Part shown: positions 1 to 64,000 of the stretch, piece by piece
How the letters are laid out: each line of letters begins with the position of its first letter
Numbering within the stretch: position 1 is the stretch's first letter
DNA from: Minisyncoccota bacterium
Lineage (GTDB): Bacteria > Patescibacteriota > Minisyncoccia > Phycocordibacterales > UBA9973
Assembly (NCBI GenBank): GCA_041664285.1
Contig: JBAYLA010000004.1
Coordinates: forward strand, 3,171-67,170
Reading direction: 5' to 3'
DNA: 64,000 nt
Notes under the pieces: model-generated
What the model saw: only the letters and a program-made list of their open reading frames with translations
What the model was told of the DNA's origin: nothing
The model's database searches: none
Position numbers and translations under genes: made by a program

Positions 1-322
1 CACCATTAGCCGTCACTCCCCCTGCCCAAGAAGATTGTGTGAAGTTGTAAGTGTAAGCTTCAGCTACACTCGGAGTAAACAATTGTCCTAAGATAAAGAG
101 AAGAATAAAAACAGAAACAGAAATGTTTTTCAAGGTTTTGGCACAGAAAATTATCTTCAATAATTTTCTGTACTTCTTGTATTCTATTTTTGTTTTTTTA
201 ATTATCATTTTTTTGTTTATGTTACTTTTTAATTTTTCTAATTCTATTTTTATTTTTTGTATCATTTTTTTGTTTTCTTCTAATTTTGTTTCTAATTTGT
301 TTTTTAATATTCTCAGTTTCAT
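1..322 (-). CDS. Hypothetical membrane-anchored protein, N-terminal part; the gene runs off the window start
   Basis: Minus-strand reading frame is open for about 107 codons from an ATG (revcomp of 320-322) to position 1, with no stop despite very AT-rich DNA. It encodes a K/E-rich N-terminus followed by a hydrophobic segment ISVSVFILLFILGQLF and an AEA-type motif. It is missing from the ORF track only because its stop lies outside the window. Confidence 0.4.
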   Translation of the reverse strand, partial: MKLRILKNKLETKLEENKKMIQKIKIELEKLKSNINKKMIIKKTKIEYKKYRKLLKIIFCAKTLKNISVSVFILLFILGQLFTPSVAEAYTYNFTQSSWAGGVTANG

Positions 323-578
323 TTTCCCCCGATCCCAAAACTCCCACAAGGTTGATGGAATTTTGTCCGATAGTTTTATTAATTTGTTTTTAAATTGCAT
401 TATTTTAGTTTAGAAAATATTTTAAATTTTTTTTAAAAAAGTATTTTTTATTGGGTAGTAGAGAATTTTCACTTCTTCATTTACTTACTTAATTATAACA
501 AAAATGAACAACCAAAAACACGAAAAAACCTTTAAAATGGGGATAACTCGCCACAGGCGAGCAAGCTTTAAAATATTT

Positions 579-830
579 TTAATCCTTGAGAGAAATTACG
601 GGTACAATTCTAAATTTAGATTTCTTTTTTCGCGGGGCTACCTCCGACTTATCTCCAGACTTTATCTGGTTTATTATTTTTTCTATATCTTCTAATTGAT
701 AAACTCGATAGTTATTTATTGGGTTTCTAAAGGCAGACAATTTGCCATCCCTATCCCAATTTCGAAGAGTAAGCTTGGATACACCAAGCATTGATGAAGC
801 TTCTTTAATTGAAATTAATCTCTTTTCCAT
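579..830 (-). CDS. Helix-turn-helix DNA-binding protein, MerR/excisionase-type HTH
   Basis: 83 aa. The motif SIKEASSMLGVSKLTLRNWDRDGKL is typical of excisionase/MerR-family HTH_17 domains. Confidence 0.55.
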   Translation of the reverse strand: MEKRLISIKEASSMLGVSKLTLRNWDRDGKLSAFRNPINNYRVYQLEDIEKIINQIKSGDKSEVAPRKKKSKFRIVPVISLKD

Positions 831-933
831 ACATAAAGTATACCTTACTAAACATTAATAAACAATATTAAATGTGGATACAAAAGCAAAGAAAAAGCTT
901 GCTAAACATTACTAATAATAATAAAATAATAAT

Positions 934-1575
934 ATGGGAACAAAATTAATATATTTCGTAAGACATGGAGAAACAGCAAACAATGCCCTAGGTATCAGGC
1001 AAGGAGCGGAAGGTCCTCTAACAGAAAAAGGGAGAACTCAAGTTCTAGCCACAGCGAAGAGATTTCCAAAATATAAAGGATGTCCGCAAATTATTATCGC
1101 TAGTCCTTACGAACGTACTAAGGAAACAGCGTCAATTATCAGCAAGGAAATCGGTGTAAAAGTAGAATATTCCGAGCTCTTGACAGAAAGAAGAAACCCT
1201 GCTGAAGTAATTGGACGCTCTGGGAAAGACCCTGAAATCAGAAAAATCATCGATCGTATTGATAACAGTTATCATGCTGATGACCTACGATTTTCTGATG
1301 AGGAAAATTTTACTGACCTAAAAAAAAGAGCAAAGAAATTATTATCCTTCATTGAAAGAAGATGGCAAAAAAGAATCATTATGGTTACTCATAAAATTTT
1401 TCTAAAAATGGTGATCTCGTACATGATTTATGGAGAAAGCCTCACTGCTTCACAATACAATAATTTAAGTTATTTCAACCCAATAGAAAATGCGGGGATG
1501 GCTATTTGTTCCTATACTTCTCATTGGTTTAAAAAGGACGAATGGAAGCTCCTAGTTTGGAATGATTTAGAATAA
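934..1575 (+). CDS. Histidine phosphatase family protein, phosphoglycerate-mutase-like
   Basis: N-terminal RHGET catalytic motif (FVRHGETANN) with a second His region downstream. About 213 aa. Confidence 0.75.
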   Translation: MGTKLIYFVRHGETANNALGIRQGAEGPLTEKGRTQVLATAKRFPKYKGCPQIIIASPYERTKETASIISKEIGVKVEYSELLTERRNPAEVIGRSGKDPEIRKIIDRIDNSYHADDLRFSDEENFTDLKKRAKKLLSFIERRWQKRIIMVTHKIFLKMVISYMIYGESLTASQYNNLSYFNPIENAGMAICSYTSHWFKKDEWKLLVWNDLE

Positions 1576-1620
1576 AAAAAATTATAAATGATTAAAATCA
1601 AAATTTTTTGTAGTAATTTT

Positions 1621-2025
1621 CTACTTATTTAAATTTAAAAAAGTAATAGCAAATTGTAAGATAGTTGCAAAAGTCACCCAAAGTAAATATGGGATTTGAA
1701 TGTAAGTAACCCACTTAAAATATGGGTAGATAACTACCATCGCCCAAATGAGAGTAATTAAAACAAATGAAATATCAAGGGCTGCAAGAAAATTATTTTT
1801 AAGACCAAATTGAATATAAGTAAAAATAAAATTAAAAAATAAATTAAGAACAAATGGCAAAGCAACGATAAATGGAATTTGTTTTTGCCACACACTTAAA
1901 AAAACTTTTCCAAAAGAAACAGCAATCAAAATATAGAGCACACTCCAAACTGGACCAAAGAATGAAGAAGGTGGTGCCCAAGATGGTTTAATTAATTGTG
2001 AATACCAGTTATAAGTATTGTTCAT
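1621..2025 (-). CDS. TspO/MBR family tryptophan-rich membrane protein
   Basis: Motif PSWAPPSSFFGPVWSVLY and multiple Trp-containing TM segments characteristic of TspO/MBR. Confidence 0.65.
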   Translation of the reverse strand: MNNTYNWYSQLIKPSWAPPSSFFGPVWSVLYILIAVSFGKVFLSVWQKQIPFIVALPFVLNLFFNFIFTYIQFGLKNNFLAALDISFVLITLIWAMVVIYPYFKWVTYIQIPYLLWVTFATILQFAITFLNLNK

Positions 2026-2112
2026 AAAATTTGTTTCGTAGAAAATACTTTTTTAAAGATCTCCTCTTGTGCAATGTCGATCATTCAAAAAGTATTTTCT
2101 ACTTCACATACA

Positions 2113-2514
2113 TTAACTTATAATTTGAGTACAATGTGCACAACGCTTGGCAGTAATAGGGATCTCACTTAAACATTCACTGCATTTCTTAGTCGTTGGA
2201 TCTGCTGGTGGTTCTTTACGAGAACGAGAAATAAGAATGTTAATTGGTTTAATAACAAAAAAGAACACAGCTGTAGCCACAAGAATAAAGGAGATTAAAG
2301 TATTAAAGAAATGACCATACATAAACTTACTTCCATTAATAGTAAACATCAAACCACTGAAATCCGGCACTTTAGCAATAGCAGAGATAAAAGGAGTAAG
2401 TAGATCCGACACCAGGGCCGTCACCACACTACCAAAAGCGGCACCAATCACCACACCAACAGCTAAGTCTACAACATTCCCTCGAAGCAAAAATTGTTTA
2501 AATTCTTTTAGCAT
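2113..2514 (-). CDS. mscL: Large-conductance mechanosensitive channel MscL
   Basis: N-terminus MLKEFKQFLLRGNVVDLAVGVVIGAAFG is nearly identical to the MscL consensus. Two TM segments and a C-terminal helix. Confidence 0.85.
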   Translation of the reverse strand: MLKEFKQFLLRGNVVDLAVGVVIGAAFGSVVTALVSDLLTPFISAIAKVPDFSGLMFTINGSKFMYGHFFNTLISFILVATAVFFFVIKPINILISRSRKEPPADPTTKKCSECLSEIPITAKRCAHCTQIIS

Positions 2515-2528
2515 AAAAAATTATAATA

Positions 2529-2846
2529 TTATCTTATAATAAAACCATCAAGCCCGCCTGTGGGCTCTATCCACTTTATATTCACTTTTTCTACTTCGGC
2601 ATGGTCAGGACCATATTTGCACCATTCAATAAATTTTATTAAATCCTTATCTTCCCCTTCGGCTTCTATTTCTACTGTTCCATCTGTGGCATTTTTAGCC
2701 CAGCCGGATAAATTTAACCCTAGAGCCTCTGCCCGACTTGAATCACGAAAAAATACTCCTTGCACCTTTCCAGAAATTTTTACAAATGTTCGCTTTCGCA
2801 TAATATATATAATCTTACTTTTAAAGCCAGATTGCAATAGAAACAT
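2529..2846 (-). CDS. acyP: Acylphosphatase
   Basis: VQGVFFRDSSRAEALGLNLSGWAKNATDGTVEIEAEG is the acylphosphatase signature. The true start is probably the internal Met at nt 2801 (MRKRTF...), giving about 90 aa. Confidence 0.7.
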   Translation of the reverse strand: MFLLQSGFKSKIIYIMRKRTFVKISGKVQGVFFRDSSRAEALGLNLSGWAKNATDGTVEIEAEGEDKDLIKFIEWCKYGPDHAEVEKVNIKWIEPTGGLDGFIIR

Positions 2847-3171
2847 TGATATCTATCCCATCATAAAGGTTCTCTTCGTAACGGATTTGCTTTTTCAGTG
2901 GCAAAATATAAGTGGTAGAATGTCTGTCAGGGAAAACAGAAGTCACCCATTCACTTTTCCCCACTTTCGCTTTCGCATAAATTGCACCCCAACCACGCCT
3001 TAATCTTCCCTTCTGCATATCTTTAATTTTTGCTGAAATATCTTCAGGCACCCGAGCAAAACGCCATAGCCCACTATCATCTTTGTCTTGATATCCTTCT
3101 TTCCAAACAATCACCTTGCTTTTAAATTTAAATTTCTTTTCAACTCTACATTTACCAATTCGAGTTTTCAT
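2821..3171 (-). CDS. DUF1905-like domain protein
   Basis: Pattern W.F..VPE...........G....V....V....W.TS..P........LP.K fits my recollection of DUF1905. Pattern-level only. Confidence 0.45.
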   Translation of the reverse strand: MKTRIGKCRVEKKFKFKSKVIVWKEGYQDKDDSGLWRFARVPEDISAKIKDMQKGRLRRGWGAIYAKAKVGKSEWVTSVFPDRHSTTYILPLKKQIRYEENLYDGIDINVSIAIWL

Positions 3172-3199
3172 TTTTTTATTTATGCTATAATCAAATTAT

Positions 3200-3499
3200 A
3201 TGATACTTACATTTTTACGTTCGTTTCGTATCGGACCTTTTGCAATATTTGATTTTGCAGTTGCATATATTGCAGTGTATTTTATCGCTCCTTATTTGTC
3301 AAAACTTTTTGCTCTAGTTGGTATCCATGTTAATCGAGAGCAGTGGCTATGGCTCACTTTACCAATAGCCGTAGTTGCTCACCTAATCTTTAAAGCTGAT
3401 ACGCCGTTCACTAAAATGATTCTGAATCCGTCTGGTGATTGGATACCAAAATTAATTATTATAGGCATGTTAATTATGGCTTACGTTTATCGAAGTTAG
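3200..3499 (+). CDS. Hypothetical small membrane protein
   Basis: 99 aa with 2-3 hydrophobic segments. No recognisable motif. Confidence 0.35.
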   Translation: MILTFLRSFRIGPFAIFDFAVAYIAVYFIAPYLSKLFALVGIHVNREQWLWLTLPIAVVAHLIFKADTPFTKMILNPSGDWIPKLIIIGMLIMAYVYRS

Positions 3500-3503
3500 T
3501 CAA

Positions 3504-3788
3504 TTACACTAGTTTTTTGAGTTCGTCTTCGTATTTTTTCATTACCTCCATGCCAGCGTCCATCTGACTTATTCCACCTTTTACTTTCTCTTGTATTTCT
3601 GTGGCAATAGTTTTAAAAAGCTCGGGATTTTTCTCAATCATTGTGATAAACATCTCAATCTGAGCTTCTGGCACGCCTTGTGTCCGAAGCATTTTTTTAA
3701 GTAAAAAGTTTTGAAACATCCGAAGATTATAACATAAAAAACAATAAATCAAACTTTTTCCGGTACAGATTTTTTTAAGCTTAAACAA
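3504..3788 (-). CDS. Hypothetical protein
   Basis: 94-aa ORF. The N-terminal 23 aa look non-genuine, so the real start may be the internal Met (MFQNFLL...). The C-terminal part is helical and charged. Confidence 0.3.
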   Translation of the reverse strand: MFKLKKICTGKSLIYCFLCYNLRMFQNFLLKKMLRTQGVPEAQIEMFITMIEKNPELFKTIATEIQEKVKGGISQMDAGMEVMKKYEDELKKLV

Positions 3789-3903
3789 TCTCTTCGAGTC
3801 TGAGGCTCTCAGAGCCGAAGGCCTGAAGTTCTCGGCTCGCCAGACTCGAAACCCCTTTAAAAGTCTATTTATTGTTTTTTAAAACTACTCTAAAATTATT
3901 AAT

Positions 3904-4785
3904 TTACCAAGAACCACTCGAGCCACCACCACCAGAAGATCCTCCTCCAAAACCACCAAATCCGCCTCCGCCACCAATACCTCCACTCCCCCCACCAAAC
4001 CACCAAGGGTAATGACCTGATGTTTGTTTTTGGGTATAAGCTTTAGAAACTAAAAAGTCAAAAAGTAATCCTAACCCAATAAATAAAAAGATAATCGGAA
4101 CTGCCAACAAAAGCGAAGAAATAAAGAAATGCCAAATAACCAAAGCGATACCTCCACCCAAAACTCCTCCATGCCACCAAGACTTTGATCGTCCTAAAAT
4201 AGCAGCCAGGATTTGAAAAACAACAAATACTATAAAGAAAATAAACTCCCATGGCAATTTAGGCATAGATTGCGTGACGGAATAATTCTCTGGCACAATA
4301 TTACTACCTTCAAGGGAGATAATAATTTTATCTATAGCACCATTTATGCCTTCATAATAATTACTTTTTTTAAATGCCGGAGTGATAATGTCTTGCTGAA
4401 TATAAGAAGTAGCCAAATCAGGCAAATCTCCTTCCACTCCATATCCAGTATGGATTCTAGTTTTTCGGTCTGACAAGGCAACAAGGAGTAAAACTCCATT
4501 ATTTTTTTCTTTCTTCCCTATGCCCCATTTAGTAAAGATCTCTTGCGCTAAGTTTTCTATCACCTCACCATCCAAAGACGGTATCATCACCACAGCTATT
4601 TCATTGGTGGTACTTTTTTCAAATGCTTCCAGTTTCGTTTCAAGTAGAGCAATCTGTTCCTGTGAAAGCATGCCCGCGTAATCCTGCACGAAGCCAGTTG
4701 GTTTCGCAGGAATATCAAAAGCCAGTACAGAAAAAGGTAAAAAGAAAAAAACAAATAGCAATAATTTAGATATAAAATGAGGCAT
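3904..4785 (-). CDS. TPM-domain (TLP18.3/Psb32/MOLO-1) putative phosphatase with TM segments and a Gly-rich C-terminal tail
   Basis: Signal/TM segment, then a TPM fold region (LLETKLEAFEKSTTNEIAVVMIPSLDGEVIE...), TM helices and a GGSGGIGGGGGFGGFGGG tail. Lies immediately downstream of LemA, a known pairing. Confidence 0.75.
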   Translation of the reverse strand: MPHFISKLLLFVFFFLPFSVLAFDIPAKPTGFVQDYAGMLSQEQIALLETKLEAFEKSTTNEIAVVMIPSLDGEVIENLAQEIFTKWGIGKKEKNNGVLLLVALSDRKTRIHTGYGVEGDLPDLATSYIQQDIITPAFKKSNYYEGINGAIDKIIISLEGSNIVPENYSVTQSMPKLPWEFIFFIVFVVFQILAAILGRSKSWWHGGVLGGGIALVIWHFFISSLLLAVPIIFLFIGLGLLFDFLVSKAYTQKQTSGHYPWWFGGGSGGIGGGGGFGGFGGGSSGGGGSSGSW

Positions 4786-4811
4786 AAAATTCGGAGAGAT
4801 TCTGTAAAAAA

Positions 4812-5396
4812 TTAATTTACAAAATCAACTTTCGGTGCTGTTTGATTCTCGGTTGGAACATTAAAGTATGCTTTTTCAGTAAAACCAAAAATGCTTGCGA
4901 CTGCTGAAGTTGGAAAAGTTTTAATATTTGTATCAAATATACGAACTAAATCATTATATTTCTGTCTTTCTACGGTAATGCGATTTTCAGTTCCTTCAAG
5001 CGAAACTATAAGGTCACGATAGGCTTGAGAAGATTGAAGAACAGGATAATTTTCAGCAATTACTAAAAGACGGCCAAGAGCAGACTCTACTTGGGTTGCT
5101 GCTTGTGCTTTCTCGTCAGGGGTGGTAGCGCCAGAATATCGTGTTCGAGCATCAGCAATAGCTCCAAAAACGTCTTGCTCTTGCTTGGCTACTCCTTTAA
5201 CTGTATTTACAATATTAGGGATGAGGTCAAAACGTCTTTGATATTGATTTTCTACTTGAGCCCATTGCGCGGTTATTTGCTCACTTTGAGTAACAAAACC
5301 ATTATATTTAGAAACTCCCCAAAAAATAAATAATAAAACAATTACCAAAACAATAATCCACTTCATGTTCTTTTTAAAGAAATTTTCTTCTTGCAT
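4812..5396 (-). CDS. lemA: LemA family protein
   Basis: N-terminal TM then WAQVENQYQRRFDLIPNIVNTVKGVAKQE....LLVIAENYPVLQSSQAYRDLIVSLEGTENRITVERQKYN, a canonical LemA pattern. Confidence 0.8.
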   Translation of the reverse strand: MQEENFFKKNMKWIIVLVIVLLFIFWGVSKYNGFVTQSEQITAQWAQVENQYQRRFDLIPNIVNTVKGVAKQEQDVFGAIADARTRYSGATTPDEKAQAATQVESALGRLLVIAENYPVLQSSQAYRDLIVSLEGTENRITVERQKYNDLVRIFDTNIKTFPTSAVASIFGFTEKAYFNVPTENQTAPKVDFVN

Positions 5397-5449
5397 ATTA
5401 TTGGTTTAAAGTTATTCGAATAATAAATTATTATAGCACATATTGTATT

Positions 5450-5674
5450 TCAACACACCACTAAAAGCTTGCTCGGATGTCTATGTCCATTTACAATACG
5501 AACCCTTGTAACAGGGACTTTAAAATACTCTGCCACTAATTTTAAGACCCGAGTATTCGCTTCATTTCTTTGCGCTTTTTCTTTAACTGAAACTTCAAAA
5601 GAATCTTCACTTTTTTTTACGAAAGATTCTTTTTTTACCCCCGCAGAAACTTTAACGTGAATATAATTAGCCAA
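5450..5674 (-). CDS. DUF167/YggU family protein
   Basis: 74 aa. VKVSAGVKKESF...FEVSVKEKAQRNEANTRVLKLVAEYFKVPVTRVRIVNGHRHPSKLL matches the YggU (UPF0235) pattern. Confidence 0.6.
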   Translation of the reverse strand: MANYIHVKVSAGVKKESFVKKSEDSFEVSVKEKAQRNEANTRVLKLVAEYFKVPVTRVRIVNGHRHPSKLLVVC

Positions 5675-5679
5675 TTTAA

Positions 5680-6078
5680 TTAACCTAAGAAAAATAAATA
5701 AATACCCATAATGATTGCCACAGCGCCATAAATACCGAAAGATTTACGGAATTTTGCTACGACCATTTTGTTTAATGCTTGAGGGAAAAGAATGTAACTC
5801 AAACCTTTTAGCATAGTAATCCAAGCGAAAATCGTTATTATAACTTTCCAAGTTCCATCCCAGATATTGTATTGAACTAAATACATTGATGACAAGAAAA
5901 TCAAAATCACTCCAGTTAAATAAACAATCGCTGGATGATCAAAAAAATCTTTAAGTAAATGTGGAACTGTCTTGCCCTTAAAGATAAGAAACAAACCACT
6001 CACTATTAAATAAATTCCTAATATTTTTGCAACTAAAATTGTAAAATCCATATAGTTTAATAAAATTAAACCACGCAA
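5680..6078 (-). CDS. Hypothetical membrane protein
   Basis: 132 aa with four hydrophobic helices. No motif recognised. Confidence 0.4.
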   Translation of the reverse strand: MRGLILLNYMDFTILVAKILGIYLIVSGLFLIFKGKTVPHLLKDFFDHPAIVYLTGVILIFLSSMYLVQYNIWDGTWKVIITIFAWITMLKGLSYILFPQALNKMVVAKFRKSFGIYGAVAIIMGIYLFFLG

Positions 6079-6144
6079 CGACTATTAAAACGTGGTGTTA
6101 GTTATTTAATAATATATTAATTATAAACCCAACCAAAAAAATAG

Positions 6145-7122
6145 CTACTCTGTTAACCCGCATTTTGTTTTAAGTGCTGATAAATCTGTATCAGAAAGAA
6201 TCAGGCTCGTACCTTGATTAAGCTCATACATTATTGCCTTCGGATCATCTATATGGTCTAAATGAAGAGCGTGGCCAAGCTCGTGCGCGAGTACTCGCAC
6301 GAGCTTGGCCCGACTACTAAATTCATAAATATCTATTTCTCTATTTAACCCATTCTCTATATAAACCCCCTCTTCAAAGCTCTCTCCCCGTGAACCATTA
6401 ACTGTGTTGTATTGATCCACTGATATATTTAGCATGGCAACTAAACGATTAAGTGCCACCACTAACGCATTTATCTCATCCACCATAGCATTAATTCTAA
6501 CTTGTTCAGCTTGTAACTCTGACGCTTCTTGTTTTAATGATGCTTTTTCAGCTTGAAGTTTATCATATTCCTCTTGGGGTGCCCCACCTTTTTTATTCCA
6601 GAAGTTCACCTCTGTTTCATAAGTTTGTTGTTTTCGATTAAAAGCATCTATTTGTGAATTTAGGGCGCTTTTTTCTGTTTTATATTTTGCTTGCAAAGTT
6701 GTAAATTTTTCTTTCAACATATCATAAGAAGCTCTGTCATTTTTTACAGTAATACCAAGACTCGCTAATTTACTCGTAGCTTGTTGTCGATAATCATAAA
6801 TTAAATTAATTTTCAGAACATTGTTAGACGAACTCTCTGGTAAATAAACAAAAAGATTTTTCCCAAAAGGCTGCTCCCAAATAGCTTCCGCGTCTCTAAG
6901 AGCACTTAAAAAATAACTTTTTGAAATATTAAACTGTAGATCAAAAGTGCCAAGAGTATATGGTATCGGCTCGGAACAAGGAACTTCTAGAAAAATTCTA
7001 TTAAAATTACTTTTTAAATTATCTAAAAAAGAAATAGACTGCGTATTGAGCGGAATCCTAAATTGATATATAAAAACTCCAATAATGACAAGTAGAATAG
7101 AAAATTTTAAAATTTTTTTCAT
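6145..7122 (-). CDS. Membrane-anchored metzincin-type zinc metalloprotease (matrixin-like) with a coiled-coil region
   Basis: C-terminal VLAHELGHALHLDH is a HExxHxxGxxH zincin motif followed by a Met-turn region (IMYE). N-terminal TM. The central region is Q/K/E-rich and helical. Confidence 0.6.
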   Translation of the reverse strand: MKKILKFSILLVIIGVFIYQFRIPLNTQSISFLDNLKSNFNRIFLEVPCSEPIPYTLGTFDLQFNISKSYFLSALRDAEAIWEQPFGKNLFVYLPESSSNNVLKINLIYDYRQQATSKLASLGITVKNDRASYDMLKEKFTTLQAKYKTEKSALNSQIDAFNRKQQTYETEVNFWNKKGGAPQEEYDKLQAEKASLKQEASELQAEQVRINAMVDEINALVVALNRLVAMLNISVDQYNTVNGSRGESFEEGVYIENGLNREIDIYEFSSRAKLVRVLAHELGHALHLDHIDDPKAIMYELNQGTSLILSDTDLSALKTKCGLTE

Positions 7123-7123
7123 T

Positions 7124-8866
7124 TTAGAGTTCTTCTTGCGAAGGAGCGATAATTTTTGCCCGCCAGAACTTAGTATTAATAGTTTTCGCTAAATCTTTTA
7201 ATTCTTCATTCTTGAGCAAATATAAAACAACAATAGCCGCCATAATACCTAAAATTCCAGAAATAAACCCTTGCAAAAACACGCCCCAAAAAGTGGTCGT
7301 ACCAAAAATTGGAGAAAGAATATTTAAACTTAAATAAGCTACTATCCCTAGAAAAAATGATGCTCCTAAACTTTGAAAAAAAGTCTTATTGATAAAAGGT
7401 TCATGCGGCATAAAGTCTTTCTTTATAAAAATCCATTGTAAAATAAAATTTAAAATAGTTCCGACAGAATACGCAAGTGGAAGCATTAATACTTCAGTCC
7501 CATCAATATCATTCACTTTCAATATTGATTCTATGAAAAAACGAAAAGTCTGTATATTTTCAAAAAGATGGATAAATACATAAGCTAAAATTATAATTAA
7601 GACGGAACAAGAAAAATTTACAATAAGGGGACGTTTGGTATTGCCAGTTGCATAATAACTCCGAGAAAGCAAAGTAATCATTCCCTGAGCAAGAATAGAA
7701 ACAGAGAAAATGGCGAGAGAAGCTGCGACCAGGCGAGTATTGTCCCAAGAAAAAGATCCGGAACCGAGAATCACACGCACAATCTGTGCACGAAGAACAA
7801 TAAAGAGAAATATGACCGGAAGAGACCAAAAGACAATGGCTCGTGACGCCTCTTTTAAATGTTTTTTAAATTCTTCTGTTTTACCACCACTAAAAGATTT
7901 GGCTAAGGTCGGAAAAGCCGCCACTGCATAAGATATGCCAATAATATTAAGTGGTACTGACTGAAGATTGAATGAAAAATTAAAGATTGAGATAGAACCA
8001 CTTTTTAAAAAGGACGCCATCGCTATAATAAAAATAAGTGCAAAATTGTTAAAAGCTAAACCTAAAGTCCGAGGAAGCGACGTCAAAACAGTACTTTTAA
8101 TATCTTTAAAATTAATTGCGAAAGGAAAAAAGGTCTTACCAGCCGTATTACGGCTGAAAGAGAATTTTGGGGTAAAACCACAAGAACGTGCTGCAAAAAA
8201 TTGCACACCAAAATGCATCAAGGCTCCCAGCGCCACGCCAAATGCTAATCCATCAATTTCAAAAACTGGATAAAGAAATATAACACCAATAATAATTCCT
8301 AAATTATAAAAAATTGGACTTAAGGAATAAATAAAAAACTTACGAAAAAGTTGCGTCACTGTTCCAAAAAGATTAGATAAGCCCATTAATATAGGCGAGA
8401 GCAACATTATCCGTGAAAGTAAAATCACTTTCGCTTGATAAGGTGAATCAAAACCTGGAGCAATAAAAGATATTAAATATGGCATAAGAAAAAATGCCAC
8501 TAGGGAAACAAGCACCATAAAAGAAAAGAAAACAGTAAAAACATCATTTAAATATTTTTGAGCTGTTTCGGACACCTTATTATCCCCATTCCCCACAGCT
8601 GATTGATGAGCAGGCATTTTAGCTACTATAAAAGGAATGAGCACCGTAATAGAAGCCAGAGATGCTATGGAAATAAAAATTAAATCTGGTACACGAAAAG
8701 CCGCATAATAAGCATCAAGTGATGGAGAAGGTCCAATAAAATGTGCAATAGAACGATCACGAAAAAGTGCCAAAATCTGAGAAAGTAAAGTAAAAGAACC
8801 CAAAAGAATAGCGGCCTGATTTATACTCCCAGATTCTTTGGTAAAGATTTTTAAAATTTTTTCCAT
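7124..8866 (-). CDS. murJ: Lipid II flippase MurJ/MviN
   Basis: 580 aa polytopic membrane protein. The N-terminus SINQAAILLGSFTLLSQILALFRDRSIAHFIG matches MurJ. Confidence 0.8.
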   Translation of the reverse strand: MEKILKIFTKESGSINQAAILLGSFTLLSQILALFRDRSIAHFIGPSPSLDAYYAAFRVPDLIFISIASLASITVLIPFIVAKMPAHQSAVGNGDNKVSETAQKYLNDVFTVFFSFMVLVSLVAFFLMPYLISFIAPGFDSPYQAKVILLSRIMLLSPILMGLSNLFGTVTQLFRKFFIYSLSPIFYNLGIIIGVIFLYPVFEIDGLAFGVALGALMHFGVQFFAARSCGFTPKFSFSRNTAGKTFFPFAINFKDIKSTVLTSLPRTLGLAFNNFALIFIIAMASFLKSGSISIFNFSFNLQSVPLNIIGISYAVAAFPTLAKSFSGGKTEEFKKHLKEASRAIVFWSLPVIFLFIVLRAQIVRVILGSGSFSWDNTRLVAASLAIFSVSILAQGMITLLSRSYYATGNTKRPLIVNFSCSVLIIILAYVFIHLFENIQTFRFFIESILKVNDIDGTEVLMLPLAYSVGTILNFILQWIFIKKDFMPHEPFINKTFFQSLGASFFLGIVAYLSLNILSPIFGTTTFWGVFLQGFISGILGIMAAIVVLYLLKNEELKDLAKTINTKFWRAKIIAPSQEEL

Positions 8867-8874
8867 TTTTACAA

Positions 8875-11800
8875 CTAAACAACTATATTGATAAGTCTAT
8901 TTTTAACATAAAATACTTTTTTTACTTCCCTGTCTGCTAGTTGCTTCAAAACAACTTCATTGGAAATTACCTGCTTTTTGATATCTTCCTCGCTGTCATC
9001 TATTTTTATCATAATTTCAGTTCTAACTTTACCATTTACCTGCACTACAATTTTTATTTCCTCATCTTTAATTTTTGAAAGATCAGGCATTGGCCATGGC
9101 TCTAAATTAATTGATTTCTGATGACCTAATATTTGCCAGAGTTCCTCCACGATATGAGGCGCAAACGGTGAAAGAATTTTTAGAAATTTTTCGTAAGCAA
9201 TCTGTGAGATAGATTCAAGCTTCCCGACCTCGTTAATAAAAATCATCAAAGTAGAAATAGCTGTATTAAATTTCATTTCTTCTATATCAGAGCTCACTTT
9301 CTTTATTGCCTTCTCAATTTCAAACTCAACGTATTTTTTATTTTTTTGTACTTTAGATTGAAGATTCCAAATACGTTCTAAAAATCTTCTAGGACCAATG
9401 ATAGCTTCTTCGCTCCAGGCAACCGACTGACTAAAAGGCCCCATGAACATTTCATAAAGACGTAGGGTGTCTGCACCGTATGTTTTTACTATATCGTCTG
9501 GATTAATCACATTTCCCAAGCTTTTAGACATTTTTGCACCTCCCTCACCCAAGATCATTCCGTGGGAAGTACGCTTTTGATATGGTTCAGATGTTGGCAC
9601 AAGCTTTAAATCAAAAAGAAATTTATGCCAAAAACGAGAATACAAAAGATGTAAGGTGGTGTGTTCCATTCCACCATTATACCAATCGACTGGTGTCCAA
9701 TATTTTAAATTTTTCTTTGAGGCAAATTCTTTTTTATTTTTTGAATCAACGTAACGCAAGAAATACCAAGAACTTCCTGCCCAATTTGGCATGGTATCTG
9801 TTTCTCTACGCCCTTTACCTTTACATTTTGGACATTTTACATTGACCCACTTGGAAATATTTGCGAGTGGTGATTCTCCACTATTGGTTGGCTGATAGTT
9901 TTTTACTTTTGGAAGCTCTACCGGCAAATCTTTTTCTGATACTGGCATCCAACCAGTTTCTATTATGGTATTTAAAATCTCTGGCTCTGGACCATTATTT
10001 TGGAAATGAGGAGCAATAGGTTTTTCATATAATATATCTGCGTTCATTATTTCAGCCATTTTTTGTAACTGCCATTCAGGTACAACAGAAAAATCCTTGT
10101 CGGCTAAAATTATTCTTTCCTTGGTTTTTGATATGATTTTTTTAAAATTAAATTTCCAATCAAAACTTCTTTCTACGTCTGGACGTGCTTGGTCTGTAAA
10201 TTCTGGTTTTATAAATCCGTCTACCAGTACTAATTTGGCAATTACAGATTTGGTTTTTTCCGCTAATTTCATTGCTACCACAGCACCTAAACTTACTCCC
10301 ATAATAATCGTATTTTCAGTTAAAACAGTATTTTTTAGTATAAATTCTACTTGCTCTACAACATTTGGCTTGAGAGGATTTGGTAGAAGTGGTGCATAAA
10401 CTTTATGACCCTGTTTTTCTAATTCCATTTTTAACCATGGAATAAAAAGGTCTTGCCTTTTATATCCATGTAATAAAATATAGTTATATTTTCTATTTTT
10501 ACAGCTTTCGCAATACACTACTGGAATCGGCTCACCCCAATAACGCTGACGAGAAAATACCCAATCACGAAGTTTGAAAGTTGTTTTCTCTTTTCCGCCA
10601 ATAAATTTTACAATCTCCTTGGTAGCTTCTTTGGAATCTAGTTTATTAAATTTTCCAGAATTAACCAAAATTCCATCTTGCGTAAAACACCTTGATTCTA
10701 AGCCTTGAAAAATTCTCCAAGCATGTTTTCCATTTGGAACATTGATAAATTCTTCAACCTCTTCTCTAGGAATCCAAAGTGTTTCGTGTTTATCTTTTTC
10801 CTCTTGAGAAATTTCTTTTCTTGCGTCACTACCTAACTCTAAATATACGGTGTGAAAACGTGTTTTTAAATTTATTTTTCTATTAGGGTGATAAAACTGT
10901 GCATACATAACATGGTCGATATCCTCTGCTTTTTTTATGTCAAAATACCCTGACTCTTCTTCGACTTCACGAATAGCTGAATCAATTATCTTTTCATTAT
11001 TTTCAATTCCCCCGGTAATAAAAATGTTCCAGGGAGCATTTTTCCATTTTAAGCAAAGATATTTATCTTCTTTCCAATGTTTTACAATAGCAAAGATTGC
11101 CTCTTTGTCTTTTGTTGGTAACTCCGGCCTGAAAGCATCAACACCAGTCTGAGCATATTCTATAGGTTCAATCACTTTTCTAATCGACAAATTAAATTTC
11201 TTCGCGAATTCAAAATCCCTTTCGTCGTGTGCTGGCACGGCCATTATTGCTCCAGTACCATAACTAGCAAGCACATAATCAGCTATCCAAATTGGAATTT
11301 CCTCTTGTGTTGCAGGGTTAATAACCTTAATCCCCTTCAATTCCACGCCTGTTTTTATTTTATCTTCGGTTGTTCTTTCTATGTCAGTTTTACTTTTTAC
11401 TTCTTTTATATATTTTTCAACTTCACTCCAATTTTTAATTTGAGATTTTAATTTTTGGACTAATTCATGGTCTGGCGCAAGAATAACATACGTCGCCCCA
11501 AAAATAGTATCTGGACGAGTAGTGAAAACTTTTATTTTTTCATTGTTGTTTTTTATTTCAAAATCTATTTCCGCTCCCTCGCTCCTGCCTATCCAGTTCC
11601 TCTGCCCAAGTTTAATTTGCGAAAGATAATCTACGGTGTCCAAATCTTTATCAAGCCTATCGGCATATTTGGTAATTGCGAGCATCCATTGTTCTTTTTC
11701 TCTTTTCTCTGTATCTCCACCACAACGCTCACATTTATCATTTACCACCTCTTCATTGGCTAAACCTATTTTACAAGAAAGACACCAATTGATGTAGGAT

Positions 11801-12258
11801 TTTGCTTTATATGCCAAACCTTTTTTCAACAATTGTAAAAATATCCACTGGGTCCATTTGTAATATTTTGGATCAGTAGTATTAATTTCTCGTGACCAAT
11901 CAAAAGAAAAACCAATAGATTTAAGCTGCCGTCTAAAGGTGTCTGTGTTATCCTTGGTAACCTTTATCGGATGAATTCCCGTCTTAATAGCATAATTCTC
12001 TGTCGGCAAACCAAAAGCATCCCAGCCTATCGGGTAAAGTACGTTGTATCCTTCCATCCTGCGTTTACGAGAAATGATGTCCATGGCCGTATTGCTACGG
12101 ATGTGACCCACGTGCATGCCTGCGCCAGATGGATATGGAAACTCAATCAAACCATAAAATTTAGGTTTTTTAGAAAAATTCTTAGCTTCATATACTCCAG
12201 TTTTTTCCCACTCTTTCTGCCATTTTTTTTCAATTTTTTTATGATCATATTCCTTCAT
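8875..12258 (-). CDS. leuS: Leucyl-tRNA synthetase carrying two inserted enzymatic domains
   Basis: Present: the HIGH region (PYPSGAGMHVGH), a zinc knuckle, the CP1 editing domain, KMSKS (GAKMSKSLGNV) and a C-terminal anticodon-binding domain. Total 1127 aa versus about 800-860 aa for typical LeuS. The excess is two in-frame inserted domains listed separately below. Confidence 0.9.
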   Translation of the reverse strand: MKEYDHKKIEKKWQKEWEKTGVYEAKNFSKKPKFYGLIEFPYPSGAGMHVGHIRSNTAMDIISRKRRMEGYNVLYPIGWDAFGLPTENYAIKTGIHPIKVTKDNTDTFRRQLKSIGFSFDWSREINTTDPKYYKWTQWIFLQLLKKGLAYKAKSYINWCLSCKIGLANEEVVNDKCERCGGDTEKREKEQWMLAITKYADRLDKDLDTVDYLSQIKLGQRNWIGRSEGAEIDFEIKNNNEKIKVFTTRPDTIFGATYVILAPDHELVQKLKSQIKNWSEVEKYIKEVKSKTDIERTTEDKIKTGVELKGIKVINPATQEEIPIWIADYVLASYGTGAIMAVPAHDERDFEFAKKFNLSIRKVIEPIEYAQTGVDAFRPELPTKDKEAIFAIVKHWKEDKYLCLKWKNAPWNIFITGGIENNEKIIDSAIREVEEESGYFDIKKAEDIDHVMYAQFYHPNRKINLKTRFHTVYLELGSDARKEISQEEKDKHETLWIPREEVEEFINVPNGKHAWRIFQGLESRCFTQDGILVNSGKFNKLDSKEATKEIVKFIGGKEKTTFKLRDWVFSRQRYWGEPIPVVYCESCKNRKYNYILLHGYKRQDLFIPWLKMELEKQGHKVYAPLLPNPLKPNVVEQVEFILKNTVLTENTIIMGVSLGAVVAMKLAEKTKSVIAKLVLVDGFIKPEFTDQARPDVERSFDWKFNFKKIISKTKERIILADKDFSVVPEWQLQKMAEIMNADILYEKPIAPHFQNNGPEPEILNTIIETGWMPVSEKDLPVELPKVKNYQPTNSGESPLANISKWVNVKCPKCKGKGRRETDTMPNWAGSSWYFLRYVDSKNKKEFASKKNLKYWTPVDWYNGGMEHTTLHLLYSRFWHKFLFDLKLVPTSEPYQKRTSHGMILGEGGAKMSKSLGNVINPDDIVKTYGADTLRLYEMFMGPFSQSVAWSEEAIIGPRRFLERIWNLQSKVQKNKKYVEFEIEKAIKKVSSDIEEMKFNTAISTLMIFINEVGKLESISQIAYEKFLKILSPFAPHIVEELWQILGHQKSINLEPWPMPDLSKIKDEEIKIVVQVNGKVRTEIMIKIDDSEEDIKKQVISNEVVLKQLADREVKKVFYVKNRLINIVV
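9949..10497 (-). other. YdeN/RBBP9-like alpha/beta serine hydrolase domain inserted in LeuS, about residues 588-770
   Basis: YILLHGYKRQDLFIPWLKMELEKQGHKVYAPLLP....TIIMGVSLGAVVAM (GxSxG nucleophile)....LVDGF....ADKDFSVVPE....PHF. It sits between RYWGEPIPVVYCESC and the conserved EKDLPVELP segment. A canonical LeuS has only a few residues here. Confidence 0.7.
10699..11145 (-). other. Nudix hydrolase domain inserted in LeuS, about residues 372-520
   Basis: Nudix box GGIENNEKIIDSAIREVEEESGY matches G-x5-E-x7-REUxEExGU. It sits between the end of the CP1 editing domain (VPAHDERDFEFAKKF) and the conserved LVNSG...KLRDW...RQRYWGEPIP segment. Confidence 0.75.
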
Positions 12259-12275
12259 ATATCATCTCATCATAA

Positions 12276-12315
12276 CCAAAAAATCACTTTTTTGCAAAAG
12301 TGATTTTTTGGTTTA
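12276..12315 (-). terminator. Rho-independent terminator hairpin
   Basis: Perfect 16-bp stem ccaaaaaatcactttt/aaaagtgattttttgg with a 4-nt loop, flanked by T-rich sequence. Lies between the membrane-protein gene (12338..13405) and the leuS start. Could act bidirectionally. Confidence 0.6.
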
Positions 12316-12337
12316 AGAAATCTCTTTAAGATAAATC

Positions 12338-13405
12338 TTATTGAGTTGGTGCTGGAGCTGATACGGGAGTTGGTGTGGGGTATGATAATACCGGTTTGGA
12401 GTAAATATTTGGATTTATAGTCTCTGAAAAACAATAGTGTCCAGCCGGATGAGTCCAAGATTTTGAGGAATAGGTATTAAAATTATTTTTATCATTTGAT
12501 TCTTTGTTGAATTCTGCACAAAGATTATAAGTTAGATTCCCTGTCTTTTGATATTCATATGGTTTTTGACTTTGAGGATCAAGAATGCCAGGAATATAAT
12601 AATCTCCTTTATATATTTGTTCTAGTCTGTCTGGTAAATTTCCAAATCCTGAATAATAGTTTTCAATTGCATTATTCATATTCCGCAAATCACTAACTTT
12701 TTGTTCATCGTATTTTAATAATTGTTGTGTTCGAGGAGAACCAAGAATAAAGAATCCCCAGGTTATACAAGCAAGAATTACTAAAGCAGAACTAACTGTC
12801 CAAGCTTTTCGATAAGTGCTATTTGTTTTTCCTAATACATCATAGATATAATAAAAGAAAATCGCCAGGGCTATTACTAAAACCGATAAAACTTTTAAAA
12901 TAAAACCCGTTGTAATATCCTGACCATCTATGAAAAAGTATAAAACCGTAACTAAATCTCCAGCCAAAACAAATCCTGAAACAAAAAGAGTTATGTAGGT
13001 CAACCATTTACGGATACCTATATTTCTTTTTTCTGGTTCTATGGAATAATTTCTCTCTAAAAGCCACATCAAAAAAACATAAACGGGAAAGAAAATGATA
13101 AGAGAAGCTACTGGAAAACTAATAGAATAACTTCCGTAGTAATTATAACCAGTAGTAAGTGGATAAGCTTTATTGATTATTGTAAACAAAAGACTAAGAA
13201 GGTTACCAACAAAAAAACCGAGAGCGATAATAGCACCTAAGTTTATAAAAAAATCTTTAGCACTTGTTTTTGTTTGTGTTTGTGTTTCCATATTTGTTAA
13301 ATTAACGATAATAATAAAAATAACAATGATTATTATAATAATACCACCCAAAATAAACATATGTCTATTGTACCATATCTCTACTCCAAACGGCTGTATT
13401 AGCAA
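12338..13405 (-). CDS. Polytopic membrane protein with a C-terminal extracellular domain and a Pro/Thr-rich tail
   Basis: Several TM helices then a soluble domain ending in PTPTPVSAPAPTQ. The real start may be an internal Met (METQTQ...). Confidence 0.45.
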   Translation of the reverse strand: MLIQPFGVEIWYNRHMFILGGIIIIIIVIFIIIVNLTNMETQTQTKTSAKDFFINLGAIIALGFFVGNLLSLLFTIINKAYPLTTGYNYYGSYSISFPVASLIIFFPVYVFLMWLLERNYSIEPEKRNIGIRKWLTYITLFVSGFVLAGDLVTVLYFFIDGQDITTGFILKVLSVLVIALAIFFYYIYDVLGKTNSTYRKAWTVSSALVILACITWGFFILGSPRTQQLLKYDEQKVSDLRNMNNAIENYYSGFGNLPDRLEQIYKGDYYIPGILDPQSQKPYEYQKTGNLTYNLCAEFNKESNDKNNFNTYSSKSWTHPAGHYCFSETINPNIYSKPVLSYPTPTPVSAPAPTQ

Positions 13406-14348
13406 GAGATACTATGCGATTATTTGATTTTTCTAAGACACAAAGTTCGCCAGCTTCAATATTACCCTTAAAATCAGCCATTGTATCGGCTAGCGCGTAT
13501 CCTAAAGAAAGTGACGAAGAATCAACTGCGTAAGAAGTCAAAATAACGAAAAGTGGTTTGTCGCTTAAAACTTTTCGTACTTGTAAAAGAAGCCTTGGGA
13601 GCATCTCCTCAATTTTCCATATTTCTCCTTTAGGTCCTCTGCCAAACTTAGGCGGATCCATGATAATTGCATCATATCTGTTCCCTCTTTTTTCTTCTCT
13701 CTCTAAAAATTTTAAAACGTCATCTTCTATTATCCGCATAGGTGCTTCAGCTAATTCAGTATTTAATTTTTGATTTTCTTTTGCCCAAGCTAAAGTTTGT
13801 TTCGAAGCATCTAAATGAGTAACTTCTGCACCAGCCCGCAGAGCAAAAAGACTTGCTACTCCGGTGTAACCAAATAAATTTAAAAACTTAAGCCCAGAAG
13901 AATAAGGAAAATTCTGTCCGTGTCGGAGCCCGCTTGCGGGTAAAGCGGCAGAATTTTCTTTATTCTTTAGGGCTTGCTTAATCTTATCCTCAATAAAATC
14001 CCAATGACTCGCCTGCTCTGGAAAAAATCCCAAATGTCGAAAAGGTGTCGGGGAAGCAAAAAATTTTATACCTTTGTATTCCATCTCCCATTTTGATTCT
14101 ATTTTTTTATCTATTTTCCAACCCGCTTTTGCTCCAACTTTGGAACTCCAAAATTTTCCGTTTGCTTTTGCCCACTTCTCTTTCATTTCTATAGCCTTTG
14201 GCCATACGGCATCTTCGTATGGACGCACAAAAATATATTTGCCGAATCTTTCTAGCTTCTCCCCTGCACCCGTATCCAAGAGTTCATACCCTATCTTGTC
14301 CAGAGCAGAGCTAAGCGACCAATCTTTTGAATAAAAAAGTTTTATCAT
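13365..14348 (-). CDS. Class I SAM-dependent RNA methyltransferase, RlmI/RlmK-like
   Basis: Rossmann SAM-binding motif LNLFGYTGVASLFAL and a DPPKF catalytic motif (IIMDPPKFGRG), typical of RlmI-type rRNA methyltransferases. Confidence 0.6.
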   Translation of the reverse strand: MIKLFYSKDWSLSSALDKIGYELLDTGAGEKLERFGKYIFVRPYEDAVWPKAIEMKEKWAKANGKFWSSKVGAKAGWKIDKKIESKWEMEYKGIKFFASPTPFRHLGFFPEQASHWDFIEDKIKQALKNKENSAALPASGLRHGQNFPYSSGLKFLNLFGYTGVASLFALRAGAEVTHLDASKQTLAWAKENQKLNTELAEAPMRIIEDDVLKFLEREEKRGNRYDAIIMDPPKFGRGPKGEIWKIEEMLPRLLLQVRKVLSDKPLFVILTSYAVDSSSLSLGYALADTMADFKGNIEAGELCVLEKSNNRIVSLANTAVWSRDMVQ

Positions 14349-14358
14349 AATTTGTTAT

Positions 14359-15465
14359 TTATATTTTAGCACGATAAACGCCCTGTAAGTAGGAAGCCAT
14401 AGGAAGCAGTAAACAGATAATTGATACCACCATCAAACTTGCTTTTGGAGAAGATGTTAAATAAAAAACCAGCAAAGTAATTGAAATTGTTGCGAGATAT
14501 CCCATATTTAAATATATCTCTCTTAAGACCATTGTTTTTTCAACCCCAATATCCTTATAATAATCTAAATTAAAAGTAAGCCAAAATGGATTAACTAAAT
14601 TTATGCAAAGGCTACTAATGCCCGCAAAGATACCCCAGTAATAAACATTATTCACAAAAGCTAAAGGTAAAAAACTAAACACTGTCAAAAAAGAAAGTAC
14701 GTAAAAAAACATTTTTCTATTTTTTATTTTATCCGATATATATCCATTAAGCACAGAAGCAATTGCGGCCAATAAAGCCAGATATCCGAAAAAGTTCCCA
14801 AAGTCTCTTGGAGTTTTTATAAAAAACAAAGTAAAAATTGGAACTAAAGCCCAACTAATTCTTGAAGACATGCCTTGGAAAAAAGTAGACCAATTAAATT
14901 TATTTTCCAGAAAATATTTCTTGGTATTTATTTCATACTCAAAAGAAGGTAGAAATTTAATAAGTATAGTAGGAATAATATAAGAAAAAACCCCAATCCA
15001 AAATACAGTTTCAAAATTAAATTTCTCAGCTATAATACCAGCCAATGGTTGAAAAGTTATACCGATTATTGGAGTAATTAAAAAATACATTCCACTATTA
15101 AGTCCACGCTTCTCGTCATCGCTATATTTAAAAAACATTATATTACAAGGAATCCAGAAAAATATAACATTTAATCCAGAAAATAATCCTGATAGATAAA
15201 GTTGATACGGGCCAAAGATTTTTATTAAAATTAGAACGCTCAAGGCACTAAACAACAAACCCCAAAAAATAGAAGCTTTAGCATTTATTTTTATTTTTTG
15301 GGAAAATAATATCCCCAATAAAGCAACGCCAAACGTAACTATGTAATATATGAGTAATTCATTAAAACCAAACCCATTTTTAGAAAGCCACAAGACAACA
15401 AGCGTCTGCGCAAAATACATTGACACCATATAAGTAAAAAAGAAAAAATAAATTCGTTTAAGCAT
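14359..15465 (-). CDS. MFS-type transporter (putative)
   Basis: 368 aa with about 12 hydrophobic segments. No soluble domains. Confidence 0.45.
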   Translation of the reverse strand: MLKRIYFFFFTYMVSMYFAQTLVVLWLSKNGFGFNELLIYYIVTFGVALLGILFSQKIKINAKASIFWGLLFSALSVLILIKIFGPYQLYLSGLFSGLNVIFFWIPCNIMFFKYSDDEKRGLNSGMYFLITPIIGITFQPLAGIIAEKFNFETVFWIGVFSYIIPTILIKFLPSFEYEINTKKYFLENKFNWSTFFQGMSSRISWALVPIFTLFFIKTPRDFGNFFGYLALLAAIASVLNGYISDKIKNRKMFFYVLSFLTVFSFLPLAFVNNVYYWGIFAGISSLCINLVNPFWLTFNLDYYKDIGVEKTMVLREIYLNMGYLATISITLLVFYLTSSPKASLMVVSIICLLLPMASYLQGVYRAKI

Positions 15466-16342
15466 GGTTGGATTTCAATTTAAGATTGTTAGTTAACAAT
15501 AACACACCAAAGAAAAATGGCACCAGAGAAGCAATTTGCCACACTGTTGGCACTTGATGTAATAACACCCAGGCAATAAATAATGTAAAGAGCGGACCCA
15601 TACTACCGATAGCATTTGCTTTCGTCACAGAAATGCGCGTAATTCCTTCAAGCCAGAAAATTTTTGAAAGTCCTAAGAGAATAAAGCCGTTCAAGATTAA
15701 AAATAAGAAAGATTCTTTTAATTGATTTATCTGTAAATGCTGTCCGAATAGATAAGCAATGCCAAGTAAAAATGGAGTGGCTAATATACTACGAAGAAAT
15801 AAGATGGATTCAGTTGAAGCAATGATTTTCGCTTTTTGTTGGAAAAAATTTCCTATGGGAGCAAAAAAGGTTGCTATGAGAATAAATAAATCTCCGAAAT
15901 TTACAGATGAAAAATTCGGAAACAATATTATAACAGCTCCAATAAGCATTAACATAGATCCAATTTTAGATTCGAGGGAAAAAGATTCTTTCCTTAAAAC
16001 TTGAAAAAAAATATAAGAAGAAAAAATCTCAAATAAAATAATAATACTAGCATTTCCTGGTGTAGTTTTTGTAAGGCCAAAATAATAAAAAACGTAAAAT
16101 AAAATACCAATAAAAAATACAGTATAGGCCACATATTTCCACAGAAGCAGATTTTTTAATTCGTCTAATTTGTTTTTATAAAGAACAATAATAAAGAAAA
16201 AAATACTAGACAAAAAAGTGCTGACAGCAAGCGAAATCATGCTTGGGACCGCCTTATACGATAAAACAGTAATCACTGGAAACAAGCTCCAGAGTGCTAC
16301 TTCGCCAAATATAAATAATTCTCCCTTTCTTTCTTGAAGCAT
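15458..16342 (-). CDS. DMT-superfamily (EamA-like) transporter
   Basis: 294 aa, 10 TM segments, duplicated EamA-like halves. Confidence 0.55.
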   Translation of the reverse strand: MLQERKGELFIFGEVALWSLFPVITVLSYKAVPSMISLAVSTFLSSIFFFIIVLYKNKLDELKNLLLWKYVAYTVFFIGILFYVFYYFGLTKTTPGNASIIILFEIFSSYIFFQVLRKESFSLESKIGSMLMLIGAVIILFPNFSSVNFGDLFILIATFFAPIGNFFQQKAKIIASTESILFLRSILATPFLLGIAYLFGQHLQINQLKESFLFLILNGFILLGLSKIFWLEGITRISVTKANAIGSMGPLFTLFIAWVLLHQVPTVWQIASLVPFFFGVLLLTNNLKLKSNHA

Positions 16343-16355
16343 AAAATAATTCTAC

Positions 16356-16961
16356 CTACAAAACATTTAAATCTTTTAACTTAATTTTTAAATCTTCAAC
16401 ATCCTTAAATAAAATAGGAGCATAGCCAATACTTTCCGCTCCAATTAAAGATTGTTTTGCGTCATCTATAAAAATCACTTCATTTTTTTTAACACTAAGT
16501 TGACTAAATAAAATCTCAAAAATTTCTGGTTGAGGTTTTTGATAATTAACTTCACTAGAAATAACTACCGCATCAAATAAATCAATTAGCTTTAGGTCGA
16601 TAAGTTCTTGTCTTAATTTAATATAATTATTGCTTAATAAGCCGATTTTATAATTTTTATTTTTTAAATCTTTTATTATTTCTATAAGTTTCAAATTTAT
16701 TTGTCTTTCCTTTCTATTGTCTTTCTGTAATTTAAGTACATGAGATATTTGGTCATCAGAAGCACCTAGTTCTTTGGCGGTAAGTGCAAAAACCTCTTCA
16801 TAGCTTTTCTTGCCAGTATTACATAAATAATTTAGAGAAAAATATACTTTTTGCCAGTCTTCTTGAGAAATTTGCAAATATTTTGTTATATTTTTAGTTA
16901 AACCTCTTTTTATTATTTCTATAACCCCACCGTAATCAAATACAATTGCTTTATATTTCAT
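16356..16961 (-). CDS. HAD-superfamily hydrolase
   Basis: N-terminal motif I FDYGGV (DxG), motif III K, and a C-terminal FIDD motif IV. Confidence 0.65.
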   Translation of the reverse strand: MKYKAIVFDYGGVIEIIKRGLTKNITKYLQISQEDWQKVYFSLNYLCNTGKKSYEEVFALTAKELGASDDQISHVLKLQKDNRKERQINLKLIEIIKDLKNKNYKIGLLSNNYIKLRQELIDLKLIDLFDAVVISSEVNYQKPQPEIFEILFSQLSVKKNEVIFIDDAKQSLIGAESIGYAPILFKDVEDLKIKLKDLNVL

Positions 16962-16964
16962 AAA

Positions 16965-17954
16965 TTAAATTAGAAATTCTATAACATCTCCATCTTTAAC
17001 AATATATTCTTTGCCTTCGGTGCGAATTAAGCCCTTAGCTTTGGCATTAGCACGAGAGCCTGAATCTAATAAGTCCTTCCAATTTATCACTTCTGCCCGA
17101 ATAAATTTTTCTTTAAAATCGGTATGGATGGCCATCCCTGCTATTGGCGCAGTAGAACCTATTTTAATAGTCCAAGCCCTCGTCTCATCTTCTCCAGTGG
17201 TTAAAAAAGTTTCAAGACCTAAAAGTTTATAACTTTGTTTTATTAATTCATCAAAACCTTTTTCGAAAACAGGGTCTACTTTTACAGAGAGTCCAGAAAT
17301 TTTTACATCTATATTTTCATTTGCTTCTGAAGTATTTAAAACATAAAGCATTGGTTTTAAGGTAAGTAAATTTAAGGATTTTATTTTAAATTTTTCGTCA
17401 TCATTTAAATTTGCTTCTATCGCCATTTTACCCTCCTCAAAAACTTTCTCTAACTTTTTTAAAATATTTTCTTCCGCAATAGCTTCTTTGTCGCCTTTCT
17501 TTAAATCTTTTCCTAAGGTCCCAAGTCTTTTTGAAACTGTTTCAAAATCAGCTAAAACAAGCTCGAGATTTATCACTCCAATATCTTGCATCGGGTCAAT
17601 TTTATTAGCCACATGAACGACTGAATTGTCTTCAAATGTTCGTACAACGTGAGCAATAGCGTCTACTTCTCGAATGTTGGTTAAAAATTTATTTCCTAAT
17701 CCTTCTCCTTTTGAGGCTCCTGCTACCAGCCCAGCAATATCCACAAACTCTATAACAGCTGGAATAGCTTTTTTAGATTTTGAAAATTTAAAAAGCAATT
17801 CTACTCGCTCGTCAGGTACCGGAACAATCCCCACTGACGGATCAATGGTACAAAAAGGATAATTTTCAGCCGGCACACTTTTTTTAGTGAGGGCATTAAA
17901 AAGCGTGGACTTTCCTACGTTTGGCAAACCAACTATTCCGATTGAAAGAGACAT
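16965..17954 (-). CDS. ychF: Ribosome-binding ATPase YchF (Obg-family GTPase)
   Basis: IGIVGLPNVGKSTLFNALT....NYPFCTIDP....FVDIAGLVAGASKGEGLGNKFLTNIRE...TGS/C-terminal domain. A near-canonical YchF. Confidence 0.85.
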   Translation of the reverse strand: MSLSIGIVGLPNVGKSTLFNALTKKSVPAENYPFCTIDPSVGIVPVPDERVELLFKFSKSKKAIPAVIEFVDIAGLVAGASKGEGLGNKFLTNIREVDAIAHVVRTFEDNSVVHVANKIDPMQDIGVINLELVLADFETVSKRLGTLGKDLKKGDKEAIAEENILKKLEKVFEEGKMAIEANLNDDEKFKIKSLNLLTLKPMLYVLNTSEANENIDVKISGLSVKVDPVFEKGFDELIKQSYKLLGLETFLTTGEDETRAWTIKIGSTAPIAGMAIHTDFKEKFIRAEVINWKDLLDSGSRANAKAKGLIRTEGKEYIVKDGDVIEFLI

Positions 17955-17995
17955 AAGAAAAATATAACAGAAATTACTTTAGATTCAAAACTTTT

Positions 17996-19240
17996 TTATT
18001 CATATCTCAAAGCCTCAATAGGGTCCATTTTGGCAGCTGAGCGAGCTGGAAAAACTCCGAAAAATATTCCGATCATCGCTGAAACTCCAAAACCGAGAAC
18101 AATTGCGTATATTGGTACAGAAAAAGTCCATGCCATATTCGCACTTTGGGCGATAAGATAAACTGCAAAACCTAAAAATGCTCCGAGTCCTATACCAATG
18201 ATTCCTCCAAAGATAGTAACTAAAATTGCTTCCGTCATAAATTCTTTCAAAATATCTGACTCCTTTGCTCCTAAGGCTTTTTTTAATCCGATTTCTGCTG
18301 TTCTTTCCGTCACTACCACATACATAATATTCATAATTCCTACGCCTCCCACCAAAAGAGAAATGGCAGCAATAGCAATAAGTAAATAAGTGATTCCATT
18401 AAAAATGGTATTAAAAATATCTAAAGCTTGTGCCTGTGTTTGAACAATAAAATCCTCTTTTGCTGAATCAGTGATGTGGTGATTGCTTCGTAAAATAATT
18501 TTTATTTGTTCGGCTGTGGCATCTGCTTCATTGATATCATTGAGGGCCACTACACCAACAGTGATATAGTCTACGCCAAGCATTTTCTTTTGAGCGGTGT
18601 TAAGTGGAAGAAAAACAGTTCCGTCAGTGTCAGAAAGCGCTCCTTGCGAAGTGTAAACACCGATCACTTGAAAATTCAAAGTGCCGAGCCGAAACAATTT
18701 TCCAACTGGATCATCTTGGCCAAAAAGATCTTTCGCTACCGTAGAACCCAAAATAGCTACTTGCGCTCCACCACTATCTTCAGCCTTGGTGAAAAATCTA
18801 CCGGAAGACAGAGTAGTTTTATCAATATCAAATCTTTCAGCTCCGGTTCCGTAATAAATTGCACTTTTCTTATTGTTTCGATAAACTGCCACTGCTTGGC
18901 CCGTAATAATGCCATAACTTCCGGCCACATTTTGTAATTTATTTATATCATTTAAATCACGCTGTTTAAAGCTACTGATAATCACTCCCACCAAAGCGCC
19001 TCCAGGACCATCGGAGATAGCATTGGCATTTTTAGTAGCTGAAGGAACATGCGTTTGCACAAATAAAGTATTACTTCCGAGAGTAGCGACTTCTGCATCT
19101 ATCAGAGAGCGAAAACCAGCACCGGCAGAGAGAACCAAAATAACCGTACCGATGCCGATAATAATACCAAGCATTGTTAAAAAAGTTCTACCTTTGTTGG
19201 CTCTCAGGGCTTTGATAGATTGTTTAAATGTTTTTATCAT
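17996..19240 (-). CDS. ABC transporter permease, FtsX/MacB-type
   Basis: N-terminal TM, a large periplasmic domain, then three C-terminal TMs carrying the FtsX-family motif region. A paralog is adjacent. Confidence 0.75.
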   Translation of the reverse strand: MIKTFKQSIKALRANKGRTFLTMLGIIIGIGTVILVLSAGAGFRSLIDAEVATLGSNTLFVQTHVPSATKNANAISDGPGGALVGVIISSFKQRDLNDINKLQNVAGSYGIITGQAVAVYRNNKKSAIYYGTGAERFDIDKTTLSSGRFFTKAEDSGGAQVAILGSTVAKDLFGQDDPVGKLFRLGTLNFQVIGVYTSQGALSDTDGTVFLPLNTAQKKMLGVDYITVGVVALNDINEADATAEQIKIILRSNHHITDSAKEDFIVQTQAQALDIFNTIFNGITYLLIAIAAISLLVGGVGIMNIMYVVVTERTAEIGLKKALGAKESDILKEFMTEAILVTIFGGIIGIGLGAFLGFAVYLIAQSANMAWTFSVPIYAIVLGFGVSAMIGIFFGVFPARSAAKMDPIEALRYE

Positions 19241-19242
19241 AA

Positions 19243-20514
19243 TTATTCATATCTTAAAGCATCAATTGGATTCAACCTAGAAGCTTTGAGTGAAGGATAG
19301 AGTCCAAAGATTACTCCAGTTAAAACAGAAACACCGACCGCCAACACGACAGAAGTAATTGAAATAACAAAATCCCAATCAAAACCTAAATACTTCATTA
19401 AGAGTGCCATCAAATACGAAATTATTATTCCAAAAATAATGCCGATTACTCCACCAATCAAGGTCAGAGTTCCAGCTTCAAGTAAAAATTGTCTCATAAT
19501 CATACTGTTTGTTGCACCAACCGCCTTACGCAATCCAATCTCGCGAGTTCTCTCTGCCACAGTAGCTAACATAATATTTAAAATTCCGATACCCCCGACA
19601 GCTAGAGCAATGGCAGCCATAGAGGTTAAAAATAAAGACAAGGCATTGGTAATAGTTTTTAAAATATCCACGGCAGCCGCTACATTTCTTATAGTAAAAT
19701 CAATATCATCGTCCGTCATAATATGGTGTCTTTGTTTTAATACAGTAGTTACATCATTAATAGTTTGATCAATATTTTCAGCTGAATCCACTTTTATACT
19801 TATCATTTGTAAATAATGAATACCTAAAAGCTGACTTTGGGCAATTGTAAGCGGTATAAAAATTTGATCATCTTGGTCTTGAAAAAAAGCACTGCCTCTT
19901 TTTTCTATCACTCCGACAATACGCAATGGTATACCGCCCGCATCCTGTTGTGAGCTACTTCTGACCTTAACAACCTGTCCAATAGGATCCACCCCCGTAC
20001 CAGAAAATAAAGCATCGGCTACCTTGGAACCCAAAACAACCACCTTACTTCCTCCTTTGTTGGCGGTCTCATCAATAAAGGTTCCAGAGCTCATAGTAAA
20101 ATTAACTACTTGTGCATACCCAAAATCAGTACCGATAAAATTTGTTTCAGTATTTTTATTTTGCCAAACCACTGTACCAACACCTCGAACCATAGCATTA
20201 ACTCCAACGGCATGAGGAACCTGGGAAGTAGAACGCAGGGCATCAGCATCGGGTTCAATTAAGCTAGTAACAACTACACCGTAAACTTGAGCAGGTGGAC
20301 CCTTGGGATCACTTTTCCCAGGTTGAACAGAAAGAAGATTAGAACCAAGTTTATTTACTTGACCAAGAACCAGAGATTGAGCTCCAGCACCAAGTGAAAT
20401 GATAATAATCACCCCTGCCACTCCAATCACGATTCCAAGCATAGTAAGAGCTGATCTTCCTTTCCTGGAAAGCAAGCTACGCACAGTCATTTTAATGGTT
20501 GAAAAAAAATTCAT
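19243..20514 (-). CDS. ABC transporter permease, FtsX/MacB-type (second copy)
   Basis: Same architecture as the 17996..19240 product. Ends in ...RLNPIDALRYE, parallel to ...KMDPIEALRYE in the paralog. Confidence 0.75.
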   Translation of the reverse strand: MNFFSTIKMTVRSLLSRKGRSALTMLGIVIGVAGVIIIISLGAGAQSLVLGQVNKLGSNLLSVQPGKSDPKGPPAQVYGVVVTSLIEPDADALRSTSQVPHAVGVNAMVRGVGTVVWQNKNTETNFIGTDFGYAQVVNFTMSSGTFIDETANKGGSKVVVLGSKVADALFSGTGVDPIGQVVKVRSSSQQDAGGIPLRIVGVIEKRGSAFFQDQDDQIFIPLTIAQSQLLGIHYLQMISIKVDSAENIDQTINDVTTVLKQRHHIMTDDDIDFTIRNVAAAVDILKTITNALSLFLTSMAAIALAVGGIGILNIMLATVAERTREIGLRKAVGATNSMIMRQFLLEAGTLTLIGGVIGIIFGIIISYLMALLMKYLGFDWDFVISITSVVLAVGVSVLTGVIFGLYPSLKASRLNPIDALRYE

Positions 20515-20588
20515 CCTAGTACTAAAATTTTAAATTGTAATTAATAGTAGTCATACTTTTTACTCAAAAATTTAGTACGGGACAGTTA

Positions 20589-21305
20589 CTACTTATTCAA
20601 AACTCCATCCGAAGTAGCTATCGTTCTTTTTAGAACTTTTTCATCTCCAACAATCATCCCGTCTTTAATATAAATTATTCTCTTCGCATGATTAGCAGTG
20701 TCCATCTCGTGAGTAACTAAAATAATTGTGTGACCTCGATCATTTAACCTTTGTAAAATCTCTAAGACAGCATTACCAGACTTAGAATCAAGGTTGCCAG
20801 TCGGCTCATCAGCAAAAATAACAGCCGGATCACAGACTAAAGCTCTCGCTATGGCCACACGCTGTTTCTCTCCTCCAGAAATTTGATTTGTAAAGAAATC
20901 AAGACGATGAGAGAGACCAACATCAGCCAGAGCTTTCTTAGCCAAATTATCATGATCTTTTTTATTACTATAAATAAGTGGGAGCTTAACATTGTCGAGA
21001 ACAGTAGTACGAGTTAAAAGGTTAAACGATTGAAAAACGAATCCAATACGTTCGTTTCGAAGTTTAGCCAAATAATCTTTGTCGAAATCTTTTGTATCTT
21101 GACCTTCAAATTCATAGATCCCAGAGCTTGCTTTATCTAAAAAACTTAAAATATGCATTAGGGTTGATTTACCAGAACCAGAAGGCCCCATAATAGCCAC
21201 AAATTCTCCTTGCTCCATACTAAAATCAATACCATGAAGGACATTAGTAATTACTCCTTCATTTTCATAATCTTTTTTTAAATTTTCTGTTTTGATTATT
21301 GGCAC
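20589..21305 (-). CDS. ABC transporter ATP-binding protein, MacB/LolD-like
   Basis: Walker [13 protein letters not shown] signature [15 protein letters not shown], Walker B ILVTHE region. Confidence 0.85.
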
Positions 21306-21313
21306 CGCAAAAT

Positions 21314-22762
21314 TTATTTCATATAAGTTACTATCTCCTCTCCTGCATTTAATCCAGAGATAATTTCTACTAGACCACCATCTGCCTCTAATCCAGTTTG
21401 TACTGCCATCTCACTGTAAGTTTTCTTTTTTGAGTCATTAATAACTCTTACAGAGTGTTGACCGTTTTTATTGAGAATAGAACTTGATGGAACAACTAGA
21501 ACATTTTTTTTCTCGGCTACTGTTATGGTCATATTCGCAGTCATCCCTGGTTTTACTTCTGGAATTTTTTCTAAACTGCCGGTAACTTTGTAATTAACTA
21601 CACCGGACACAACCGTCGAAGCAGGGTTTACGGTCAATACTTTAGTTGTAAAGTGTTTATCTGGACCAAGCGCATCAAAAGTATTATCAATTGATTGCCC
21701 CACTACAACCATTGCAATATCAGCTTCACTCACTAGGGCTTCAGTATGCAATTCTCCAACATTAAGTAACTTTATTATTTCTTGTGAAGCTTGAGCAAAT
21801 TCTCCAACTTTTATATCTACCTGAGTAATAGTGCCACTAGAAGGAGCAACGATCTTGGCATTCTGTATTTTTACCATTATGCTTTCTATGCTTGCTTCCG
21901 CTTGAGCTATTTGGGCATCAGCGATAGAAGAAGAATTATCTGTACTTTTTAAATTCGCTTCTGCGTCAGCAATCGCCTTAATACGTGTTTCGAGAGCAGA
22001 CTGATAAGCATTATAATTCGTCAAGTAATTCGCAGCCTTTTTATTTGGAATTTCAATTATCCAATCTTCTGTACCTATTTGAGCAGAAGTAGACTTGATA
22101 TATAAACCAGAATTACCGATTGGTTGAGCAGTAATACTATTCATCATTCCATAACCAGTAGTTAAGCCAGAGGCAGTAAAACTCATTCCACCAGCACTAT
22201 TGTAGAAATGTAAATTGATGATTCCTTCTTTGTCTAAAATGTAATTACCACTGATGGTTGGAGCTTGGTAATTTTGAGTATTGTCACTGGGAATTGCTTC
22301 GAGGGTGGAGTTGAGAAGGTTAGTGTATGCATTTTTTACTAAAAGATCTTGTTGAGTAGTAACATTCACAACATTGTTTTCTGAAGAAGATGCTTGTTGT
22401 TTAGCAATAGTTAGACTTGCTTGCGCGCTATGAAGTTGTGCTAAAAGATCTCTAGTGTCAAGTTCTACTAAGGTTTGACCCACAGAAACTACATCACCTT
22501 CTTTGACTAAAACTTTTTTTACCACACCACTTGACTGCAAACTCAAACTCAAATCAGTAGAACTAACAACTTGTCCAGTAGCAAGAACTGTTTTTTGGAT
22601 ATCTTGTTTTTGAACAGTACCAGTCTGAATGCCACTAATATCTGTTTTTGGTTTAAAGATAAGCCAACTAACAAGCAATAACAACAAGACAATCACCGTC
22701 CAGATAATTTTCTTTTTAGTAAAAAATGTCTTTATTCTCATTAAAATTGTGATAAACTGCAT
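21314..22762 (-). CDS. HlyD-family periplasmic adaptor (membrane fusion protein)
   Basis: N-terminal TM, biotin-lipoyl-like hairpin regions (VKEGDVVSVGQTLVELD), a long coiled coil and a C-terminal beta-barrel. First gene of the ABC export operon. Confidence 0.65.
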   Translation of the reverse strand: MQFITILMRIKTFFTKKKIIWTVIVLLLLLVSWLIFKPKTDISGIQTGTVQKQDIQKTVLATGQVVSSTDLSLSLQSSGVVKKVLVKEGDVVSVGQTLVELDTRDLLAQLHSAQASLTIAKQQASSSENNVVNVTTQQDLLVKNAYTNLLNSTLEAIPSDNTQNYQAPTISGNYILDKEGIINLHFYNSAGGMSFTASGLTTGYGMMNSITAQPIGNSGLYIKSTSAQIGTEDWIIEIPNKKAANYLTNYNAYQSALETRIKAIADAEANLKSTDNSSSIADAQIAQAEASIESIMVKIQNAKIVAPSSGTITQVDIKVGEFAQASQEIIKLLNVGELHTEALVSEADIAMVVVGQSIDNTFDALGPDKHFTTKVLTVNPASTVVSGVVNYKVTGSLEKIPEVKPGMTANMTITVAEKKNVLVVPSSSILNKNGQHSVRVINDSKKKTYSEMAVQTGLEADGGLVEIISGLNAGEEIVTYMK

Positions 22763-22796
22763 ATTTACTAGTTATACCACAAAGTTTAAAATTAAT

Positions 22797-23525
22797 CTAT
22801 TGTAGAGTTATCTCAATTTTTGCTTTTGCCCGCAGAGAAGCAATAAAATCAACCACTAAAACTTGTTGCTTATTGGAAATAATATTTTGTTTAATTTGAT
22901 TACTTATATCTTTTAAGGCTGGCACAACCGCTTTAGCGTTTTTAGCCTTTTGCTCTTTGCTGTAATCTGTATAAAGCTGGGCAATCTCAGCATCACTAAC
23001 AATTATTGATTTTGTATCGATATTTTGTAATAAGTATTGTTGAGCCGCAAGCTGCTTGGAGATATTGTCTCGTAATTGTGCTTCTGTTAACTTGTTTTTA
23101 ACAAGCTCAGCTTTAAGCGCATCTGCCCCACCTAATTGAGTTAATATGATTTGAAATTGTTTTTCTATTTCCTCTGCTGTAACTTTTATTCCAGAGGCTT
23201 CTACTCCTTGAGATATTAATTTATCAGCTATAAGATTATCTAAAACCTGTGTTTTAATTTGAGAAAGTTTAGTTACGTCTGTAACATCAACACCTTGTGT
23301 TTTGTATAAATCAAGACTATTTGCAAGCTGTGTCTCATAATCTGCTTTAGTGATGATATCTCCGTTTACGTTTGCAACACTGGCAACATTGTTATTTATA
23401 GGAATTTGTATTTTATTTTTTCCAAAAACAAAATAACCCACTATTGCCAAAATAACCAACACCAATACTATTATCGGAATAATTTTATTTTTAATATCTA
23501 GATTTTTTTCTATGTTTTCTTCCAT
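22797..23525 (-). CDS. SurA N-terminal-domain-like periplasmic chaperone-type protein
   Basis: N-terminal TM anchor, then helical SurA-N-like content (...TKADYETQLANSL..., ...LIADKLISQ...). No PPIase domain. Confidence 0.45.
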   Translation of the reverse strand: MEENIEKNLDIKNKIIPIIVLVLVILAIVGYFVFGKNKIQIPINNNVASVANVNGDIITKADYETQLANSLDLYKTQGVDVTDVTKLSQIKTQVLDNLIADKLISQGVEASGIKVTAEEIEKQFQIILTQLGGADALKAELVKNKLTEAQLRDNISKQLAAQQYLLQNIDTKSIIVSDAEIAQLYTDYSKEQKAKNAKAVVPALKDISNQIKQNIISNKQQVLVVDFIASLRAKAKIEITLQ

Positions 23526-23606
23526 ATATTTGTATGATTAATTTTATAATTTTTTAACTTAATTAGTTTACCATACACAAAAACACAAAGAAAGTTATTT
23601 GCCTTT

Positions 23607-23876
23607 TTGATTCTAATATGCAATAATCGCTTTATGAATCTAGTAGCAAAAATTCTGCCTTATGCGCAGATTATCCTTTCAGTAATACTAGTGTCAGCAA
23701 TCTTGTTGCAACAATCTGCTGCTGGGCTGGGAGGCGCTTTAGGTGGAGGAGACACGCAGTCTTTTCATCACACTCGCCGAGGCTTTGAAAAGTTTCTTTT
23801 TTATTTGTCCCTTGTTTGTGGAATTCTTTTTGCTTTATTTGCTTTACTTAGTATAATACTAAAAACAAATAGCTAA
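23607..23876 (+). CDS. secG: Preprotein translocase subunit SecG
   Basis: ILLQQSAAGLGGALGGG...second TM pattern matches SecG. The true start is probably the Met at 23636 (MNLVAKILPY...). Confidence 0.55.
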   Translation: MILICNNRFMNLVAKILPYAQIILSVILVSAILLQQSAAGLGGALGGGDTQSFHHTRRGFEKFLFYLSLVCGILFALFALLSIILKTNS

Positions 23877-23891
23877 TCTTTACTTTGTTTC

Positions 23892-25655
23892 ATGTCGTAT
23901 ATGGAAAATTTATATAGTCGTATTCGCAATTTTAAATTGCCTAAAAAAAAAGAAATCAATTCAATTTTTAATACTTTCTCAAAAAAAGAACGTACTGTTT
24001 TTGTTGTGCTATTGTCAACTCTCTTGATAAGTACAGTCTTAATACTAGAGAATATAAATAAATCTCTAATGATCAGTGTGCCACTCCATGGAGGTTCTAT
24101 CTCCGAAGGCATTATCGGTACTCCACGTTTTATAAATCCAATACTAGCAAATTCTCCCGTTGACCTTGATCTCGTTTCACTTATTTATTCAGGCCTAATG
24201 AGAAAAAATTCTGACGGTACCATGTTTCCAGACTTAGCAGAAAAATACGAAATATCTAAGGATGGTTTAACTTATACATTTACCTTAAAAGACAAAATAT
24301 ATTTTCAAGATGGAGAGCCTGTTACCGCAGATGATGTTATCTTTACTATAAATGAAATAAAAGATCCGATTATAAAAAGTCCACGAAAAGTAGATTGGGA
24401 TGGAGTAATTGCAACGAAAATAGACGACAAAACAATAGAATTTTCTTTAAAGAAACCTTATCCATCATTTTTGGAAAATTTAACACTTGGGATAATGCCT
24501 AAATACCTCTGGGATAATTCTTCCGTAGAACTAAACACTGCAAACACTTCTCCTATCGGTTCCGGACCTTATTTAATAAAAAACAACACCAAAGAATCAT
24601 CAGGAGTTATAAATTCTTACAAATTAGAATCATTCAAAAAATTTAGTTTAGGTGAGCCATATATTAATGAAGTAAATTTATATTTTTACTTAAACGAAAA
24701 TGACCTGATTCGTGCACTTGAAGATGGAGTGGTTAACCAAATAAGTTCTATCACTCCTCTAAACGCGGATATTTTAAAAGAAAGAAATTATCAAATGGAA
24801 TCTTACATTTTACCAAGAATCTTTGGTCTTTTCTTTAATCAAAATAAAAACCAGCTTTTTACTGACAAAGTAATCACCAAAGCCATTAACCAGGCAATAG
24901 ATAAAAATAAAATAGTGCAAGAAGTTCTCTTTGGTTATGGGGTCACCATTGATGGACCTATACCACCTAATATGATTGCTTACCAAAAATTATCTGAAGC
25001 AGTTAATCCTTCTCGCGAAGTTTTATTGCAAAATATACAAAATAGTTTGGCCAAAGACGGTTGGTCTAAAGGCCCAGATGGATTCTTGCAAAAAATTACC
25101 ACCAATAAAAACAAAAAGAAAACTACTGTAAACCTAGAATTCTCTATCTCTACAGGAAACGCCGAGGAGCTCACAAAAACAGCCGAAATAATTAAACAAA
25201 ATTTATCTGAAGTTGGGATAAAGGTTGATATAAAAACTTTCGAAATTGGTAATTTGAATCAAAGTGTAATTCGTCCACGTGAATATGATTCTCTGTTGTT
25301 CGGACAAATCGTTAATCGTGAATCTGATCTATTCGCTTTTTGGCATTCTTCCCAAAGAAAAGATCCTGGACTAAATGTCGCTATGTATACTAATGCAAAA
25401 GTGGATAAAATTTTAGAAGATGCAGCTGTAACAGTTAATGAACAGTCTAGAATTAACAAATATATACAATTTGAAGATGAGATAAAAAAAGATATGCCGG
25501 CAGTTTTCTTGTATAGTCCTGAATTTATTTATGTAATATCAAAAAATTTAAACGGTCTTTTTATTGATCATATCGTCTCCCCAGCAGATCGTTTTTCAAA
25601 TATCTATTCATGGTATATCGAAACAGAAAACGTTTGGAAAATATTTAATAAATAA
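23892..25655 (+). CDS. ABC transporter substrate-binding protein, family 5 (peptide/nickel type)
   Basis: 587 aa, N-terminal TM/signal anchor, SBP_bac_5-like domain order. Not adjacent to its permease genes. Confidence 0.65.
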   Translation: MSYMENLYSRIRNFKLPKKKEINSIFNTFSKKERTVFVVLLSTLLISTVLILENINKSLMISVPLHGGSISEGIIGTPRFINPILANSPVDLDLVSLIYSGLMRKNSDGTMFPDLAEKYEISKDGLTYTFTLKDKIYFQDGEPVTADDVIFTINEIKDPIIKSPRKVDWDGVIATKIDDKTIEFSLKKPYPSFLENLTLGIMPKYLWDNSSVELNTANTSPIGSGPYLIKNNTKESSGVINSYKLESFKKFSLGEPYINEVNLYFYLNENDLIRALEDGVVNQISSITPLNADILKERNYQMESYILPRIFGLFFNQNKNQLFTDKVITKAINQAIDKNKIVQEVLFGYGVTIDGPIPPNMIAYQKLSEAVNPSREVLLQNIQNSLAKDGWSKGPDGFLQKITTNKNKKKTTVNLEFSISTGNAEELTKTAEIIKQNLSEVGIKVDIKTFEIGNLNQSVIRPREYDSLLFGQIVNRESDLFAFWHSSQRKDPGLNVAMYTNAKVDKILEDAAVTVNEQSRINKYIQFEDEIKKDMPAVFLYSPEFIYVISKNLNGLFIDHIVSPADRFSNIYSWYIETENVWKIFNK

Positions 25656-25660
25656 TTATT

Positions 25661-27628
25661 ATGTTAAAAAAAACAAGACTCTCTTTTTCTTCTCTTAAAA
25701 TTGACGAAAAAGACAAAAAGGAAAATAAAATGCCTGCTCATAATGCACCACATGGTTATGCTAAAGGATCTGCCCGCCATTCGGCAGGCGGGGAATACAA
25801 GAAAAAAATAACTAAAAGTTCTACTTATCAATACACCCAAAAAAGATTTGGGAAAAATTCTCCTGCTCGCCCATTTGGAGGAAAAAACCAATATAAAATT
25901 TCAAGCGGTAAAATACCACCTCCGGAAAAAGGAGTAATTCGCATTATTCCACTCGGTGGAGTAGAAGAAATTGGTAAAAATATGACCGCCATAGAAATAG
26001 GTAATGATATTATCGTGGTAGACGCTGGAATGCATTTTTCAAACGAAGCAACTCCCGGAGTTGATTACGTTATTCCAAATACAACTTATCTAGAAGAACG
26101 CAAAGATAAAATACGTGCATTAATAATTACTCATGGACACCTAGACCATATCGGAGGTGTGCCACTAGTCCTTTCTCGCATAGGTAATCCTCCTGTATAT
26201 TCGAGGAATATTTCTATTCTTTTAATAAAAAAACGTCAAGATGAATTTCCTCACCTTCCGCCACTAAAAGCAATAACAATAGAAAAAGATGGAACAATAA
26301 TGTGTGGTGAAACTAAAGTTAGATTTTTTGGTGTTACTCACACTATTCCTGATGCGCTTGGTATTATTATTGAAACAAATAACGGCTGGATTGTAACTCC
26401 AGGAGACTACAAGCTTGATCAAATTGATGGAATTGTTTCCAAAGAAGAAGAAAAGGAATATTCTATCTTTGACAAAGCAAAGGTACTTCTCTTAATGACA
26501 GATTCTACTAATATTGAAAATGAAGGATTTTCATTGCCGGAGATAAAAGTACATCAGGGATTAGAGAATTTAATTAAGAAAATTCCGGGACGAATAATTA
26601 TTGCAGCTTTCTCTTCATCAATTACCCGTCTAGCTTTTATGGTTAAGACAGCAGAAGCAATAGGAAAAAAAGTGGCAATTGATGGACGCTCAATGAAAAC
26701 AAATATGGATGTGGCTATTGAAGCAGGATTCTTTGCTCCCAAAAAAGGCACTATTATACCATTAGAAGAAGCAAGTAATTATCCTCCAAATAAAATGGTA
26801 ATTCTTATGACTGGAGCACAAGGGGAAGAATTTGCTTCACTTAATCGAGCAGCAAATAAATCACACAAAAAATTCTCTCTTCAAAAAGGAGATACAATTA
26901 TTCTTTCCTCATCTATCGTTCCTGGCAATGAACTTCAGGTTCAGAAAATGAAAGATGGTTTATCTCGCCAAGGTGTAAAAGTTATCAGTTACAGAACAAC
27001 TGGAGAGGATTTTGTACATGCAACAGGACACGGCAACCAAGAAGACATTAAATGGCTTCATAAAAAAACACATCCAAAATTTTTTATACCAATTCATGGA
27101 CACCATTCTTTTCTTGTAAAACATAAAGAGTTAGCAATAGAATGGGGTATGTCTGAAGAAAATATTATTGTCCCAGACAATGGCTCAATCATTGAGATAT
27201 CAGCTGATGGTAGAAAAATGACCATGAGAAAAGAACAAGCCCCAAGTGGTGCCATGCTAGTAGATGGAACCTCTATCAGTGATACTCAAGATGTAGTTAT
27301 CCGAGATCGTCAAATGCTTTCACAAGATGGAATGTTTGTCGTTATTGCCCTCCTTGATCAAAAAACTGGAAAATTAAAAAAATCTCCAGATTTAATTTCA
27401 CGTGGTTTCGTTTATTTAAAAGAAAATCAAGAACTTTTGCGTCAAGTAAGAATAATTATTAAAAATGGAGTAGAAAACTTTACCACTAAAATGCCAACTT
27501 CTTCTCATGGTGAAAAGATGGTAGACCTTGATATGATCAAAGCAAATTTAGGAGAAAGTATTTCAAAATTCTTATATCAAAAAACAGCCAAAAGACCTTT
27601 AGTAATACCTGTCATCTTGAGCGTCTAA
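25661..27628 (+). CDS. rnj: Ribonuclease J, with a basic N-terminal extension of about 95 aa
   Basis: Metallo-beta-lactamase HxHxDH motif (ITHGHLDHIGG), beta-CASP and C-terminal domains. N-terminal K/G/R-rich extension. Confidence 0.85.
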   Translation: MLKKTRLSFSSLKIDEKDKKENKMPAHNAPHGYAKGSARHSAGGEYKKKITKSSTYQYTQKRFGKNSPARPFGGKNQYKISSGKIPPPEKGVIRIIPLGGVEEIGKNMTAIEIGNDIIVVDAGMHFSNEATPGVDYVIPNTTYLEERKDKIRALIITHGHLDHIGGVPLVLSRIGNPPVYSRNISILLIKKRQDEFPHLPPLKAITIEKDGTIMCGETKVRFFGVTHTIPDALGIIIETNNGWIVTPGDYKLDQIDGIVSKEEEKEYSIFDKAKVLLLMTDSTNIENEGFSLPEIKVHQGLENLIKKIPGRIIIAAFSSSITRLAFMVKTAEAIGKKVAIDGRSMKTNMDVAIEAGFFAPKKGTIIPLEEASNYPPNKMVILMTGAQGEEFASLNRAANKSHKKFSLQKGDTIILSSSIVPGNELQVQKMKDGLSRQGVKVISYRTTGEDFVHATGHGNQEDIKWLHKKTHPKFFIPIHGHHSFLVKHKELAIEWGMSEENIIVPDNGSIIEISADGRKMTMRKEQAPSGAMLVDGTSISDTQDVVIRDRQMLSQDGMFVVIALLDQKTGKLKKSPDLISRGFVYLKENQELLRQVRIIIKNGVENFTTKMPTSSHGEKMVDLDMIKANLGESISKFLYQKTAKRPLVIPVILSV

Positions 27629-27632
27629 AAAA

Positions 27633-28796
27633 ATGAATTTAAAATTCAAACATTCATTTAAGTTTCTATATTACATAAGTTTTATTTTTTCAATCCAATA
27701 CGCCTTAGTGGTGTATGTAAACTCTAGTTTTCTAGAAATTAAAATTGGAGAAAGTTTGATTGGTATCGTCTTCACTATTGCTTCTTTTTTAAGTATTTTT
27801 GCTCTACTCCAAATTACTCATTTGTTAAATCGCCTAGGAAATTACAAATCTTCCATATTAATAATATTAGCTAATGTTGCTTCCCTCTTTTTAATGGGCT
27901 TCGGAAAATCAATTTTTTTAATTATTTTAGGATTCATTCTTTATAACATCACTAATTATTCTTTAATGTTTTCAAGAGATGTTTTTATTGAAGATGTAGC
28001 TGACCATAAAGCTATGGGTAAAACTCGTGGATTATTCCTTACTATTAGCAACATTGCTTGGGTTTTTGCTCCAATTATTTCAGGATTTATTATTACACGA
28101 TTTTCCTATTCCGGAGTTTATATTCTAGCAGCCCTTGTTTCTCTATCCTCAATATTTTTAATTTTTTCTTCTTTTAATAAATTTAGGGATCCAAAATATA
28201 GTAAAATTTCTTTACTTGAAACTTTTAAAAAAATCCTTGGAGATAAAAATTTAAAAAAAATTTTTGCTTCCGAATTTCTTTTACGTTTTTTTTATTCTTG
28301 GATGATAATCTATACTCCTATTTATTTACGCGAATATTTAAATTTTAGCTGGAGTGAAATTGGAATAATTTTCACTATAATGCTTATTCCTTTTGTAATA
28401 TTAGATTACCCATTAGGAATTTTGTCAGATAAAATTGGTGAAAAGAAAATATTGACTTTGGGTTTTTCTGTAATGGTTATTGCAACAATTTTAATGTTTT
28501 TTATTACAACATCAAATATTTTTATCTGGGGAATAATTTTATTTGCCACTCGAGTTGGAGCAGCTACAGTAGAAGTGATGAACGAAAGTTATTTTTTTAA
28601 AAAAATTAATTCCAGTGACACTGAACTAATCAGCTTTTTCCGAAACGCTTTCCCTGCATCATTAGTCATTTCACCCATTTTAGCCACAATCTTACTTGGT
28701 TTTTTAAGTCACCAATATCTCTTTCTTATTTTAGGACTAATATTAACGATAGGAATATATTTAAGTCTAACCTTAAGAGAAATTATCCATTCTTAA
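27633..28796 (+). CDS. MFS transporter
   Basis: 387 aa, 12 predicted TM segments, MFS-like loop between TM2 and TM3. Confidence 0.55.
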   Translation: MNLKFKHSFKFLYYISFIFSIQYALVVYVNSSFLEIKIGESLIGIVFTIASFLSIFALLQITHLLNRLGNYKSSILIILANVASLFLMGFGKSIFLIILGFILYNITNYSLMFSRDVFIEDVADHKAMGKTRGLFLTISNIAWVFAPIISGFIITRFSYSGVYILAALVSLSSIFLIFSSFNKFRDPKYSKISLLETFKKILGDKNLKKIFASEFLLRFFYSWMIIYTPIYLREYLNFSWSEIGIIFTIMLIPFVILDYPLGILSDKIGEKKILTLGFSVMVIATILMFFITTSNIFIWGIILFATRVGAATVEVMNESYFFKKINSSDTELISFFRNAFPASLVISPILATILLGFLSHQYLFLILGLILTIGIYLSLTLREIIHS

Positions 28797-30104
28797 ATAC
28801 CCTTTTAGAAACTCTTCCTTGAATTCAAAAAAGTTGTCGTTTAAAATTGATTGCCTAATTTTTTTTACTAAGTTAACAATAAAATATAAATTATGAATGG
28901 AAGCTAATGTCCCCGCTAGCATTTCTTTCCCGTGAAAAAGGTGAGCGATGTAGGCGCGAGAATAATTCTGACAAGAATAACATTCGCAATCTTTTTCAAT
29001 CGGAGAAAAATCATTTCGATATTTTGTATTCATTATAATTATTTTTCCATTTTTAGTATAAATAGTTCCATTTCTGCCGAGACGAGTGGGTGCCACACAA
29101 TCAAAAAGATCTACTCCATTTTCAACCCCCATAAATAAATCCTCTGGTTCCCCAATGCCAAGCAAGTGACGAGGTTTTTCTTCCGGTAAAATTTCATTGA
29201 CCCATTTTACCGCAGTAGACATGTCCTCTTTCGCAAAACTTCCACCAATCCCAAAACCATCAAAATATTTTCCATCTACATTTATTTCTGAAATAATTTT
29301 TGCAGATTTCTTTCTTAAGCTCTCTTCCCTACCTCCTTGCACAATACCGAATAGCACAGGAGAAAAATCAGAAACATACTCGGGCGAACGGTCGACGTTG
29401 CGTAGCAGGAGATCCTGAGAACGAGTTTGTTTCTGATTTAATAGTTTTTGATGTTCTTCTAAACTCCTCTGCGCCCATCTGTGCGTCCTCTCTAATGCTT
29501 CTTCTTGATATTTTAAATCTTCACTCGGAGAAGTACATTCATCAAAAGCAAAAATTATATCTGCTCCAAGGTTGTGTTGAATCTGAATTGATTTTTCTGG
29601 AGTAATATAATGAATAGAACCATCTAAGTGTGATTTAAAAGAAACGCCGTCTTGTCCAATCTTCGCCAAACGAGGAGCATCACTATCATCAAAACGTTCT
29701 GGAATTAATAATGATGGGTCAGTAATTTTTGAAAGATGAATCAACTTAGAAATATCTTTTCCAAAAGCAGCCCCTAGTGAAAATACTTGAAAACCCCCAG
29801 AATCAGTCATGGTGGGACCCTTCCAATTCATAAATTTACCAATACCTCCAGCATCACGCACAATTTCATCTCCAGGCTGTAAATACAAATGATAGGTATT
29901 ACCAAGCACCACTTGGGTACCAGCGTCTTTCACCTGCTCGGGATTTAAAGATTTTACAGTAGCCTTGGTTCCTACTGCCACAAAAGCTGGAGTCAAAATA
30001 TCTCCATGAGAAGTCTGCAAAACCCCCACTCTGCCCAGATATTTTTTTCCGCCAGAGGCGGATCCGCCCTTGGCGGAAATTCTTTTTTCTATTTTAAATT
30101 GCAT
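28773..30104 (-). CDS. tgt: Queuine tRNA-ribosyltransferase (tRNA-guanine transglycosylase)
   Basis: LQTSHGDILTPAFVAVGT, GGFQVFSLG, FAFDECTS, the LFGIVQGG motif and zinc site CxCxxC (CECYSC)...H. The start ATG overlaps the mreC stop (TAATG), supporting start 30104. About 60 aa longer than typical Tgt because of two apparent insertions (see findings). Confidence 0.85.
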   Translation of the reverse strand: MQFKIEKRISAKGGSASGGKKYLGRVGVLQTSHGDILTPAFVAVGTKATVKSLNPEQVKDAGTQVVLGNTYHLYLQPGDEIVRDAGGIGKFMNWKGPTMTDSGGFQVFSLGAAFGKDISKLIHLSKITDPSLLIPERFDDSDAPRLAKIGQDGVSFKSHLDGSIHYITPEKSIQIQHNLGADIIFAFDECTSPSEDLKYQEEALERTHRWAQRSLEEHQKLLNQKQTRSQDLLLRNVDRSPEYVSDFSPVLFGIVQGGREESLRKKSAKIISEINVDGKYFDGFGIGGSFAKEDMSTAVKWVNEILPEEKPRHLLGIGEPEDLFMGVENGVDLFDCVAPTRLGRNGTIYTKNGKIIIMNTKYRNDFSPIEKDCECYSCQNYSRAYIAHLFHGKEMLAGTLASIHNLYFIVNLVKKIRQSILNDNFFEFKEEFLKGYLRMDNFS

Positions 30105-30907
30105 TATATTTCCACTTCCACAAACTTAAGCCCTTGTATATTTACCAGGCTCGTCAATAATATTTTTTTAACAGGATCTCGAAGGTCAGAAATTGTTGTA
30201 ACAACCTCAGCTAAAACATAAGGATAAATTCCTGACATCGATACTTGATCTCCTTTTTGTAAAGTGAAATCTCTAGGCAGAATCATTTCAAAATTTCCTC
30301 CGCCTCGTCCGATTAATTCCAAGAAAACATCTTTGCTAGATATAATTACTTGTGTTTTCTCACCTGTACTAGAGAAAAGAGTTACTTTGGAAGAATTATC
30401 ATAAACGAGACTCACTCGCCCGATCGGTACATTCCCTAGAGCAAAAACAATGTCTCCTTCTTTTATTCCTTGTTGTGCCCCTGCATCAATAATAAGTGTA
30501 TCGTAAATACTTTGATTGGGTTTAGATAAAATAGTAGCTAGAATCATACTTGCCTTTTCCCCTTTACGATTAAGAATTTCTTTCAAACTAACATTTTCTG
30601 CTACGACGGAATCATAATTAGAATTTCGCGCATTATTAAAATCTACCTGTGCTTGTAATTTTTGATTTTGATTATAAAGATAATTTTTAGAAATAAAATA
30701 CGAACCAATACTTTTAAATTTTTCACCAACATTCTGCCCAACAATTAAAATTGGGCGAAAAAGTACTTGACTCACACTTGAAAATCCATTGAAAATGCCA
30801 ACTCTAAAATAAAATAAAATAATTAAAGCAGCAACAAAGAGCGCAATGTTTAGAAACTTTTTTCTTTTTATTTTTTTATCTAGGAGGTAGCTCATCTTGA
30901 TTACCAA
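30104..30907 (-). CDS. mreC: Rod shape-determining protein MreC
   Basis: N-terminal TM, coiled coil, C-terminal beta domains. Directly downstream of mreB. Confidence 0.7.
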   Translation of the reverse strand: MVIKMSYLLDKKIKRKKFLNIALFVAALIILFYFRVGIFNGFSSVSQVLFRPILIVGQNVGEKFKSIGSYFISKNYLYNQNQKLQAQVDFNNARNSNYDSVVAENVSLKEILNRKGEKASMILATILSKPNQSIYDTLIIDAGAQQGIKEGDIVFALGNVPIGRVSLVYDNSSKVTLFSSTGEKTQVIISSKDVFLELIGRGGGNFEMILPRDFTLQKGDQVSMSGIYPYVLAEVVTTISDLRDPVKKILLTSLVNIQGLKFVEVEI

Positions 30908-31922
30908 TCAAAACATCTTTATAAAGTGGAAGGTCAGCTAAAATCACCCCTGTTCCACGAGCCACAGCCGAAAGTGGGTCTTCGACGACATAAACTGGAA
31001 TTTTAAGAACTTTTTGCAAAAGTTGATCGAGCCCAGGAATTAAAGCTCCTCCACCAGATAAAGTAATTCCATGATGCATTATGTCAGATAAAATCTCAGG
31101 TGGAGTCGTTTCTAACATATCCTTTATTCCTTCCACTAAATCTCTAATAGACAAAGAGAGTGCTTCACGAATATCAGAATCAGTGACAACCACTTCCCTC
31201 GGAAGCCCAGTCAGAAGATCTCTCCCGTGAACTTCTGTTTCCATATATTCTCCAGGGATAACCGAACCAATAGCAATTTTAACCATTTCTGCAGTTCTTT
31301 CTCCAATCAATATCTTAAATTCATCACGCATATATGAAATGATATCGTTGTTTAATCTATCACCAGCTATTTTTAAATTTTTTGACTTTACAATTCCACC
31401 CAAAGAGATGACGGCAATATCTGTCGTACCACCACCAATATCTATAACCATCGAGCCAACTGGATCTTTAATAGGAAGTCTAACCCCGATAGCAGCGGCC
31501 ATTGGCTCTTCCACTAGAAAAACTTCTCGGGCACCAGCGGAACGCGCAGCATCGTAAACAGCCCGCGTCTCAACATTGGTAGTGCCTGACGGTACACCAA
31601 TGAGAACTCTTGGTCGAGCTAATTTTTTGGACATTTTATCCGCTTTATTAATTAAATATGAAAGCATTTCTTCTGTTATTTCAAAATCAGATATAACCCC
31701 CTCAACCAAAGGACGAACAGCTTTGATGTGCCCAGGTGTTCGGCCAAGCATTTCTTTAGCCTGCACACCTACTGCTAAAATTTGGTTGGTCTTAATATTT
31801 ACAGCTACGACTGATGGTTCATTAATGACAATACCGTGACCTTTTAAATACACTAAGGTATTGCTAGTGCCTAAGTCTATGCCAATGTCATTGGAAATTA
31901 ATTTGTAAAATTTTTCAAACAT
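30876..31922 (-). CDS. mreB: Rod shape-determining protein MreB
   Basis: IGIDLGTSNTLVY....actin-fold phosphate motifs (DIGGGTTD). 348 aa. Confidence 0.9.
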   Translation of the reverse strand: MFEKFYKLISNDIGIDLGTSNTLVYLKGHGIVINEPSVVAVNIKTNQILAVGVQAKEMLGRTPGHIKAVRPLVEGVISDFEITEEMLSYLINKADKMSKKLARPRVLIGVPSGTTNVETRAVYDAARSAGAREVFLVEEPMAAAIGVRLPIKDPVGSMVIDIGGGTTDIAVISLGGIVKSKNLKIAGDRLNNDIISYMRDEFKILIGERTAEMVKIAIGSVIPGEYMETEVHGRDLLTGLPREVVVTDSDIREALSLSIRDLVEGIKDMLETTPPEILSDIMHHGITLSGGGALIPGLDQLLQKVLKIPVYVVEDPLSAVARGTGVILADLPLYKDVLIGNQDELPPR

Positions 31923-33183
31923 TTTTTAATATTTTTATTAATTCATCCTCAGAAACAATCTGACCTTTTTCTTCTGTGCGTTTCTTCAACTCTATTCCTT
32001 TTTCCTTCAAACTACGTGCCGAAACTACTGCTCGCCATGGCATACCAAGTAAATCTGCATCAGAAAATTTCTCTCCAGCTGATAGACCAACACGGTCATC
32101 AAATAAAACCTCGACTCCAGCCTTTAATAAATTTTCGTAAATTTTATCGGCTTCTTTTAAAACTGTTTCGTCATCCCCTAATGCAAGCAAATGGACTGAA
32201 AATGGCGCAATAGATGGTGACCAAACTATACCCTTGTCATCAGAAAGAACTTCTACTACTGTTCCCATCAACCTGCCAAGGCCTATTCCGTAACTACCCA
32301 TGATTATTAACTTTTCTTCCCCTTTTTCATTTTTATATTTTAAATCGAAAGGCGTTGAAAATTTTGTTCCGAGTGAAAAAATATTTCCTACTTCTACTGC
32401 CCTTTTTTCCACTAAATTTTCTTTCTTTAATTGAAGAGATTCTAATACTTCATCAGTATAAACTTCCTTATTGATAGCAAAACCTTTATTTTCATCAATA
32501 AAAATTGTGTCTTCTCCTGCCCCTGTCAGAGTCTGAAATTCATGTGAAAATTTTGAAAAAGATCCACCTGAAGCAAAAGTCAAATACGTCAAATGCCCAA
32601 TACCAACCCTCTCAAAAATATTTTTGTAAGCTTCTTTAGCCTTCTCGTAAAACATTTCATGCTCTTTTTCATCTTTTGAAAAAGAATAAAGTGCTTTCCA
32701 GTAAAATTCTCTTCCCCTTAAAATTCCAGACTTGCTTCTTGTTTCATTTCTAAAAATATTTTTAAAATCATACGGATACAAAGGTAAATCTTTATAAGAG
32801 TTTACATATTGCTTTAAAATACTAGAGTAGGCTTCTTCGTTGGTAAATGAGAGCCCAACTTCTCCTCCGTTTTTTAATTTTGTTTTAAACCAATTATCTA
32901 CAATTTCGTCATCCCATCTGTTTGATTTTTCCCAAATTTCTTTATTTTGAAGAACAGATGTTCTCATTTCTGTTCCACCAATTTTATCCATTTCTTCCCG
33001 AATTATATTTTCAATCTTCTTAAGAACCTTGAGTCCTAAAGGTAAATAGCTATATACCCCTGCCATTTCCTTATGGATAAAACCTCCACGAATAAGGAGC
33101 TCGGCATTCTTTGAGGTCTCATCCGCTGGTATCTCTTTTCTCGTTTTAGTAAAAAGTTTAGATTGTCTCATGCAATTAGTCAT
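31915..33183 (-). CDS. proS: Prolyl-tRNA synthetase, short form lacking the INS editing domain
   Basis: MRQSKLFTKTRKEIPADETSKNAELLIRGGFI....class II motifs and a C-terminal anticodon-binding domain. 422 aa. Confidence 0.8.
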   Translation of the reverse strand: MTNCMRQSKLFTKTRKEIPADETSKNAELLIRGGFIHKEMAGVYSYLPLGLKVLKKIENIIREEMDKIGGTEMRTSVLQNKEIWEKSNRWDDEIVDNWFKTKLKNGGEVGLSFTNEEAYSSILKQYVNSYKDLPLYPYDFKNIFRNETRSKSGILRGREFYWKALYSFSKDEKEHEMFYEKAKEAYKNIFERVGIGHLTYLTFASGGSFSKFSHEFQTLTGAGEDTIFIDENKGFAINKEVYTDEVLESLQLKKENLVEKRAVEVGNIFSLGTKFSTPFDLKYKNEKGEEKLIIMGSYGIGLGRLMGTVVEVLSDDKGIVWSPSIAPFSVHLLALGDDETVLKEADKIYENLLKAGVEVLFDDRVGLSAGEKFSDADLLGMPWRAVVSARSLKEKGIELKKRTEEKGQIVSEDELIKILKNV

Positions 33184-33286
33184 ACTTGCATCTTACCCGA
33201 AAAAAGTCCTTTTGGCAAAGATAAATCGTATCAATAAAATACAAGAAATATTTGCAAAAAGACTCGCTTTCTGCTATATTACCCAT

Positions 33287-34009
33287 ATGCAAAAAGTAGA
33301 AAACAAGAAAGACGTGGATACAATCATAGAGAAAATGTTTAAGGCTGGGGCACATTATGGCTATAGTAAAACCCGCAGGCACCCTTCTGTTTCAAAGTAT
33401 ATATACACCACCAAAAACAAAAGCGACATAATTAACCTTGAAAAAACAAGCCTACTTTTGGACGAAGCAACTTTATTTATAAAAAATTTGGGAGCCCAAA
33501 ACAAGGTTATTCTTTTTGTTGGTACAAAACCTGAAGCCAAAGTTGCAATAAAAAGTGTAGCAGAATCTTTAAATATGCCTTATGTGGTAGAAAGATGGAT
33601 AGGTGGAACACTTTCAAATTTTACAGAAATAAAAAAGAGAATTACTGAGTTAGAAAATTATCAAAAAGATATAGAAAAAGGCGGACTTGATAAATATACC
33701 AAAAAGGAACGAGTAGTCATGGCTAAAAAAATGGAAAAATTAGCAAGATACTACACTGGTTTATTGGGTTTAAAAAAGGCACCAGATGCACTTTTTGTTA
33801 TAGACGCAAAAAATGAACACATCGCAGCCACCGAAGCTCGAAAATCTGGTGTCACCGTAGTGTCTGTAGTAAATTCTGATTCAAACATTAAAGGAATTGA
33901 TTACCCTATCGTTGCAAATGACTCAGGAATACCATCTATTAAATTTTTTGCTAACGCTATTATAGATGCTTACAAAGAAGGTCAAAGCTCTACTCTAGAA
34001 AAGAAATAA
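33287..34009 (+). CDS. rpsB: 30S ribosomal protein S2
   Basis: MFKAGAHYGYSKTRRHPS...typical S2. The ORF track starts at 33170, but the Met at 33287 (MQKVENKK...) fits S2 N-termini and leaves a divergent promoter gap to proS. Confidence 0.85.
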   Translation: MQKVENKKDVDTIIEKMFKAGAHYGYSKTRRHPSVSKYIYTTKNKSDIINLEKTSLLLDEATLFIKNLGAQNKVILFVGTKPEAKVAIKSVAESLNMPYVVERWIGGTLSNFTEIKKRITELENYQKDIEKGGLDKYTKKERVVMAKKMEKLARYYTGLLGLKKAPDALFVIDAKNEHIAATEARKSGVTVVSVVNSDSNIKGIDYPIVANDSGIPSIKFFANAIIDAYKEGQSSTLEKK

Positions 34010-34014
34010 TATTT

Positions 34015-34794
34015 ATGTCAATTCAAATCACTACAGAGCAAGTAAAAGAGCTCCGAGATGCAACTGGTATTTCAGTGATGCAATGTAAGCGCGCCCTAGA
34101 AGAAGCTGAGGGTAATATGGAAAAAGCTTTAGCTATTTTGAAAAAAACAAGCTCAGATATTGCACTTAAAAAAGCTGATAGATCTTTAAATAGTGGCTCA
34201 GTCATGATAAAAAATGAAGGAAATAAAGCTTTTTTGGTAGGACTGCTCTGTGAAACAGATTTCGTTGCAAAAAATGAAGACTTCACAAATTTACTAGAAA
34301 CTCTTCTTAAAAAAGCCTTAAAAGATGGAATCGAAAAAATGAAGGGAGAGGCTAAAGAAATGATTGATCCTATAATTCAAAAAACTGGAGAAAACATTCA
34401 GCTCGGTGAAGTGTGTGAAGTGTCAGGAGAAGTATTAGGAACTTATGTGCATAATAATAAATCTGGGGTCATTGTCAGCCTAGAGGGCGGAAATGCAGAG
34501 CTAGCAAAAGACATCGCTATGCATATAACCGCAATGAAACCAGAATATATAAGAGAGGATGAAATTAGCGAAGATGCTAAAAAAACAATGAAAGAAGTTT
34601 TCGAAAAAGAAGTTGCTAGTGTAGATAAACCTGCAGACATAAAAGAAAAGATGCTTCTCGGAAAGATGACAACTTACTTCAAAGAAAAAACTTTAATAAA
34701 TCAAGCGTTTATAAAGAATGCGGAAGAGACGGTCGGGAAACTTCTAGAAAAAGCCGGGGCAAAAATCAAAGAAGTTAAAGTTTATTCAATTTAA
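34015..34794 (+). CDS. tsf: Elongation factor Ts
   Basis: ITTEQVKELRDATGISVMQCKRALEEAEGNMEKALAILKK is the UBA-like EF-Ts N-terminus. Immediately downstream of rpsB. Confidence 0.85.
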   Translation: MSIQITTEQVKELRDATGISVMQCKRALEEAEGNMEKALAILKKTSSDIALKKADRSLNSGSVMIKNEGNKAFLVGLLCETDFVAKNEDFTNLLETLLKKALKDGIEKMKGEAKEMIDPIIQKTGENIQLGEVCEVSGEVLGTYVHNNKSGVIVSLEGGNAELAKDIAMHITAMKPEYIREDEISEDAKKTMKEVFEKEVASVDKPADIKEKMLLGKMTTYFKEKTLINQAFIKNAEETVGKLLEKAGAKIKEVKVYSI

Positions 34795-34807
34795 TGAAAT
34801 AAAAATT

Positions 34808-35215
34808 ATGTATTTTCTTTTAATTTTGTTTTTTGGTTCATTTTTTGGAATTACTTTTATGATTGGTAATAAACTTTTGATGCTCCAAAATGGACAAATA
34901 AAATATGAGGAAAATACAGAAACTTTTTTAAAAGCTCAACATTTAGAAGAATTGAAACATTCAGTTATTAAAACAATTAAAAAACACAGTTATGCTGGGC
35001 TAGTCACAACAATTAGACTTTATTTTCGGGGAATATTCTTTATAAAGAATAAATACCAGAAAATAAAGATAAAAATAAAGGATATATACAGAAAAAACCC
35101 AATCAAGGATTTTGAAAACAAACAAGAAATTTCCAAATTCTTAAAAATCATTTCGGAATACAAACAAAAAATCAGGGCAATAAAACACAAAATAGAGGAA
35201 GAAGAAAATTTATAA
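34808..35215 (+). CDS. Hypothetical membrane protein, K-rich
   Basis: 135 aa with one N-terminal TM and a low-complexity Lys-rich tail. Weak support. Confidence 0.3.
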   Translation: MYFLLILFFGSFFGITFMIGNKLLMLQNGQIKYEENTETFLKAQHLEELKHSVIKTIKKHSYAGLVTTIRLYFRGIFFIKNKYQKIKIKIKDIYRKNPIKDFENKQEISKFLKIISEYKQKIRAIKHKIEEEENL

Positions 35216-35248
35216 ATATGTTAGGATAGATAAAAAATAAATAATATT

Positions 35249-35321
35249 GCCGCCTTAGCTCAGTTGGTAGAGCAACGCTTTTGTAAAGCGAAGGTCCTCA
35301 GTTCGAATCTGAGAGGCGGCT
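35249..35321 (+). tRNA. tRNA-Thr (anticodon UGU)
   Basis: Manual cloverleaf: acceptor GCCGCCU/AGGCGGC 7 bp; D-stem GCUC/GAGC; anticodon stem ACGCU/AGCGA with one 27-43 mismatch; loop UUUGUAA giving anticodon UGU; T-stem CUCAG/CUGAG; T-loop TTCGAAT; discriminator U. No encoded CCA. Confidence 0.8.
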
Positions 35322-35346
35322 CAAAGAATATCTTAAATTTTGGTAA

Positions 35347-36027
35347 CTAGTTTTTCTTTACTGGTGGTGTCGCTTGTAATTTAAAAGACTCTTTGATTCG
35401 AGATTCTAGATCATTTAAATCATGAAAACCAGTCAAAACATTGTCATTTATAACTAACGCTGGAAGTGCGGTATCTTTGATTTTATAGATTTGAAGCATA
35501 GAGGTAATGGCTGACAGGTCGGTGCTGTAATCGAAAGAATAAACGCGAAGTTCTGGATACTCAGTGCGAAGACTTGAAAGAACTAAGCTCTCTTCTTGAC
35601 ACAAACTACAATTAGCTGCTGTGGTATAAAAATAAAGAATAAATGCAGATTTTACCCCACAACGTGTAGAAATCTTCTTGGTTAATAAATAATCTTTAAT
35701 TTGTAACAATGAATAATATTTCCTTAAATAAGAAACTTCATCAGTAGCACCTAAATTTTCTTGACTCCAAGCCAACTTGCTTCCTAACTCCCCTAGTTCA
35801 TTAGAAAATACAGAATCAGAAATATTTTTACAAGAAAGTTCAGAAAGTAAAGAAAACTGAGTTTCAGAAGAAAGAATATCAATAGCTATTTTATCTTGAA
35901 TGGTTTTTAATTGATTTATTTTTTGATTGCCAAAATAATTACTTAAATAACTAGCACAAGCAAAAAGACCTACTGTAATTAATAAAACAATTAAATATTT
36001 TTTCCAATCAATGTTGTTTGAATTCAT
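35347..36027 (-). CDS. Hypothetical membrane-anchored protein with CxxC motif, possibly thioredoxin-like
   Basis: N-terminal TM, then a soluble domain containing CSLC and other Cys. No confident family assignment. Confidence 0.35.
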   Translation of the reverse strand: MNSNNIDWKKYLIVLLITVGLFACASYLSNYFGNQKINQLKTIQDKIAIDILSSETQFSLLSELSCKNISDSVFSNELGELGSKLAWSQENLGATDEVSYLRKYYSLLQIKDYLLTKKISTRCGVKSAFILYFYTTAANCSLCQEESLVLSSLRTEYPELRVYSFDYSTDLSAITSMLQIYKIKDTALPALVINDNVLTGFHDLNDLESRIKESFKLQATPPVKKN

Positions 36028-36038
36028 AATTTATCTAT

Positions 36039-37316
36039 TTATCTCCACGACGGTTTTCTTTGTAAAACAGTGTTGTAAACCGCCTTCATAAGCCAAAACG
36101 GGGCAACAAAAAGAAAAATAGGGAAAAAATAAAGCATATCTAATGATAAAGCCCATTTCCCTTTTATCATTCTTTGTCCAAAAATCATCGCAAAAATTAC
36201 TAAAAAATAAATAATAAGGATTAGGAACACAAAAGATTGCGTATTAATAAAAAATGGATCAAGGCTATAAGCTTTAAAAGAAAAATGAAAACCTATAATT
36301 TTAAATTGGGTAATCTTTAGATACAAAAAATCTCCTATGTTATAAATCACTCTGCCAAAAAGATAAAATACAGACAAGATAGAAATAACACCCATGGGCA
36401 AAGTAAATACCGCAAAATTGCCATATTTTTTTCTAAATAAAACATTTTTATAATCAATTGTGTTGTTTATAAAACCATAAATCCAACGCAATCTTTGTTT
36501 AAAAAGTTTCCCGATAGTCCCCGGTGTATTGGTATACACATGAGCATCATTACAATGCTCTATTTTATAATTATTTTTCTGCATCCGATAAGCAATTTCC
36601 ATATCTTCAGTATTGTGTCCATGTCTATAATATCCTAAATCATTAAATACCTTCTTCCTGAAAATTGTCATTGGTCCTGGAGTTACGTTGATAGCTCCTA
36701 GAAAACAAAGCATCTTTTTTAAATAAACGCCCATATTATATTCTGCCCTCTGGGCATTTTGAATAATATTTTTCGAATCAGAAACAATCACCGAAGGAGC
36801 TACTGCCATAATAGTAGGATCTTCTACAAAATAACTCATAATACGAACAAGAGATTGTGGATCCGCAAATGAATCAGCATCAAGACCACCAAAAAAATCA
36901 GTAGTGCACTGCTCTAGTCCAAAATTAAGAGCAGTATACTTACCTCCATTTTCTTTGTGAAAAACTTTTATATTTTCATGTCCTATAAATTTATTTATTA
37001 CATTCCAAGTACCATCAGTAGATCCATCGTCAATCAAAAAAATATTAAGTTTATCTTTAGGATAATTTAAATTTAGAAGTGATTGTACAGTTTTTCCAAC
37101 TGTATTTTCTTCATTCCAACAAGGAACTACAATGGTCACAGCTGGATAATTTTCCAATTTAATTTTTCCATTTCTAATCACTAATTTTTTTTTATTTTCT
37201 AGGAAGGTAATGAAAAAGAACACCTGCACATAAACAGACAAAAATACAAGAATATAAAAGATGGAATCGAAAATTGAAGACATATAATTCATTTTAATAT
37301 AGCATTTTCTAGCCAA
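36039..37316 (-). CDS. Family 2 glycosyltransferase, processive synthase-like with C-terminal TM segments
   Basis: VTIVVPCWNEE, DDGSTDGT, D,D,D plus QxxRW (QRLRW) motifs. TM helices at both ends. Confidence 0.75.
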   Translation of the reverse strand: MARKCYIKMNYMSSIFDSIFYILVFLSVYVQVFFFITFLENKKKLVIRNGKIKLENYPAVTIVVPCWNEENTVGKTVQSLLNLNYPKDKLNIFLIDDGSTDGTWNVINKFIGHENIKVFHKENGGKYTALNFGLEQCTTDFFGGLDADSFADPQSLVRIMSYFVEDPTIMAVAPSVIVSDSKNIIQNAQRAEYNMGVYLKKMLCFLGAINVTPGPMTIFRKKVFNDLGYYRHGHNTEDMEIAYRMQKNNYKIEHCNDAHVYTNTPGTIGKLFKQRLRWIYGFINNTIDYKNVLFRKKYGNFAVFTLPMGVISILSVFYLFGRVIYNIGDFLYLKITQFKIIGFHFSFKAYSLDPFFINTQSFVFLILIIYFLVIFAMIFGQRMIKGKWALSLDMLYFFPIFLFVAPFWLMKAVYNTVLQRKPSWR

Positions 37317-37330
37317 AATGTAAACAAAAA

Positions 37331-37354
37331 AGCTCCTTTAGAAAGGAGCTTTTT
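37331..37354 (-). terminator. Rho-independent terminator
   Basis: agctcctt-taga-aaggagct perfect 8-bp stem flanked by A-run and T-run. Directly downstream of the DUF378 gene on the minus strand. Confidence 0.65.
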
Positions 37355-37381
37355 AAAGGTATTTTCACTACAAAGATTGAA

Positions 37382-37666
37382 TTACATCTTTTGATCTGTA
37401 TTTTCTGCTGCACAACAAGTAGCCTGTGCCTCCTTACACTTTTTACAACAGCAACCAAAGATCTTCATAATGGCGGCAAGACCTACAAGCACATAAATAA
37501 TAGCTTCAACAATGGGAAGAGAACCAAAAATTATATTTACAACATTCCAATTACCATTCATTATCATTCCAACCCCAACTAAGCCCCAATTCAAACCTCC
37601 TATAATCAATAATATATTGGCAATCGTATTCCCAATACAACATCCTCTACATTTTGTATTAAACAT
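37382..37666 (-). CDS. DUF378-like small membrane protein with a Cys-rich C-terminus
   Basis: LIIGGLNWGLVG motif typical of DUF378. Tail GCCCKKCKEAQATCCAAE. Confidence 0.5.
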   Translation of the reverse strand: MFNTKCRGCCIGNTIANILLIIGGLNWGLVGVGMIMNGNWNVVNIIFGSLPIVEAIIYVLVGLAAIMKIFGCCCKKCKEAQATCCAAENTDQKM

Positions 37667-37792
37667 ATATTTTTAAAAAATTTCAGCCAGAGGCTGATCC
37701 GCCTTTGGCGGAAAATTATTAATAATACACTTAGTATAGCATATTTATAAAATATGATATACTGAAACATATTATTAATAATTATAAAAAAT

Positions 37793-38539
37793 ATGATAAA
37801 TAATGATCAAAAACCAATAGTCGGGGCAATCCTTATAGTAGGATTCCTAATCGCTGGAGCAATTTTATTAAAAGGTAATTCCACTTCTACCCCCAAAAAC
37901 GAAAATAACGGAATTCCAGTAAATACAACAACGTTATCCCCTGTCGGAGCTCTAGACAAAACACTTGGAAATTCAAATGCAAAAGTCACTGTTATTATGT
38001 ACGCCGATTTTCAATGTCCTTTTTGTGCAGCAGTTTCTGGCTTACTACCAGCTAATTCACCTCTAATCCAATCTCTAAAACAAAGAGATCCAAACTGGAC
38101 TCCTTCTACCTCAGGAATTATTGATAATTATGTAAAAAATGGAAAGGTATTGTTTGTATATAGAGACTGGGCATTCTTGGGACCAGAATCAATAAAAGCT
38201 GCAGAAGCAGCAAGATGCGCCGGAGATCAAGGAAAATTCTGGGAATATCATGATTATCTTTATTCTCACCAAAATGGAGAAAATGAAGGAAACTTTTCTG
38301 ATACACACTTAAAATCTTTTGCCAAGGAACTTGGCTTAGACGTCTCTAGTTTTGATAAGTGTCTAGATAGTAATAAATACACACAAGCGGTAAATGATTC
38401 TAAAAATGATGGGTCTGCTGCCGGAGTAAATGGCACACCAAAAGGATTTATCTTAAAAGATGGAAAACTTGTTGGAATGATCGAAGGGGCAGAACCATTT
38501 TCTTCAGTAAAATCAAAAATTGATGCTGCATTAAAATAG
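37793..38539 (+). CDS. DsbA-family thiol:disulfide oxidoreductase, membrane-anchored
   Basis: N-terminal TM, thioredoxin-fold active site FQCPFC, DsbA-like helical insertion. Confidence 0.7.
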   Translation: MINNDQKPIVGAILIVGFLIAGAILLKGNSTSTPKNENNGIPVNTTTLSPVGALDKTLGNSNAKVTVIMYADFQCPFCAAVSGLLPANSPLIQSLKQRDPNWTPSTSGIIDNYVKNGKVLFVYRDWAFLGPESIKAAEAARCAGDQGKFWEYHDYLYSHQNGENEGNFSDTHLKSFAKELGLDVSSFDKCLDSNKYTQAVNDSKNDGSAAGVNGTPKGFILKDGKLVGMIEGAEPFSSVKSKIDAALK

Positions 38540-38557
38540 AAATAAAGAATAAAAAAA

Positions 38558-38579
38558 CCCGCATTATGCGGGTTTTTTT
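38558..38579. terminator. Bidirectional rho-independent terminator between the dsbA-like gene (+) and rpoD (-)
   Basis: aaaaaaa-cccgca-tta-tgcggg-ttttttt: GC stem flanked by A7 and T7 runs, so it reads as a terminator on both strands. Confidence 0.7.
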
Positions 38580-38581
38580 AT

Positions 38582-39826
38582 TTAATCAAAGTAATTTTTA
38601 AGTCTCGCAATTTTTTCATGTTGACGAAGTTTTTCATGAACTTTCGCTTCAATTTGACGAATACGCTCACGGGTTACACCAAATTCTTCTCCCACTCGTT
38701 CAAGCGTATGCTGAATACCATCAAGAAGACCATAACGCATTTCTAAAATTTTACGTTCCTTTGGATTAAGTTCATCTAAAACTTCTCGAATCTGATCAGA
38801 AAGAATGCGACGAGAAGATTCTTGATCAGGACGCAAAATTTTATCATCTGGAATAAAATTTTCCAAGGTTGATTTGTCGTCATCATCTCCTACTGGTTGC
38901 TCCAAGGAGACAGTTTCTTGACTAATGTTTTCAATCACGTGAATTTTTTCTACTGGAATACCCATTTCCGTTGCAATCTCTTCGGCTAGTGGTTCACGAC
39001 CTAAATCCTGACTGAGGCGACGATGAGTTTGTTTATATTTAGAAATTGTTTCAACCATATGAACTGGAATACGAATAGTTCTAGATTGATCAGCCAAGGC
39101 ACGAGTAATTGATTGACGAATCCACCAAGTAGCATAAGTAGAGAATTTATACCCTTTTGTCCAATCAAATTTCTCAACCGCTTTAAATAATCCGAGATTT
39201 CCTTCTTGAATTAAATCGAGCAAGGTTAAGTTTGCACTTCTGCCTACATATTTTTTGGCTATAGAAACCACTAAACGCAAATTAGCGCGTGCTAATAAAT
39301 TTTTTGCTTCTATGTCTCCACGTTCGATACGCTTAGCTAGGTCTTTTTCATCATTCGCCCGAATTAAGGAATACTGCCCTATTTCCTTTAAATACATCTG
39401 AATAGAATCATGGATACTGCCCTTATTCAGATCTTTGTCATTTAAATCAAGGTCTAAATTAAGCAAATTTCCACCTTCTAATACATCAATAGAAGCTGTA
39501 GCAAACTTTTCATAAAGTTCGTCCAAGAATAAGATATTGTTTTCTATATCAGGAAAAGTTTTTAATATCTCATCATAAGTAATAAACCCACGCTTCCTTC
39601 CTTTTTCGATAAGCACATTTGCTAGACGAGTTAACCCTTCGGCTTTTTTTTCTGCATAAGATAATTTCTTTACTTGCTTCTTCGAGCCAAGACGAGTTTT
39701 AACTTTTTTTACAACTTTCTTTTTTGTTTTTTTAAGTTTTTTTATCTTTTTTAACTTTTTCTTTTTCTGAATTTTTTTAACTTTTTTTACAACTTTCTTT
39801 TTTGTTTTTTTATTTTTCTTTTTCAT
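38582..39826 (-). CDS. rpoD: RNA polymerase sigma-70 factor RpoD with a Lys-rich repetitive N-terminus
   Basis: Regions 1.2-4 present: ...[41 protein letters not shown]...(region 2), region 4 HTH ([19 protein letters not shown]). The N-terminal about 50 aa are [10 protein letters not shown] repeats. Confidence 0.9.
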
Positions 39827-41495
39827 GTTTTTGTTTGTTTAGTTCTTGTATTTCTATTAAAAGTTTCGTTTCCCTGTCTTTGTCTTTAATACTCCGTAGT
39901 TCTTGCATCTTTCGTAAGAGTTCCTCATTTATGCGTTCTTTGTCTAAATTAGTTAATAATTCTCGTATTTCCTTCTCTAAATTCGTATTATCTTCGTAAA
40001 ACACTTCCGCTTCAAATATTAAATCATTTTCTGAATCCTTGTATTTTTCTAAAAGTCCAGGAAGTAATTTTTCAAGTTCCTCGTCCTTCTTCCAGAGAGC
40101 TATACCAAGCAATTTGCGTTCGATATAATCCTTCCGATGTAGGGTACTCAAGGCCTCTTTGGCTTCTTTTATCTCTTCCTTTTCATATTTAAATTCTTTT
40201 TCAATTTTCTGTAAATCATCCTGCAGAGCATTAAGCGGTATGCCTGACTTATCACTGATTATTTTTATAAAATGCATTTTTTCTATCGAGCTATCTAGCG
40301 CATTCACGAAAAGTAATATTTTTTCTCTTATTTCTTTGCCTACCTTTCTCGCATCGTTACCAAAATTTCCAAGAGCTTTGTTCAAAAGAAATTCAATGAT
40401 ATGCTTGGAATTTTTTATCGCTTCACGCCAGGGATCCTCTCCATTTTTACTAATTAAATCAGCTGGATCTACGCCTTCTGGCATCTCCACAACTTTCACG
40501 TCCATGCCGAGCGATAAAGCAATCTTTCCTGCTCGGATCGTGGCATTGGCTCCGGCTTTATCTGCGTCAAAAGAGAGCACAATGTTGGAAGAAAGACGGC
40601 GTACCAACCCGAGATTGGAAACAACATTTTCTTTGGAAACAGTCGAGTCAGAAAGAGCCGTGCCGGAAGTAGCTATTGTATTCTTATATCCAGCTTGATG
40701 TGATAATATAAGGTCCATTTGCCCTTCCACCAGTATAGAGAAATTATTCTTGCGAATGGAATCTTTGGCTTTGTCGATACCATAGAGCACTGCGTGCTTG
40801 CTGAAAATCGGGGTTTCAGGACTATTAAGATATTTTGCCGACTTGCCATCATCTGTGAAAATCCTACCAGAAAATGCCACAACACGACCGCTAGAATCCA
40901 TGATCGGAAACATGATTCGTCCGCGAAAACGGTCATAATATCCCTTGTCTGTCTTTTTAACTAATCCTACTTTTTCTATTTCATTATCTGTAAAACCTTT
41001 TTTCTGTAAGTAAAAATACAATAGCCGCCAATCATTGAGAGCAAAACCAATGCGAAAATCTTTAATACTCTTCTCCGTGAGTCCACGGGATTTCAAATAC
41101 CCCTCTACTTCCTTGTTACCTTTTAAATTACTTTCATAATACAAAGTCGATTCTTCCATCACCCGATATGATTTCTCTTTCTCCCCTTCTGTCTCTTTCA
41201 TCTCCTTACTATAGGGTGTAAGTTCCACTCCTGCTTTGCTTGCCAACATTTTTAACGCACCTTTAAAATCTAATCCTTCAAATTCTTCCACAAAGGTAAA
41301 AATGTCCCCGGAAGCCCCACATCCGAAACAATAATAGCTCCCACGGTCAGGCGAAATGAAAAAGGAAGGCGTCTTCTCATTATGAAAAGGGCACTTCGCT
41401 TTTAAATTTATGCCTGCTTTTTCGAGCTTGATGTAAGAAGAGACTACTTCTTCAATTGATAGTCTCTCCTTAATTTTAGCAACTGGAGAGTTCAT
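39810..41495 (-). CDS. dnaG: DNA primase DnaG
   Basis: Zinc-binding domain [36 protein letters not shown] ([13 protein letters not shown]...SFDADKAG). Overlaps the rpoD start by 17 nt. Confidence 0.85.
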
Positions 41496-41503
41496 AAATT
41501 ATA

Positions 41504-44500
41504 TTATTGTTCCTCTGATGTTCTAATAAACTTACTTTTGAACCCAGTTCCAGCTGGAATTAGTCGTCCAATTATAACATTCTCTTTTAAGCCTCGGAGA
41601 GAATCCACTCCACCTTTAATTGCATTTTCAATTAAGACACGATTGGTGTTTTGGAATGAAGCAGCTGATAACCAACTTTTAGTACGGAGAGAAACTTCAG
41701 TAATACCAAGTACTACTATTTCTGCTTTTGCTTCTTTTCCATTAATATCTCTAACTCTAATGTTTTCTTCTATAAAAGCAGTATTCTCGACGATATCACC
41801 CACTGAAAAATTTGTTTCACCTGCGTCTTTTATTTTTCTTCGAGAAAACATCTGACGAATAATAATCTCTGTGTGCTTCCTAGAAATTGAAGCGCTTTGA
41901 AGTTCATAAACTTTGTTAATTTCCTCAATAATATATTCTTCAACTAATTCTTTATTTCCTAATTTAAACATTTCAGCAATATCAGCTGATCCATCAGTCA
42001 AAAGCTGTCCCTTTTTCACAGAGTCCCCAACTTTAACAATAGGCATTCTCCTGAAAGCTACCACATATTCTATTTCATTGGCCTTACCATCAACCTTGCT
42101 ATCAGATAGTACTTTAATTATTTTTTCTTTTACATTTTCTTTACCATCTTTAGCTACTATTGATATTACTTCTCCGTCAGTTTCAGAAATAATTGCAGGA
42201 TTTTTTGGAATTCTTCTTTCGAAAATTTCCTCTACACGCGGAAGACCAGTGGTAATATCTGTTCCAGCCACCCCTCCAGCATGGAATGTACGGAGCGTCA
42301 ACTGAGTACCTGGTTCTCCAATGGCCTGAGCGGCTATTATTCCAACAGCTTCACCTTCTTCCACTAAATGATTTCTTCCTAAATCGAGACCGTAACACAT
42401 TACACAAAGACCATGCGCTGTTTTACAAGCAAGAGGAGAACGAACAAACACTTCAGTAAAACCTGCCCCCTCGATATTACAAGCTTCTTCTTTGGTAATT
42501 AAAAATCCTCTCTTATAAATTACCTTACCATTTTTATCTTTAAGATCACCGGCCAATACTCGTCCACGAATATTTTTAGAAAGTGGAATTTCAATTCCAG
42601 AAATATTTTCTCGAGTCACAATTTTCCCTTCTTTAGTACCACAATCCTCTTCTGTAATAACTACATCTTGGGCTACGTCAACTAATCTTCTTGTTAGGTA
42701 TCCAGCTTTAGCAGTATTAAGTGCTGTGTCGGATGCACCTTTACGAGCACCGTGAGTAATAACGAAATATTCAATTGGAGAAAGTCCTTCTTGATAACAA
42801 GGAATAATTGGAAATTCTAGAATTTTACCTTGGTTATTCTGAATAAGACCAATCATCCCAGTCATCTGCATCAAACTCGACATTGTTCCTCTCGCCTTAG
42901 AAGTGAATAAATCATAAGTAGAACCTTTTTTATCAAGCGTATTTGGCAAAACTTTTTCTAAATTTTTCTTAACCTGTGTCCAGATTTCAATAACTTTCTG
43001 ATATTTTTCATCTAAAGAAAGCAAACCTTCACTCCACTGCGAAACTGTCTCCTCTTCTAATTTTCTTCCTTCTTCTATAATTTTTGTCTTTTCTTCTGGG
43101 ACTTTAATATTATCTAATCCCCAAGTAGTACCAGAAACTGTGGAATATTTAAATCCAAATTCTTTAATCTTGTCTAAAATAGCAGGGGTATTCTCTACTC
43201 CAGAATGAACAATAAGCTCATCCAAAAGAGCAGACAGTCTATCTTGGGTCATTTCATCATTTACATAAGAGAAGTCGTTTGGCAAAATACTATTGAAAAG
43301 AAGTTTTCCAACAGAAGTTTCAAAAATTTCTCCGCCAAATTTTTTATATTTAGGTGTATCAGTGGCTAGAACTTTTATTTTTGCACGCATAGATACAATT
43401 CCATAATCATAAGCAGTGATGGCAGTATTGGGGCTTGAAAAATATTTTCCTTCACCAACTTCCCCCTCCATTAATTTAGTCATCCAGTAACTCCCTAGAA
43501 CCATATCCATACGAGGGTGTACTATTAAATCTCCATTTTGTGGTTTAAGTAAATTTTTATTCGATGCCATTAATTCTTTTGCTTCCCATTGTGCTTCTTC
43601 AAGTAATGGTACATACACAGCCATTTGGTCTCCATCAAAGTCAGCATTGAAAGCCTGACAAACCAAAGGATGAACCTGAATAGCATTTCCTTCAATTAAA
43701 ATAGGATTAAAAGCTTGAATACCTAAACGATGCAGAGTTGGTGCACGGTTTAAAAGTACATATTTACCTTGAATTACTTCTTCTAAAATAGCCCAAACTT
43801 CGGGGGAACGCTCTTCTATAAGTTTATTAGCTCCACGAATATTAAAGGCAAGTTCTGCCTGTAAAATTTTTGAAATTACAAATGGTCGGAAAAGTTCCAA
43901 AGCCATATGTTTTGGTAATCCGCATTGATTTAGCTTAAGTTTAGGACCAACCACAATAACACTACGACCTGAATAATCCACTCTTTTTCCTAACAAATTT
44001 TGACGGAAAAGACCTTGTTTAGATTTTAGATTATCGGAAAGTGATTTTAGGGGACGTTTTTGAGACTGACTCATCGCTGCTGAATCATTTTGTTTCGCAA
44101 TAGAATTATCAATTAAGGCATCTACTGCTTCTTGAATAATTCTTTTTTCATTTCTTAAAATAACATCTGGGGCATTGATTTCTTTTAATTTCTTTAAACG
44201 ATTATTTCTATTTATAACCCGACGATAAAGATCATTTAAGTCGCTGGTTGCATGACGTCCACCGTCTAGAGCCACCATTGGACGTAAAACTGGTGGAATA
44301 ACCGGAATAACAGTCAAAAACATCCATTCTGGTCGAATTCCAGCATAGGTCATTGCTCGAATAAGAGAAAGTCTTTTTTGTAATTTTTCTTTTTCTGCCA
44401 TACTTACCTTCTCTAGCATTTTTTCAGTAAGAATTTTTAATTTGTTTAAATCGAGATTTTTAAAAATAGAATAAATAGCTTCAGCTCCAATACTAGCTTC

Positions 44501-45127
44501 GAAACAAGTCCCGTATTTTAAGGAATAATGATGAAAAGAAATTTCATTCAAAACTTTTCCTTCATAAATTTCTCCAATTTCTTTTTTTGTGATAGAAAGC
44601 AAGTTTTTTAATTTCTCACGAGTATCTGCATCAGCAGAGTTTTTTAATTTAGTTTTATATTCTTTATCTAAATTAGATAGAATGGATTCTTTTTCTTCTT
44701 CATGAACTTTAGTGATAATATATCCAGCAAAATAAATTACTTTTTCAAGGTCAGAAACAGATATATTAAGAAGGATACTCATCCTAGAGGGGACTCCACG
44801 TAAAAACCAAATATGAGAAACTGGAGTAGAAAGTTCAATGTGTCCCATGCGTTCTCGACGCACGATCGAACGTGTAACTTCCACTCCACATTTTTCACAG
44901 ATAATATCTTTATAGCGAATTCGGCGATATTTTCCACAGTAACATTCATAGTCTTTTTCTGGACCAAAGATTTTTTCATCAAAAAGTCCTCCTCTCTCAG
45001 ATCTGCCTGTACGATAATTTATAGTTTCTGGTTTAGTAACTTCTCCAAAAGACCATTCTTTTATTTGCTCAGGGGAAGCCAAACGCAATGCTATTTGATC
45101 AAATTCAGTTGTGTTTAAGGTTTTCAT
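41504..45127 (-). CDS. rpoC: DNA-directed RNA polymerase subunit beta', compact 1207-aa form
   Basis: Zn finger CYCGKYRRIRYKDIICEKCGVEV, NADFDGD catalytic motif (AFNADFDGDQMAV), trigger loop and C-terminal regions. Confidence 0.95.
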   Translation of the reverse strand: MKTLNTTEFDQIALRLASPEQIKEWSFGEVTKPETINYRTGRSERGGLFDEKIFGPEKDYECYCGKYRRIRYKDIICEKCGVEVTRSIVRRERMGHIELSTPVSHIWFLRGVPSRMSILLNISVSDLEKVIYFAGYIITKVHEEEKESILSNLDKEYKTKLKNSADADTREKLKNLLSITKKEIGEIYEGKVLNEISFHHYSLKYGTCFEASIGAEAIYSIFKNLDLNKLKILTEKMLEKVSMAEKEKLQKRLSLIRAMTYAGIRPEWMFLTVIPVIPPVLRPMVALDGGRHATSDLNDLYRRVINRNNRLKKLKEINAPDVILRNEKRIIQEAVDALIDNSIAKQNDSAAMSQSQKRPLKSLSDNLKSKQGLFRQNLLGKRVDYSGRSVIVVGPKLKLNQCGLPKHMALELFRPFVISKILQAELAFNIRGANKLIEERSPEVWAILEEVIQGKYVLLNRAPTLHRLGIQAFNPILIEGNAIQVHPLVCQAFNADFDGDQMAVYVPLLEEAQWEAKELMASNKNLLKPQNGDLIVHPRMDMVLGSYWMTKLMEGEVGEGKYFSSPNTAITAYDYGIVSMRAKIKVLATDTPKYKKFGGEIFETSVGKLLFNSILPNDFSYVNDEMTQDRLSALLDELIVHSGVENTPAILDKIKEFGFKYSTVSGTTWGLDNIKVPEEKTKIIEEGRKLEEETVSQWSEGLLSLDEKYQKVIEIWTQVKKNLEKVLPNTLDKKGSTYDLFTSKARGTMSSLMQMTGMIGLIQNNQGKILEFPIIPCYQEGLSPIEYFVITHGARKGASDTALNTAKAGYLTRRLVDVAQDVVITEEDCGTKEGKIVTRENISGIEIPLSKNIRGRVLAGDLKDKNGKVIYKRGFLITKEEACNIEGAGFTEVFVRSPLACKTAHGLCVMCYGLDLGRNHLVEEGEAVGIIAAQAIGEPGTQLTLRTFHAGGVAGTDITTGLPRVEEIFERRIPKNPAIISETDGEVISIVAKDGKENVKEKIIKVLSDSKVDGKANEIEYVVAFRRMPIVKVGDSVKKGQLLTDGSADIAEMFKLGNKELVEEYIIEEINKVYELQSASISRKHTEIIIRQMFSRRKIKDAGETNFSVGDIVENTAFIEENIRVRDINGKEAKAEIVVLGITEVSLRTKSWLSAASFQNTNRVLIENAIKGGVDSLRGLKENVIIGRLIPAGTGFKSKFIRTSEEQ

Positions 45128-45133
45128 ATAATT

Positions 45134-48100
45134 TTATTTATTTTCTTTTCTTAAATCTACATCCATAGCCAAACCTCGTAAATAATTTAACAGGACGTTA
45201 AATGATGCTGGAGAATTTGGTGATTTAATCGTTTCATTTTTGATAATGGAATCGAAGGCTGCAGATCGACCAAGAATGTCATCAGATTTAATAGTAAGCA
45301 TTTCACGAAGCGTATAAGCCGCACCATAACCTTCAAGTGCCCAGACTTCCATTTCTCCGAATCTCTGTCCTCCACCTTGAGCTTTTCCGCCAAGAGGCTG
45401 TTGAGTAATTAGAGAATAAGGACCGACTGAACGCATATGAATCTTGTCCTCCACCATATGGTGAAGTTTAAGCATGTACATATAACCAACAGCTACGTCT
45501 TGAGCAAAAGCTTCTCCAGTTCGTCCATCAAAAAGTTTTAATTTACCAGACTCTGGAAGTCCAGCTTTTTTTAATTCTTCTTGAATTTCCTCATGCTTCG
45601 CTCCCAAGAATGGTGGAACAATTGCTTGATAACCAAGACTGTTGGCAGCCATACCTAAATGCATTTCTAAAATTTGTCCCAAATTCATACGAGAAGGAAC
45701 ACCAAGTGGCGAAAGAATAACATCCACAGGCGTACCATCAGCCATATATGGCATATCTTCTTCTGGAAGAATGGTGGAAATAATTCCTTTATTTCCATGT
45801 CTTCCTGAAATTTTATCTCCAACTGAAATATTTCTAATCTGAGCAACTTCTATGACTATTTTTTTAATAATCCCCGCCTCGAGAGTGTGGCCTAAATCGC
45901 GAGAAAAAATCTTTACACCAATAATACGCCCGCGCTTACCATGCTCCATTCGAAGAGATGTGTCTTTTACATCACGAGCTTTTTCAGCAAAGATCGAACG
46001 AAGGAGCCGTTCTTCTGGGGTAAGCTCCGTTTCACCTTTAGGAGTAATTTTACCAACTAAAATATCATTCTCTCTTACCTCCGCTCCAATTCGGACGATA
46101 CCATCTTCATCCAAATCTTTTAATCTAAGCTCTCCAACATTCGGAATATCACGGGTTGTAATTTCAGGCCCAAGTTTAGTATCACGAACTGCACAAACGA
46201 ATTCCTCAACATAAACTGATGTAAATTTACTCTTTTTTACTAAACGTTCAGAAATAACAATAGCGTCTTCATAAGTTGATCCAGACCAAGACAAAAAAGC
46301 CACAAAAATATTTTGGCCAATTGAAATCTGTCCATTTACAGTACTACTTGTGTCGGCAAGCACATCACCCTTCTTAACTTTATCACCAACATTCACTAGT
46401 GGACGCTGATGGAAAACAGCAAAATTGTTATTTCTTAGAAAATTAATTAAAGTATATGTTTTGTCATGTTTTTCATTGTTCTTACCTTTAATAACTATTT
46501 TTTTAGCATCCAAATAAGAAACAATTCCATCTTCTTCTGCAATAACCAATCTACCTGAATCTCGCACTGCTAATTCTTCAATACCTGTTGCCACAAGTGG
46601 CACTTCAGGTAGAACACATGGCACAGCTTGTTTCTGCATGTTGCTTCCCATGAGTGCACGGTTTGCATTATTGTGTTCCAAAAATGGAATCATGGAAGTT
46701 GCAATAGAAAAAGCTTGGTTCGGAGCAACGTCAATAAAATCAACCTCAGTGCGAGAGACTGTTCCTGGTTCTGTTTTAATTCTTGCTTCTACTTTTTCTT
46801 CTGTTATTTTTCCATTTTCATCATAAGGAGTTCCAGCATGCGCAATGTTATATTTTTCTTCCTCTAAAGCATTTAGGTAAACTATTTCACCAGTTATTTT
46901 CCCATTTTTAACTTTGACATAAGGAGTTTCAATAATTCCAAAATCATTTATTTTTGCATAAGTTGAAAGGTGTAAAATAAGTCCGATATTTGGTCCTTCT
47001 GGGGTATGAATAGGACACACTCTTCCGTAGTGTGAAGGATGCACATCACGCACTTCCAAGCCCGCACGTTCACGAGTAAGACCTCCGGGTCCTAAGGCTG
47101 AGAGAGTACGCAAATGCTCCATTTCACAAAGTACGTTTTCTTGCGCCATAAATTGTGAAAGTTGGTTAGTAGTGAAAAATTCTTTAATCCGAGCTTGTAG
47201 TGGTCGCTGATTAATAATAGCAATCGGCATGGCTGTATCAACATCAATAATAGACATTCGATCTTGAATGTTTCTTTTAATCTGCATCATACCCGTACGC
47301 ACTTTTTGCTGAAGTATTTCTCCAACAAAACGTACTCGTCTCTGACCCAAATGATCTATATCATCAGCTTTTGCTAGGGGTGTATTGTTTAAAACAATAA
47401 TATGAGAAATTACTGTAACTAGGTCTTCTTTAGAAATTATTCGACGAGCCATCTCATCTTCTCCCATTCCCTTTTCGAAACGTTGATTAAATCTAAATCG
47501 TCCCACTGGAGAAAGGTCATAGCGTTCCGCTGTAAATAAAGAATGAATAAATTCTTTGGCATTTTCAGCCGTAGCCATATCCCCATCTCGGAGACGCTTG
47601 TAAATTTCAACACAAGAATCATTCAGACTTTTGTCTCCTTCTTTGGCTAAAGATGCTTTAATTATTTCTTCGGCTACAGGATTACCAGCAAATGCTTTTA
47701 AAAGCATGTCATTTGTCTCATAACCCATAGCTCTCAATAATGCTATTGCAGGAAATTTCCTCTTTTTGTCTATGCGGATATAAATTCCACCATCTGATTC
47801 TGATTCTATTTCAATCCATACCCCACGAGCTGGAATAATTTTTGCACCAAAATATTTAGTGCCTTTGTTTTCAGATTCTGTAAAAAATACCCCGAAACTT
47901 CGTGCAAGCTGAGGTACAATAACACGCTCTACTCCGTTGATAATGAAAGTTCCATGCGAAGTCATTAAAGGAAAATCTGACATGAAAATTTCTTGCTCTT
48001 TAACAGTTCCGAGAATTTTATTAGTTAATTTTACTCGCGCCTTGAGGGTCCCTTGATAAGAAAGTTTATTTATTTTCGAATTGTTTTCATCAATTTTAGA

Positions 48101-48343
48101 TTCACTTAAAGAAAAAGAAGTGAATTCTAATTGAAACTTTTTTCCAGAGTAATCAATGATTGGAGAAAATTCTTTAAAGACTTCTCCGATACCACTCTCT
48201 ATTAGCCATTTGAAACTTTTTAATTGAGCTTCAGTTAAATTTGGAAACTCTACTAAGGGCTTCTTGTATCGTAAAAAATATTTTTTCGGACGCTTCGTTG
48301 CACTTATTTCTTTAGGCATATTTAGTTTGCTCTTTATAAACAA
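45134..48343 (-). CDS. rpoB: DNA-directed RNA polymerase subunit beta, compact 1069-aa form
   Basis: Conserved rifampicin-cluster and catalytic regions (e.g. [29 protein letters not shown]). Separated from rpoC by only 6 nt. Confidence 0.95.
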   Translation of the reverse strand: [1069 protein letters not shown]

Positions 48344-48556
48344 AAAAAACGAAAGAAAAACAGATGAAAAATGCTTTTCTTTAGCTTCTTTAAGTTTATT
48401 TAGATATGATTAAGTTAAAAACCTTGTAATATATACACAGGATTGCATCAAGTACTCAATCAGTGAATCTCAAGTAGCCTACTCTATTTTAGCTTTTTTG
48501 TCAAATTTGGACTGGGGATTATGTGGTGAACGACTCAAATACCAGCATTTGAGCCG

Positions 48557-49210
48557 TTACTTCTTCTTCCACTCTTCAATCTTCTTATGATTTCCAGAAA
48601 GTAAAACTTTTGGAACTTTGTAATTTTTGCCCTTATATTTCAAAACTTCCGGACGAGTGTAGACTTCACTACTTGAGACACGCTCTTCTTCTAAAGATTC
48701 ATATTTACCAAGCACCCCAGGAATTTGACGAGAGATAGAATCAATGAGAACCATCGCTGGAAGTTCCCCACCAGTCAGTACATAATCCCCTATTGAAAAC
48801 TTTTTAGTTTTTAGAATTTTATCTATCCGCGCATCTATTCCTTCATATCTTCCACAAATTAAAATAATATCTGTATACTTTTTGGAAAATGTTTTAGCAA
48901 AATTAGTAGTGAATTTTGGAGCACTTGGAATAAAATTAATGATTAGAATTTTTCGGCTCTTGCCCTTCGCGATGCTCAGGACCTTCGCCACTGCCTTTAA
49001 TAGTGGTTCGGCTCGCATCACCATTCCTGGACCTCCGCCGTAAGGTTTGTCATCGACAGGCTTATAATTGTTTTTGGGTGCTTTTATAAAATCTCTTGGA
49101 TTATAAAATTTTACAGAAATAATTTTATTTTTTATTGCTCGGCCAATAATAGATTCATTTAAATATGAATCAAAAATATCAGGAAAAATTGTAATTATAT
49201 GAAAACGCAT
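48557..49210 (-). CDS. trmD: tRNA (guanine37-N1)-methyltransferase TrmD
   Basis: MRFHIITIFPDIF....SPOUT knot motifs (ICGRYEGIDAR, VLTGGELPAMV). Confidence 0.85.
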   Translation of the reverse strand: MRFHIITIFPDIFDSYLNESIIGRAIKNKIISVKFYNPRDFIKAPKNNYKPVDDKPYGGGPGMVMRAEPLLKAVAKVLSIAKGKSRKILIINFIPSAPKFTTNFAKTFSKKYTDIILICGRYEGIDARIDKILKTKKFSIGDYVLTGGELPAMVLIDSISRQIPGVLGKYESLEEERVSSSEVYTRPEVLKYKGKNYKVPKVLLSGNHKKIEEWKKK

Positions 49211-49230
49211 AATAATATATTATAAATAAA

Positions 49231-49255
49231 ATCCCCCTTTCGGGGGATTTTATTT
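49231..49255 (-). terminator. Rho-independent terminator downstream of the KH-domain gene
   Basis: atccccc-tttc-gggggat stem-loop, followed on the minus strand by a T-rich run. Confidence 0.55.
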
Positions 49256-49604
49256 AGATTCCTTTTAGATCTTCCATTGCTTGATCTACGGTCTTCATCG
49301 TTGGAGCAGAATTTACATGCCCCACAGATCCCATAGGTCTTTCTGGTCTAACACTTCCCTCTGGTTCATTGATTTTTAGATTTACGCGAGCATTATTCTT
49401 CATACCAATAATGCGAAGCAGAGTACGAATAGCTTTTGCCGTATTTCCCATTCTTCCGATAATCTTGCCCATATCAGCAGGATTGACGGTTAGGGTTATA
49501 AGGACTCCCATTTCGTCTAAAGTACGATCAATCTTCACATCATTTGGATTGTCGACGAGTGCCTTAACCACGTATTCTAGAAATGTCTTGTCAGCTTCTT
49601 CCAT
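49254..49604 (-). CDS. KH-domain RNA-binding protein (YlqC/UPF0109 family)
   Basis: GKIIGRMGNTAKAIRTLL KH GxxG motif. Conserved position between rpsP and trmD. Confidence 0.7.
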   Translation of the reverse strand: MEEADKTFLEYVVKALVDNPNDVKIDRTLDEMGVLITLTVNPADMGKIIGRMGNTAKAIRTLLRIIGMKNNARVNLKINEPEGSVRPERPMGSVGHVNSAPTMKTVDQAMEDLKGI

Positions 49605-49688
49605 AATGTTTTCAGAATTTATATTTTTAATCTTTTACTAATCTTTGCAGCATAACGACCGAATGACTGCTCCAATAATTATACAAAA

Positions 49689-50009
49689 TTATTTTTTAGC
49701 TTTCAACTCCTTACGCTTAACTGTTGGCTTCTTTTTAGGTAATACGTTTATTTTTTTACCAGAAATGATATTGTCGTGCACTAAAAAATTATGCATTGTC
49801 TCGGAACATTTTGCACCCTTACTCATCCAATATTTGATTCTATCGGCATTCAAATTCTTCTTCGCTCCATCTTCTTTGGCTTTGGGATTATAAGTCCCTA
49901 ATATTTCCAAAAACCTTCCGCTTTTGGTACTATTTTTTGAATCAGTCAAAACAGCCCGAAACGACGGATCATTTTTTCTACCTATTCTCTGAAGTCTTAT
50001 TTTTAACAT
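49689..50009 (-). CDS. rpsP: 30S ribosomal protein S16 with a Lys-rich C-terminal extension
   Basis: MLKIRLQRIGRKNDPSFRAVLTDSKNSTKSGRFLEILGTYNP matches S16. C-terminal about 30 aa basic tail. Confidence 0.85.
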   Translation of the reverse strand: MLKIRLQRIGRKNDPSFRAVLTDSKNSTKSGRFLEILGTYNPKAKEDGAKKNLNADRIKYWMSKGAKCSETMHNFLVHDNIISGKKINVLPKKKPTVKRKELKAKK

Positions 50010-50075
50010 AGGAATAGCTTATCATAAAAACTTTAAAAAGCAATACAATCTATCTTTTTATGTTATATTGATAGA

Positions 50076-52055
50076 GTGAAACACCGAATAAAGAGAAAAA
50101 GAAATAACATAGAAAGCACCGCCCGTAGAGCTGCCGCCGAGGGGTCTAAGGTTAAGGGAATTATATCTATATCTTCCAAAGGAACAGGGTATGTTGCAAC
50201 AGGAGCAGAGAAAGATAAAGGGCAAGATCCTGAGGTTGGTTTTAAACATTTAAATACTGCCCTACATGGAGACTTAGTAGAAATACTATTACACCCCAAA
50301 AGCCAAGGACGGCAAACTGGAGAGGTGCTAAAAATAATCAATCGTGCAAAAACTCGTTTTGCGGGGATATTAGAAATGGACGATAAATTATTTTTTCTCA
50401 AACCAGACGACCTAAAGATGTATACGGATATTTTAATACCGAATGAATTTCTAAATGGGGCTTTAGCAGGTCAAAAAGTTTTTGTGGAAATGGTCTCGTG
50501 GAAAGATTCTCGCAAAGCTCCAGAAGGAAAAGTAATAAAAATTTTAGGAAAACCCGGCAATAACAATACCGAAATGCAGGCAATTGCGATAGAAAAGGGT
50601 TTCGATTCAGAACTTCCAAATAAAGTAGAAGAAGAAGCAAAAAAAATAAAACGAGAAGGAATTAAGGAAAGTGATTATAAAGATCGTCGTGACTTTAGAA
50701 AAACACTAACTTTTACAATTGACCCAATAGACGCAAAAGATTTTGATGACGCTATATCATTTAAAGAACTAGACAATGATCCGGCAGATGGCGGAGTAAG
50801 ATATGAAATAGGTATACACATCGCAGACGTAACACACTATGTCAAAGTTGGCAGTGCATTGGATGAAGAAGCGCGCGAAAGAGGAACTTCCGTTTATTTA
50901 GTAGATAGAACAATCCCAATGCTCCCGGAAATTCTCTCAAATGATTTGTGCAGTCTAGTCCCAAATAAAGATCGACTCACAATGAGTGCAGTTTTTATTG
51001 TTGATAAAAATGCAAAGGTAAAAAGTGAGTGGTTCGGACACACAATCATACATTCACAAAAAAGATTTACCTATGATGAAGCAGAGAAAACAATAAAAAA
51101 CAAAATGGCTCCCTTTTATAAAGAGTTTTCAACTTTAAATGACTTAGCAAGGAAATTAACAAAGAAAAGATTTGAACAAGGAGCAATGTCCCTTGAACAA
51201 GCAGAAGTCAAATTTATACTGGACCCTAATGGAGTGCCAATCAAAGTAATTAAAAAAGAACGGGGCGACTCAGAGAAATTAGTTGAAGAATTTATGCTTT
51301 TAGCGAATAGAAAGGTGGCAGAAGTCCTTTCTAAAAATATTTCTCTCTATCGTATTCATGATTTTCCAAGTAAAGAAAAAATGATTGACTTAGCCTTTTT
51401 CTTAAGAAGTTTAGGACACAAAGTTTCAATCCAAGATGGAGTTATCCCAACTAATGAAATAAATAAATTACTTTTAAGTTTGGCTAATAAAGATACTATG
51501 AGTGATACAGTCAACCGTGCAGTGATACGATCAATGGCTAAAGCAGTTTATTCTACAAAAAATATAGGACATTACGGCTTGGCTTTTGCTTATTATACTC
51601 ATTTTACTTCCCCAATCAGACGCTATCCAGACATCATTGTACACAGGCTTCTTCTTGATTATTTAGCTGGCAAAAAAGTGGAAAAAGAAAAACTGCATGA
51701 ATATGAAAAGATTGCGAGAATTTCATCTGAACAAGAAAAACGTGCATCTGAAGCTGAACGTATGTCTGTAAAATATAAACAGGTAGAATATATGTCTAAG
51801 CGTTTAGGAAAAGTTTTTGAGGGAGTGATAAGTGGTATAAATGAATGGGGTATCTATGTAGAAGAAATAGAAACAAAATGTGAAGGGCTTGTACGAGTAC
51901 GAGAAATGAAGGACGACTTCTATATTTTTAATGAAAAGAAATTAGAATTAATTGGACAAAAAAAGAAAAAAAGATATAGGCTCGGTGATAAATTAAAAAT
52001 AAAAGTAAAAGCAGTTGATTTAGAAAGAAAAACAATTGATTATGTTTTAGTATAA
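50076..52055 (+). CDS. rnr: Ribonuclease R / RNase II-family 3'-5' exoribonuclease
   Basis: Cold-shock/OB N-terminal domains, RNB catalytic domain (...DAKDFDDAISF...HIADVTHYV...), C-terminal S1 domain (GKVFEGVISGINEWGIYVE). Confidence 0.8.
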   Translation: MKHRIKRKRNNIESTARRAAAEGSKVKGIISISSKGTGYVATGAEKDKGQDPEVGFKHLNTALHGDLVEILLHPKSQGRQTGEVLKIINRAKTRFAGILEMDDKLFFLKPDDLKMYTDILIPNEFLNGALAGQKVFVEMVSWKDSRKAPEGKVIKILGKPGNNNTEMQAIAIEKGFDSELPNKVEEEAKKIKREGIKESDYKDRRDFRKTLTFTIDPIDAKDFDDAISFKELDNDPADGGVRYEIGIHIADVTHYVKVGSALDEEARERGTSVYLVDRTIPMLPEILSNDLCSLVPNKDRLTMSAVFIVDKNAKVKSEWFGHTIIHSQKRFTYDEAEKTIKNKMAPFYKEFSTLNDLARKLTKKRFEQGAMSLEQAEVKFILDPNGVPIKVIKKERGDSEKLVEEFMLLANRKVAEVLSKNISLYRIHDFPSKEKMIDLAFFLRSLGHKVSIQDGVIPTNEINKLLLSLANKDTMSDTVNRAVIRSMAKAVYSTKNIGHYGLAFAYYTHFTSPIRRYPDIIVHRLLLDYLAGKKVEKEKLHEYEKIARISSEQEKRASEAERMSVKYKQVEYMSKRLGKVFEGVISGINEWGIYVEEIETKCEGLVRVREMKDDFYIFNEKKLELIGQKKKKRYRLGDKLKIKVKAVDLERKTIDYVLV

Positions 52056-52057
52056 AA

Positions 52058-53986
52058 ATGTCAAAGCCAAAAATAAAATTAATATTTTGGATACTACCTC
52101 CAATAATCCTGGGTATTTTTTTCGCATCGTTTCTTTTTAAGAGTAGTGCTTATCTAAAAATACTACAACCAAAAAATAATACGGCCACCGTCATACAACT
52201 TATCCCACCGGAAACAATTAGTAGCGCAACTAAATCTCAATATTTTTATATCAATAAAGACACCAACGGACAACCAAAAATTTCAGCCAAGGCCTTTTTG
52301 GTCGGAGATTTAAATACTGGAGAAGTAATCCTCTCAAAAAATCAAGATCAGAAATTTCCAATCGCTTCTGTTTCTAAACTTATGACAGCTTTAGTCACAA
52401 AAGAAATATCGACCGAAGAAGACAATACAAAAATCACTAAAACGGCCTTAGCGACAGAAGGTCAAAACGGCGAACTAAAATTAGGAGAAAAAATAAAAAT
52501 CTCTGACCTGCTCTATCCCCTTCTTTTAGAATCAAGTAATGATGCAGCCGAAGCGCTTGCGGAATATTTCGACCGAAATAGTTTTATTTCGAAAATGAAC
52601 CAACAGGCAGAAAAATTACAAATGACTTCAACCTCTTTTGGTGATCCAAGTGGACTCTCTTTTCAAAATCAATCAACTCCTTCCGACCTTTTCAAATTAA
52701 CCGGGTATTTAATCCAACAACAACCAGATTTATTTAAAGTTACAACAAAAAGAAGTTATTCAAATAAAAAACACAACTGGTCAAATATAAGTCAATTTCT
52801 TGGTAAAAATGGTTATTTAGGTGGAAAAAGTGGGTATACAGATCCTGCCAAACAAACAGTTGTGTCTCTTTTCAATCTTCCTCTTGGACAAAACGGCCTT
52901 CGCCCCATCGCCATTACCCTTCTGCAGAGTGAGGACCGTAAAAAAGACGTAGAAACTATTTTAAAATATTTAAATAAAAATATATATTATGGCGGAGAAG
53001 CCGATGCTAATACTAATTGGGTACAAGAAAAAATTGGGATGCCAGATATTAAAGATCCGAATTTCGTGACCCTCACTTTCGCCGGCGACATAATGCTTGA
53101 TCGCGGAGTAGAAAATTCAGTTATCAAAAATTTTAATAATGATTATTCTGCGCTTTTTGAAAAAACATCCATCCTAAAAGAATCTGACATCGTTTTTGCA
53201 AATCTAGAAGGTACTGTCTCCGACAAAGGAGTTGACCAGAAAAATTTATATTCTTTTAGAATGAGCCCAGCTGTTATTCCAGCCTTAAAGGGTGCAGGTA
53301 TTGATATTTTGTCAGTAGCCAATAATCATGTTGGAGATTGGGGAAATAGTGCTTTCGTTGATACCCTAGCAAGATTGAAAGAAAATGAAATTCTTTATAC
53401 TGGCGGAGGAAATACAAAATTGGAATCTGAGACACCGACGATTATTGAAAAATATGGAACAAAAATCGGCTTTCTTGCATTTTCGGATGTAGGGCCAAAC
53501 TGGATGGAAGCAAAAGTTGATAAGGCTGGTTTACTCTTGACCAACAATCCACGTTTTGATGAAATAATTCAAAATGCATCAAAGCAAGTTGATTACTTAA
53601 TAGTTTCATTTCATTTTGGTGATGAATATAAAGCAAAACATAATGCAAGACAAGAATCTCTAGCTCATCGAGCAGTTGATAATGGTGCGAAAATTATCAT
53701 CGGAAGTCATCCACATGTCATAGAAGATACGGAAGTTTACAGCCCAAAAGATTGCACTCAAAGTTCGTGTATGAGTTTTATTGCCTACTCACTCGGCAAT
53801 TTCGTTTTTGATCAATCGTGGAGCAAACCAACCATGCAAGGTATGCTTTTAGAATTAAAATTATTTAAAGATGGTTCGATTGTTGTTAGAAAAGATATAA
53901 CCCAACTAAATTCTGTTTTTCAAATAAGCAATATAACAAAAGGCAAAGAAGAGAGAGTAAAATTTCAGGAAATAAAAACAAATTAA
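52058..53986 (+). CDS. Fusion protein: N-terminal D-alanyl-D-alanine carboxypeptidase (peptidase S11) plus C-terminal CapA/PGA-synthesis-type metallophosphatase domain
   Basis: N-terminal TM; SxxK active site (ASVSKLMTAL), SxN and KTG-like (KSGYT) motifs. Then LTFAGDIMLDRGV...ANLEGTVSDKG...SVANNHVGDWG...SFHFGDEY...GSHPHV is a CapA-like domain. Confidence 0.6.
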   Translation: MSKPKIKLIFWILPPIILGIFFASFLFKSSAYLKILQPKNNTATVIQLIPPETISSATKSQYFYINKDTNGQPKISAKAFLVGDLNTGEVILSKNQDQKFPIASVSKLMTALVTKEISTEEDNTKITKTALATEGQNGELKLGEKIKISDLLYPLLLESSNDAAEALAEYFDRNSFISKMNQQAEKLQMTSTSFGDPSGLSFQNQSTPSDLFKLTGYLIQQQPDLFKVTTKRSYSNKKHNWSNISQFLGKNGYLGGKSGYTDPAKQTVVSLFNLPLGQNGLRPIAITLLQSEDRKKDVETILKYLNKNIYYGGEADANTNWVQEKIGMPDIKDPNFVTLTFAGDIMLDRGVENSVIKNFNNDYSALFEKTSILKESDIVFANLEGTVSDKGVDQKNLYSFRMSPAVIPALKGAGIDILSVANNHVGDWGNSAFVDTLARLKENEILYTGGGNTKLESETPTIIEKYGTKIGFLAFSDVGPNWMEAKVDKAGLLLTNNPRFDEIIQNASKQVDYLIVSFHFGDEYKAKHNARQESLAHRAVDNGAKIIIGSHPHVIEDTEVYSPKDCTQSSCMSFIAYSLGNFVFDQSWSKPTMQGMLLELKLFKDGSIVVRKDITQLNSVFQISNITKGKEERVKFQEIKTN

Positions 53987-54555
53987 TACCCAGCTTCTGT
54001 AAGTAATTTTTTTAATAAATGAATAGGCATACCTGCGACACTGTCTTCTGTTCCTTCAATTTTTTTTACATAAGGCTCTAGAACTGTGTCTTGAATACCA
54101 AACCCACCGGCGCGCGTAAGTGGTTGATTTTTTTTTATGAAATTTTCAATTACAGTATTTGGTATATGTTTAAAAAATATTTTTACCTTATCAACCCCGT
54201 TATATCTTTTACCAGTTCTAGTATTAACCACCACTACTGCACAAATTGATTCAGGTACTCCACCTGTATTATAGTGATCAAAAAATATGCGTGCTTCTTT
54301 TTCATCTATCGGTTTTTCATAAAGTTTCCCTTCGTAAACAACAACTTGATCTAAGGCAATAACAAAAGCTGGTTCTTTTACTCTAGCAACCAAAGCATCA
54401 GCTTTAGCATGAGCTAAAATTAAGGGTCTTTCGTACGGATCATTTGTTTTGATTAATTTCTCATCAATATCAGGCGCTAATACATCAAAAACATATCCTG
54501 CTTTTTCCAGAATATCTTTTCTATATTTTGAAGATGAACCAAGAATCAATTTCAT
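53983..54555 (-). CDS. maf: Maf-like nucleoside triphosphate pyrophosphatase
   Basis: MKLILGSSSKYRKDIL....canonical Maf N-terminus and length (190 aa). Confidence 0.8.
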   Translation of the reverse strand: MKLILGSSSKYRKDILEKAGYVFDVLAPDIDEKLIKTNDPYERPLILAHAKADALVARVKEPAFVIALDQVVVYEGKLYEKPIDEKEARIFFDHYNTGGVPESICAVVVVNTRTGKRYNGVDKVKIFFKHIPNTVIENFIKKNQPLTRAGGFGIQDTVLEPYVKKIEGTEDSVAGMPIHLLKKLLTEAGY

Positions 54556-54562
54556 AAATTAT

Positions 54563-56803
54563 CTACTTTGCAATCTGGGTGGCTTCTTCAAACTTTACAG
54601 AGAGAAGTTTGGAAGCTTCGTCTCTCCCAATAGTAACGCCATAAAGAACCCCAGCCCGGGACATCGTCTCGCGATTATGTGTAACAACAATAAGCTGAGA
54701 ATGTTTTGAAAGTTTTTCTAACATATCTCCATATTTTCTAGAATTTGCTTCGTCTAAGGCTGCATCTGTTTCATCAAGCACTAGGAAAGGTGGTGGATTA
54801 ACTTGCGACATAGCGAAAAGTAAAGCAATAGAAGTAAGTGATCTTTCCCCTCCTGAGAAAGCATGAAGTTCTTTTACTTTTTTATGTGGCAAAGAAACAT
54901 TTATTTCTATTCCTTTTTCAACCACAACCTCTTCCTCTTCTTCTAATTTTTCTTCATCATCTAAATCTTCATCATTAGCTTCAGTATTTTTCCTCTTTTT
55001 GATTTCAACAATAGAAAGTGCCCCATGCCCACCACCAAACATTAATGAAAAAAATTCTTGAAATTCTACATTAATTTTTTTCACACCCTCCTTGAACTCT
55101 ATGTCTATTTTTTCCTTTAAATCTGAAATAAGTTTTTGCAAAGATTCAATACTTCTCTCTAGGTCTTCCATTTCTTTCATTAAAAATTGATCCCTCTCAG
55201 AAACTTCTTTAAATTCTTTCATTATTTCTGCCCCATTGCCAAGTCCTGTGTCTTCTAATTTTATTTTTATACGTTCAATTTTTCTTTTTAAATTTTCTTG
55301 AGTATTTTCTACTTTTTCCTCTTCTATTTCATAATTTTTATAAGACAAAACTTCTTGCCCAATCAAGGCAGCGCCTTCTTTTATCTCATTTTGAAAAGCC
55401 TCTGCTCTTCCTTTCAAATTCTCTTCTTTAATAGCCACCAATTCTAATTGTGATGTCAATTCTTGATGCCTAACTTTAAATTGAAACTTCTCTCGCTCCA
55501 AGTCACGCAAGGCTTCCATTTCTTTATTTATCTCTTGCTTTAATAATTCTATTGATTGAATTATTTCTTTTTCTTTATTTTCAATTCCTTTCATTTCTTC
55601 TAGGATCCCTTCTTCTATTTTCTTCAGTTTTTCTATTTCTAAATTATGATTTGATTCATCTTTGTCACTTGGAGAGAATTTCTTTAAAATATTCTTAATA
55701 CTTTCCAAGACTGGTTTGATTTCCTCTATACTTTCTTTCAAAAAAGCCAATTCAATAGAATTATTTATTTCGCCAATTATATTTTTTATTTCTTCCTGAG
55801 AAATTTCCACAAATAAAGATTTTTGTTCTTTTCTATGCTCCTCCATTTCAACCATTCCCTCTATGCGCCCGAGCTTGCGTTCTATTTCACTTTTAACTCC
55901 TCGAAGAGAATTTAAACTCTCTTCGACTTTTCTAAGTTCTTCTATTTTCTTATTACCCTTGGTGTTATTGTTGTCTTCGGTATTTGAAATTTTACTATCT
56001 ACGACACTTAACTCTTCTTTTAATTTATTTCTTTCAGAAGAAAGGGTTTCTTTTTCTTGTTCTAAATAAACACTCTCTTTTTTAAGATATTCTCGATAAA
56101 GAGTTACTAATTCCACTTGCATCTCTTTTGTTTTTTCAAATTTTTCTACTTGTTTCTTTAAAAAATTAAGGTGCGGAGCATTTTCCCGTCGCAAGAGAAC
56201 AACTTCTTTCATGTTTTCATTTGTTCGTTCTAATTTCCTCTCGGACTCTCTTATTTTATATTGATAAATTCGCAGTCCCAGAGCATCTTCTACCATCTCC
56301 TTTCTATCTCGTGCATTCGCATTTAAAATTCTATCTGCCTCACCTTGAGAAATAATATGATGCCCAGAAGAACCAATGTTAACCGAGGCCAACAAATTAT
56401 GAATATCTTTTAGTCTAACCTCCGTATTGTTTAAAATATATTTATTAAGTCCGTCAGAAAAAACTTCCCGAGAAATTGAGATAACATCATAATTTAAATT
56501 TATATCATCTCCGTTGTCATTCGCTAGTTTAAAAATTTTATCAACATTATTAAAATAAATAGTAACCACTGCGCGTGACCCTTTTGATAAATTTTTTGAT
56601 CCTTTAAAAACAAGATCAGAACCTCCCTTTCCACGCATGGACTTCATAGATTGCTCGCCCAAAACAAAACGAATAGCCTCTACCACATTCGACTTCCCAG
56701 ATCCATTTGGCCCTACAATAGAAACAATCGGGGTATTAAACTCCAAAACAGTTTTTTGAGCAAAAGACTTAAAACCATTGATTTGCAGTGTTTTTAATCG
56801 CAT
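54563..56803 (-). CDS. smc: SMC-like chromosome segregation ATPase, short hinge-less form (746 aa)
   Basis: SMC head N-terminus MRLKTLQINGFKSFAQKTVLEFNTPIVSIVGPNGSGKSNVVEAIRFVLGEQS (Walker A). C-terminal head with LSGGERSLTSIALLFAM (signature), Walker B FLVLDETDAALD and D-loop. The middle is continuous coiled coil with no recognisable hinge domain. Confidence 0.7.
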   Translation of the reverse strand: MRLKTLQINGFKSFAQKTVLEFNTPIVSIVGPNGSGKSNVVEAIRFVLGEQSMKSMRGKGGSDLVFKGSKNLSKGSRAVVTIYFNNVDKIFKLANDNGDDINLNYDVISISREVFSDGLNKYILNNTEVRLKDIHNLLASVNIGSSGHHIISQGEADRILNANARDRKEMVEDALGLRIYQYKIRESERKLERTNENMKEVVLLRRENAPHLNFLKKQVEKFEKTKEMQVELVTLYREYLKKESVYLEQEKETLSSERNKLKEELSVVDSKISNTEDNNNTKGNKKIEELRKVEESLNSLRGVKSEIERKLGRIEGMVEMEEHRKEQKSLFVEISQEEIKNIIGEINNSIELAFLKESIEEIKPVLESIKNILKKFSPSDKDESNHNLEIEKLKKIEEGILEEMKGIENKEKEIIQSIELLKQEINKEMEALRDLEREKFQFKVRHQELTSQLELVAIKEENLKGRAEAFQNEIKEGAALIGQEVLSYKNYEIEEEKVENTQENLKRKIERIKIKLEDTGLGNGAEIMKEFKEVSERDQFLMKEMEDLERSIESLQKLISDLKEKIDIEFKEGVKKINVEFQEFFSLMFGGGHGALSIVEIKKRKNTEANDEDLDDEEKLEEEEEVVVEKGIEINVSLPHKKVKELHAFSGGERSLTSIALLFAMSQVNPPPFLVLDETDAALDEANSRKYGDMLEKLSKHSQLIVVTHNRETMSRAGVLYGVTIGRDEASKLLSVKFEEATQIAK

Positions 56804-56812
56804 TATCTTATT

Positions 56813-57508
56813 TTAATCAACCCAATTTTTTATTTTTAATGCAGCTAAAGCAGCACTCTGTTCCGCTTCTTGCTTGCTTCCCCCTTTACCTTCTGCTATC
56901 AAATCTTTCCCAAAATAAATACCAACAGTAAAATGTTTATCATGATCAGGCCCTGACTGATGTAAAACTTTATACAGAGGGGTAACTAAAACAAATTCTT
57001 GTGCTTTTTCTTGCACCAAGGACTTCGCATCACGCCAAAGTTTTTTGTTTACTATTTCTTCTGTCTTCGGCAAGAGAGTTTGGGTCACAAACTTATCCAC
57101 CACTTCATATCCTTGATCTAAATACATTGCTCCAATAAATGCTTCATAAGTATTGGCTAAAATATATTGCCTGGCTTTACCGAAATCTTTCGCTTCACCT
57201 TTGGATAAAAGTAAATAATCATTCATTCCTAATTTTGAAGCAAGTTCAGAAATAATAACAGCATTAACAAGAGCAGAACGAAGAGCGGTTAACTTTCCTT
57301 CTGGGTAGTTTGGATACTTTTTATAAAGAAAATCTGTGACGATAAGCTCAAGAACCGCATCACCTAAAAATTCCAAACGTTCATTATGAGAAATATCCAC
57401 TTTTGGATTTTCATTAATATAAGAACGGTGCGTAAAAGATTGTTTGAGCAAATTTTTGTCTTTAAAAATTACTTTTATTTTTTTTTCAAACTCTGAAAAT
57501 TGTATCAT
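56813..57508 (-). CDS. rnc: Ribonuclease III
   Basis: RNase III signature ERLEFLGDAVLELIV, a second catalytic Glu region, C-terminal dsRBD. Confidence 0.85.
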   Translation of the reverse strand: MIQFSEFEKKIKVIFKDKNLLKQSFTHRSYINENPKVDISHNERLEFLGDAVLELIVTDFLYKKYPNYPEGKLTALRSALVNAVIISELASKLGMNDYLLLSKGEAKDFGKARQYILANTYEAFIGAMYLDQGYEVVDKFVTQTLLPKTEEIVNKKLWRDAKSLVQEKAQEFVLVTPLYKVLHQSGPDHDKHFTVGIYFGKDLIAEGKGGSKQEAEQSAALAALKIKNWVD

Positions 57509-57549
57509 ACCAAATTTATATGAATATTAATGAATAATAAATTTGCGTA

Positions 57550-57602
57550 CCCTGTTAGATTTTGCCTACGGCAAAACCTCGCAAAGCGAGGATTTAACAG
57601 GG
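57550..57602 (-). ncRNA. Structured RNA element (three-way junction) in the rnc 5' leader; candidate RNase III autoregulatory substrate or attenuator
   Basis: P1 ccctgtta/taacaggg (8 bp) encloses two adjacent hairpins: ttttgcc-tac-ggcaaaa (7 bp) and cctcgc-aaa-gcgagg (6 bp). 53 nt, GC-rich relative to surroundings, 42 nt upstream of the rnc start. Confidence 0.45.
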
Positions 57603-57629
57603 TTTCTAAAAATGTATTCGCTTTGCTCA

Positions 57630-58550
57630 TCATTTTTTTGAAATAATTTCAATTGCTTTACTAAATAAAGGTATTATATCGTTGTAAATACGAAGTTCCG
57701 GAATAGCCGAAAGTGGAAACCACCGAGCTGCATCTAGCCCACCAGACTTTTCTAAAACAAGTTCTTTATGCTCACTCTTCGCTAAAAAATAAACTACCTT
57801 CTTTAAACTTTTTCCAGAGAGAGGATGAGTGGCCACATATTCATTCTCCCCCAATTTTTCTTCTATTTCAATATCTAATCCAATTTCTTCTTTGATTTCT
57901 CTCACAGTCGCATCCTCCTCTTTTTCACCCTTTTCAATACTTCCCTTACTAATAGTCCAGTATCCAAAAACATCGTGAACTAAAGCAAACATAATTTTAC
58001 CGTCTTTTTTGTTGTCTTCCCTGGCATAAACAAGCGCTCCCCCCTTTTTATCAATTGGTAATTTAGAAATATCTACTACCTCTTCGTGTTTCTTTTTTTT
58101 ACTAATTTGCTCTTTGCATGGCTCACCTATTTCTTTGTAAACTGCCCCCAGAACACCATTAACAAATTTACTAGAATTTTCTCCACCAAAAGTTTTTGCT
58201 AATTCTATAGCCTCATTGATGGCCACCTTTGGAGGAACTTCTTTGCGATCACCGAAAAGAAGTTCGGCTAAGCCGATTCTTAAAATATTTCTATCAATAA
58301 TAGAAATTTTATCAATAGGCCAGTCTGGAGCGGCCTTTTCTATGATTTCATCAATTACTCGTTGTTTTTTAATAACTTGATTTAATAGTGAAAATACAAA
58401 AACATCATCCTCGCAACCAGGAGCAAATTCTTTTAAATTTCTTTTTAGGACATTCTCAATGCTGTCTTTACTAGCTTTAATTCCCTCTGAAAAATCCCAC
58501 TCAAAAAGCGTCTGAAGAACTATTGATCTGGAAAGGTGCCGATTTGCCAT
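57630..58550 (-). CDS. nusB: NusB-Nudix fusion protein: N-terminal NusB antitermination domain plus C-terminal Nudix hydrolase domain
   Basis: Residues about 1-145 NusB-like (SRSIVLQTLFEWDF....AINEAIELAKTFGGENSSKFVNGVLGAV). C-terminal domain carries the Nudix box GSIEKGEKEEDATVREIKEEIGL. Confidence 0.75.
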   Translation of the reverse strand: MANRHLSRSIVLQTLFEWDFSEGIKASKDSIENVLKRNLKEFAPGCEDDVFVFSLLNQVIKKQRVIDEIIEKAAPDWPIDKISIIDRNILRIGLAELLFGDRKEVPPKVAINEAIELAKTFGGENSSKFVNGVLGAVYKEIGEPCKEQISKKKKHEEVVDISKLPIDKKGGALVYAREDNKKDGKIMFALVHDVFGYWTISKGSIEKGEKEEDATVREIKEEIGLDIEIEEKLGENEYVATHPLSGKSLKKVVYFLAKSEHKELVLEKSGGLDAARWFPLSAIPELRIYNDIIPLFSKAIEIISKK

Positions 58551-58587
58551 AAATTAATGAACGAAATGAATATAATTTATGAGCATC

Positions 58588-58616
58588 CCGAGCGCGCCTG
58601 CGCGAGGGGCGCCATA
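58588..58616 (-). terminator. GC-rich hairpin immediately downstream of rpmF (putative terminator)
   Basis: cccgagcgcgcctgcgcgaggggcgcc is a GC-rich imperfect palindrome in an AT-rich context. The tail is AT-rich rather than a clean U-run, so confidence is modest. Confidence 0.4.
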
Positions 58617-58617
58617 A

Positions 58618-58848
58618 TTATTTACTTTCTTCTGCCTTTTTTGCTTTAGCTTTCTTTTGCTTCTTTTCTGTCTTTTTGATTAAGTCTAAAACTTTTTTAC
58701 CACGGTAAAAACCACAACCAGAACAAACTGTGTGTCGTCTTTTTAAAGCTTTGCAATTCTCACAATTAGAGAAACTCGTACTCTCCAAAGCATGGTGAGA
58801 ACGTCGGTTCTTTGTATGCGATTTTGTATGTCTCATTCGTACTACCAT
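58618..58848 (-). CDS. rpmF: 50S ribosomal protein L32 with a Lys-rich C-terminal extension
   Basis: MRHTKSHTKNRRSHHAL then Cys pairs (CENC...CSGC) typical of zinc-ribbon L32. The start may be the internal Met (MRHTK...). Confidence 0.7.
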   Translation of the reverse strand: MVVRMRHTKSHTKNRRSHHALESTSFSNCENCKALKRRHTVCSGCGFYRGKKVLDLIKKTEKKQKKAKAKKAEESK

Positions 58849-58874
58849 AATGTGTTTATACTAGCATATTAAAG

Positions 58875-60665
58875 ATGAAAAGCAAAATAAAGTGTGATAT
58901 TATTAAAAATATGAAAAAAGATGACAAATTGAGTAATCTGAGACACACTTTGGCTCACCTGCTCGCAGCTTCAGTCGGAGAAATATATAAATTTGATAAA
59001 ATAAAAATTACCTTAGGCCCTGTGGTAGATAATGGCTTTTATTATGATATCGATTTTGGTGAAGAAAAAGTATCCGACACAGATTTAAAGAAAATAGAGG
59101 ATGTAATGCGAAAAAGACTACCTAAATGGACGCAGTGGGAGCATAAAGAAATATCAAAAGAAGAAGCTCTAAAATTTTTCAAAAATGAATATAAAGTAGA
59201 GTTAATAAACGAAATTGCTGACCGTGGAGAAAAAATTACCACATATACTTGTGGGGGTTTTACTGATTTATGCCGTGGTGGACATTTGAAAAATCCCTCC
59301 CAAGAGATAGATCCACAATGTTTTAAACTCGACCGTGTCGCTGGAGCATATTGGCGTGGAGATGAAAAAAACAAAATGCTCACCCGTATTTATGGTTTAG
59401 CGTTTGAAACCAAAGAAGAATTAGATGCTTATATTCTTCAGCAAGAAGAAGCCAGAAAAAGAGACCACCGAAAAATTGGGAAAGAACAAGACCTATTTGT
59501 ATTTTCTGATTTAATTGGAAGTGGAATGCCAATGTTTACACCTAAAGGCAGCATAATACGTAATGCAATAATTAATTTCTCAAGAGAGTTAAATGCGGAA
59601 CTTGGTTTTGGAGAAGTTCATACCCCAAACTTTAATAAAGCAGAATTATTCAAAATTTCTGGACATTACGAAAAATACAAAGAAGATATGCTAACGGTAC
59701 GTTCACAATATAGTGAAGAAGATTTTTTTCTAAAACCAATGAACTGTCCACAACATACTCAAATTTATGCCTCTAGACCAAGAAGCTATAGGGATTTACC
59801 AATTCGTTATTCTGATTTTGCAAATTTATATAGAGACGAGAGACCAGGAGAATTAAATGGTTTAACAAGACTTAGGTGTTTTTGCCAAGATGATGGCCAT
59901 TCATTCTGTAGAGAAGATCAAGTAAAACAAGAATTTGAAAATATCCTCGGAGTAATTAAAAAAGCTCTGACGACTTATGGAATGAATTACAAAATAAGAC
60001 TTTCTCTTTGGGATCCAGAAAAGAAAGAAAAATACTTAGGTGATGTTAAAGACTGGGAAACATCTCAATTGATTCTTGAGAGTATTTTAAATGAAAATAA
60101 AATTGAATACGAAAAAGCTGTTGGTGAAGCTGCTATCTATGGCCCTAAAATGGACATAATCACCAAAGACTCTTTGGGAAGAGAATGGCAGATTTCTACA
60201 ATCCAGCTTGATTTCATCATGCCTCAAAGATTTAAACTAACTTATAACGACAAAGATGGCAAAGAAAAAACTCCAGTAATGATCCATCGAGCCATAGTCG
60301 GCTCTCCAGAAAGATTTCTTGGGATTCTTATCGAGCACTACGCTGGTAACTTCCCTCTCTGGCTTGCTCCTGTACAAGTGAAAGTTATTCCAGTACGCAC
60401 CAACCATAACGAATATGCGAAACAAGTTTTTGATTTATTGAAAGAACGAGATATTCGTGTAGAATTAGATGACGCTGAAGAAAATTTGGGTGGAAAGGTT
60501 CGTGATGCAAAAAATAATAAAATACCTTATTGGATAGTTGTCGGTGATAAAGAAATAGAAGCCAATAAGGTAACCTTAGAATCTCGAGACAATGGCCAGC
60601 TCGGCCAAATATCAAAAGAGGAACTTTTGAAAAAACTTTTGGATGAAATAAATGATAAGAAATAA
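58875..60665 (+). CDS. thrS: Threonyl-tRNA synthetase lacking the N-terminal TGS domain
   Basis: Begins in the N2 editing domain (RHTLAHLLA, HxxxH). Class II core (motifs 1-3), zinc site (CPQHT...H...H) and C-terminal anticodon-binding domain. 596 aa. Confidence 0.85.
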   Translation: MKSKIKCDIIKNMKKDDKLSNLRHTLAHLLAASVGEIYKFDKIKITLGPVVDNGFYYDIDFGEEKVSDTDLKKIEDVMRKRLPKWTQWEHKEISKEEALKFFKNEYKVELINEIADRGEKITTYTCGGFTDLCRGGHLKNPSQEIDPQCFKLDRVAGAYWRGDEKNKMLTRIYGLAFETKEELDAYILQQEEARKRDHRKIGKEQDLFVFSDLIGSGMPMFTPKGSIIRNAIINFSRELNAELGFGEVHTPNFNKAELFKISGHYEKYKEDMLTVRSQYSEEDFFLKPMNCPQHTQIYASRPRSYRDLPIRYSDFANLYRDERPGELNGLTRLRCFCQDDGHSFCREDQVKQEFENILGVIKKALTTYGMNYKIRLSLWDPEKKEKYLGDVKDWETSQLILESILNENKIEYEKAVGEAAIYGPKMDIITKDSLGREWQISTIQLDFIMPQRFKLTYNDKDGKEKTPVMIHRAIVGSPERFLGILIEHYAGNFPLWLAPVQVKVIPVRTNHNEYAKQVFDLLKERDIRVELDDAEENLGGKVRDAKNNKIPYWIVVGDKEIEANKVTLESRDNGQLGQISKEELLKKLLDEINDKK

Positions 60666-60685
60666 TTTCTTATAAACTCTTTTTA

Positions 60686-61270
60686 ATGGAAAAAGATGAA
60701 GAACTAAAGAAAATACATGAGAAATGGTTCACAAATTGTAAATGTGAATTAAAGAAAACGGCTACCCAGCCTGTTCCCGGAGATGGTAATTCAAATTCAG
60801 AAATAGTTTTTATCGGCGAAGCCCCTGGCAAAGAAGAAGACAAGCAAGGCCGACCTTTTGTCGGGGCTGCGGGGAAATTCTTAGCTGAAATGCTTGATGT
60901 GATAAAACTAAAACGTGAAGAAATTTACATAACAAACATTGTAAAATATCGACCACCGAATAATCGCGATCCATTACCAGAAGAAAAAGACGCTTGCCGA
61001 GAATGGCTGATCGAAGAAATTAATTTTATAAACCCAAGACTGATAGTTTTTCTAGGTAGACACTCAATGAATGATTTTTTCCCAATCGAGAAAATCTCAG
61101 CAGTACACGGGAAACTTTTAATAAAAAAATTTAATCATATTAATACGAAACATTTTCTCCCTCTCTATCACCCAGCGGCTGCACTTTACAATGGAGGCAT
61201 GAGGGAAACTTTGACAAACGATTTTAAGAAAATTCCAAAAATTTTAGAAAAAATAGATAATGAAAAATAA
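60686..61270 (+). CDS. Uracil-DNA glycosylase, family 4 type
   Basis: GEAPGKEEDKQGRPFVGAAGKFL matches the family-4 UDG motif GE(A/G)PG...G.PFVG.AG. C-terminal HPAA motif region. Confidence 0.7.
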   Translation: MEKDEELKKIHEKWFTNCKCELKKTATQPVPGDGNSNSEIVFIGEAPGKEEDKQGRPFVGAAGKFLAEMLDVIKLKREEIYITNIVKYRPPNNRDPLPEEKDACREWLIEEINFINPRLIVFLGRHSMNDFFPIEKISAVHGKLLIKKFNHINTKHFLPLYHPAAALYNGGMRETLTNDFKKIPKILEKIDNEK

Positions 61271-61291
61271 AAGGTTTTTTATTTTTTATAT

Positions 61292-63406
<2,115 letters not shown>

Positions 63407-63413
63407 TCAAATT

Positions 63414-64000
63414 TTATCTCACTTGCCAACCAACCCCATTAGTCTTTTTATCCTTGATTTTATTGGTTATTTGGGTCATAATGTCGTTTACTTCTTGGTC
63501 TGTTAAAGTCCTTTCAAATGACTGAAAAACTAGCCGAAAAGCGTAAGAAATTTGATTCCCTTTTTTAAACTCATCGAATAGTTCTGGACCCTTAATTATC
63601 ATATTCCCCATATTTTCTTTGATTATTTTAGCAACATCTTCATTTATTACTCCTTCAGGCACCCATACTGCTACATCACGCGCAATAAAAGGAAACAGAG
63701 ACCACATTTTGAAAGCTGCGCCTGTGTGCTTTTGTAAATGGTCGACGTTGCGAAGCATGAGATCCTGGTCAAAAGTATCAGATTCGGCTTTCTTGTAAAA
63801 TTCATCGAGGCTCATTTCTTTAATTTCTTTTTTATCTCCATAAGCCACATGCATTTCTTCTTTGTCTTTTTTGAACACTGTTCCAATTTCAAAAATCTTT
63901 ATCTCGTTCATCCCCAGCAAAGGAGCGTTTAATTGGTTTAATTTCAAACTTTCTTTTAGACCATCAGTTAAATTCGTTCTTAAAAATTTTTTGTCTGAAG
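63414..64000 (-). CDS. pheT: Phenylalanyl-tRNA synthetase beta subunit, C-terminal fragment; the gene continues past the window end
   Basis: C-terminal FDX-ACB domain FPFIARDVAVWVPEGV....ELFDEFKKGNQISYAFRLVFQSFERTLTDQEV. The reading frame stays open upstream of the TTG at 63945-63947 to position 64000, so the apparent start in the ORF track is an artefact of the window edge. Confidence 0.75.
   Translation of the reverse strand, partial: SDKKFLRTNLTDGLKESLKLNQLNAPLLGMNEIKIFEIGTVFKKDKEEMHVAYGDKKEIKEMSLDEFYKKAESDTFDQDLMLRNVDHLQKHTGAAFKMWSLFPFIARDVAVWVPEGVINEDVAKIIKENMGNMIIKGPELFDEFKKGNQISYAFRLVFQSFERTLTDQEVNDIMTQITNKIKDKKTNGVGWQVR

What the first reader, a model, noticed from the sequence alone, without database searches (positions are those of the whole stretch)
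9949..11145. Leucyl-tRNA synthetase with two in-frame foreign enzymatic domains (Nudix hydrolase and YdeN/RBBP9-like serine hydrolase)
SEEN: leuS is 1127 aa. Between the CP1 editing-domain end and the conserved LVNSG...KLRDW segment there are about 150 extra residues carrying a textbook Nudix box (GGIENNEKIIDSAIREVEEESG). Between RYWGEPIPVVYCESC and EKDLPVELP there are about 185 extra residues with an alpha/beta-hydrolase GxSxG nucleophile (GVSLG) and a YdeN/RBBP9-like layout (YILLHGY...). All canonical LeuS motifs flank these domains and the frame is continuous, so this is one polypeptide.

ESTABLISHED: canonical bacterial LeuS has only short linkers at both positions. aaRSs generate Ap4A and aminoacyl-adenylates, and can mischarge tRNA.

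INFERENCE: the Nudix domain could hydrolyse Ap4A/Ap3A or the leucyl/noncognate adenylate in cis. The esterase-type domain could act as an extra proofreading or deacylation module, or the two could couple tRNA charging to nucleotide signalling. This looks like an undescribed multifunctional synthetase architecture.
Basis: partly seen in the sequence, partly recalled or inferred. Interest (0 to 1): 0.8.

Follow-up and report, generated by a model that had tools for sequence, protein, structure and literature searches.

The report
LeuRS carrying two swappable guest enzymes
The leucyl-tRNA synthetase of this candidate-phyla-radiation bacterium really does have two complete, apparently active enzymes (a Nudix hydrolase and a YdeN/RBBP9-type serine hydrolase) nested in its surface loops, but relatives show these are optional, exchangeable cassettes rather than proven proofreading parts of the synthetase.

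Summary
ORF 8875..12258 (-) is one 1127-aa bacterial-type LeuRS with all core motifs.

- **Nudix insert:** aa 365-521 is a Nudix domain (Pfam 39.7 bits, cut-off 21.1; perfect Nudix box 416-438; model pLDDT 95). It lies inside the CP1 editing domain, not after it.
- **Hydrolase insert:** aa 587-768 is a YdeN/RBBP9-family serine hydrolase (YdeN E 5e-14; TM 0.8). It sits between the two CxxC pairs of the second zinc knuckle. Ser656 and His751 are invariant in 22 relatives.

The cis-proofreading reading is only partly supported.

- Nudix-in-LeuRS is the norm in Parcubacteria/Paceibacteria (110 of 120 nearest homologues; 80 of 80 genome loci).
- Syntenic orthologues with 82-91% identical cores carry five different insert sets, including none.
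- Nudix and core identity are uncorrelated. Two leuS genes about 99.6% identical in their DNA flanks hold 36%-identical Nudix cassettes.
- The hydrolase module occupies two LeuRS sites and is also found in AlaRS, Fmt, TsaD, Der, SecA, UvrA and Adk. Both families have stand-alone members.

Best reading: a housekeeping LeuRS hosting exchangeable, active accessory enzymes whose substrates are unknown. I found no paper describing it.

The parts
8875..12258 (-). leuS coding sequence, 1127 codons plus stop; bacterial-type leucyl-tRNA synthetase
   Evidence: ORF; TIGR00396, 965.9 bits, cut-off 548.4; T. thermophilus LeuRS, E 6e-200
11602..12258 (-). N-terminal part of the catalytic core, aa 1-219. 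Holds HIGH (HVGH 49-52, nt 12103-12114) and the first zinc knuckle (CLSC 159-162, CERC 176-179)
11167..11601 (-). CP1 editing domain, first part, aa 220-364. Holds the threonine-rich TTRPDT (246-251) and GTGAIMAVPAHD (334-345)
   Evidence: PF13603 profile positions 1-145 of 185
10696..11166 (-). Insert 1: Nudix hydrolase domain, aa 365-521, nested in a CP1 loop (site gamma)
10945..11013 (-). Nudix box GGIENNEKIIDSAIREVEEESGY, aa 416-438; all consensus positions present
10501..10695 (-). End of CP1 and return to the catalytic core, aa 522-586, ending with the first CxxC (CESC 583-586) of the second zinc knuckle
   Evidence: aligns to Tth 374-442
9955..10500 (-). Insert 2: YdeN/RBBP9-family serine hydrolase domain, aa 587-768 (site delta). 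It is exactly 182 codons between C586 and G769
   Evidence: 1uxo, E 5e-14; pLDDT 94.9; RBBP9/YdeN, TM 0.80-0.83; codon-exact insertion compared with empty-site orthologues
10285..10299 (-). GVSLG nucleophile elbow, aa 654-658; Ser656 is invariant in 22 LeuRS-embedded homologues
10003..10014 (-). APHF, aa 749-752; His751 is the invariant catalytic histidine. The candidate acid is in ADKD 719-722 (nt 10093-10104). The oxyanion HG is 597-598
8878..9954 (-). C-terminal LeuRS, aa 769-1127. Holds the second CxxC (CPKC 809-812), KMSKS (909-913, nt 9520-9534), the anticodon-binding domain and the C-terminal domain. The leucine-specific domain is absent (aa 904-908 stand in for Tth 580-635)

Best explanation
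This is the organism's ordinary housekeeping leucyl-tRNA synthetase. Two complete small enzymes have been nested in frame into surface loops, one in the CP1 editing domain and one in the second zinc knuckle.

Each insert folds as its own domain and keeps its catalytic residues. So the polypeptide most likely has three or four active sites: synthetic, CP1 editing, a Mg-dependent Nudix pyrophosphohydrolase, and a Ser-His(-Asp) hydrolase of the RBBP9/YdeN type.

The inserts are accessory guest modules. They are not needed for aminoacylation, because close orthologues lack them. They derive from families that also exist as stand-alone genes of about 160-190 aa. They are gained, lost and replaced as cassettes, most simply by homologous recombination through the very conserved LeuRS segments on either side of each site.

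The most likely activities are inferred, not shown. The Nudix would clear a nucleoside-diphosphate-X by-product such as a dinucleoside polyphosphate. The hydrolase would cleave alpha-aminoacyl esters or amides with a free amine, as RBBP9 does. On this reading LeuRS serves mainly as a tolerant, constitutively expressed carrier. The KHW-motif branch of the Nudix family may be more closely tied to LeuRS than the promiscuous hydrolase is.
For: **Core is intact.** HIGH, KMSKS, the CP1 motifs and both zinc knuckles are present.

**Domains are real and look active.**
- establish both domains by sequence and fold.
- Ser656, His751 and His597-Gly598 are invariant in 22 embedded hydrolases that are 24-50% identical.
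- The strict Nudix box is present in 86 of 114 site-gamma domains. Most of the other 28 still keep the glutamates of the ExxEE core.

**Inserts are accessory.**
- Five architectures, including no insert, occur among LeuRS with cores 82-91% identical to the query.
- These genes sit in the same gene order: YchF, methyltransferase, DUF5671, leuS, MurJ, M10 peptidase.

**Inserts behave as cassettes.**
- Spearman correlation of core identity with Nudix identity is 0.12 over 6441 pairs.
- P0024 and P0054 are about 100% identical except for the Nudix, which is 36% identical.
- At the DNA level there are 8 mismatches in 2140 nt upstream, then a sharp drop to 50-60% identity.
- The delta insert is exactly 182 codons compared with empty-site orthologues.

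**The hydrolase is promiscuous.**
- It occupies two LeuRS sites.
- It is nested in AlaRS, Fmt, TsaD, Der, SecA and UvrA, and fused to Adk. 75 of the 150 best representatives are stand-alone.

**The Nudix family also has stand-alone members**.

**Other guest domains appear in the same LeuRS clade.** These are Ham1/ITPase, HAD and Vsr-like nuclease. A NusB-Nudix fusion lies in the same window.

**Chemistry of the nearest characterised relative.** RBBP9 forms acyl-enzymes with Leu/Ile, Met, Phe, Tyr and Trp, and needs a free alpha-amine (PMC8866121). It also activates valacyclovir, per Shenoy 2020 as cited in PMC7730578.
Against: - No activity was measured, and no substrate can be assigned. The Nudix model's best structural match is an uncharacterised protein (2azw), and the other matches have mixed specificities. 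No NCBIfam equivalog matched.
- All 80 of the best genome loci carrying the KHW-motif Nudix have it inside leuS. It occupies three different LeuRS sites, sometimes in 2-3 copies. That points to more than passive carriage and fits a LeuRS-linked role.
- Many hydrolase hosts handle aminoacyl or adenylate chemistry (LeuRS, AlaRS, Fmt, TsaD, Adk). So a functional theme cannot be excluded.
- The geometry of the guest active sites relative to the synthetic and editing sites was not obtained, because no full-length model could be run.
- Recombination through the conserved flanks is inferred from breakpoints, not demonstrated.
Confidence: 0.6

Rival explanations
1. One reading: dedicated cis-acting quality control. 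The Nudix hydrolyses Ap4A/Ap3A or non-cognate adenylate made at the LeuRS synthetic site. The esterase-type domain deacylates mischarged tRNA-Leu or hydrolyses released aminoacyl esters. Together they extend proofreading in a genome short of trans-editing factors.
For: - The KHW-motif Nudix branch is inside leuS in 80 of 80 loci, at three sites around CP1, and sometimes duplicated.
- RBBP9-family chemistry is hydrolysis of hydrophobic alpha-aminoacyl-X with a free amine, including Leu/Ile/Met. That resembles LeuRS editing substrates.
- Ap4A hydrolases are among the structural neighbours.
- A Tyr at +18 from the box aligns with a Tyr of the A. aeolicus Ap4A hydrolase. A Tyr in this loop marks ApnA hydrolases (PMC5389931).
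Against: - Syntenic orthologues with 82-91% identical cores have no Nudix and/or no hydrolase.
- The CP1 editing motifs are intact, so canonical editing is already present.
- The hydrolase module sits equally in SecA, UvrA and Der, and is often stand-alone.
- Nudix cassettes 36% identical are interchangeable in identical LeuRS backbones. That argues against co-adapted interfaces.
- An acyl-phosphate adenylate is not a nucleoside-diphosphate-X (my own knowledge of the family).
Confidence: 0.2
2. Conflict or immunity modules. The guest enzymes detoxify nucleotide-like or aminoacyl-nucleotide inhibitors aimed at synthetases and other essential ATP-using proteins, or counter phage or host attack. 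Diversifying selection then explains the many divergent, swappable cassette types.
For: - 121 Nudix domains fall into 29 clusters at 50% identity, in LeuRS whose cores are at least 60% identical.
- Very recent cassette replacement occurred between near-identical strains.
- Presence and absence vary among close relatives.
- Serine hydrolases that cleave aminoacyl-nucleotide antibiotics are known, for example MccF (my own knowledge, not tested here).
Against: - There is no meaningful hit to known defence families (PADLOC best E 0.003).
- No toxin or inhibitor context lies nearby.
- Cassette mosaicism can arise neutrally from recombination anchored in the conserved flanks.
- Catalytic residues are conserved, but no positive-selection test was done.
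Confidence: 0.1
3. Tolerated passenger DNA: selfish or neutral in-frame insertions that persist only because the loops tolerate them, with no benefit from their enzymatic activity. Alternatively they serve as purely structural decorations, for example compensating for the missing leucine-specific domain.
For: - Presence and absence are polymorphic.
- GC3 is lower in the inserts (0.20 and 0.24, against 0.28-0.32 in the core).
- In-frame Vsr-like/PD-(D/E)xK nuclease domains occupy the same LeuRS site beta in orthologues.
- Some Nudix copies have degenerate boxes, namely the site-beta copies.
Against: - The nucleophile Ser, the catalytic His and the oxyanion HG are invariant in all 22 embedded hydrolases despite 24-50% identity.
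- The Nudix box is perfect in the query and strict in 75% of site-gamma copies.
- Neither domain is a nuclease that could drive its own spread.
- All 120 homologues lack the leucine-specific domain whether or not they carry inserts.
Confidence: 0.08
4. Artefact or removable element: a chimeric assembly, a missed frameshift that really splits the gene, or an intein-like element spliced out of the mature protein.
For: The contig is a metagenome assembly. Some database relatives are fragments that start at the hydrolase.
Against: - The frame is continuous.
- Identical protein sequences sit in three repositories, and the same architecture appears in independent assemblies.
- The insertion points are codon-exact.
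- There are no intein boundary residues. Insert 2 starts with Lys, ends with Thr and is followed by Gly. Insert 1 starts with Pro.
- Both inserts are complete enzyme folds, not Hint domains.
Confidence: 0.02

Closest known systems
Canonical bacterial LeuRS (T. thermophilus 1h3n/2byt; E. coli 4aq7)
   Same: Same class Ia core, with HIGH, KMSKS, the CP1 editing domain and its threonine-rich and Asp motifs, two zinc knuckles, the anticodon-binding domain and the C-terminal domain. E 6e-200 to 1h3n.
   Different: It has 157 aa instead of 10 in a CP1 loop, and 182 aa instead of 0 between the CxxC pairs of the second zinc knuckle. It has no leucine-specific domain (3 residues instead of about 56).
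B. subtilis YdeN (1uxo) and human RBBP9 (2qs9, 7oex); Pfam PF06821 Ser_hydrolase
   Same: Same minimal alpha/beta-hydrolase fold of about 180 aa (TM 0.80-0.83). The HG oxyanion motif, the xSxG nucleophile and the C-terminal HF histidine align.
   Different: Here the domain is nested inside another enzyme rather than free. The residue before the serine is Val rather than His. The query scores below the Pfam cut-off (13.3 against 22). The substrate is unknown.
Small single-domain Nudix hydrolases: E. faecalis 2azw, Ap4A hydrolases 3i7u and 4mpo, and the stand-alone CPR Nudix proteins P0275-P0311
   Same: Same Nudix fold and box. Stand-alone proteins of 156-194 aa score E 1e-47 to 1e-58 against the profile of the LeuRS cassettes.
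   Different: The domain is nested in CP1. The query has a canonical box, whereas all 37 stand-alone relatives retrieved carry a variant (Q for the first E, A/M for R). The KHW[SK]E[DN]K motif marks the LeuRS-embedded branch.
Synthetases with an extra catalytic domain, such as the GNAT-containing IleRS (NCBIfam NF040702), and the CP1 editing domain as the classic nested domain
   Same: One polypeptide combines a synthetase with another enzymatic domain. The nesting is in a surface loop of the Rossmann-fold core.
   Different: The guest domains here are unrelated housecleaning-type hydrolases. They are optional among orthologues and are exchanged as cassettes. CP1 itself acts as a host, whereas a 2026 survey of 48,551 insertion events found no case of PF13603 acting as host (PMC13114784).
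Inteins and homing-endonuclease insertions in essential genes
   Same: In-frame, presence/absence-polymorphic insertions in a conserved essential gene. Orthologues carry a Vsr-like nuclease domain at site beta.
   Different: No Hint fold and no splice-junction residues. The inserts are metabolic hydrolases that presumably stay in the mature protein. They sit in variable loops rather than in conserved active-site motifs.

Membership tests
Bacterial-type leucyl-tRNA synthetase (TIGR00396) | Whole-protein score above the curated cut-off | tested here: met
   965.9 bits against 548.4
Bacterial-type leucyl-tRNA synthetase (TIGR00396) | Class I signature motifs HIGH and KMSKS | tested here: met
   HVGH 49-52 and KMSKS 909-913
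Bacterial-type leucyl-tRNA synthetase (TIGR00396) | CP1 editing domain with the threonine-rich motif and the conserved Asp | tested here: met
   PF13603 E 1.3e-67; TTRPDT 246-251 and GTGAIMAVPAHD 334-345 align with Tth
Bacterial-type leucyl-tRNA synthetase (TIGR00396) | Leucylation of tRNA-Leu | not testable with these tools
   Needs an enzyme assay. Orthology with insert-free leuS in the same gene order supports it indirectly.
Nudix hydrolase superfamily (PF00293) | Pfam score above the gathering cut-off | tested here: met
   39.7 bits against 21.1 on the insert alone; 35.6 bits in the whole protein
Nudix hydrolase superfamily (PF00293) | Nudix box GX5EX7REUXEEXGU | tested here: met
   GGIENNEKIIDSAIREVEEESGY, aa 416-438; every specified position fits, with Tyr at the last U
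Nudix hydrolase superfamily (PF00293) | Nudix fold | tested here: met
Nudix hydrolase superfamily (PF00293) | Pyrophosphohydrolase activity | not testable with these tools
   Needs a substrate screen
Nudix ApnA (dinucleoside polyphosphate) hydrolase subfamily | Specificity tyrosine in the loop downstream of the box (PMC5389931) | tested here: inconclusive
   Tyr at +14 and +18 from the box, the latter in the family-wide FYH motif. It aligns with a Tyr of A. aeolicus Ap4A hydrolase, but only at E 0.096. Structural neighbours have mixed specificities.
YdeN/RBBP9 serine hydrolases (PF06821) | Pfam score above the gathering cut-off | tested here: not met
   13.3 bits against 22 for the query insert. 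Related embedded copies do carry PF06821 in precomputed annotation.
YdeN/RBBP9 serine hydrolases (PF06821) | Significant sequence similarity to solved family members | tested here: met
   1uxo E 5.1e-14 over 161 residues; RBBP9 E 1.2e-5
YdeN/RBBP9 serine hydrolases (PF06821) | Fold closer to RBBP9/YdeN than to other alpha/beta hydrolases | tested here: met
   E about 1e-12 and TM 0.80-0.83 for RBBP9/YdeN; the next family is at E 2e-6 and TM 0.64
YdeN/RBBP9 serine hydrolases (PF06821) | Ser-His-Asp triad and HG oxyanion motif | tested here: met
   S656, H751, H597 and G598 are invariant in 22 sequences. Asp722 of ADKD aligns with the first Asp of the YdeN/RBBP9 DD motif. The Asp assignment is the least certain.
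Inteins | N-terminal Cys/Ser, C-terminal His-Asn followed by Cys/Ser/Thr, and a Hint fold | tested here: not met
   Insert 2 is K...T followed by G. Insert 1 starts with P. The folds are an alpha/beta hydrolase and a Nudix.
Known anti-phage defence proteins (PADLOC) | Match to a defence-system model | tested here: not met
   Best E 0.0031 (PDC-S07) for the Nudix; nothing for the hydrolase

The most novel reading that the evidence does not exclude
Essential proteins of Patescibacteria, LeuRS above all, act as landing pads for a shared pool of catalytically active guest-enzyme cassettes: Nudix, YdeN-like hydrolase, ITPase, HAD and Vsr-like nuclease. On this reading the cassettes move between orthologous genes by recombination and are kept diverse by selection. 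They would work as tethered detoxification or immunity modules against nucleotide or aminoacyl-nucleotide poisons of the host protein. That would be a previously unrecognised way of carrying and exchanging accessory genes inside core genes.
Probability: 0.2. Interest if true: 0.9.

Novelty: new variant of a known kind. Interest (0 to 1): 0.7.

Why it matters
- **Textbook expectation.** Aminoacyl-tRNA synthetases are treated as conserved enzymes whose added domains are stable and tied to function. Here a large bacterial radiation carries LeuRS with one to four extra catalytic domains that differ between near-identical strains.
- **If the guest enzymes act on by-products of aminoacylation.** This would be a new form of translational quality control in organisms with minimal genomes.
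- **If they do not.** It shows that core genes can serve as carriers for exchangeable accessory enzymes. That affects how LeuRS is used as a phylogenetic marker, since mosaic cassettes will mislead trees. It also affects annotation, because NCBI names this gene only 'class I tRNA ligase family protein'.
- **Orphan family.** YdeN/RBBP9 has few known substrates, and this gives a natural set of fusions from which to guess its bacterial function.
- **Protein engineering.** It gives ready-made permissive insertion sites in LeuRS.

Tried and rejected
1. **Homologue search with insert 2 alone** returned nothing, a limit of the word index. I replaced it with a profile search of all representatives.
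2. **Genome scan with the 26-sequence Nudix alignment** failed because no stretch was conserved enough. I repeated it with 8 closer sequences. The result is therefore restricted to the KHW-motif branch.
3. **First block-based estimate of insert sizes** wrongly suggested tandem Nudix plus hydrolase at one site. An E-INS-i alignment showed a separate site beta ahead of KVFTTRPDT.
4. **Intein or intron reading.** Rejected on junction residues and folds.
5. **Target-site duplication or repeats at the delta junctions.** None is visible in the codon-aligned junctions.
7. **Defence-system match.** None.
8. **Organism names for the non-LeuRS hosts.** None are on record.
9. **AFDB fold search.** The library was not available.
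10. **DPANN-labelled MAGs carrying this LeuRS.** I checked whether they are truly archaeal. The neighbouring genes of L028 were uninformative.
11. **Full-length structure.** It could not be run, because both prediction jobs went to the two inserts. The relative geometry of the four active sites is therefore unknown.
Full report
**1. The observation**

The window holds one uninterrupted ORF at 8875..12258 on the minus strand, 1127 aa. It scores 965.9 bits on the bacterial LeuRS equivalog TIGR00396 against a cut-off of 548.4. It matches T. thermophilus LeuRS 1h3n at E 6e-200.

That alignment breaks into four blocks and fixes the insertion points.
- Query 365-521 (nt 10696-11166) stands where Tth has residues 364-373.
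- Query 587-768 (nt 9955-10500) stands between Tth C442 and G443.
- Query 904-908 replaces the leucine-specific domain, Tth 580-635.

All core motifs are present: HVGH 49-52, KMSKS 909-913, TTRPDT 246-251, GTGAIMAVPAHD 334-345, and both zinc knuckles (CLSC/CERC and CESC/CPKC).

The first insert lies inside CP1, not after it. Pfam PF13603 positions 1-145 of 185 precede it. Crystallised isolated editing domains run about 50 residues past the insertion point.

The second insert sits directly after the first CxxC pair of the second zinc knuckle. Tth C439 and C442 align with query C583 and C586. Tth C484 and C487 align with query C809 and C812.

**2. Identity of the inserts**

*Insert 2.* It matches B. 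subtilis YdeN at E 5e-14 and RBBP9 at about 1e-5. Its model has pLDDT 94.9. RBBP9 and YdeN match it at E about 1e-12 and TM 0.80-0.83. The next alpha/beta hydrolases are at E 2e-6. In an alignment of 22 LeuRS-embedded copies that are 24-50% identical, His597, Gly598, Ser656, Gly658 and His751 are invariant. The query insert falls below the Pfam PF06821 cut-off (13.3 against 22). Family placement therefore rests on the PDB matches and the fold.

**3. Distribution**

The identical protein is on record as 'MAG: class I tRNA ligase family protein [Candidatus Paceibacterota bacterium]'.

An E-INS-i alignment of the 120 best homologues shows at least five insertion sites, in query numbering:
- alpha, after 209;
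- beta, after 237, in the hairpin ahead of KVFTTRPDT;
- gamma, 365-521;
- delta, after 586;
- epsilon, after 812.

The architectures among those 120 are:

| Architecture | Count |
|---|---|
| Nudix at gamma only | 84 |
| Hydrolase at beta plus Nudix at gamma (3 also carry a Vsr-like PF04480/PF18741 domain) | 18 |
| Nudix at both beta and gamma (2 also carry a hydrolase at delta) | 7 |
| Query type, Nudix at gamma plus hydrolase at delta (P0001, P0057, P0120) | 3 |
| Hydrolase at delta only | 1 |
| No insert | 5 |

The remaining two comprise one 1722-aa protein (P0086, with two Nudix domains, a hydrolase and a HAD domain) and one with a Ham1/ITPase domain.

A scan of one genome per species with the motif [VI]KHW[SK]E[DN]K found 208 confirmed relatives. 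All 80 kept loci have the Nudix inside a bacterial-type leuS. They span Nomura-, Kaiser-, Taylor-, Vogel-, Adler- and Zambryskibacteria, Berkelbacteria, CPR2 and some DPANN-labelled MAGs. The Nudix appears at alpha, beta or gamma, sometimes in tandem or in three copies.

**4. The inserts are optional and exchangeable**

Relative to the query, LeuRS cores 82-91% identical carry five different insert sets:
- P0003: Vsr-like domain plus Nudix, core 91%.
- P0002: Nudix only, core 89.7%.
- P0029, P0027, P0010, P0016 and P0088: no insert.
- P0005: hydrolase at beta plus Nudix.

These genes share the query's gene order of YchF, SAM methyltransferase, DUF5671, leuS, MurJ and M10 peptidase. So they are orthologues of a single housekeeping gene.

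The delta insert is exactly 182 codons between Cys586 and Gly769 when compared with the empty sites.

Nudix similarity is uncoupled from core similarity.
- The Spearman correlation is 0.12 over 6441 pairs.
- The query's Nudix is 37% identical to those of P0002 and P0003, but 52-54% identical to those of P0018, P0043 and P0044, whose cores are only 69-72% identical.
- P0024 and P0054 are about 100% identical along the whole LeuRS except for the Nudix, which is 36% identical.
- At the DNA level there are 8 mismatches in the 2140 nt upstream, including the neighbouring gene. Identity then drops abruptly to 50-60% across the cassette, passes through a tail of 81-97%, and returns to 99-100%.

That is a recent recombinational replacement. 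The 121 Nudix domains fall into 29 clusters at 50% identity.

**5. Host range of the two modules**

*Hydrolase.* A profile of the hydrolase inserts, searched against 1.84 billion representatives, gave 6325 hits, 161 of them at E 1e-30 or better. Among the best 150:
- 75 are stand-alone proteins shorter than 230 aa, most about 175-200 aa;
- about 55 are LeuRS or LeuRS fragments;
- others are nested in AlaRS, Fmt, TsaD, Der/EngA, SecA and UvrA, or fused to adenylate kinase.

The query's copy is closest to other delta-site copies (47-50% identity), then to beta-site copies, then to free copies.

*Nudix.* This family also has stand-alone members of 156-194 aa (E 1e-47 to 1e-58), one of them in Colwellbacteria. 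They sit in ordinary gene neighbourhoods. All 37 carry a variant box.

**6. Mechanism**

*Shown.*
- This is one polypeptide with an intact LeuRS.
- It carries two autonomous-fold domains whose catalytic residues are under purifying selection.
- The domains are dispensable and exchangeable.

*Inferred.*
- Both guest enzymes are active.
- The cassettes move by homologous recombination anchored in the very conserved flanking LeuRS motifs.
- The Nudix clears a nucleoside-diphosphate-X. A dinucleoside polyphosphate is the best guess, and a weak one.
- The hydrolase cleaves alpha-aminoacyl esters or amides. RBBP9 does this with Leu/Ile, Met and aromatic residues and needs a free amine (PMC8866121). 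RBBP9 also hydrolyses the valyl ester valacyclovir (Shenoy 2020, cited in PMC7730578).

The promiscuity of the hydrolase argues against a LeuRS-specific proofreading role. The restriction of the KHW-motif Nudix branch to LeuRS leaves a LeuRS-linked role open.

**7. Novelty**

Four full-text searches found no description.
- A 2017 review of the Nudix clan does not mention synthetases.
- A 2026 survey of 48,551 domain insertions lists the LeuRS editing domain as never acting as a host.

The architecture is visible in precomputed Pfam annotation. So it is unreported rather than unseen. I class it as a new variant of a known kind, synthetases with accessory domains. The exchangeable-cassette behaviour is the most unexpected part.

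Noticed in passing
window 57636-58553 (-): A 306-aa protein fuses NusB (PF01029, aa 8-140, E 2.9e-34) to a C-terminal Nudix domain (PF00293, aa 196-288, E 5.6e-15). The Nudix box is intact (GSIEKGEKEEDATVREIKEEIGL). This is a second housekeeping-protein/Nudix fusion in the same window.
   Followed up: partly
window 9535-9549 (aa 904-908 of LeuRS): The leucine-specific domain (T. thermophilus 580-635) is absent. It is replaced by 3 residues in the query and in all 120 nearest homologues, with or without inserts.
   Followed up: partly
P0003, P0004, P0009, P0022, P0069, P0109 (LeuRS site beta, after query aa 237): Orthologous LeuRS carry an in-frame Vsr-like/PD-(D/E)xK nuclease domain (PF04480 DUF559 plus PF18741), alone or next to the hydrolase. 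P0004 keeps an IEVDGDIH-type motif. It is a possible selfish element or driver of cassette mobility.
   Followed up: no
P0086 (1722 aa LeuRS): An extreme case, carrying two Nudix domains after aa 209, a hydrolase at site beta, a Nudix at gamma and a HAD-family domain after the second CxxC. P0043 carries a Ham1/ITPase domain at site beta.
   Followed up: partly
L010, L012, L020, L026, L028 (985-kb contig), L031, L042, L055, L057, L069, L071: MAGs labelled Woese-, Pace- or Nanoarchaeota carry a bacterial-type LeuRS with the same Nudix insert and a divergent C-terminal end. This is either inter-domain transfer or mislabelled bins. The neighbours of L028 (ArsR-type HTH, ScpB, RNase HII) did not decide it.
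   Followed up: partly
L087 and L088 (leuS of P0024 and P0054): Two samples hold leuS loci about 99.6% identical in DNA, except for a replaced Nudix cassette with a razor-sharp left breakpoint after AAATATAATTT and a graded right end.
   Followed up: yes
L085 (OZ246420.1, 1.1-Mb record): The SecA gene that hosts the hydrolase module is called as four consecutive ORFs of 79, 445, 126 and 535 aa. This is either sequencing frameshifts or a recoded stop codon in that lineage.
   Followed up: no
L089 5001-5480 and 9145-9723: A stand-alone Nudix of the LeuRS-cassette family and a stand-alone PF06821 serine hydrolase lie 4 kb apart, in a row of small genes that includes HIT, glyoxalase and GrpB.
   Followed up: no
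window 9955-10500 and 10696-11166: Third-position GC is lower in the inserts (0.20 for the hydrolase, 0.24 for the Nudix) than in the LeuRS core segments (0.28-0.32). Delta-site carriers tend to have Tyr at -5 and Gly-Trp at +1/+2, where the closest empty-site orthologues have His and Gly-Ile/Met. This may be co-converted flanks or local adaptation.
   Followed up: partly
window 1-64000: Only one tRNA gene (tRNA-Thr TGT, 35249-35322) lies in the 64 kb. GC content is 30-38% throughout.
   Followed up: no

What the first reader, a model, noticed from the sequence alone, without database searches (positions are those of the whole stretch)
30049..30076. GC-rich tandem double-hairpin repeat element present in-frame in the tgt 5' coding region and in an intergenic leader, with a compensatory base-pair change
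SEEN: two 28-nt copies sit in the same orientation on the + strand:
- 30049..30076: ccgccagaggcggatccgcccttggcgg
- 37684..37711: cagccagaggctgatccgcctttggcgg
Each folds as two tandem 5-bp GC hairpins with 3-nt loops, joined by 'at' so that a central GATC is formed. The copies differ at three positions. Two of these (positions 2 and 12) are the two sides of one base pair (C-G in copy 1, A-T in copy 2), a compensatory change that preserves hairpin 1. The third difference is in a loop.

Copy 1 lies inside tgt (codons about 10-19) and encodes AKGGSASGG. That peptide is absent from canonical Tgt N-termini as I recall them. The tgt ATG overlaps the mreC stop (TAATG), which supports this start. Copy 2 lies in the divergent intergenic region, 17-45 nt upstream of the DUF378 gene start. 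Both copies are GC-rich (over 65%) in a genome of about 33% GC.

INFERENCE: this is a small selfish or structured repeat that tolerates in-frame insertion into ORFs, analogous to Rickettsia palindromic elements, or a conserved cis-regulatory RNA/DNA hairpin. The strand-symmetric structure and GATC could also mark a DNA-level site.
Basis: partly seen in the sequence, partly recalled or inferred. Interest (0 to 1): 0.65.

Follow-up and report, generated by a model that had tools for sequence, protein, structure and literature searches.

The report
Thirty-base double-hairpin repeat, cross-phylum
The two GC-rich 28-mers are copies of a 30-base, mirror-symmetric double-hairpin repeat that also turns up in many bacterial phyla, both between genes and in frame inside essential genes (read as Ser-Ala-x-Gly-Gly twice), and I found no published description of it.

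Summary
Both 28-mers are present, differ at 3 positions, and are not expected by chance.

- **Unit.** The real unit is 30 nt: T + 28-mer + A, i.e. two palindromic 15-mers TCNGCC-NNN-GGCNGA.
- **Insertion.** Copy 1 forms tgt codons 10-19 (SAKGGSASGG). It is an exact 30-nt insertion relative to about 100 of 120 close Tgt orthologues. Copy 2 is absent from the orthologous DUF378 leader in one relative and present in another.
- **Covariation.** The one stem pair left free covaries: 116 of 121 distinct copies are paired in the genome set, and 241 of 242 hairpins in an independent metagenome set.
- **Coding copies.** 33 of 36 canonical coding copies use the one frame that reads (S-A-x-G-G)x2, in housekeeping genes.
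- **Conservation.** In eight Tgt orthologues, stem codons keep 97% synonymous-site identity, against 45% in the flanks.

There is no Rfam family, no literature hit, no linked transposase, and no GTAG/CGTC tag.

Best reading: a very small REP/SDR/RPE-like palindromic element, mobile now or in the past, translated when inside ORFs. How it is mobilised is unknown.

The parts
30048..30077 (-). Copy 1 of the 30-nt double-hairpin element. On the coding (minus) strand it reads TCC GCC AAG GGC GGA TCC GCC TCT GGC GGA = tgt codons 10-19 = SAKGGSASGG.
   Evidence: Sequence. CM score 57.2 bits on the + strand and 55.4 on the - strand. Exact 30-nt insertion relative to the empty orthologue L122.
37683..37712 (-). 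Copy 2. On the minus strand it reads T CCGCC AAA GGCGG A T CAGCC TCT GGCTG A, in the leader of the DUF378 gene, 17 nt upstream of its ATG. One hairpin carries the compensated A-T variant.
   Evidence: 60.1 bits. Orthologous copy in L265 at position 502; absent in L122. Promoter-like sites lie upstream on the minus strand, and hairpin 2 plus the T-run scores as terminator-like.
28773..30104 (-). tgt (queuine tRNA-ribosyltransferase, 443 aa), the host gene of copy 1.
   Evidence: PF01702, E = 6e-134. PDB Tgt hits at E = 1e-92, with the alignment starting at residue 23, just after the insert.
37382..37666 (-). DUF378 membrane-protein gene, 94 aa, whose leader carries copy 2.
   Evidence: PF04070, E = 3e-13. 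Translation.

Best explanation
Both sites are members of one family of very small palindromic repeats. The unit is 30 bp, built from two adjacent 15-nt palindromes (T-CNGCC-NNN-GGCNG-A). The whole unit is two-fold symmetric: loop 1 is NNA and loop 2 is TNN.

**Shown**
- The family occurs in many bacterial phyla and in some viral contigs.
- Each half keeps the potential to form a 5-6 bp hairpin through compensatory changes.
- At orthologous sites the unit is present or absent as a precise 30-nt block with no clear target duplication, usually between a T-rich and an A-rich flank.
- Inside genes it is almost always in the one frame without stops, which reads (Ser-Ala-x-Gly-Gly)x2 in either orientation. 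It is therefore translated as a flexible decapeptide in surface loops, not spliced or bypassed.

**Inferred**
- It is, or was, a non-autonomous mobile element of the REP / small-dispersed-repeat kind, copied by a factor acting in trans on single-stranded hairpin DNA. An HUH/Y1-type enzyme is the leading candidate by analogy only.
- Once inserted, the stems are held at the nucleotide level, either by selection on the hairpins or by homogenisation against other copies.
- In this window, copy 1 only adds a loop to the N-terminal beta-hairpin of Tgt. Copy 2 puts a stable double hairpin into the 5' leader of the DUF378 mRNA, where it may modestly affect transcript stability or read-through.
For: **Family and spread.** At least 120 genome loci, at least 120 metagenome loci and 14 viral loci. 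Bases outside the search pattern are conserved: T at -1 in 95%, A at +29 in 100%, loop 1 third base A in 93%, loop 2 first base T in 94%.

**Covariation.**. Further compensated variants (CCTCC/GGAGG, GCGCC/GGCGC) appear.

**Precise presence/absence.**
- Tgt filled versus empty sites differ by exactly 30 nt.
- One orthologue carries a single 15-nt unit (P0052).
- FolD of a Saccharibacteria MAG (metagenome-assembled genome) shows an exact 10-residue gap against PDB 3p2o.
- Copy 2 is absent in L122 and present in L265.

**Translation.**
- 33, 1 and 2 canonical coding copies fall in frames 0, 1 and 2.
- The CAGCC/GGCTG variant creates TGA in that frame. Copies with a non-canonical hairpin (the CV class, mostly CAGCC/GGCTG) are less often coding: 18 of 52, against 36 of 65 canonical (Fisher p = 0.027).
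- Hosts are housekeeping genes.

**Conservation in place.** Synonymous third-position identity is 210/217 in stem codons and 399/896 in flanking codons. GC3 (third-codon-position GC content) is 0.73 against 0.34.

**Resemblance to small dispersed repeats.** 21-26% of copies have period-7 tandem repeats in a flank, against 3% of controls (p = 2e-5 and 4e-12).
Against: - No transposition event was caught. No pair of near-identical filled and empty alleles was found.
- No candidate mobilising gene is linked. In 2803 ORFs from about 245 loci, no family occurs in more than 9 loci, and none of the ten families I annotated is a transposase.
- RAYT (REP-associated tyrosine transposase)-like genes occur in only 2 loci. 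One is flanked by a different palindrome; no flanking copy of this element or other hairpin was found by the second, L072.
- All eight Tgt inserts share Lys/Arg and Ser loops. This suggests one old insertion, although its carriers are scattered in a poorly resolved NJ tree. That pattern would need repeated precise loss or recombination.
- 97% stem conservation in place is more than a purely selfish relic should show.
- Cross-phylum identity of the stem sequence is unlike REP/REPIN (REP doublet) families, which are lineage-specific.
- Copy number per genome is unknown. It is 2 per 64 kb in this window.
Confidence: 0.62

Rival explanations
1. The 30-mer is mainly a functional genome-wide cis-element. 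It would be a recognition site for a conserved protein or RNase on hairpin or cruciform DNA or RNA, comparable to the roles proposed for REPs or uptake sequences. It would be kept by selection at each site, and mobility would be secondary or extinct.
For: - Stem codons in eight diverged Tgt orthologues keep 97% synonymous identity against 45% in the flanks, while the loop bases drift.
- Copy 2 is kept at the orthologous DUF378 leader in L265 although the flanks have diverged.
- The element has strict two-fold symmetry with conserved loop-edge A and T.
- The same stem sequence occurs in many phyla.
Against: - Locations look arbitrary: loops of unrelated housekeeping proteins, decayed tRNA fragments, heptamer arrays.
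- Most orthologues of tgt and one DUF378 leader lack the element with no visible consequence.
- Half and probably decayed copies exist.
- No candidate binding protein is known or linked.
- Density in this window is low, 2 per 64 kb.
Confidence: 0.2
2. The signal is at the protein level. A flexible Gly/Ser/Ala linker (SAKGGSASGG) is selected in proteins, and the DNA hairpins are a by-product of codon choice.
For: Coding copies are confined to one frame and encode small residues. The Tgt inserts all encode S-A-K/R-G-G-S-A-S-G-G.
Against: - Around half the copies lie outside long ORFs, including copy 2.
- The CAGCC/GGCTG variants carry a stop in that frame yet keep their pairing in 241 of 242 hairpins.
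- GC3 of 0.73 and 97% synonymous identity in a 34% GC genome cannot come from amino-acid selection.
- The T and A flanks and the loop-edge bases are conserved in non-coding copies.
Confidence: 0.03
3. The element is removed or skipped at the RNA level, as a mini-intron or a translational bypass element like the mitochondrial 'byps' or T4 gene 60. This would explain how it can sit in essential genes and in tRNA-like sequence.
For: The element is a GC-rich hairpin insert in an AT-rich genome, like the mitochondrial byps and GC clusters (papers listed). Several copies lie inside tRNA D-arm sequence.
Against: - The strong frame bias (33:1:2) and the exclusion of stop-creating variants from that frame show the copies are read by the ribosome.
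- The length is an exact multiple of three.
- After removing the element in silico, the tRNA-like hosts are still not intact tRNAs. They are 5' fragments or decayed duplicates upstream of an intact copy.
Confidence: 0.03
4. The two window copies are a chance resemblance, or an assembly or adaptor artefact.
For: The centre contains a BamHI site (GGATCC), and some hits lie near contig ends.
Against: - Zero copies are expected by chance in the window.
- Hundreds of copies come from independent assemblies, including a 1.6-Mb Ignavibacteriota contig, and many are in frame within conserved genes.
- Bases outside the search pattern are conserved.
Confidence: 0.01

Closest known systems
REP / BIME elements and REPINs mobilised by RAYT (Y1 HUH) transposases
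   Same: These are short (20-40 nt) GC-rich imperfect palindromes, often arranged as inverted doublets, and are thought to be non-autonomous mobile DNA recognised as single-stranded hairpins. Intragenic REPs are reported particularly in replication and repair genes (PMC3733652, PMC3116915). Mfd, UvrB, DnaG and DnaE are among the hosts here.
   Different: - There is no GTAG or CGTC tag at either end.
- No flanked RAYT gene was found. Two RAYT-like genes occur in the loci held; one has its own different REP, and nothing comparable was found by the other.
- The same sequence occurs across many phyla, whereas REP families are lineage-specific.
- A large share of copies is in frame in ORFs.
- The doublet is only 30 nt with no spacer.
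Small dispersed repeats (SDR) of heterocystous cyanobacteria (Elhai et al. 2008, Genome Res 18:1484; cited in PMC3116915 and PMC4390886; features recalled from memory because the paper is not held)
   Same: These are very small (21-27 nt) hairpin-forming repeats supported by compensatory changes. They insert precisely without target duplication and are often embedded in tandem heptameric repeats. No mobilising enzyme is known.
   Different: SDRs are described only in cyanobacteria. I could not compare sequences. The element here is a two-fold symmetric double hairpin of 30 nt, is found across phyla, and is frequently translated in frame.
Rickettsia palindromic elements (RPE)
   Same: Palindromic repeats inserted in frame into protein-coding genes and translated as extra surface peptides, as well as into non-coding regions and RNA genes.
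   Different: RPEs are about 100-150 nt, restricted to Rickettsia, and carry a CGTC tag at one end (PMC3733652). The element here is 30 nt and lacks the tag.
Mitochondrial GC clusters, double-hairpin elements and repetitive hairpin-forming elements (fungi, sponges) and 'byps'
   Same: GC-rich hairpin or double-hairpin mini-elements scattered through AT-rich genomes, including inside genes. They are presumed mobile with no known enzyme (PMC2800124, PMC4478555).
   Different: They are organellar, have unrelated sequences, and some are bypassed during translation. The evidence here points to normal translation.

Membership tests
REP / REPIN-RAYT system | Short (20-40 nt) imperfect palindrome able to form a hairpin, often as an inverted doublet | tested here: met
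   Two 13-15 nt palindromes in a 30-nt symmetric unit. Covariation; folds.
REP / REPIN-RAYT system | Conserved unpaired GTAG (or CGTC) tetranucleotide tag at one end (PMC3733652) | tested here: not met
   The flank profile of 119 copies is T-rich on the 5' side and A-rich on the 3' side. There is no GTAG or CGTC.
REP / REPIN-RAYT system | A RAYT (Y1_Tnp) gene in the genome, flanked by the same repeats | tested here: inconclusive
   tblastn with a RAYT found only L121 and L072 among 124 loci. The L121 gene is flanked by a different palindrome, CTGCAAGG-caaga-CCTTGCAG. Nothing comparable was found by the L072 gene. None is in the window. Whole genomes could not be searched.
REP / REPIN-RAYT system | Lineage-specific family, mostly extragenic, tens to hundreds of copies per genome | tested here: not met
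   The same sequence carries labels from about 15 phyla. 54 of 117 copies in the genome set lie in long ORFs. Copy number per genome is not measurable here; it is 2 per 64 kb in the window.
Cyanobacterial small dispersed repeats (SDR) | Very small (21-27 nt) dispersed repeat with a hairpin supported by compensatory changes | tested here: met
   Core of 28-30 nt, slightly larger. Covariation.
Cyanobacterial small dispersed repeats (SDR) | Frequently embedded in tandem heptameric repeats | tested here: met
   Period-7 autocorrelation of at least 0.5 in a flank for 21-26% of copies, against 3.3% of controls; MWU p = 2e-5 and 4e-12.
Cyanobacterial small dispersed repeats (SDR) | Sequence similarity to SDR1-8 and occurrence in cyanobacteria | not testable with these tools
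   The paper and the SDR sequences are not held. No cyanobacterial record appeared among the first 120 genome loci.
Rickettsia palindromic elements (RPE) | In-frame insertion into ORFs, translated | tested here: met
   Frame bias of 33:1:2. Exact 10-residue inserts in Tgt and FolD.
Rickettsia palindromic elements (RPE) | About 100-150 nt, CGTC-tagged, Rickettsia-specific | tested here: not met
   30 nt, no tag, other phyla.
Any Rfam RNA family | Match to a curated covariance model | tested here: not met
   No hit at gathering score in the window except one tRNA. Only chance-level hits at E up to 10 around copy 2.
Intrinsic terminator | GC-rich hairpin followed by a U-tract on the transcribed strand | tested here: not met
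   The family consensus is T-run, hairpins, A-run on both strands, the reverse of a terminator. Copy 2 happens to score as terminator-like on the minus strand, but the T-run is not kept in the orthologous copy in L265.

The most novel reading that the evidence does not exclude
A single 30-bp, two-fold symmetric double-hairpin sequence is a pan-bacterial mobile unit, among the smallest known. It would be spread across more than ten phyla and some phages and copied by an unidentified, widely distributed trans-acting activity. That activity could be a hairpin-specific single-stranded DNA enzyme or a templated repair or copying process. The element would be kept under nucleotide-level purifying selection even inside essential genes, implying a cellular role for the hairpins beyond selfish persistence.
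Probability: 0.3. Interest if true: 0.85.

Novelty: new variant of a known kind. Interest (0 to 1): 0.72.

Why it matters
If this holds, the same 30-bp sequence has entered loops of essential proteins (Tgt, UvrB, Mfd, DnaE, DnaG, aminoacyl-tRNA synthetases, ribosomal protein L15, T9SS sorting domains) and intergenic DNA in very distant bacteria.

- **Mobile DNA.** It would be an unusually small, unusually widespread element with no known enzyme. That reopens the unanswered question raised by the cyanobacterial small dispersed repeats: how do 20-30 nt sequences move?
- **Annotation.** It is a recognisable marker for insertions in proteins of candidate phyla radiation (CPR) bacteria and other uncultured lineages. 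It explains recurrent 'SAxGGSAxGG' decapeptides.
- **Testable selection.** It is a natural case of nucleotide-level selection acting inside coding sequence. This can be tested directly with population metagenomics, metaproteomics and in vitro hairpin-binding assays.

Tried and rejected
1. **Known RNA family.** Rfam at gathering score over the window and at E up to 10 around copy 2 gave nothing relevant.
2. **RAYT/REP link.** The RAYT gene in the Tgt-orthologue contig L121 is flanked by a different palindrome. Only one other locus has a RAYT-like gene, and I found no flanking copy of the element or other hairpin by it. None is in the window.
3. **Any linked gene.** All-against-all clustering of 2803 ORFs from about 245 loci found no family in more than 9 loci. 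The top families are ordinary: response regulators, T9SS proteins, ValRS, DnaX, enolase.
4. **tRNA mini-intron.** Many copies lie in D-arm-like sequence. After in-silico excision, ARAGORN finds no intact tRNA except one weak case. The hosts are 5' fragments or decayed duplicates next to intact tRNAs.
5. **Footprint of a larger element bounded by single hairpins.** Solo hairpins are rare, and no cargo-bearing pair was seen. In L010 the element is simply part of a larger repeat of about 190 nt.
6. **Whole-element long hairpin as the conserved fold.** Loops are not mirror images beyond the edge A/T (28 of 253 against 30.6 expected). The 52 copies with one variant hairpin break the long hairpin but keep the local ones.
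7. **Extra decayed copies in the window.** The weak CM hit at 13634-13667 encodes the DPPKF methyltransferase motif and is a chance match. The site at 25765-25795 is not matched by the model.
8. **Literature.** Literal sequence strings and keyword searches found no description. Elhai 2008 is not held.
9. **Target duplication.** None at the Tgt site. At copy 2 a possible AATTT duplication sits in low-complexity AT-rich sequence and cannot be trusted.
Full report
**1. The observation**

They lie in the same orientation and differ at positions 2, 12 and one loop base. A search allowing three mismatches finds only these two in the 64-kb window, with none in 100 shuffles. A covariance model run without filters also finds only these two, at 57-60 bits; the next hit scores 8.8 bits. 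The window is 34% GC and the copies are 79% and 68% GC.

The gene context matches the description:
- tgt (PF01702) runs 28773..30104 on the minus strand, and its ATG overlaps the mreC (PF04085) stop by one base.
- Copy 2 ends 17 nt before the ATG of a DUF378 gene (PF04070), in a divergent spacer opposite a DsbA-like gene.

Protein matches place the window in Patescibacteria (Nomurabacteria/Paceibacterota).

**2. What the unit really is**

I scanned one genome per species (GTDB representatives) with CNGCCNNNGGCNGATCCGCCNNNGGCGG, which has 20 specified bases. For uniform base composition about one hit would be expected (my arithmetic, not a tool result). The scan stopped at its 120-locus limit.

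Five hits in high-GC genomes (Anaeromyxobacter, Bordetella, Streptomyces, Luteolibacter) look like chance. The rest share features that were not in the pattern:
- T immediately 5' in 95% of copies.
- A immediately 3' in 100%.
- T-rich bases at -4 to -2, and A at +31 in 82%.
- The third base of loop 1 is A in 93%.
- The first base of loop 2 is T in 94%.

The unit is therefore 30 nt, two adjacent palindromic 15-mers T-CNGCC-NNN-GGCNG-A, and the whole is two-fold symmetric. In the window it occupies 30048..30077 and 37683..37712.

Record labels cover many Patescibacteria classes, Saccharibacteria, Kiritimatiellae, Verrucomicrobiota, Lentisphaerae, Planctomycetales, Omnitrophota, Ignavibacteria, Bacteroidota, Zixibacteria, Elusimicrobia, Firestonebacteria, Thermodesulfobacteriota, uncultured Gammaproteobacteria, Firmicutes and Chloroflexota. 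Some bins (MAGs, metagenome-assembled genomes) may be contaminated. However, hits on a 1.63-Mb Ignavibacteriota contig and on several Patescibacteria contigs of 0.5-0.9 Mb make at least a cross-phylum spread secure. Fourteen viral contigs also carry genuine copies.

**3. Structure**

The one stem pair left free by the pattern is CG in 67 distinct copies, AU in 42, UA in 5, GC in 1, UG in 1 and unpaired in 5.

A relaxed search of the loci found compensated changes at other stem positions too (CCTCC/GGAGG, GCGCC/GGCGC).

For copy 1 the minimum-energy fold is one long hairpin. For copy 2 on the minus strand it is the double hairpin. Two results show that the two local hairpins are what is conserved:
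- 52 copies with one variant hairpin keep the local pairs while breaking the long hairpin.
- The loops are not mirror images beyond their edge bases (28 of 253 observed, 30.6 expected).

The symmetry means either strand, as DNA or RNA, presents the same structure. I cannot tell from sequence whether the relevant molecule is single-stranded DNA, cruciform DNA or RNA.

**4. Insertion, not ancestral sequence**

Of 120 Tgt orthologues at 73-85% identity:
- About 100 read KKL-K(N/G)S-LGR with nothing between.
- Nine read KKL-SA(K/R)GGSASGG-K.., as the query does.
- One has a single unit (SAKGG).
- Several have a shorter SKGEAGKTY, whose DNA keeps the GC-rich codons GGC, GCC and GGY. This is plausibly a decayed copy.

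DNA of filled and empty sites differs by exactly 30 nt between (C/T)TA and AA(G/A), with no target duplication. The alignment to solved Z. mobilis Tgt starts right after the insert. From established knowledge of that structure, the insert lies in the turn of the N-terminal beta-hairpin.

A second case comes from FolD of a Saccharibacteria MAG, which shows an exact ten-residue gap at the decapeptide against PDB 3p2o.

Copy 2 is absent from the orthologous DUF378 leader in L122. It is present in L265, with the same canonical-plus-variant hairpins and a different loop. A possible AATTT duplication there lies in low-complexity sequence and is not reliable.

**5. Behaviour in genes**

Roughly four in ten copies in the genome set lie in long ORFs (52 of 127; 54 of 117).

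Among canonical copies in ORFs, 33, 1 and 2 fall in frames 0, 1 and 2. Frame 0 reads TCC GCC NNN GGC GGA twice, giving S-A-x-G-G-S-A-x-G-G. Because each 15-mer is a palindrome, either orientation gives the same peptide pattern.

The CAGCC/GGCTG variant creates TGA in that frame. Copies with a non-canonical hairpin, mostly this variant, are less often coding (18 of 52 against 36 of 65, p = 0.027). This is what is expected if ribosomes read through the element, and it argues against splicing or bypass.

Hosts identified:
- Mfd, UvrB, DnaG, DnaE and HsdR.
- An Asp/Lys/Asn-type tRNA synthetase and PheT (two copies).
- CtpA, ArsA, FolD, PurA, an ABC-F ATPase and ribosomal protein L15.
- In three Ignavibacteria, the same position of the T9SS C-terminal sorting domain of three different proteins.

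Intragenic REPs in replication and repair genes have been noted before (PMC3733652).

**6. Conservation in place**

In eight Tgt orthologues carrying the insert:
- The eight stem codons keep 210 of 217 synonymous third positions identical, against 399 of 896 in flanking codons for the same amino acids.
- GC3 (third-codon-position GC content) is 0.73, against 0.34 in the flanks.
- The loop codons drift (AAG/AAA/AGA and TCT/TCA/TCG) but always encode Lys/Arg and Ser.

This suggests one old insertion rather than eight independent ones. Yet carriers are scattered among non-carriers in an NJ tree. That tree is star-like, so I cannot separate 'old insertion with losses or recombination' from 'hot-spot reinsertion'.

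Either way, the stems are held at the nucleotide level, by selection on the hairpins or by homogenisation against other copies. This is the main observation that a purely selfish-relic model does not explain.

**7. Non-coding contexts**

- Flanks often carry tandem heptamers (for example gaagatt, gatattt, ggaaatt). Period-7 autocorrelation of at least 0.5 occurs next to 21-26% of copies, against 3% of controls.
- Several copies sit in D-arm sequence of tRNA-like DNA, and removing exactly 30 nt restores a canonical D-arm. These hosts are 5' fragments or decayed duplicates just upstream of an intact copy of the same tRNA, not working genes.
- The element also occurs nested in larger repeats, and occasionally as tandem or single units.

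**8. Who moves it?**

I found no answer.
- No protein family recurs near the copies.
- RAYT-like genes occur in two loci. One is flanked by a different palindrome, and nothing comparable was found by the other.
- The element lacks the GTAG or CGTC tag that marks REP super-families (PMC3733652).

The features are conserved hairpins with covariation, a doublet, precise insertion without duplication, and no linked gene. These fit best a non-autonomous element copied in trans by an enzyme that recognises single-stranded hairpins, with the HUH/Y1 type as the model. This is analogy, not evidence.

**9. Effect in this window**

Copy 1 adds a Gly/Ser/Ala loop to a surface turn of Tgt and is probably neutral.

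Copy 2 lies downstream of promoter-like sites on the minus strand, so it is probably in the DUF378 5' leader. There, hairpin 2 followed by AATTTTTT scores as terminator-like. The T-run is not kept in the orthologous copy, so a conserved attenuator is unlikely. A modest effect on mRNA stability or read-through is possible but untested.

**10. Comparison and novelty**

In function the element resembles four known kinds:
- REP/REPIN elements.
- The very small dispersed repeats of Nostoc (Elhai 2008; features recalled from memory, paper not held).
- Rickettsia palindromic elements.
- Mitochondrial GC clusters and double-hairpin elements (PMC2800124, PMC4478555).

It fails the defining tests for REP (tag, RAYT, lineage specificity) and for RPE (size, tag, host). 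It shares the tested SDR features, but I could not compare sequences.

There is no Rfam family and no paper containing the sequence or an equivalent description. My literature access is partial, so 'undescribed' is provisional. I rate it a new variant of a known kind. Its notable features are the cross-phylum identity of a 30-bp unit, its two-fold symmetry, its single-frame decapeptide, and its conservation in place.

**11. Related observation**

The same lineage carries other in-frame GC-rich mini-inserts.
- A 31-nt repeat lies in tgt (29387-29417, QDLLLRNVDR) and in another ORF (63737-63767), 90% identical.
- A Y-shaped palindrome of roughly 75-87 nt encodes GSLS..ALPLGSSACETP in many Tgt orthologues, and at a second site in one of them.

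The double-hairpin 30-mer is therefore the smallest and most widespread member of a broader habit of these genomes.

Noticed in passing
window 29387-29417 and 63737-63767: A second in-frame GC-rich mini-repeat, 31 nt and 90% identical. It encodes QDLLLRNVDR inside tgt and QDLMLRNVDH in an unrelated 194-aa ORF. Related peptides occur in some Tgt orthologues.
   Followed up: partly
window 25765-25795: A 71% GC stretch, ggatctgcccgccattcggcaggcgggg, in a 658-aa ORF. It encodes AKGSARHSAGGEY, which resembles the decapeptide, but the covariance model does not match it. Whether orthologues lack it was not checked.
   Followed up: partly
window 48964-48987, 61524-61547 and 61557-61580: Another short dispersed repeat, CCTTCGC..TGCTCAGGACCTTCG (92% between two copies), lying inside ORFs.
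   Followed up: no
L121 10001-11338 and L260 902-2227 (tgt orthologues): An in-frame insert of about 75-87 nt at 61-66% GC that folds as an outer stem enclosing two hairpins (-38 to -40 kcal/mol). It encodes GSLS..ALPLGSSACETP, recurs in many Tgt orthologues, and occurs at a different site in P0024.
   Followed up: partly
L121 3203-3935: A RAYT-like Y1 transposase gene (PF01797; NF047646, below its cut-off) flanked on both sides by its own REP-like hairpin CTGCAAGG-caaga-CCTTGCAG. This hairpin is unrelated to the double-hairpin element.
   Followed up: yes
L057 6021-6050, L064 1446-1475, L085 390-419: In three Ignavibacteria genomes the element sits at the same position of the T9SS C-terminal sorting domain (PF18962) of three different proteins, between ..V.F and D.S.LASG.Y.
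   Followed up: partly
L245, L147, L217, L018 (also L150, L154, L172, L234, L236, L254): The element is inserted in the D-arm of 5' tRNA fragments or decayed tRNA duplicates lying 30-90 nt upstream of an intact copy of the same tRNA. Removing exactly 30 nt restores the canonical D-arm sequence.
   Followed up: yes
L141, L148, L177, L185, L194, L195, L197, L199, L213, L228, L250, L256 and, in reverse orientation, L146, L156, L196, L198, L205: Seventeen soil-metagenome contigs carry the element in one conserved larger context, ccttgatcctgatgacggt[30-mer]gactggtgcggacc. In L205 it lies next to sequence resembling an IS110-type transposase N-terminus, judged by eye. It is probably nested in another mobile or repeated element.
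   Followed up: no
L010 4563-4810 and 6384-6572: In a Kiritimatiellae MAG the element is part of a larger intergenic repeat of about 190 nt that also contains gtcattccgagcg-type sequence. Three further PVC-group loci share the flank cataggaatttt[..]acaatccg.
   Followed up: partly
flanks of about a quarter of non-coding copies (e.g. L119, L097, L041, L072, L069, L135): Tandem heptanucleotide repeats directly abut or surround the element. It is unclear whether they are a preferred target or a by-product of the hairpins.
   Followed up: partly

What the first reader, a model, noticed from the sequence alone, without database searches (positions are those of the whole stretch)
29388..29422. Near-identical segment of about 30 nt encoding QDL(L/M)LRNVD inside apparent insertions of two unrelated genes, tgt and pheT
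SEEN (+ strand):
- 29388..29418: aacggtcgacgttgcgtagcaggagatcctg
- 63738..63768: aatggtcgacgttgcgaagcatgagatcctg
These are 28/31 identical, including a 26/28 core. On the coding (minus) strand they specify SQDLLLRNVDRS in Tgt and FDQDLMLRNVDHL in PheT. Chance occurrence of a 26/28 match between two sites in 64 kb is about 1e-4 or less.

In Tgt the segment lies in a roughly 24-aa region between the RWAxRS and LFGI(I/V)QGG motifs that canonical Tgt, as I recall E. coli, lacks. In PheT it lies in extra sequence just before the FPxxxRD start of the C-terminal FDX-ACB domain. The segment contains GTCGAC and GATC palindromes.

INFERENCE: this is a short in-frame mobile insertion or gene-conversion tract spreading between housekeeping genes, or a conserved nucleotide-level target site (for a small RNA, restriction-modification or a homing endonuclease) embedded in coding sequence. 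tgt would then carry two different repeat-associated insertions.
Basis: partly seen in the sequence, partly recalled or inferred. Interest (0 to 1): 0.6.

Follow-up and report, generated by a model that had tools for sequence, protein, structure and literature searches.

The report
In-frame hairpin insertion element in CPR genes
The near-identical 30-nt stretch in tgt and pheT is the conserved tip of an ~80-nt hairpin-forming insertion element that sits, translated in frame, inside housekeeping genes of many ultra-small (CPR/Patescibacteria) bacteria, much like the palindromic elements known from Rickettsia.

Summary
In detail: coordinates are off by one, identity is 28/31, and none is expected by chance. 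Each copy is a 75-90-nt hairpin with AT-rich arms of 12-24 bp that differ between sites. The arms close a GC-rich apical core, TCAGGATCTCCTGCTnCGCAACGTCGACCrTTCr. A covariance model finds a third, AT-decayed intergenic copy at 2028-2113.

The same core occurs in Paceibacterota, Nomurabacteria and Saccharibacteria MAGs. It lies in tgt, pheT, ligA, uvrA, uvrC and trmD, in two sense frames and one antisense frame, and between genes. The host ORF is always intact.

- Close Tgt and PheT homologs show these sites to be insertion hotspots, ranging from empty to 70 extra residues and holding many unrelated hairpin families.
- Two genomes ~89% identical differ by presence or absence of the whole 81-nt hairpin in uvrA.
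- The same two genomes carry different hairpin elements at one uvrC site.
- Between orthologs the core is far more conserved than flanking synonymous sites. Decayed copies nevertheless exist, and cores are swapped within unchanged arms.

Best reading: a small non-autonomous palindromic mobile element, RPE/MITE-like, translated as a surface loop. Its mobility mechanism is unknown, and I found no description of it in the searched literature.

The parts
29365..29439 (-). Copy 1: the whole hairpin element (75 nt, 25 codons) inside tgt. It encodes ..NQKQTRSQDLLLRNVDRSPEYVSDF..
   Evidence: CM R1 hit 29357-29446(-), 87.7 bits, E=4e-26. RNAfold gives -27.1 kcal/mol with an 18-nt stem carrying one mismatch. 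The insert is absent from close Tgt homologs.
29422..29439 (-). Copy 1, 5' arm on the sense strand: AAATCAGAAACAAACTCG
   Evidence: It pairs with 29365-29382. The same outer arm (NQKQ) flanks different cores in other Tgt homologs.
29383..29421 (-). Copy 1, GC-rich apical domain containing the conserved core TCAGGATCTCCTGCTACGCAACGTCGACCGTTCG.
   Evidence: 23 invariant columns across 15 copies.
29365..29382 (-). Copy 1, 3' arm on the sense strand: CGAGTATGTTTCTGATTT
63711..63792 (-). Copy 2: hairpin element in the linker of pheT just upstream of the FDX-ACB domain. The arms are imperfect (CTGATACTTTTG / CAAAAGCACACAG). The core carries two substitutions.
   Evidence: CM hit 63707-63796(-), 66.8 bits, E=4e-19. 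Fold. The PheT linker is a hotspot.
2028..2113 (+). Copy 3: an intergenic, AT-decayed copy between the TspO/MBR gene (1621..2025, -) and mscL (2113..2514, -). It has perfect 16-bp arms at 2038-2053 and 2087-2102. Its core is TAAAGATCTCCTCTTGTGCAATGTCGATCATTCA.
   Evidence: CM hit at 47.7 bits, E=1e-12. It matches inverted repeat I3. Sequence. Flanking genes identified by Pfam. Eight of its 9 core differences from the consensus are GC->AT (read).
28773..30104 (-). Host gene tgt (tRNA-guanine transglycosylase, 443 aa)
   Evidence: ORF. All 120 listed homologs carry PF01702.
63414..64000 (-). Host gene pheT, C-terminal part only. The gene continues beyond the window end.
   Evidence: Translation. 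Homologs carry PF03147 FDX-ACB and PF17759.

Best explanation
The two segments are the conserved apical cores of two copies of one small, non-autonomous palindromic insertion element of about 75-90 nt.

Anatomy. AT-rich inverted-repeat arms of 12-24 bp enclose a GC-rich 34-nt core, TCAGGATCTCCTGCTnCGCAACGTCGACCrTTCr.

Family. It belongs to a larger superfamily of hairpin elements that colonise permissive linker sites of housekeeping genes in CPR/Patescibacteria.

Shown here:
- The whole hairpin is gained or lost as a block whose length is a multiple of three.
- It carries no stop codon in the frame used, so the host ORF stays intact. The element is then presumably translated as about 25 extra residues.
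- Copies decay toward AT, are deleted, and are replaced by other hairpin families at the same hotspot.
- Cores are exchanged between hairpins while the site-specific arms stay unchanged.

Inferred, not shown:
- Mobility acts on DNA and depends on the hairpin or cruciform.
- The invariant core is the part recognised by an unidentified trans-acting enzyme, or the tract copied during short-patch gene conversion between hairpin loops.
- The encoded peptide has no function of its own.
For: Chance is excluded.

Hairpin structure:
- Every real copy folds into a long hairpin.
- On 18 copies the stem is 89.8% paired, against 56.9% in shuffles and 38-49% in slid controls.
- All 12 modelled pairs show changes on both sides, and 0 of 500 shuffles reach the observed values.

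Sequence, not peptide, is what is shared:
- Core in frame 0 (QDLLLRNVD): tgt, pheT, ligA, uvrA.
- Core in frame +1 (GSPATQRRP): uvrC, trmD.
- Core antisense (GRRCAAGDP): one tgt.
- Core between genes: next to rpsT in Nomurabacteria and at window 2028-2113.

Distribution: MAGs labelled Paceibacterota, Nomurabacteria and Saccharibacteria.

Insertion polymorphism:
- The Tgt interval runs from 26 aa (the same 12-residue spacing as I recall for E. coli) to 97 aa among homologs 73-85% identical, with at least 9 unrelated insert families.
- The PheT linker behaves likewise.
- The window's own trmD lacks the element at the site filled in L005 and L016.
- L003 and L012 are ~89% identical in DNA. uvrA is empty in L003 and holds an 81-nt element with perfect 24-bp arms in L012. 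Their uvrC site holds family A in one and a different hairpin element in the other.

Decay: the window 2028 copy and the second L013 copy each differ at 9 core positions, 8 of them GC->AT.

Core swapping: window tgt and L023 tgt share the arms and the loop edges TCTCAGG/GACCrTTCr, but 20 nt are replaced by 32 nt. That second core family also sits in pheT arms in L025.

Open frame: the ORF is open through all 13 coding copies.

Known families: no Rfam family matches.
Against: - No transposase or other partner gene was identified, and no target-site duplication longer than 3 nt is visible.
- Intact copies are few (2 intact plus 1 decayed in 64 kb; 2 exact-core copies on contigs of 239 and 318 kb). 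That is low for a proliferating MITE.
- Between orthologs the core is much better conserved than neutral sites. Third-position identity is 9/10 to 12/12 in core codons against 0.29-0.61 outside, with binomial P from 1e-4 to 8e-3 in 8 pairs. This could mean functional constraint rather than recent spread.
- Unlike classical MITEs, the arms differ between sites and the loop is the conserved part.
- Translation of the insert is inferred from intact ORFs only. The AlphaFold model is of modest quality (mean pLDDT 67).
- Stem covariation could arise from template-switch correction of quasi-palindromes rather than from selection.
Confidence: 0.68

Rival explanations
1. The hairpin is a host-beneficial cis-acting signal kept by purifying selection. 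It would be either a DNA site (cruciform or loop) bound by a chromosomal protein, or an RNA stem-loop acting on the mRNAs that carry it. On this view it is embedded in coding sequence because these tiny genomes have little non-coding space.
For: Core codons are conserved far beyond flanking synonymous sites in 8 ortholog pairs across 5 genes. The arms show compensatory changes. The core is identical across class-level CPR lineages. Three host genes (tgt, trmD, pheT) act on tRNA.
Against: Copies are present or absent between ~89%-identical genomes and are replaced by unrelated hairpins at the same site. Close Tgt and PheT homologs do without it or carry other families. AT-decayed copies persist. 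The element occurs in both orientations relative to transcription, in three frames, and between genes antisense to both neighbours. This argues against an mRNA-level role. The host genes also include ligA, uvrA and uvrC. No Rfam family matches.
Confidence: 0.15
2. The hairpin is removed or skipped at expression, so the protein never contains it. Removal would be excision from the mRNA with re-ligation; skipping would be ribosomal bypass, as with the GC-rich 'byp' inserts of yeast mitochondria.
For: The long stem brings the two flanks together. The inserts are GC-rich in an AT-rich genome. Very diverse and even nested inserts are tolerated at the same sites of essential enzymes.
Against: All 13 coding copies, in three different frames, are stop-free and keep the downstream frame, so their lengths are multiples of three. 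A removed or bypassed element would not require this. On length alone, about (1/3)^n would be expected by chance. No take-off/landing codon pairs or stop codons of the byp type are seen. No known ribozyme or intron model matches.
Confidence: 0.07
3. The match reflects a shared peptide motif (QDLxLRNVD) or codon-usage coincidence, or it is an assembly artefact.
For: Three hits in 65-69% GC genomes (L004, L015, L018) encode DLxLRNVD in unrelated proteins with no hairpin. These look like codon-bias coincidences.
Against: In a 34% GC genome the core uses GC-ending codons throughout. The same nucleotides are read in other frames, on the other strand and in non-coding DNA. Shuffles expect 0 matches. 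The element recurs in more than 15 independent assemblies.
Confidence: 0.02

Closest known systems
Rickettsia palindromic elements (RPEs)
   Same: Both are small palindromic repeats in a reduced, AT-rich genome. They are inserted in frame into unrelated housekeeping genes, add a peptide to the protein, and also occur between genes (review PMC10969869, read).
   Different: RPEs are ~100-150 bp and each family encodes a conserved peptide. They come from Alphaproteobacteria and show up to dozens of copies per genome. The present element is 75-90 nt and only its apical 34 nt are conserved. It is read in three frames, copies are few, the arms are site-specific, and cores are exchanged in situ. Sequence homology to RPEs was not tested.
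Bacterial MITEs in general (ERIC, BOX, Correia, and others)
   Same: Non-autonomous, with no ORF of their own, bounded by inverted repeats, and sometimes making in-frame fusions with host ORFs (PMC10969869).
   Different: Classical MITEs have conserved terminal inverted repeats, target-site duplications and a related IS. Here the terminal arms vary between sites, no duplication longer than 3 nt is seen, and no parent IS was found.
REP / REPIN elements mobilised by RAYT (Y1) transposases
   Same: Short hairpin-forming repeats thought to move as single-stranded DNA hairpins. Families tagged with GTAG or CGTC have been described (PMC3733652, seen in the results).
   Different: REPs are extragenic, high-copy, 20-40 nt, and conserved in the stem. 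This element is largely intragenic, low-copy, and conserved in the loop. Presence of a RAYT gene was not tested.
GC clusters and 'byp' elements of yeast mitochondria; double-hairpin elements of fungal mitochondria (from my own knowledge, not checked here)
   Same: GC-rich palindromic mini-inserts that invade coding regions of very AT-rich genomes.
   Different: Byps interrupt the frame and are bypassed by the ribosome. The present inserts always preserve the frame.
Coding palindromes in Nematomorpha mitochondrial genes (PMC6649704)
   Same: Long inverted repeats embedded in functional protein-coding genes, with both arms translated.
   Different: Those arms encode conserved protein regions and are not dispersed repeats with a shared core. 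Here the hairpins are dispensable insertions with a shared loop.

Membership tests
MITE (miniature inverted-repeat transposable element) | Small (<~300 bp) and without a coding capacity of its own | tested here: met
   75-90 nt. No ORF other than read-through by the host gene.
MITE (miniature inverted-repeat transposable element) | Terminal inverted repeats conserved among copies | tested here: not met
   Inverted arms are always present. Their sequence differs between sites, and only the inner ~8 bp (ATGCTTTT/AAAAGCAT) recur in some copies. The loop is the conserved part.
MITE (miniature inverted-repeat transposable element) | Target-site duplication flanking the insert | tested here: inconclusive
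   The filled-versus-empty uvrA comparison (L012 versus L003) shows at most an ambiguous 3-nt TGA. The flanks have diverged.
MITE (miniature inverted-repeat transposable element) | A cognate autonomous IS/transposase sharing the ends | not tested
   None was noticed in the loci fetched. No systematic search was possible without whole genomes. There are no copies in viral contigs or the phage database.
MITE (miniature inverted-repeat transposable element) | Presence/absence polymorphism between related genomes (evidence of mobility) | tested here: met
   The uvrA site is filled in L012 and empty in L003, in genomes ~89% identical. Tgt homologs include empty and filled forms. The trmD site is empty in the window and filled in L005 and L016.
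Rickettsia palindromic elements (RPE) | Palindromic repeat inserted in frame in protein-coding genes | tested here: met
   13 coding copies in 6 genes, all with an intact ORF.
Rickettsia palindromic elements (RPE) | Sequence homology to one of the described RPE families, in a Rickettsiales host | not tested
   No RPE sequences were available in the tools. The hosts here are CPR bacteria, so this is an analogue, not a member.
REP/REPIN | Extragenic, high-copy, stem-conserved 20-40-nt palindrome with a GTAG/CGTC tag and an associated RAYT gene | tested here: not met
   The element is mostly intragenic, low-copy and loop-conserved. Presence of RAYT was not examined.
Any curated RNA family (ribozyme, intron, riboswitch, sRNA) | Match to an Rfam covariance model | tested here: not met
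   cmscan at E<=1 over 7 loci containing the element returned only a tRNA and one sub-threshold match elsewhere.

The most novel reading that the evidence does not exclude
The invariant 34-nt core may be the recognition site of an undescribed hairpin-specific recombinase or nuclease in CPR bacteria. That enzyme would drive loop-to-loop 'homing'. Cores with the common edges TCAGG...GACCrTTCr would be copied as cassettes into the apical loops of pre-existing hairpins at other loci. This would explain why tgt and pheT keep their own arms while carrying identical cores, and why different core families alternate within identical arms. It would be a new mode of DNA mobility that operates inside essential genes without breaking them.
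Probability: 0.2. Interest if true: 0.8.

Novelty: new variant of a known kind. Interest (0 to 1): 0.6.

Why it matters
CPR/Patescibacteria have some of the smallest and most streamlined bacterial genomes. These data nevertheless show essential enzymes (Tgt, PheRS beta, TrmD, LigA, UvrA, UvrC) carrying hotspots packed with selfish-looking hairpin inserts. The inserts are gained, lost, nested and swapped between close relatives.

- For annotation and phylogenomics, this explains the length heterogeneity and the low-complexity 'loops' seen in CPR housekeeping proteins.
- For mobile-element biology, it offers an element whose conserved part is the loop rather than the ends. The core is identical across class-level lineages, so an unknown recognition machinery is implied.
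- For protein evolution, it is a natural experiment in loop insertion at defined sites.

Tried and rejected
- Rfam scan at E<=1 of 7 element-bearing loci: nothing matched.
- Viral contig scan and phage-database blastn with the element: no hits, so there is no evidence of a phage origin.
- High-GC hits L004, L015 and L018 were examined and set aside as codon-bias coincidences without hairpins.
- I first took L002 and L009 to be pheT. Translation and Pfam show they are ligA.
- I tested whether PheT gene fragments on long contigs meant the hairpin breaks the ORF, which would favour splicing or bypass. In L024 the FDX-ACB domain is a separate overlapping ORF with no hairpin there. In L025 the frameshift lies elsewhere. 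Neither case is informative.
- I considered tRNA mimicry, because tgt, trmD and pheT all bind tRNA. I also considered a TadA-like UACG loop, an anti-Shine-Dalgarno resemblance (GGAUCUCCUGCU versus the 16S 3' end), and parS, dif, Ter or DNA-uptake sites. All came from reading the sequence. None fits the variable base n, the both-orientation and all-frame usage, or the copy number.
- I looked for target-derived arms in the uvrA empty allele and found no convincing similarity.
- AlphaFold2 of the window Tgt gave only a moderate model (mean pLDDT 67). It suggests the insert extends a helix (197-234) followed by a low-confidence loop, which is not decisive.
- Literature searches for such elements in CPR, Patescibacteria or Parcubacteria found nothing relevant.

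Full report
**1. The observation**

The two segments are real. Read directly, they lie at 29387-29417 and 63737-63767, one base lower than reported. They are 28/31 identical with a 26/28 core. A degenerate 28-mer search allowing three mismatches finds only these two sites, and 100 dinucleotide-preserving shuffles give none. The repeat finder lists them as family D12.

- The coding strand is the minus strand.
- Copy one lies in a 443-aa tgt ORF (28773..30104) and reads SQDLLLRNVDRS.
- Copy two lies in the C-terminal part of pheT, which runs off the window end, and reads FDQDLMLRNVDHL.
- The window is ~34% GC. The segment is ~58% GC and built almost wholly of GC-ending codons.

**2. Anatomy: the 30 nt are the tip of a hairpin**

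One scan of a species-representative genome collection and one of metagenome contigs, using the core pattern, gave 20 loci. Three come from 65-69% GC genomes. These encode DLxLRNVD in unrelated proteins without any hairpin, and I set them aside as codon-bias coincidences.

All the other loci are AT-rich CPR bacteria, with record titles naming Paceibacterota, Nomurabacteria and Saccharibacteria. In every one, as in both window copies, the core is flanked by inverted-repeat arms of 12-24 bp. The arm sequence differs from site to site.

- The consensus apical domain is TCAGGATCTCCTGCTnCGCAACGTCGACCrTTCr, with 23 invariant columns in 15 copies.
- A covariance model (R1) aligned 18 copies.
- The stem is 89.8% paired, against 56.9% in column shuffles and 38-49% when partners are slid.
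- All 12 modelled pairs show changes on both sides, and no shuffle out of 500 reaches the observed values (RNAalifold agrees).
- The apical domain never varies, so its internal structure cannot be tested.
- No Rfam family matches.

**3. A third copy in the window**

Scanning the whole window with R1, filters off, recovered the two known copies at 87.7 and 66.8 bits. It also found a third at 2028-2113 on the plus strand (47.7 bits, E=1e-12).

- This copy lies between a TspO/MBR gene and mscL, both on the minus strand.
- It has perfect 16-bp arms (2038-2053 and 2087-2102).
- Its core differs from the consensus at nine positions, eight of them GC->AT.
- It is a decaying copy.

**4. Nucleotides, not a peptide, are shared**

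| Reading of the core | Peptide | Where |
|---|---|---|
| Sense, frame 0 | QDLLLRNVD | tgt, pheT, ligA, uvrA |
| Sense, frame +1 | GSPA(T/S)QRRP | uvrC, trmD |
| Antisense | GRRCAAGDP | one tgt (L013) |
| Non-coding | none | next to rpsT in Nomurabacteria; window 2028-2113 |

Gene identities were confirmed with Pfam and by the Pfam labels of homologs. In all 13 coding copies the host ORF is open through the element and stays in frame on the far side. L013 carries two copies side by side in opposite orientation, one of them decayed (NFLLRNVNFS).

**5. The host sites are insertion hotspots**

Among 120 Tgt homologs 73-85% identical to the window protein, the interval RWAxRS..LFGIVQGG ranges from 26 to 97 residues. 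The shortest has the same 12-residue spacing that I recall for E. coli Tgt. The interval holds at least nine unrelated insert families, sometimes nested.

The PheT linker before the FDX-ACB domain behaves the same way. The window's own trmD lacks the element at the position filled in L005 and L016.

The sharpest case is L003 versus L012, two genomes ~89% identical in DNA.

- In uvrA, L012 carries an 81-nt element with perfect 24-bp arms where L003 has nothing.
- In uvrC, L003 carries this element where L012 carries a different hairpin element with other arms and another core.
- No target-site duplication longer than an ambiguous 3 nt is visible.

**6. Cores are exchanged inside unchanged arms**

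Window tgt and L023 tgt share the arms (AATCAGAAACAA.CTCG / CGAG..TGTTTCTGATTT) and the loop edges TCTCAGG and GACCrTTCr. The central 20 nt are replaced by 32 unrelated nt.

That second core family (TCAGGTCCTCGGTTCTCC..GGCCAGACCATTCG) also occurs in pheT, inside the pheT-type arms (L025). So arms follow the host site while cores move between sites. That is how tgt and pheT come to share a core while having different arms.

**7. Constraint or refreshment?**

Between orthologous copies, third-codon-position identity at conserved four-fold-type residues outside the element is 0.29-0.61. In core codons it is 9/10 to 12/12. The binomial P lies between 1e-4 and 8e-3 for each of eight pairs in five genes.

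Either the core is under nucleotide-level constraint, or it is repeatedly refreshed by insertion or conversion. Three lines of evidence favour refreshment of a selfish element over a host function, but they do not exclude some constraint:

- the existence of AT-decayed copies;
- presence/absence differences between near relatives;
- core swapping.

Stem covariation is also open to a mutational explanation, namely template-switch correction of quasi-palindromes. This is known from the literature and was not tested here.

**8. Expression**

Intact frames in three different readings argue that the element is translated rather than spliced or bypassed.

An AlphaFold2 model of the window Tgt is only moderate (mean pLDDT 67). 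It places the insert (about residues 223-247) as a continuation of helix 197-234 followed by a low-confidence loop. This is compatible with a surface protrusion but is not proof.

PheT gene fragments on long contigs were checked. L024 has a genuine gene fission at the linker without a hairpin, and L025 has a frameshift elsewhere.

**9. Comparison with what is known**

The closest analogue is the Rickettsia palindromic elements. These are small palindromic repeats inserted in frame into many housekeeping genes of a reduced AT-rich genome (PMC10969869).

The element here differs in four ways:

- it is shorter;
- its loop is conserved rather than its ends or its peptide;
- it is used in several frames;
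- it has low copy number, site-specific arms and in-situ core exchange.

It fails the classical MITE criterion of conserved terminal repeats. It does not fit REP/REPIN, which are extragenic, high-copy and stem-conserved. Coding palindromes in nematomorph mitochondria (PMC6649704) and yeast mitochondrial GC clusters and byps (from my own knowledge) are more distant parallels.

Full-text searches found no description of such elements in CPR bacteria. No copy was found in viral contigs or phage genomes.

**10. Verdict**

The true unit is an ~80-nt hairpin element of a wider superfamily that populates hotspots in CPR housekeeping genes. The mechanism of movement and the role of the invariant core remain unknown.

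Noticed in passing
window 30037-30088 (tgt N-terminus, minus strand): A second, unrelated GC-rich hairpin insert in tgt (TTTCCGCCAGAGGCGGATCCGCCCTTGGCGGAAA). It encodes ..SAKGGSASGGKKY.., where close homologs have about 10 fewer residues. It gave weak generic-hairpin hits with R1.
   Followed up: partly
window 13885-13985 (ORF 13365..14348, minus; SAM-dependent methyltransferase by Pfam): A very stable long hairpin (-49.5 kcal/mol) with AT-rich arms and a GC-rich tip. It lies in frame in a coding gene (..KNKENSAALPASGLRHGQNFPYSSGLKF..). It has the same architecture as the studied element but a different core.
   Followed up: partly
window 6260-6318 (ORF 6145..7122, minus; Peptidase_M10): A near-perfect GC-rich palindrome (GGCCAAGCTCGTGCGAG TA CTCGCACGAGCTTGGCC, -43 kcal/mol). 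One arm encodes the zinc-binding HELGH motif and the other encodes AKLVRV. It is a coding palindrome overlapping an active-site motif.
   Followed up: no
window 3792-3857 and 58574-58623: Two further GC-rich palindromic hairpins (-33 and -27 kcal/mol) in intergenic DNA of this 34% GC genome. They are possibly other hairpin-element families or terminators.
   Followed up: no
window 48964-48987 (trmD) and 61524-61547 (gyrB C-terminal region): A 22/24-nt GC-rich match (CCTTCGCnnTGCTCAGGACCTTCG) read in different frames in two genes. It contains TCAGGACC-TTCG, which resembles the two loop edges of the studied element joined together. The trmD copy lies at the same protein site that holds the full element in L005 and L016. 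It may be a core-less relic or chance (my rough estimate of chance is ~0.03).
   Followed up: partly
Tgt homologs P0001-P0120, interval RWAxRS..LFGIVQGG: At least nine distinct insert families share this hotspot. Examples are GSLSxxAxxALPLGSSACETPxK; LSHGSHSNLNMVNExxxAYVAES; LRHSHSILEGQGLAGRSEDS; LRPSPSEWDPRAQKFERS; EYFLEGVSQADEPRGSAPLASGDSDPIKN; PLLVEEGVGGGD..LKGTPPQAGG; SPLEEYPxGEV..HPGASATPQEGN. Some proteins carry two or three nested inserts (P0047, P0020, P0112, P0117).
   Followed up: partly
L012 7242-7375 (uvrC) and L012 ~4240-4300 (uvrA): Another hairpin family with core GCTTTACCC..GGGCTCCGAyACG occurs twice in L012. One copy is at the very uvrC site that holds the studied element in the ~89%-identical genome L003.
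   Followed up: partly
L024 3990-4020 (and proteins P0169, P0182, P0183, P0199, P0222, P0225, P0227...): In a subgroup of these bacteria pheT is split at the linker hotspot. The upstream ORF ends (..NLYDFTE*) and a 106-110-aa ORF for the FDX-ACB domain starts 14 nt before that stop in another frame (MTLQNKKFKMWS..). This is seen on several contigs, so it is probably a real gene fission.
   Followed up: partly
L004, L015, L018: Exact matches to the 22-specified-base core pattern in 65-69% GC genomes (an ABC-type protein, an HrpA-like helicase, an RND-type transporter-like ORF). All encode DL(L/V)LRNVD without a hairpin. They show how strong codon bias can mimic a nucleotide-level repeat.
   Followed up: yes
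PheT homologs, position after FEIGTVF-KK: A second, smaller hotspot in PheT carries inserts of the type (S/N/K)(G/R/P)(S/P)AR(H/N/P)(A/D)S..(D/G)AGG in several homologs (P0136, P0173, P0184, P0185, P0186).
   Followed up: no
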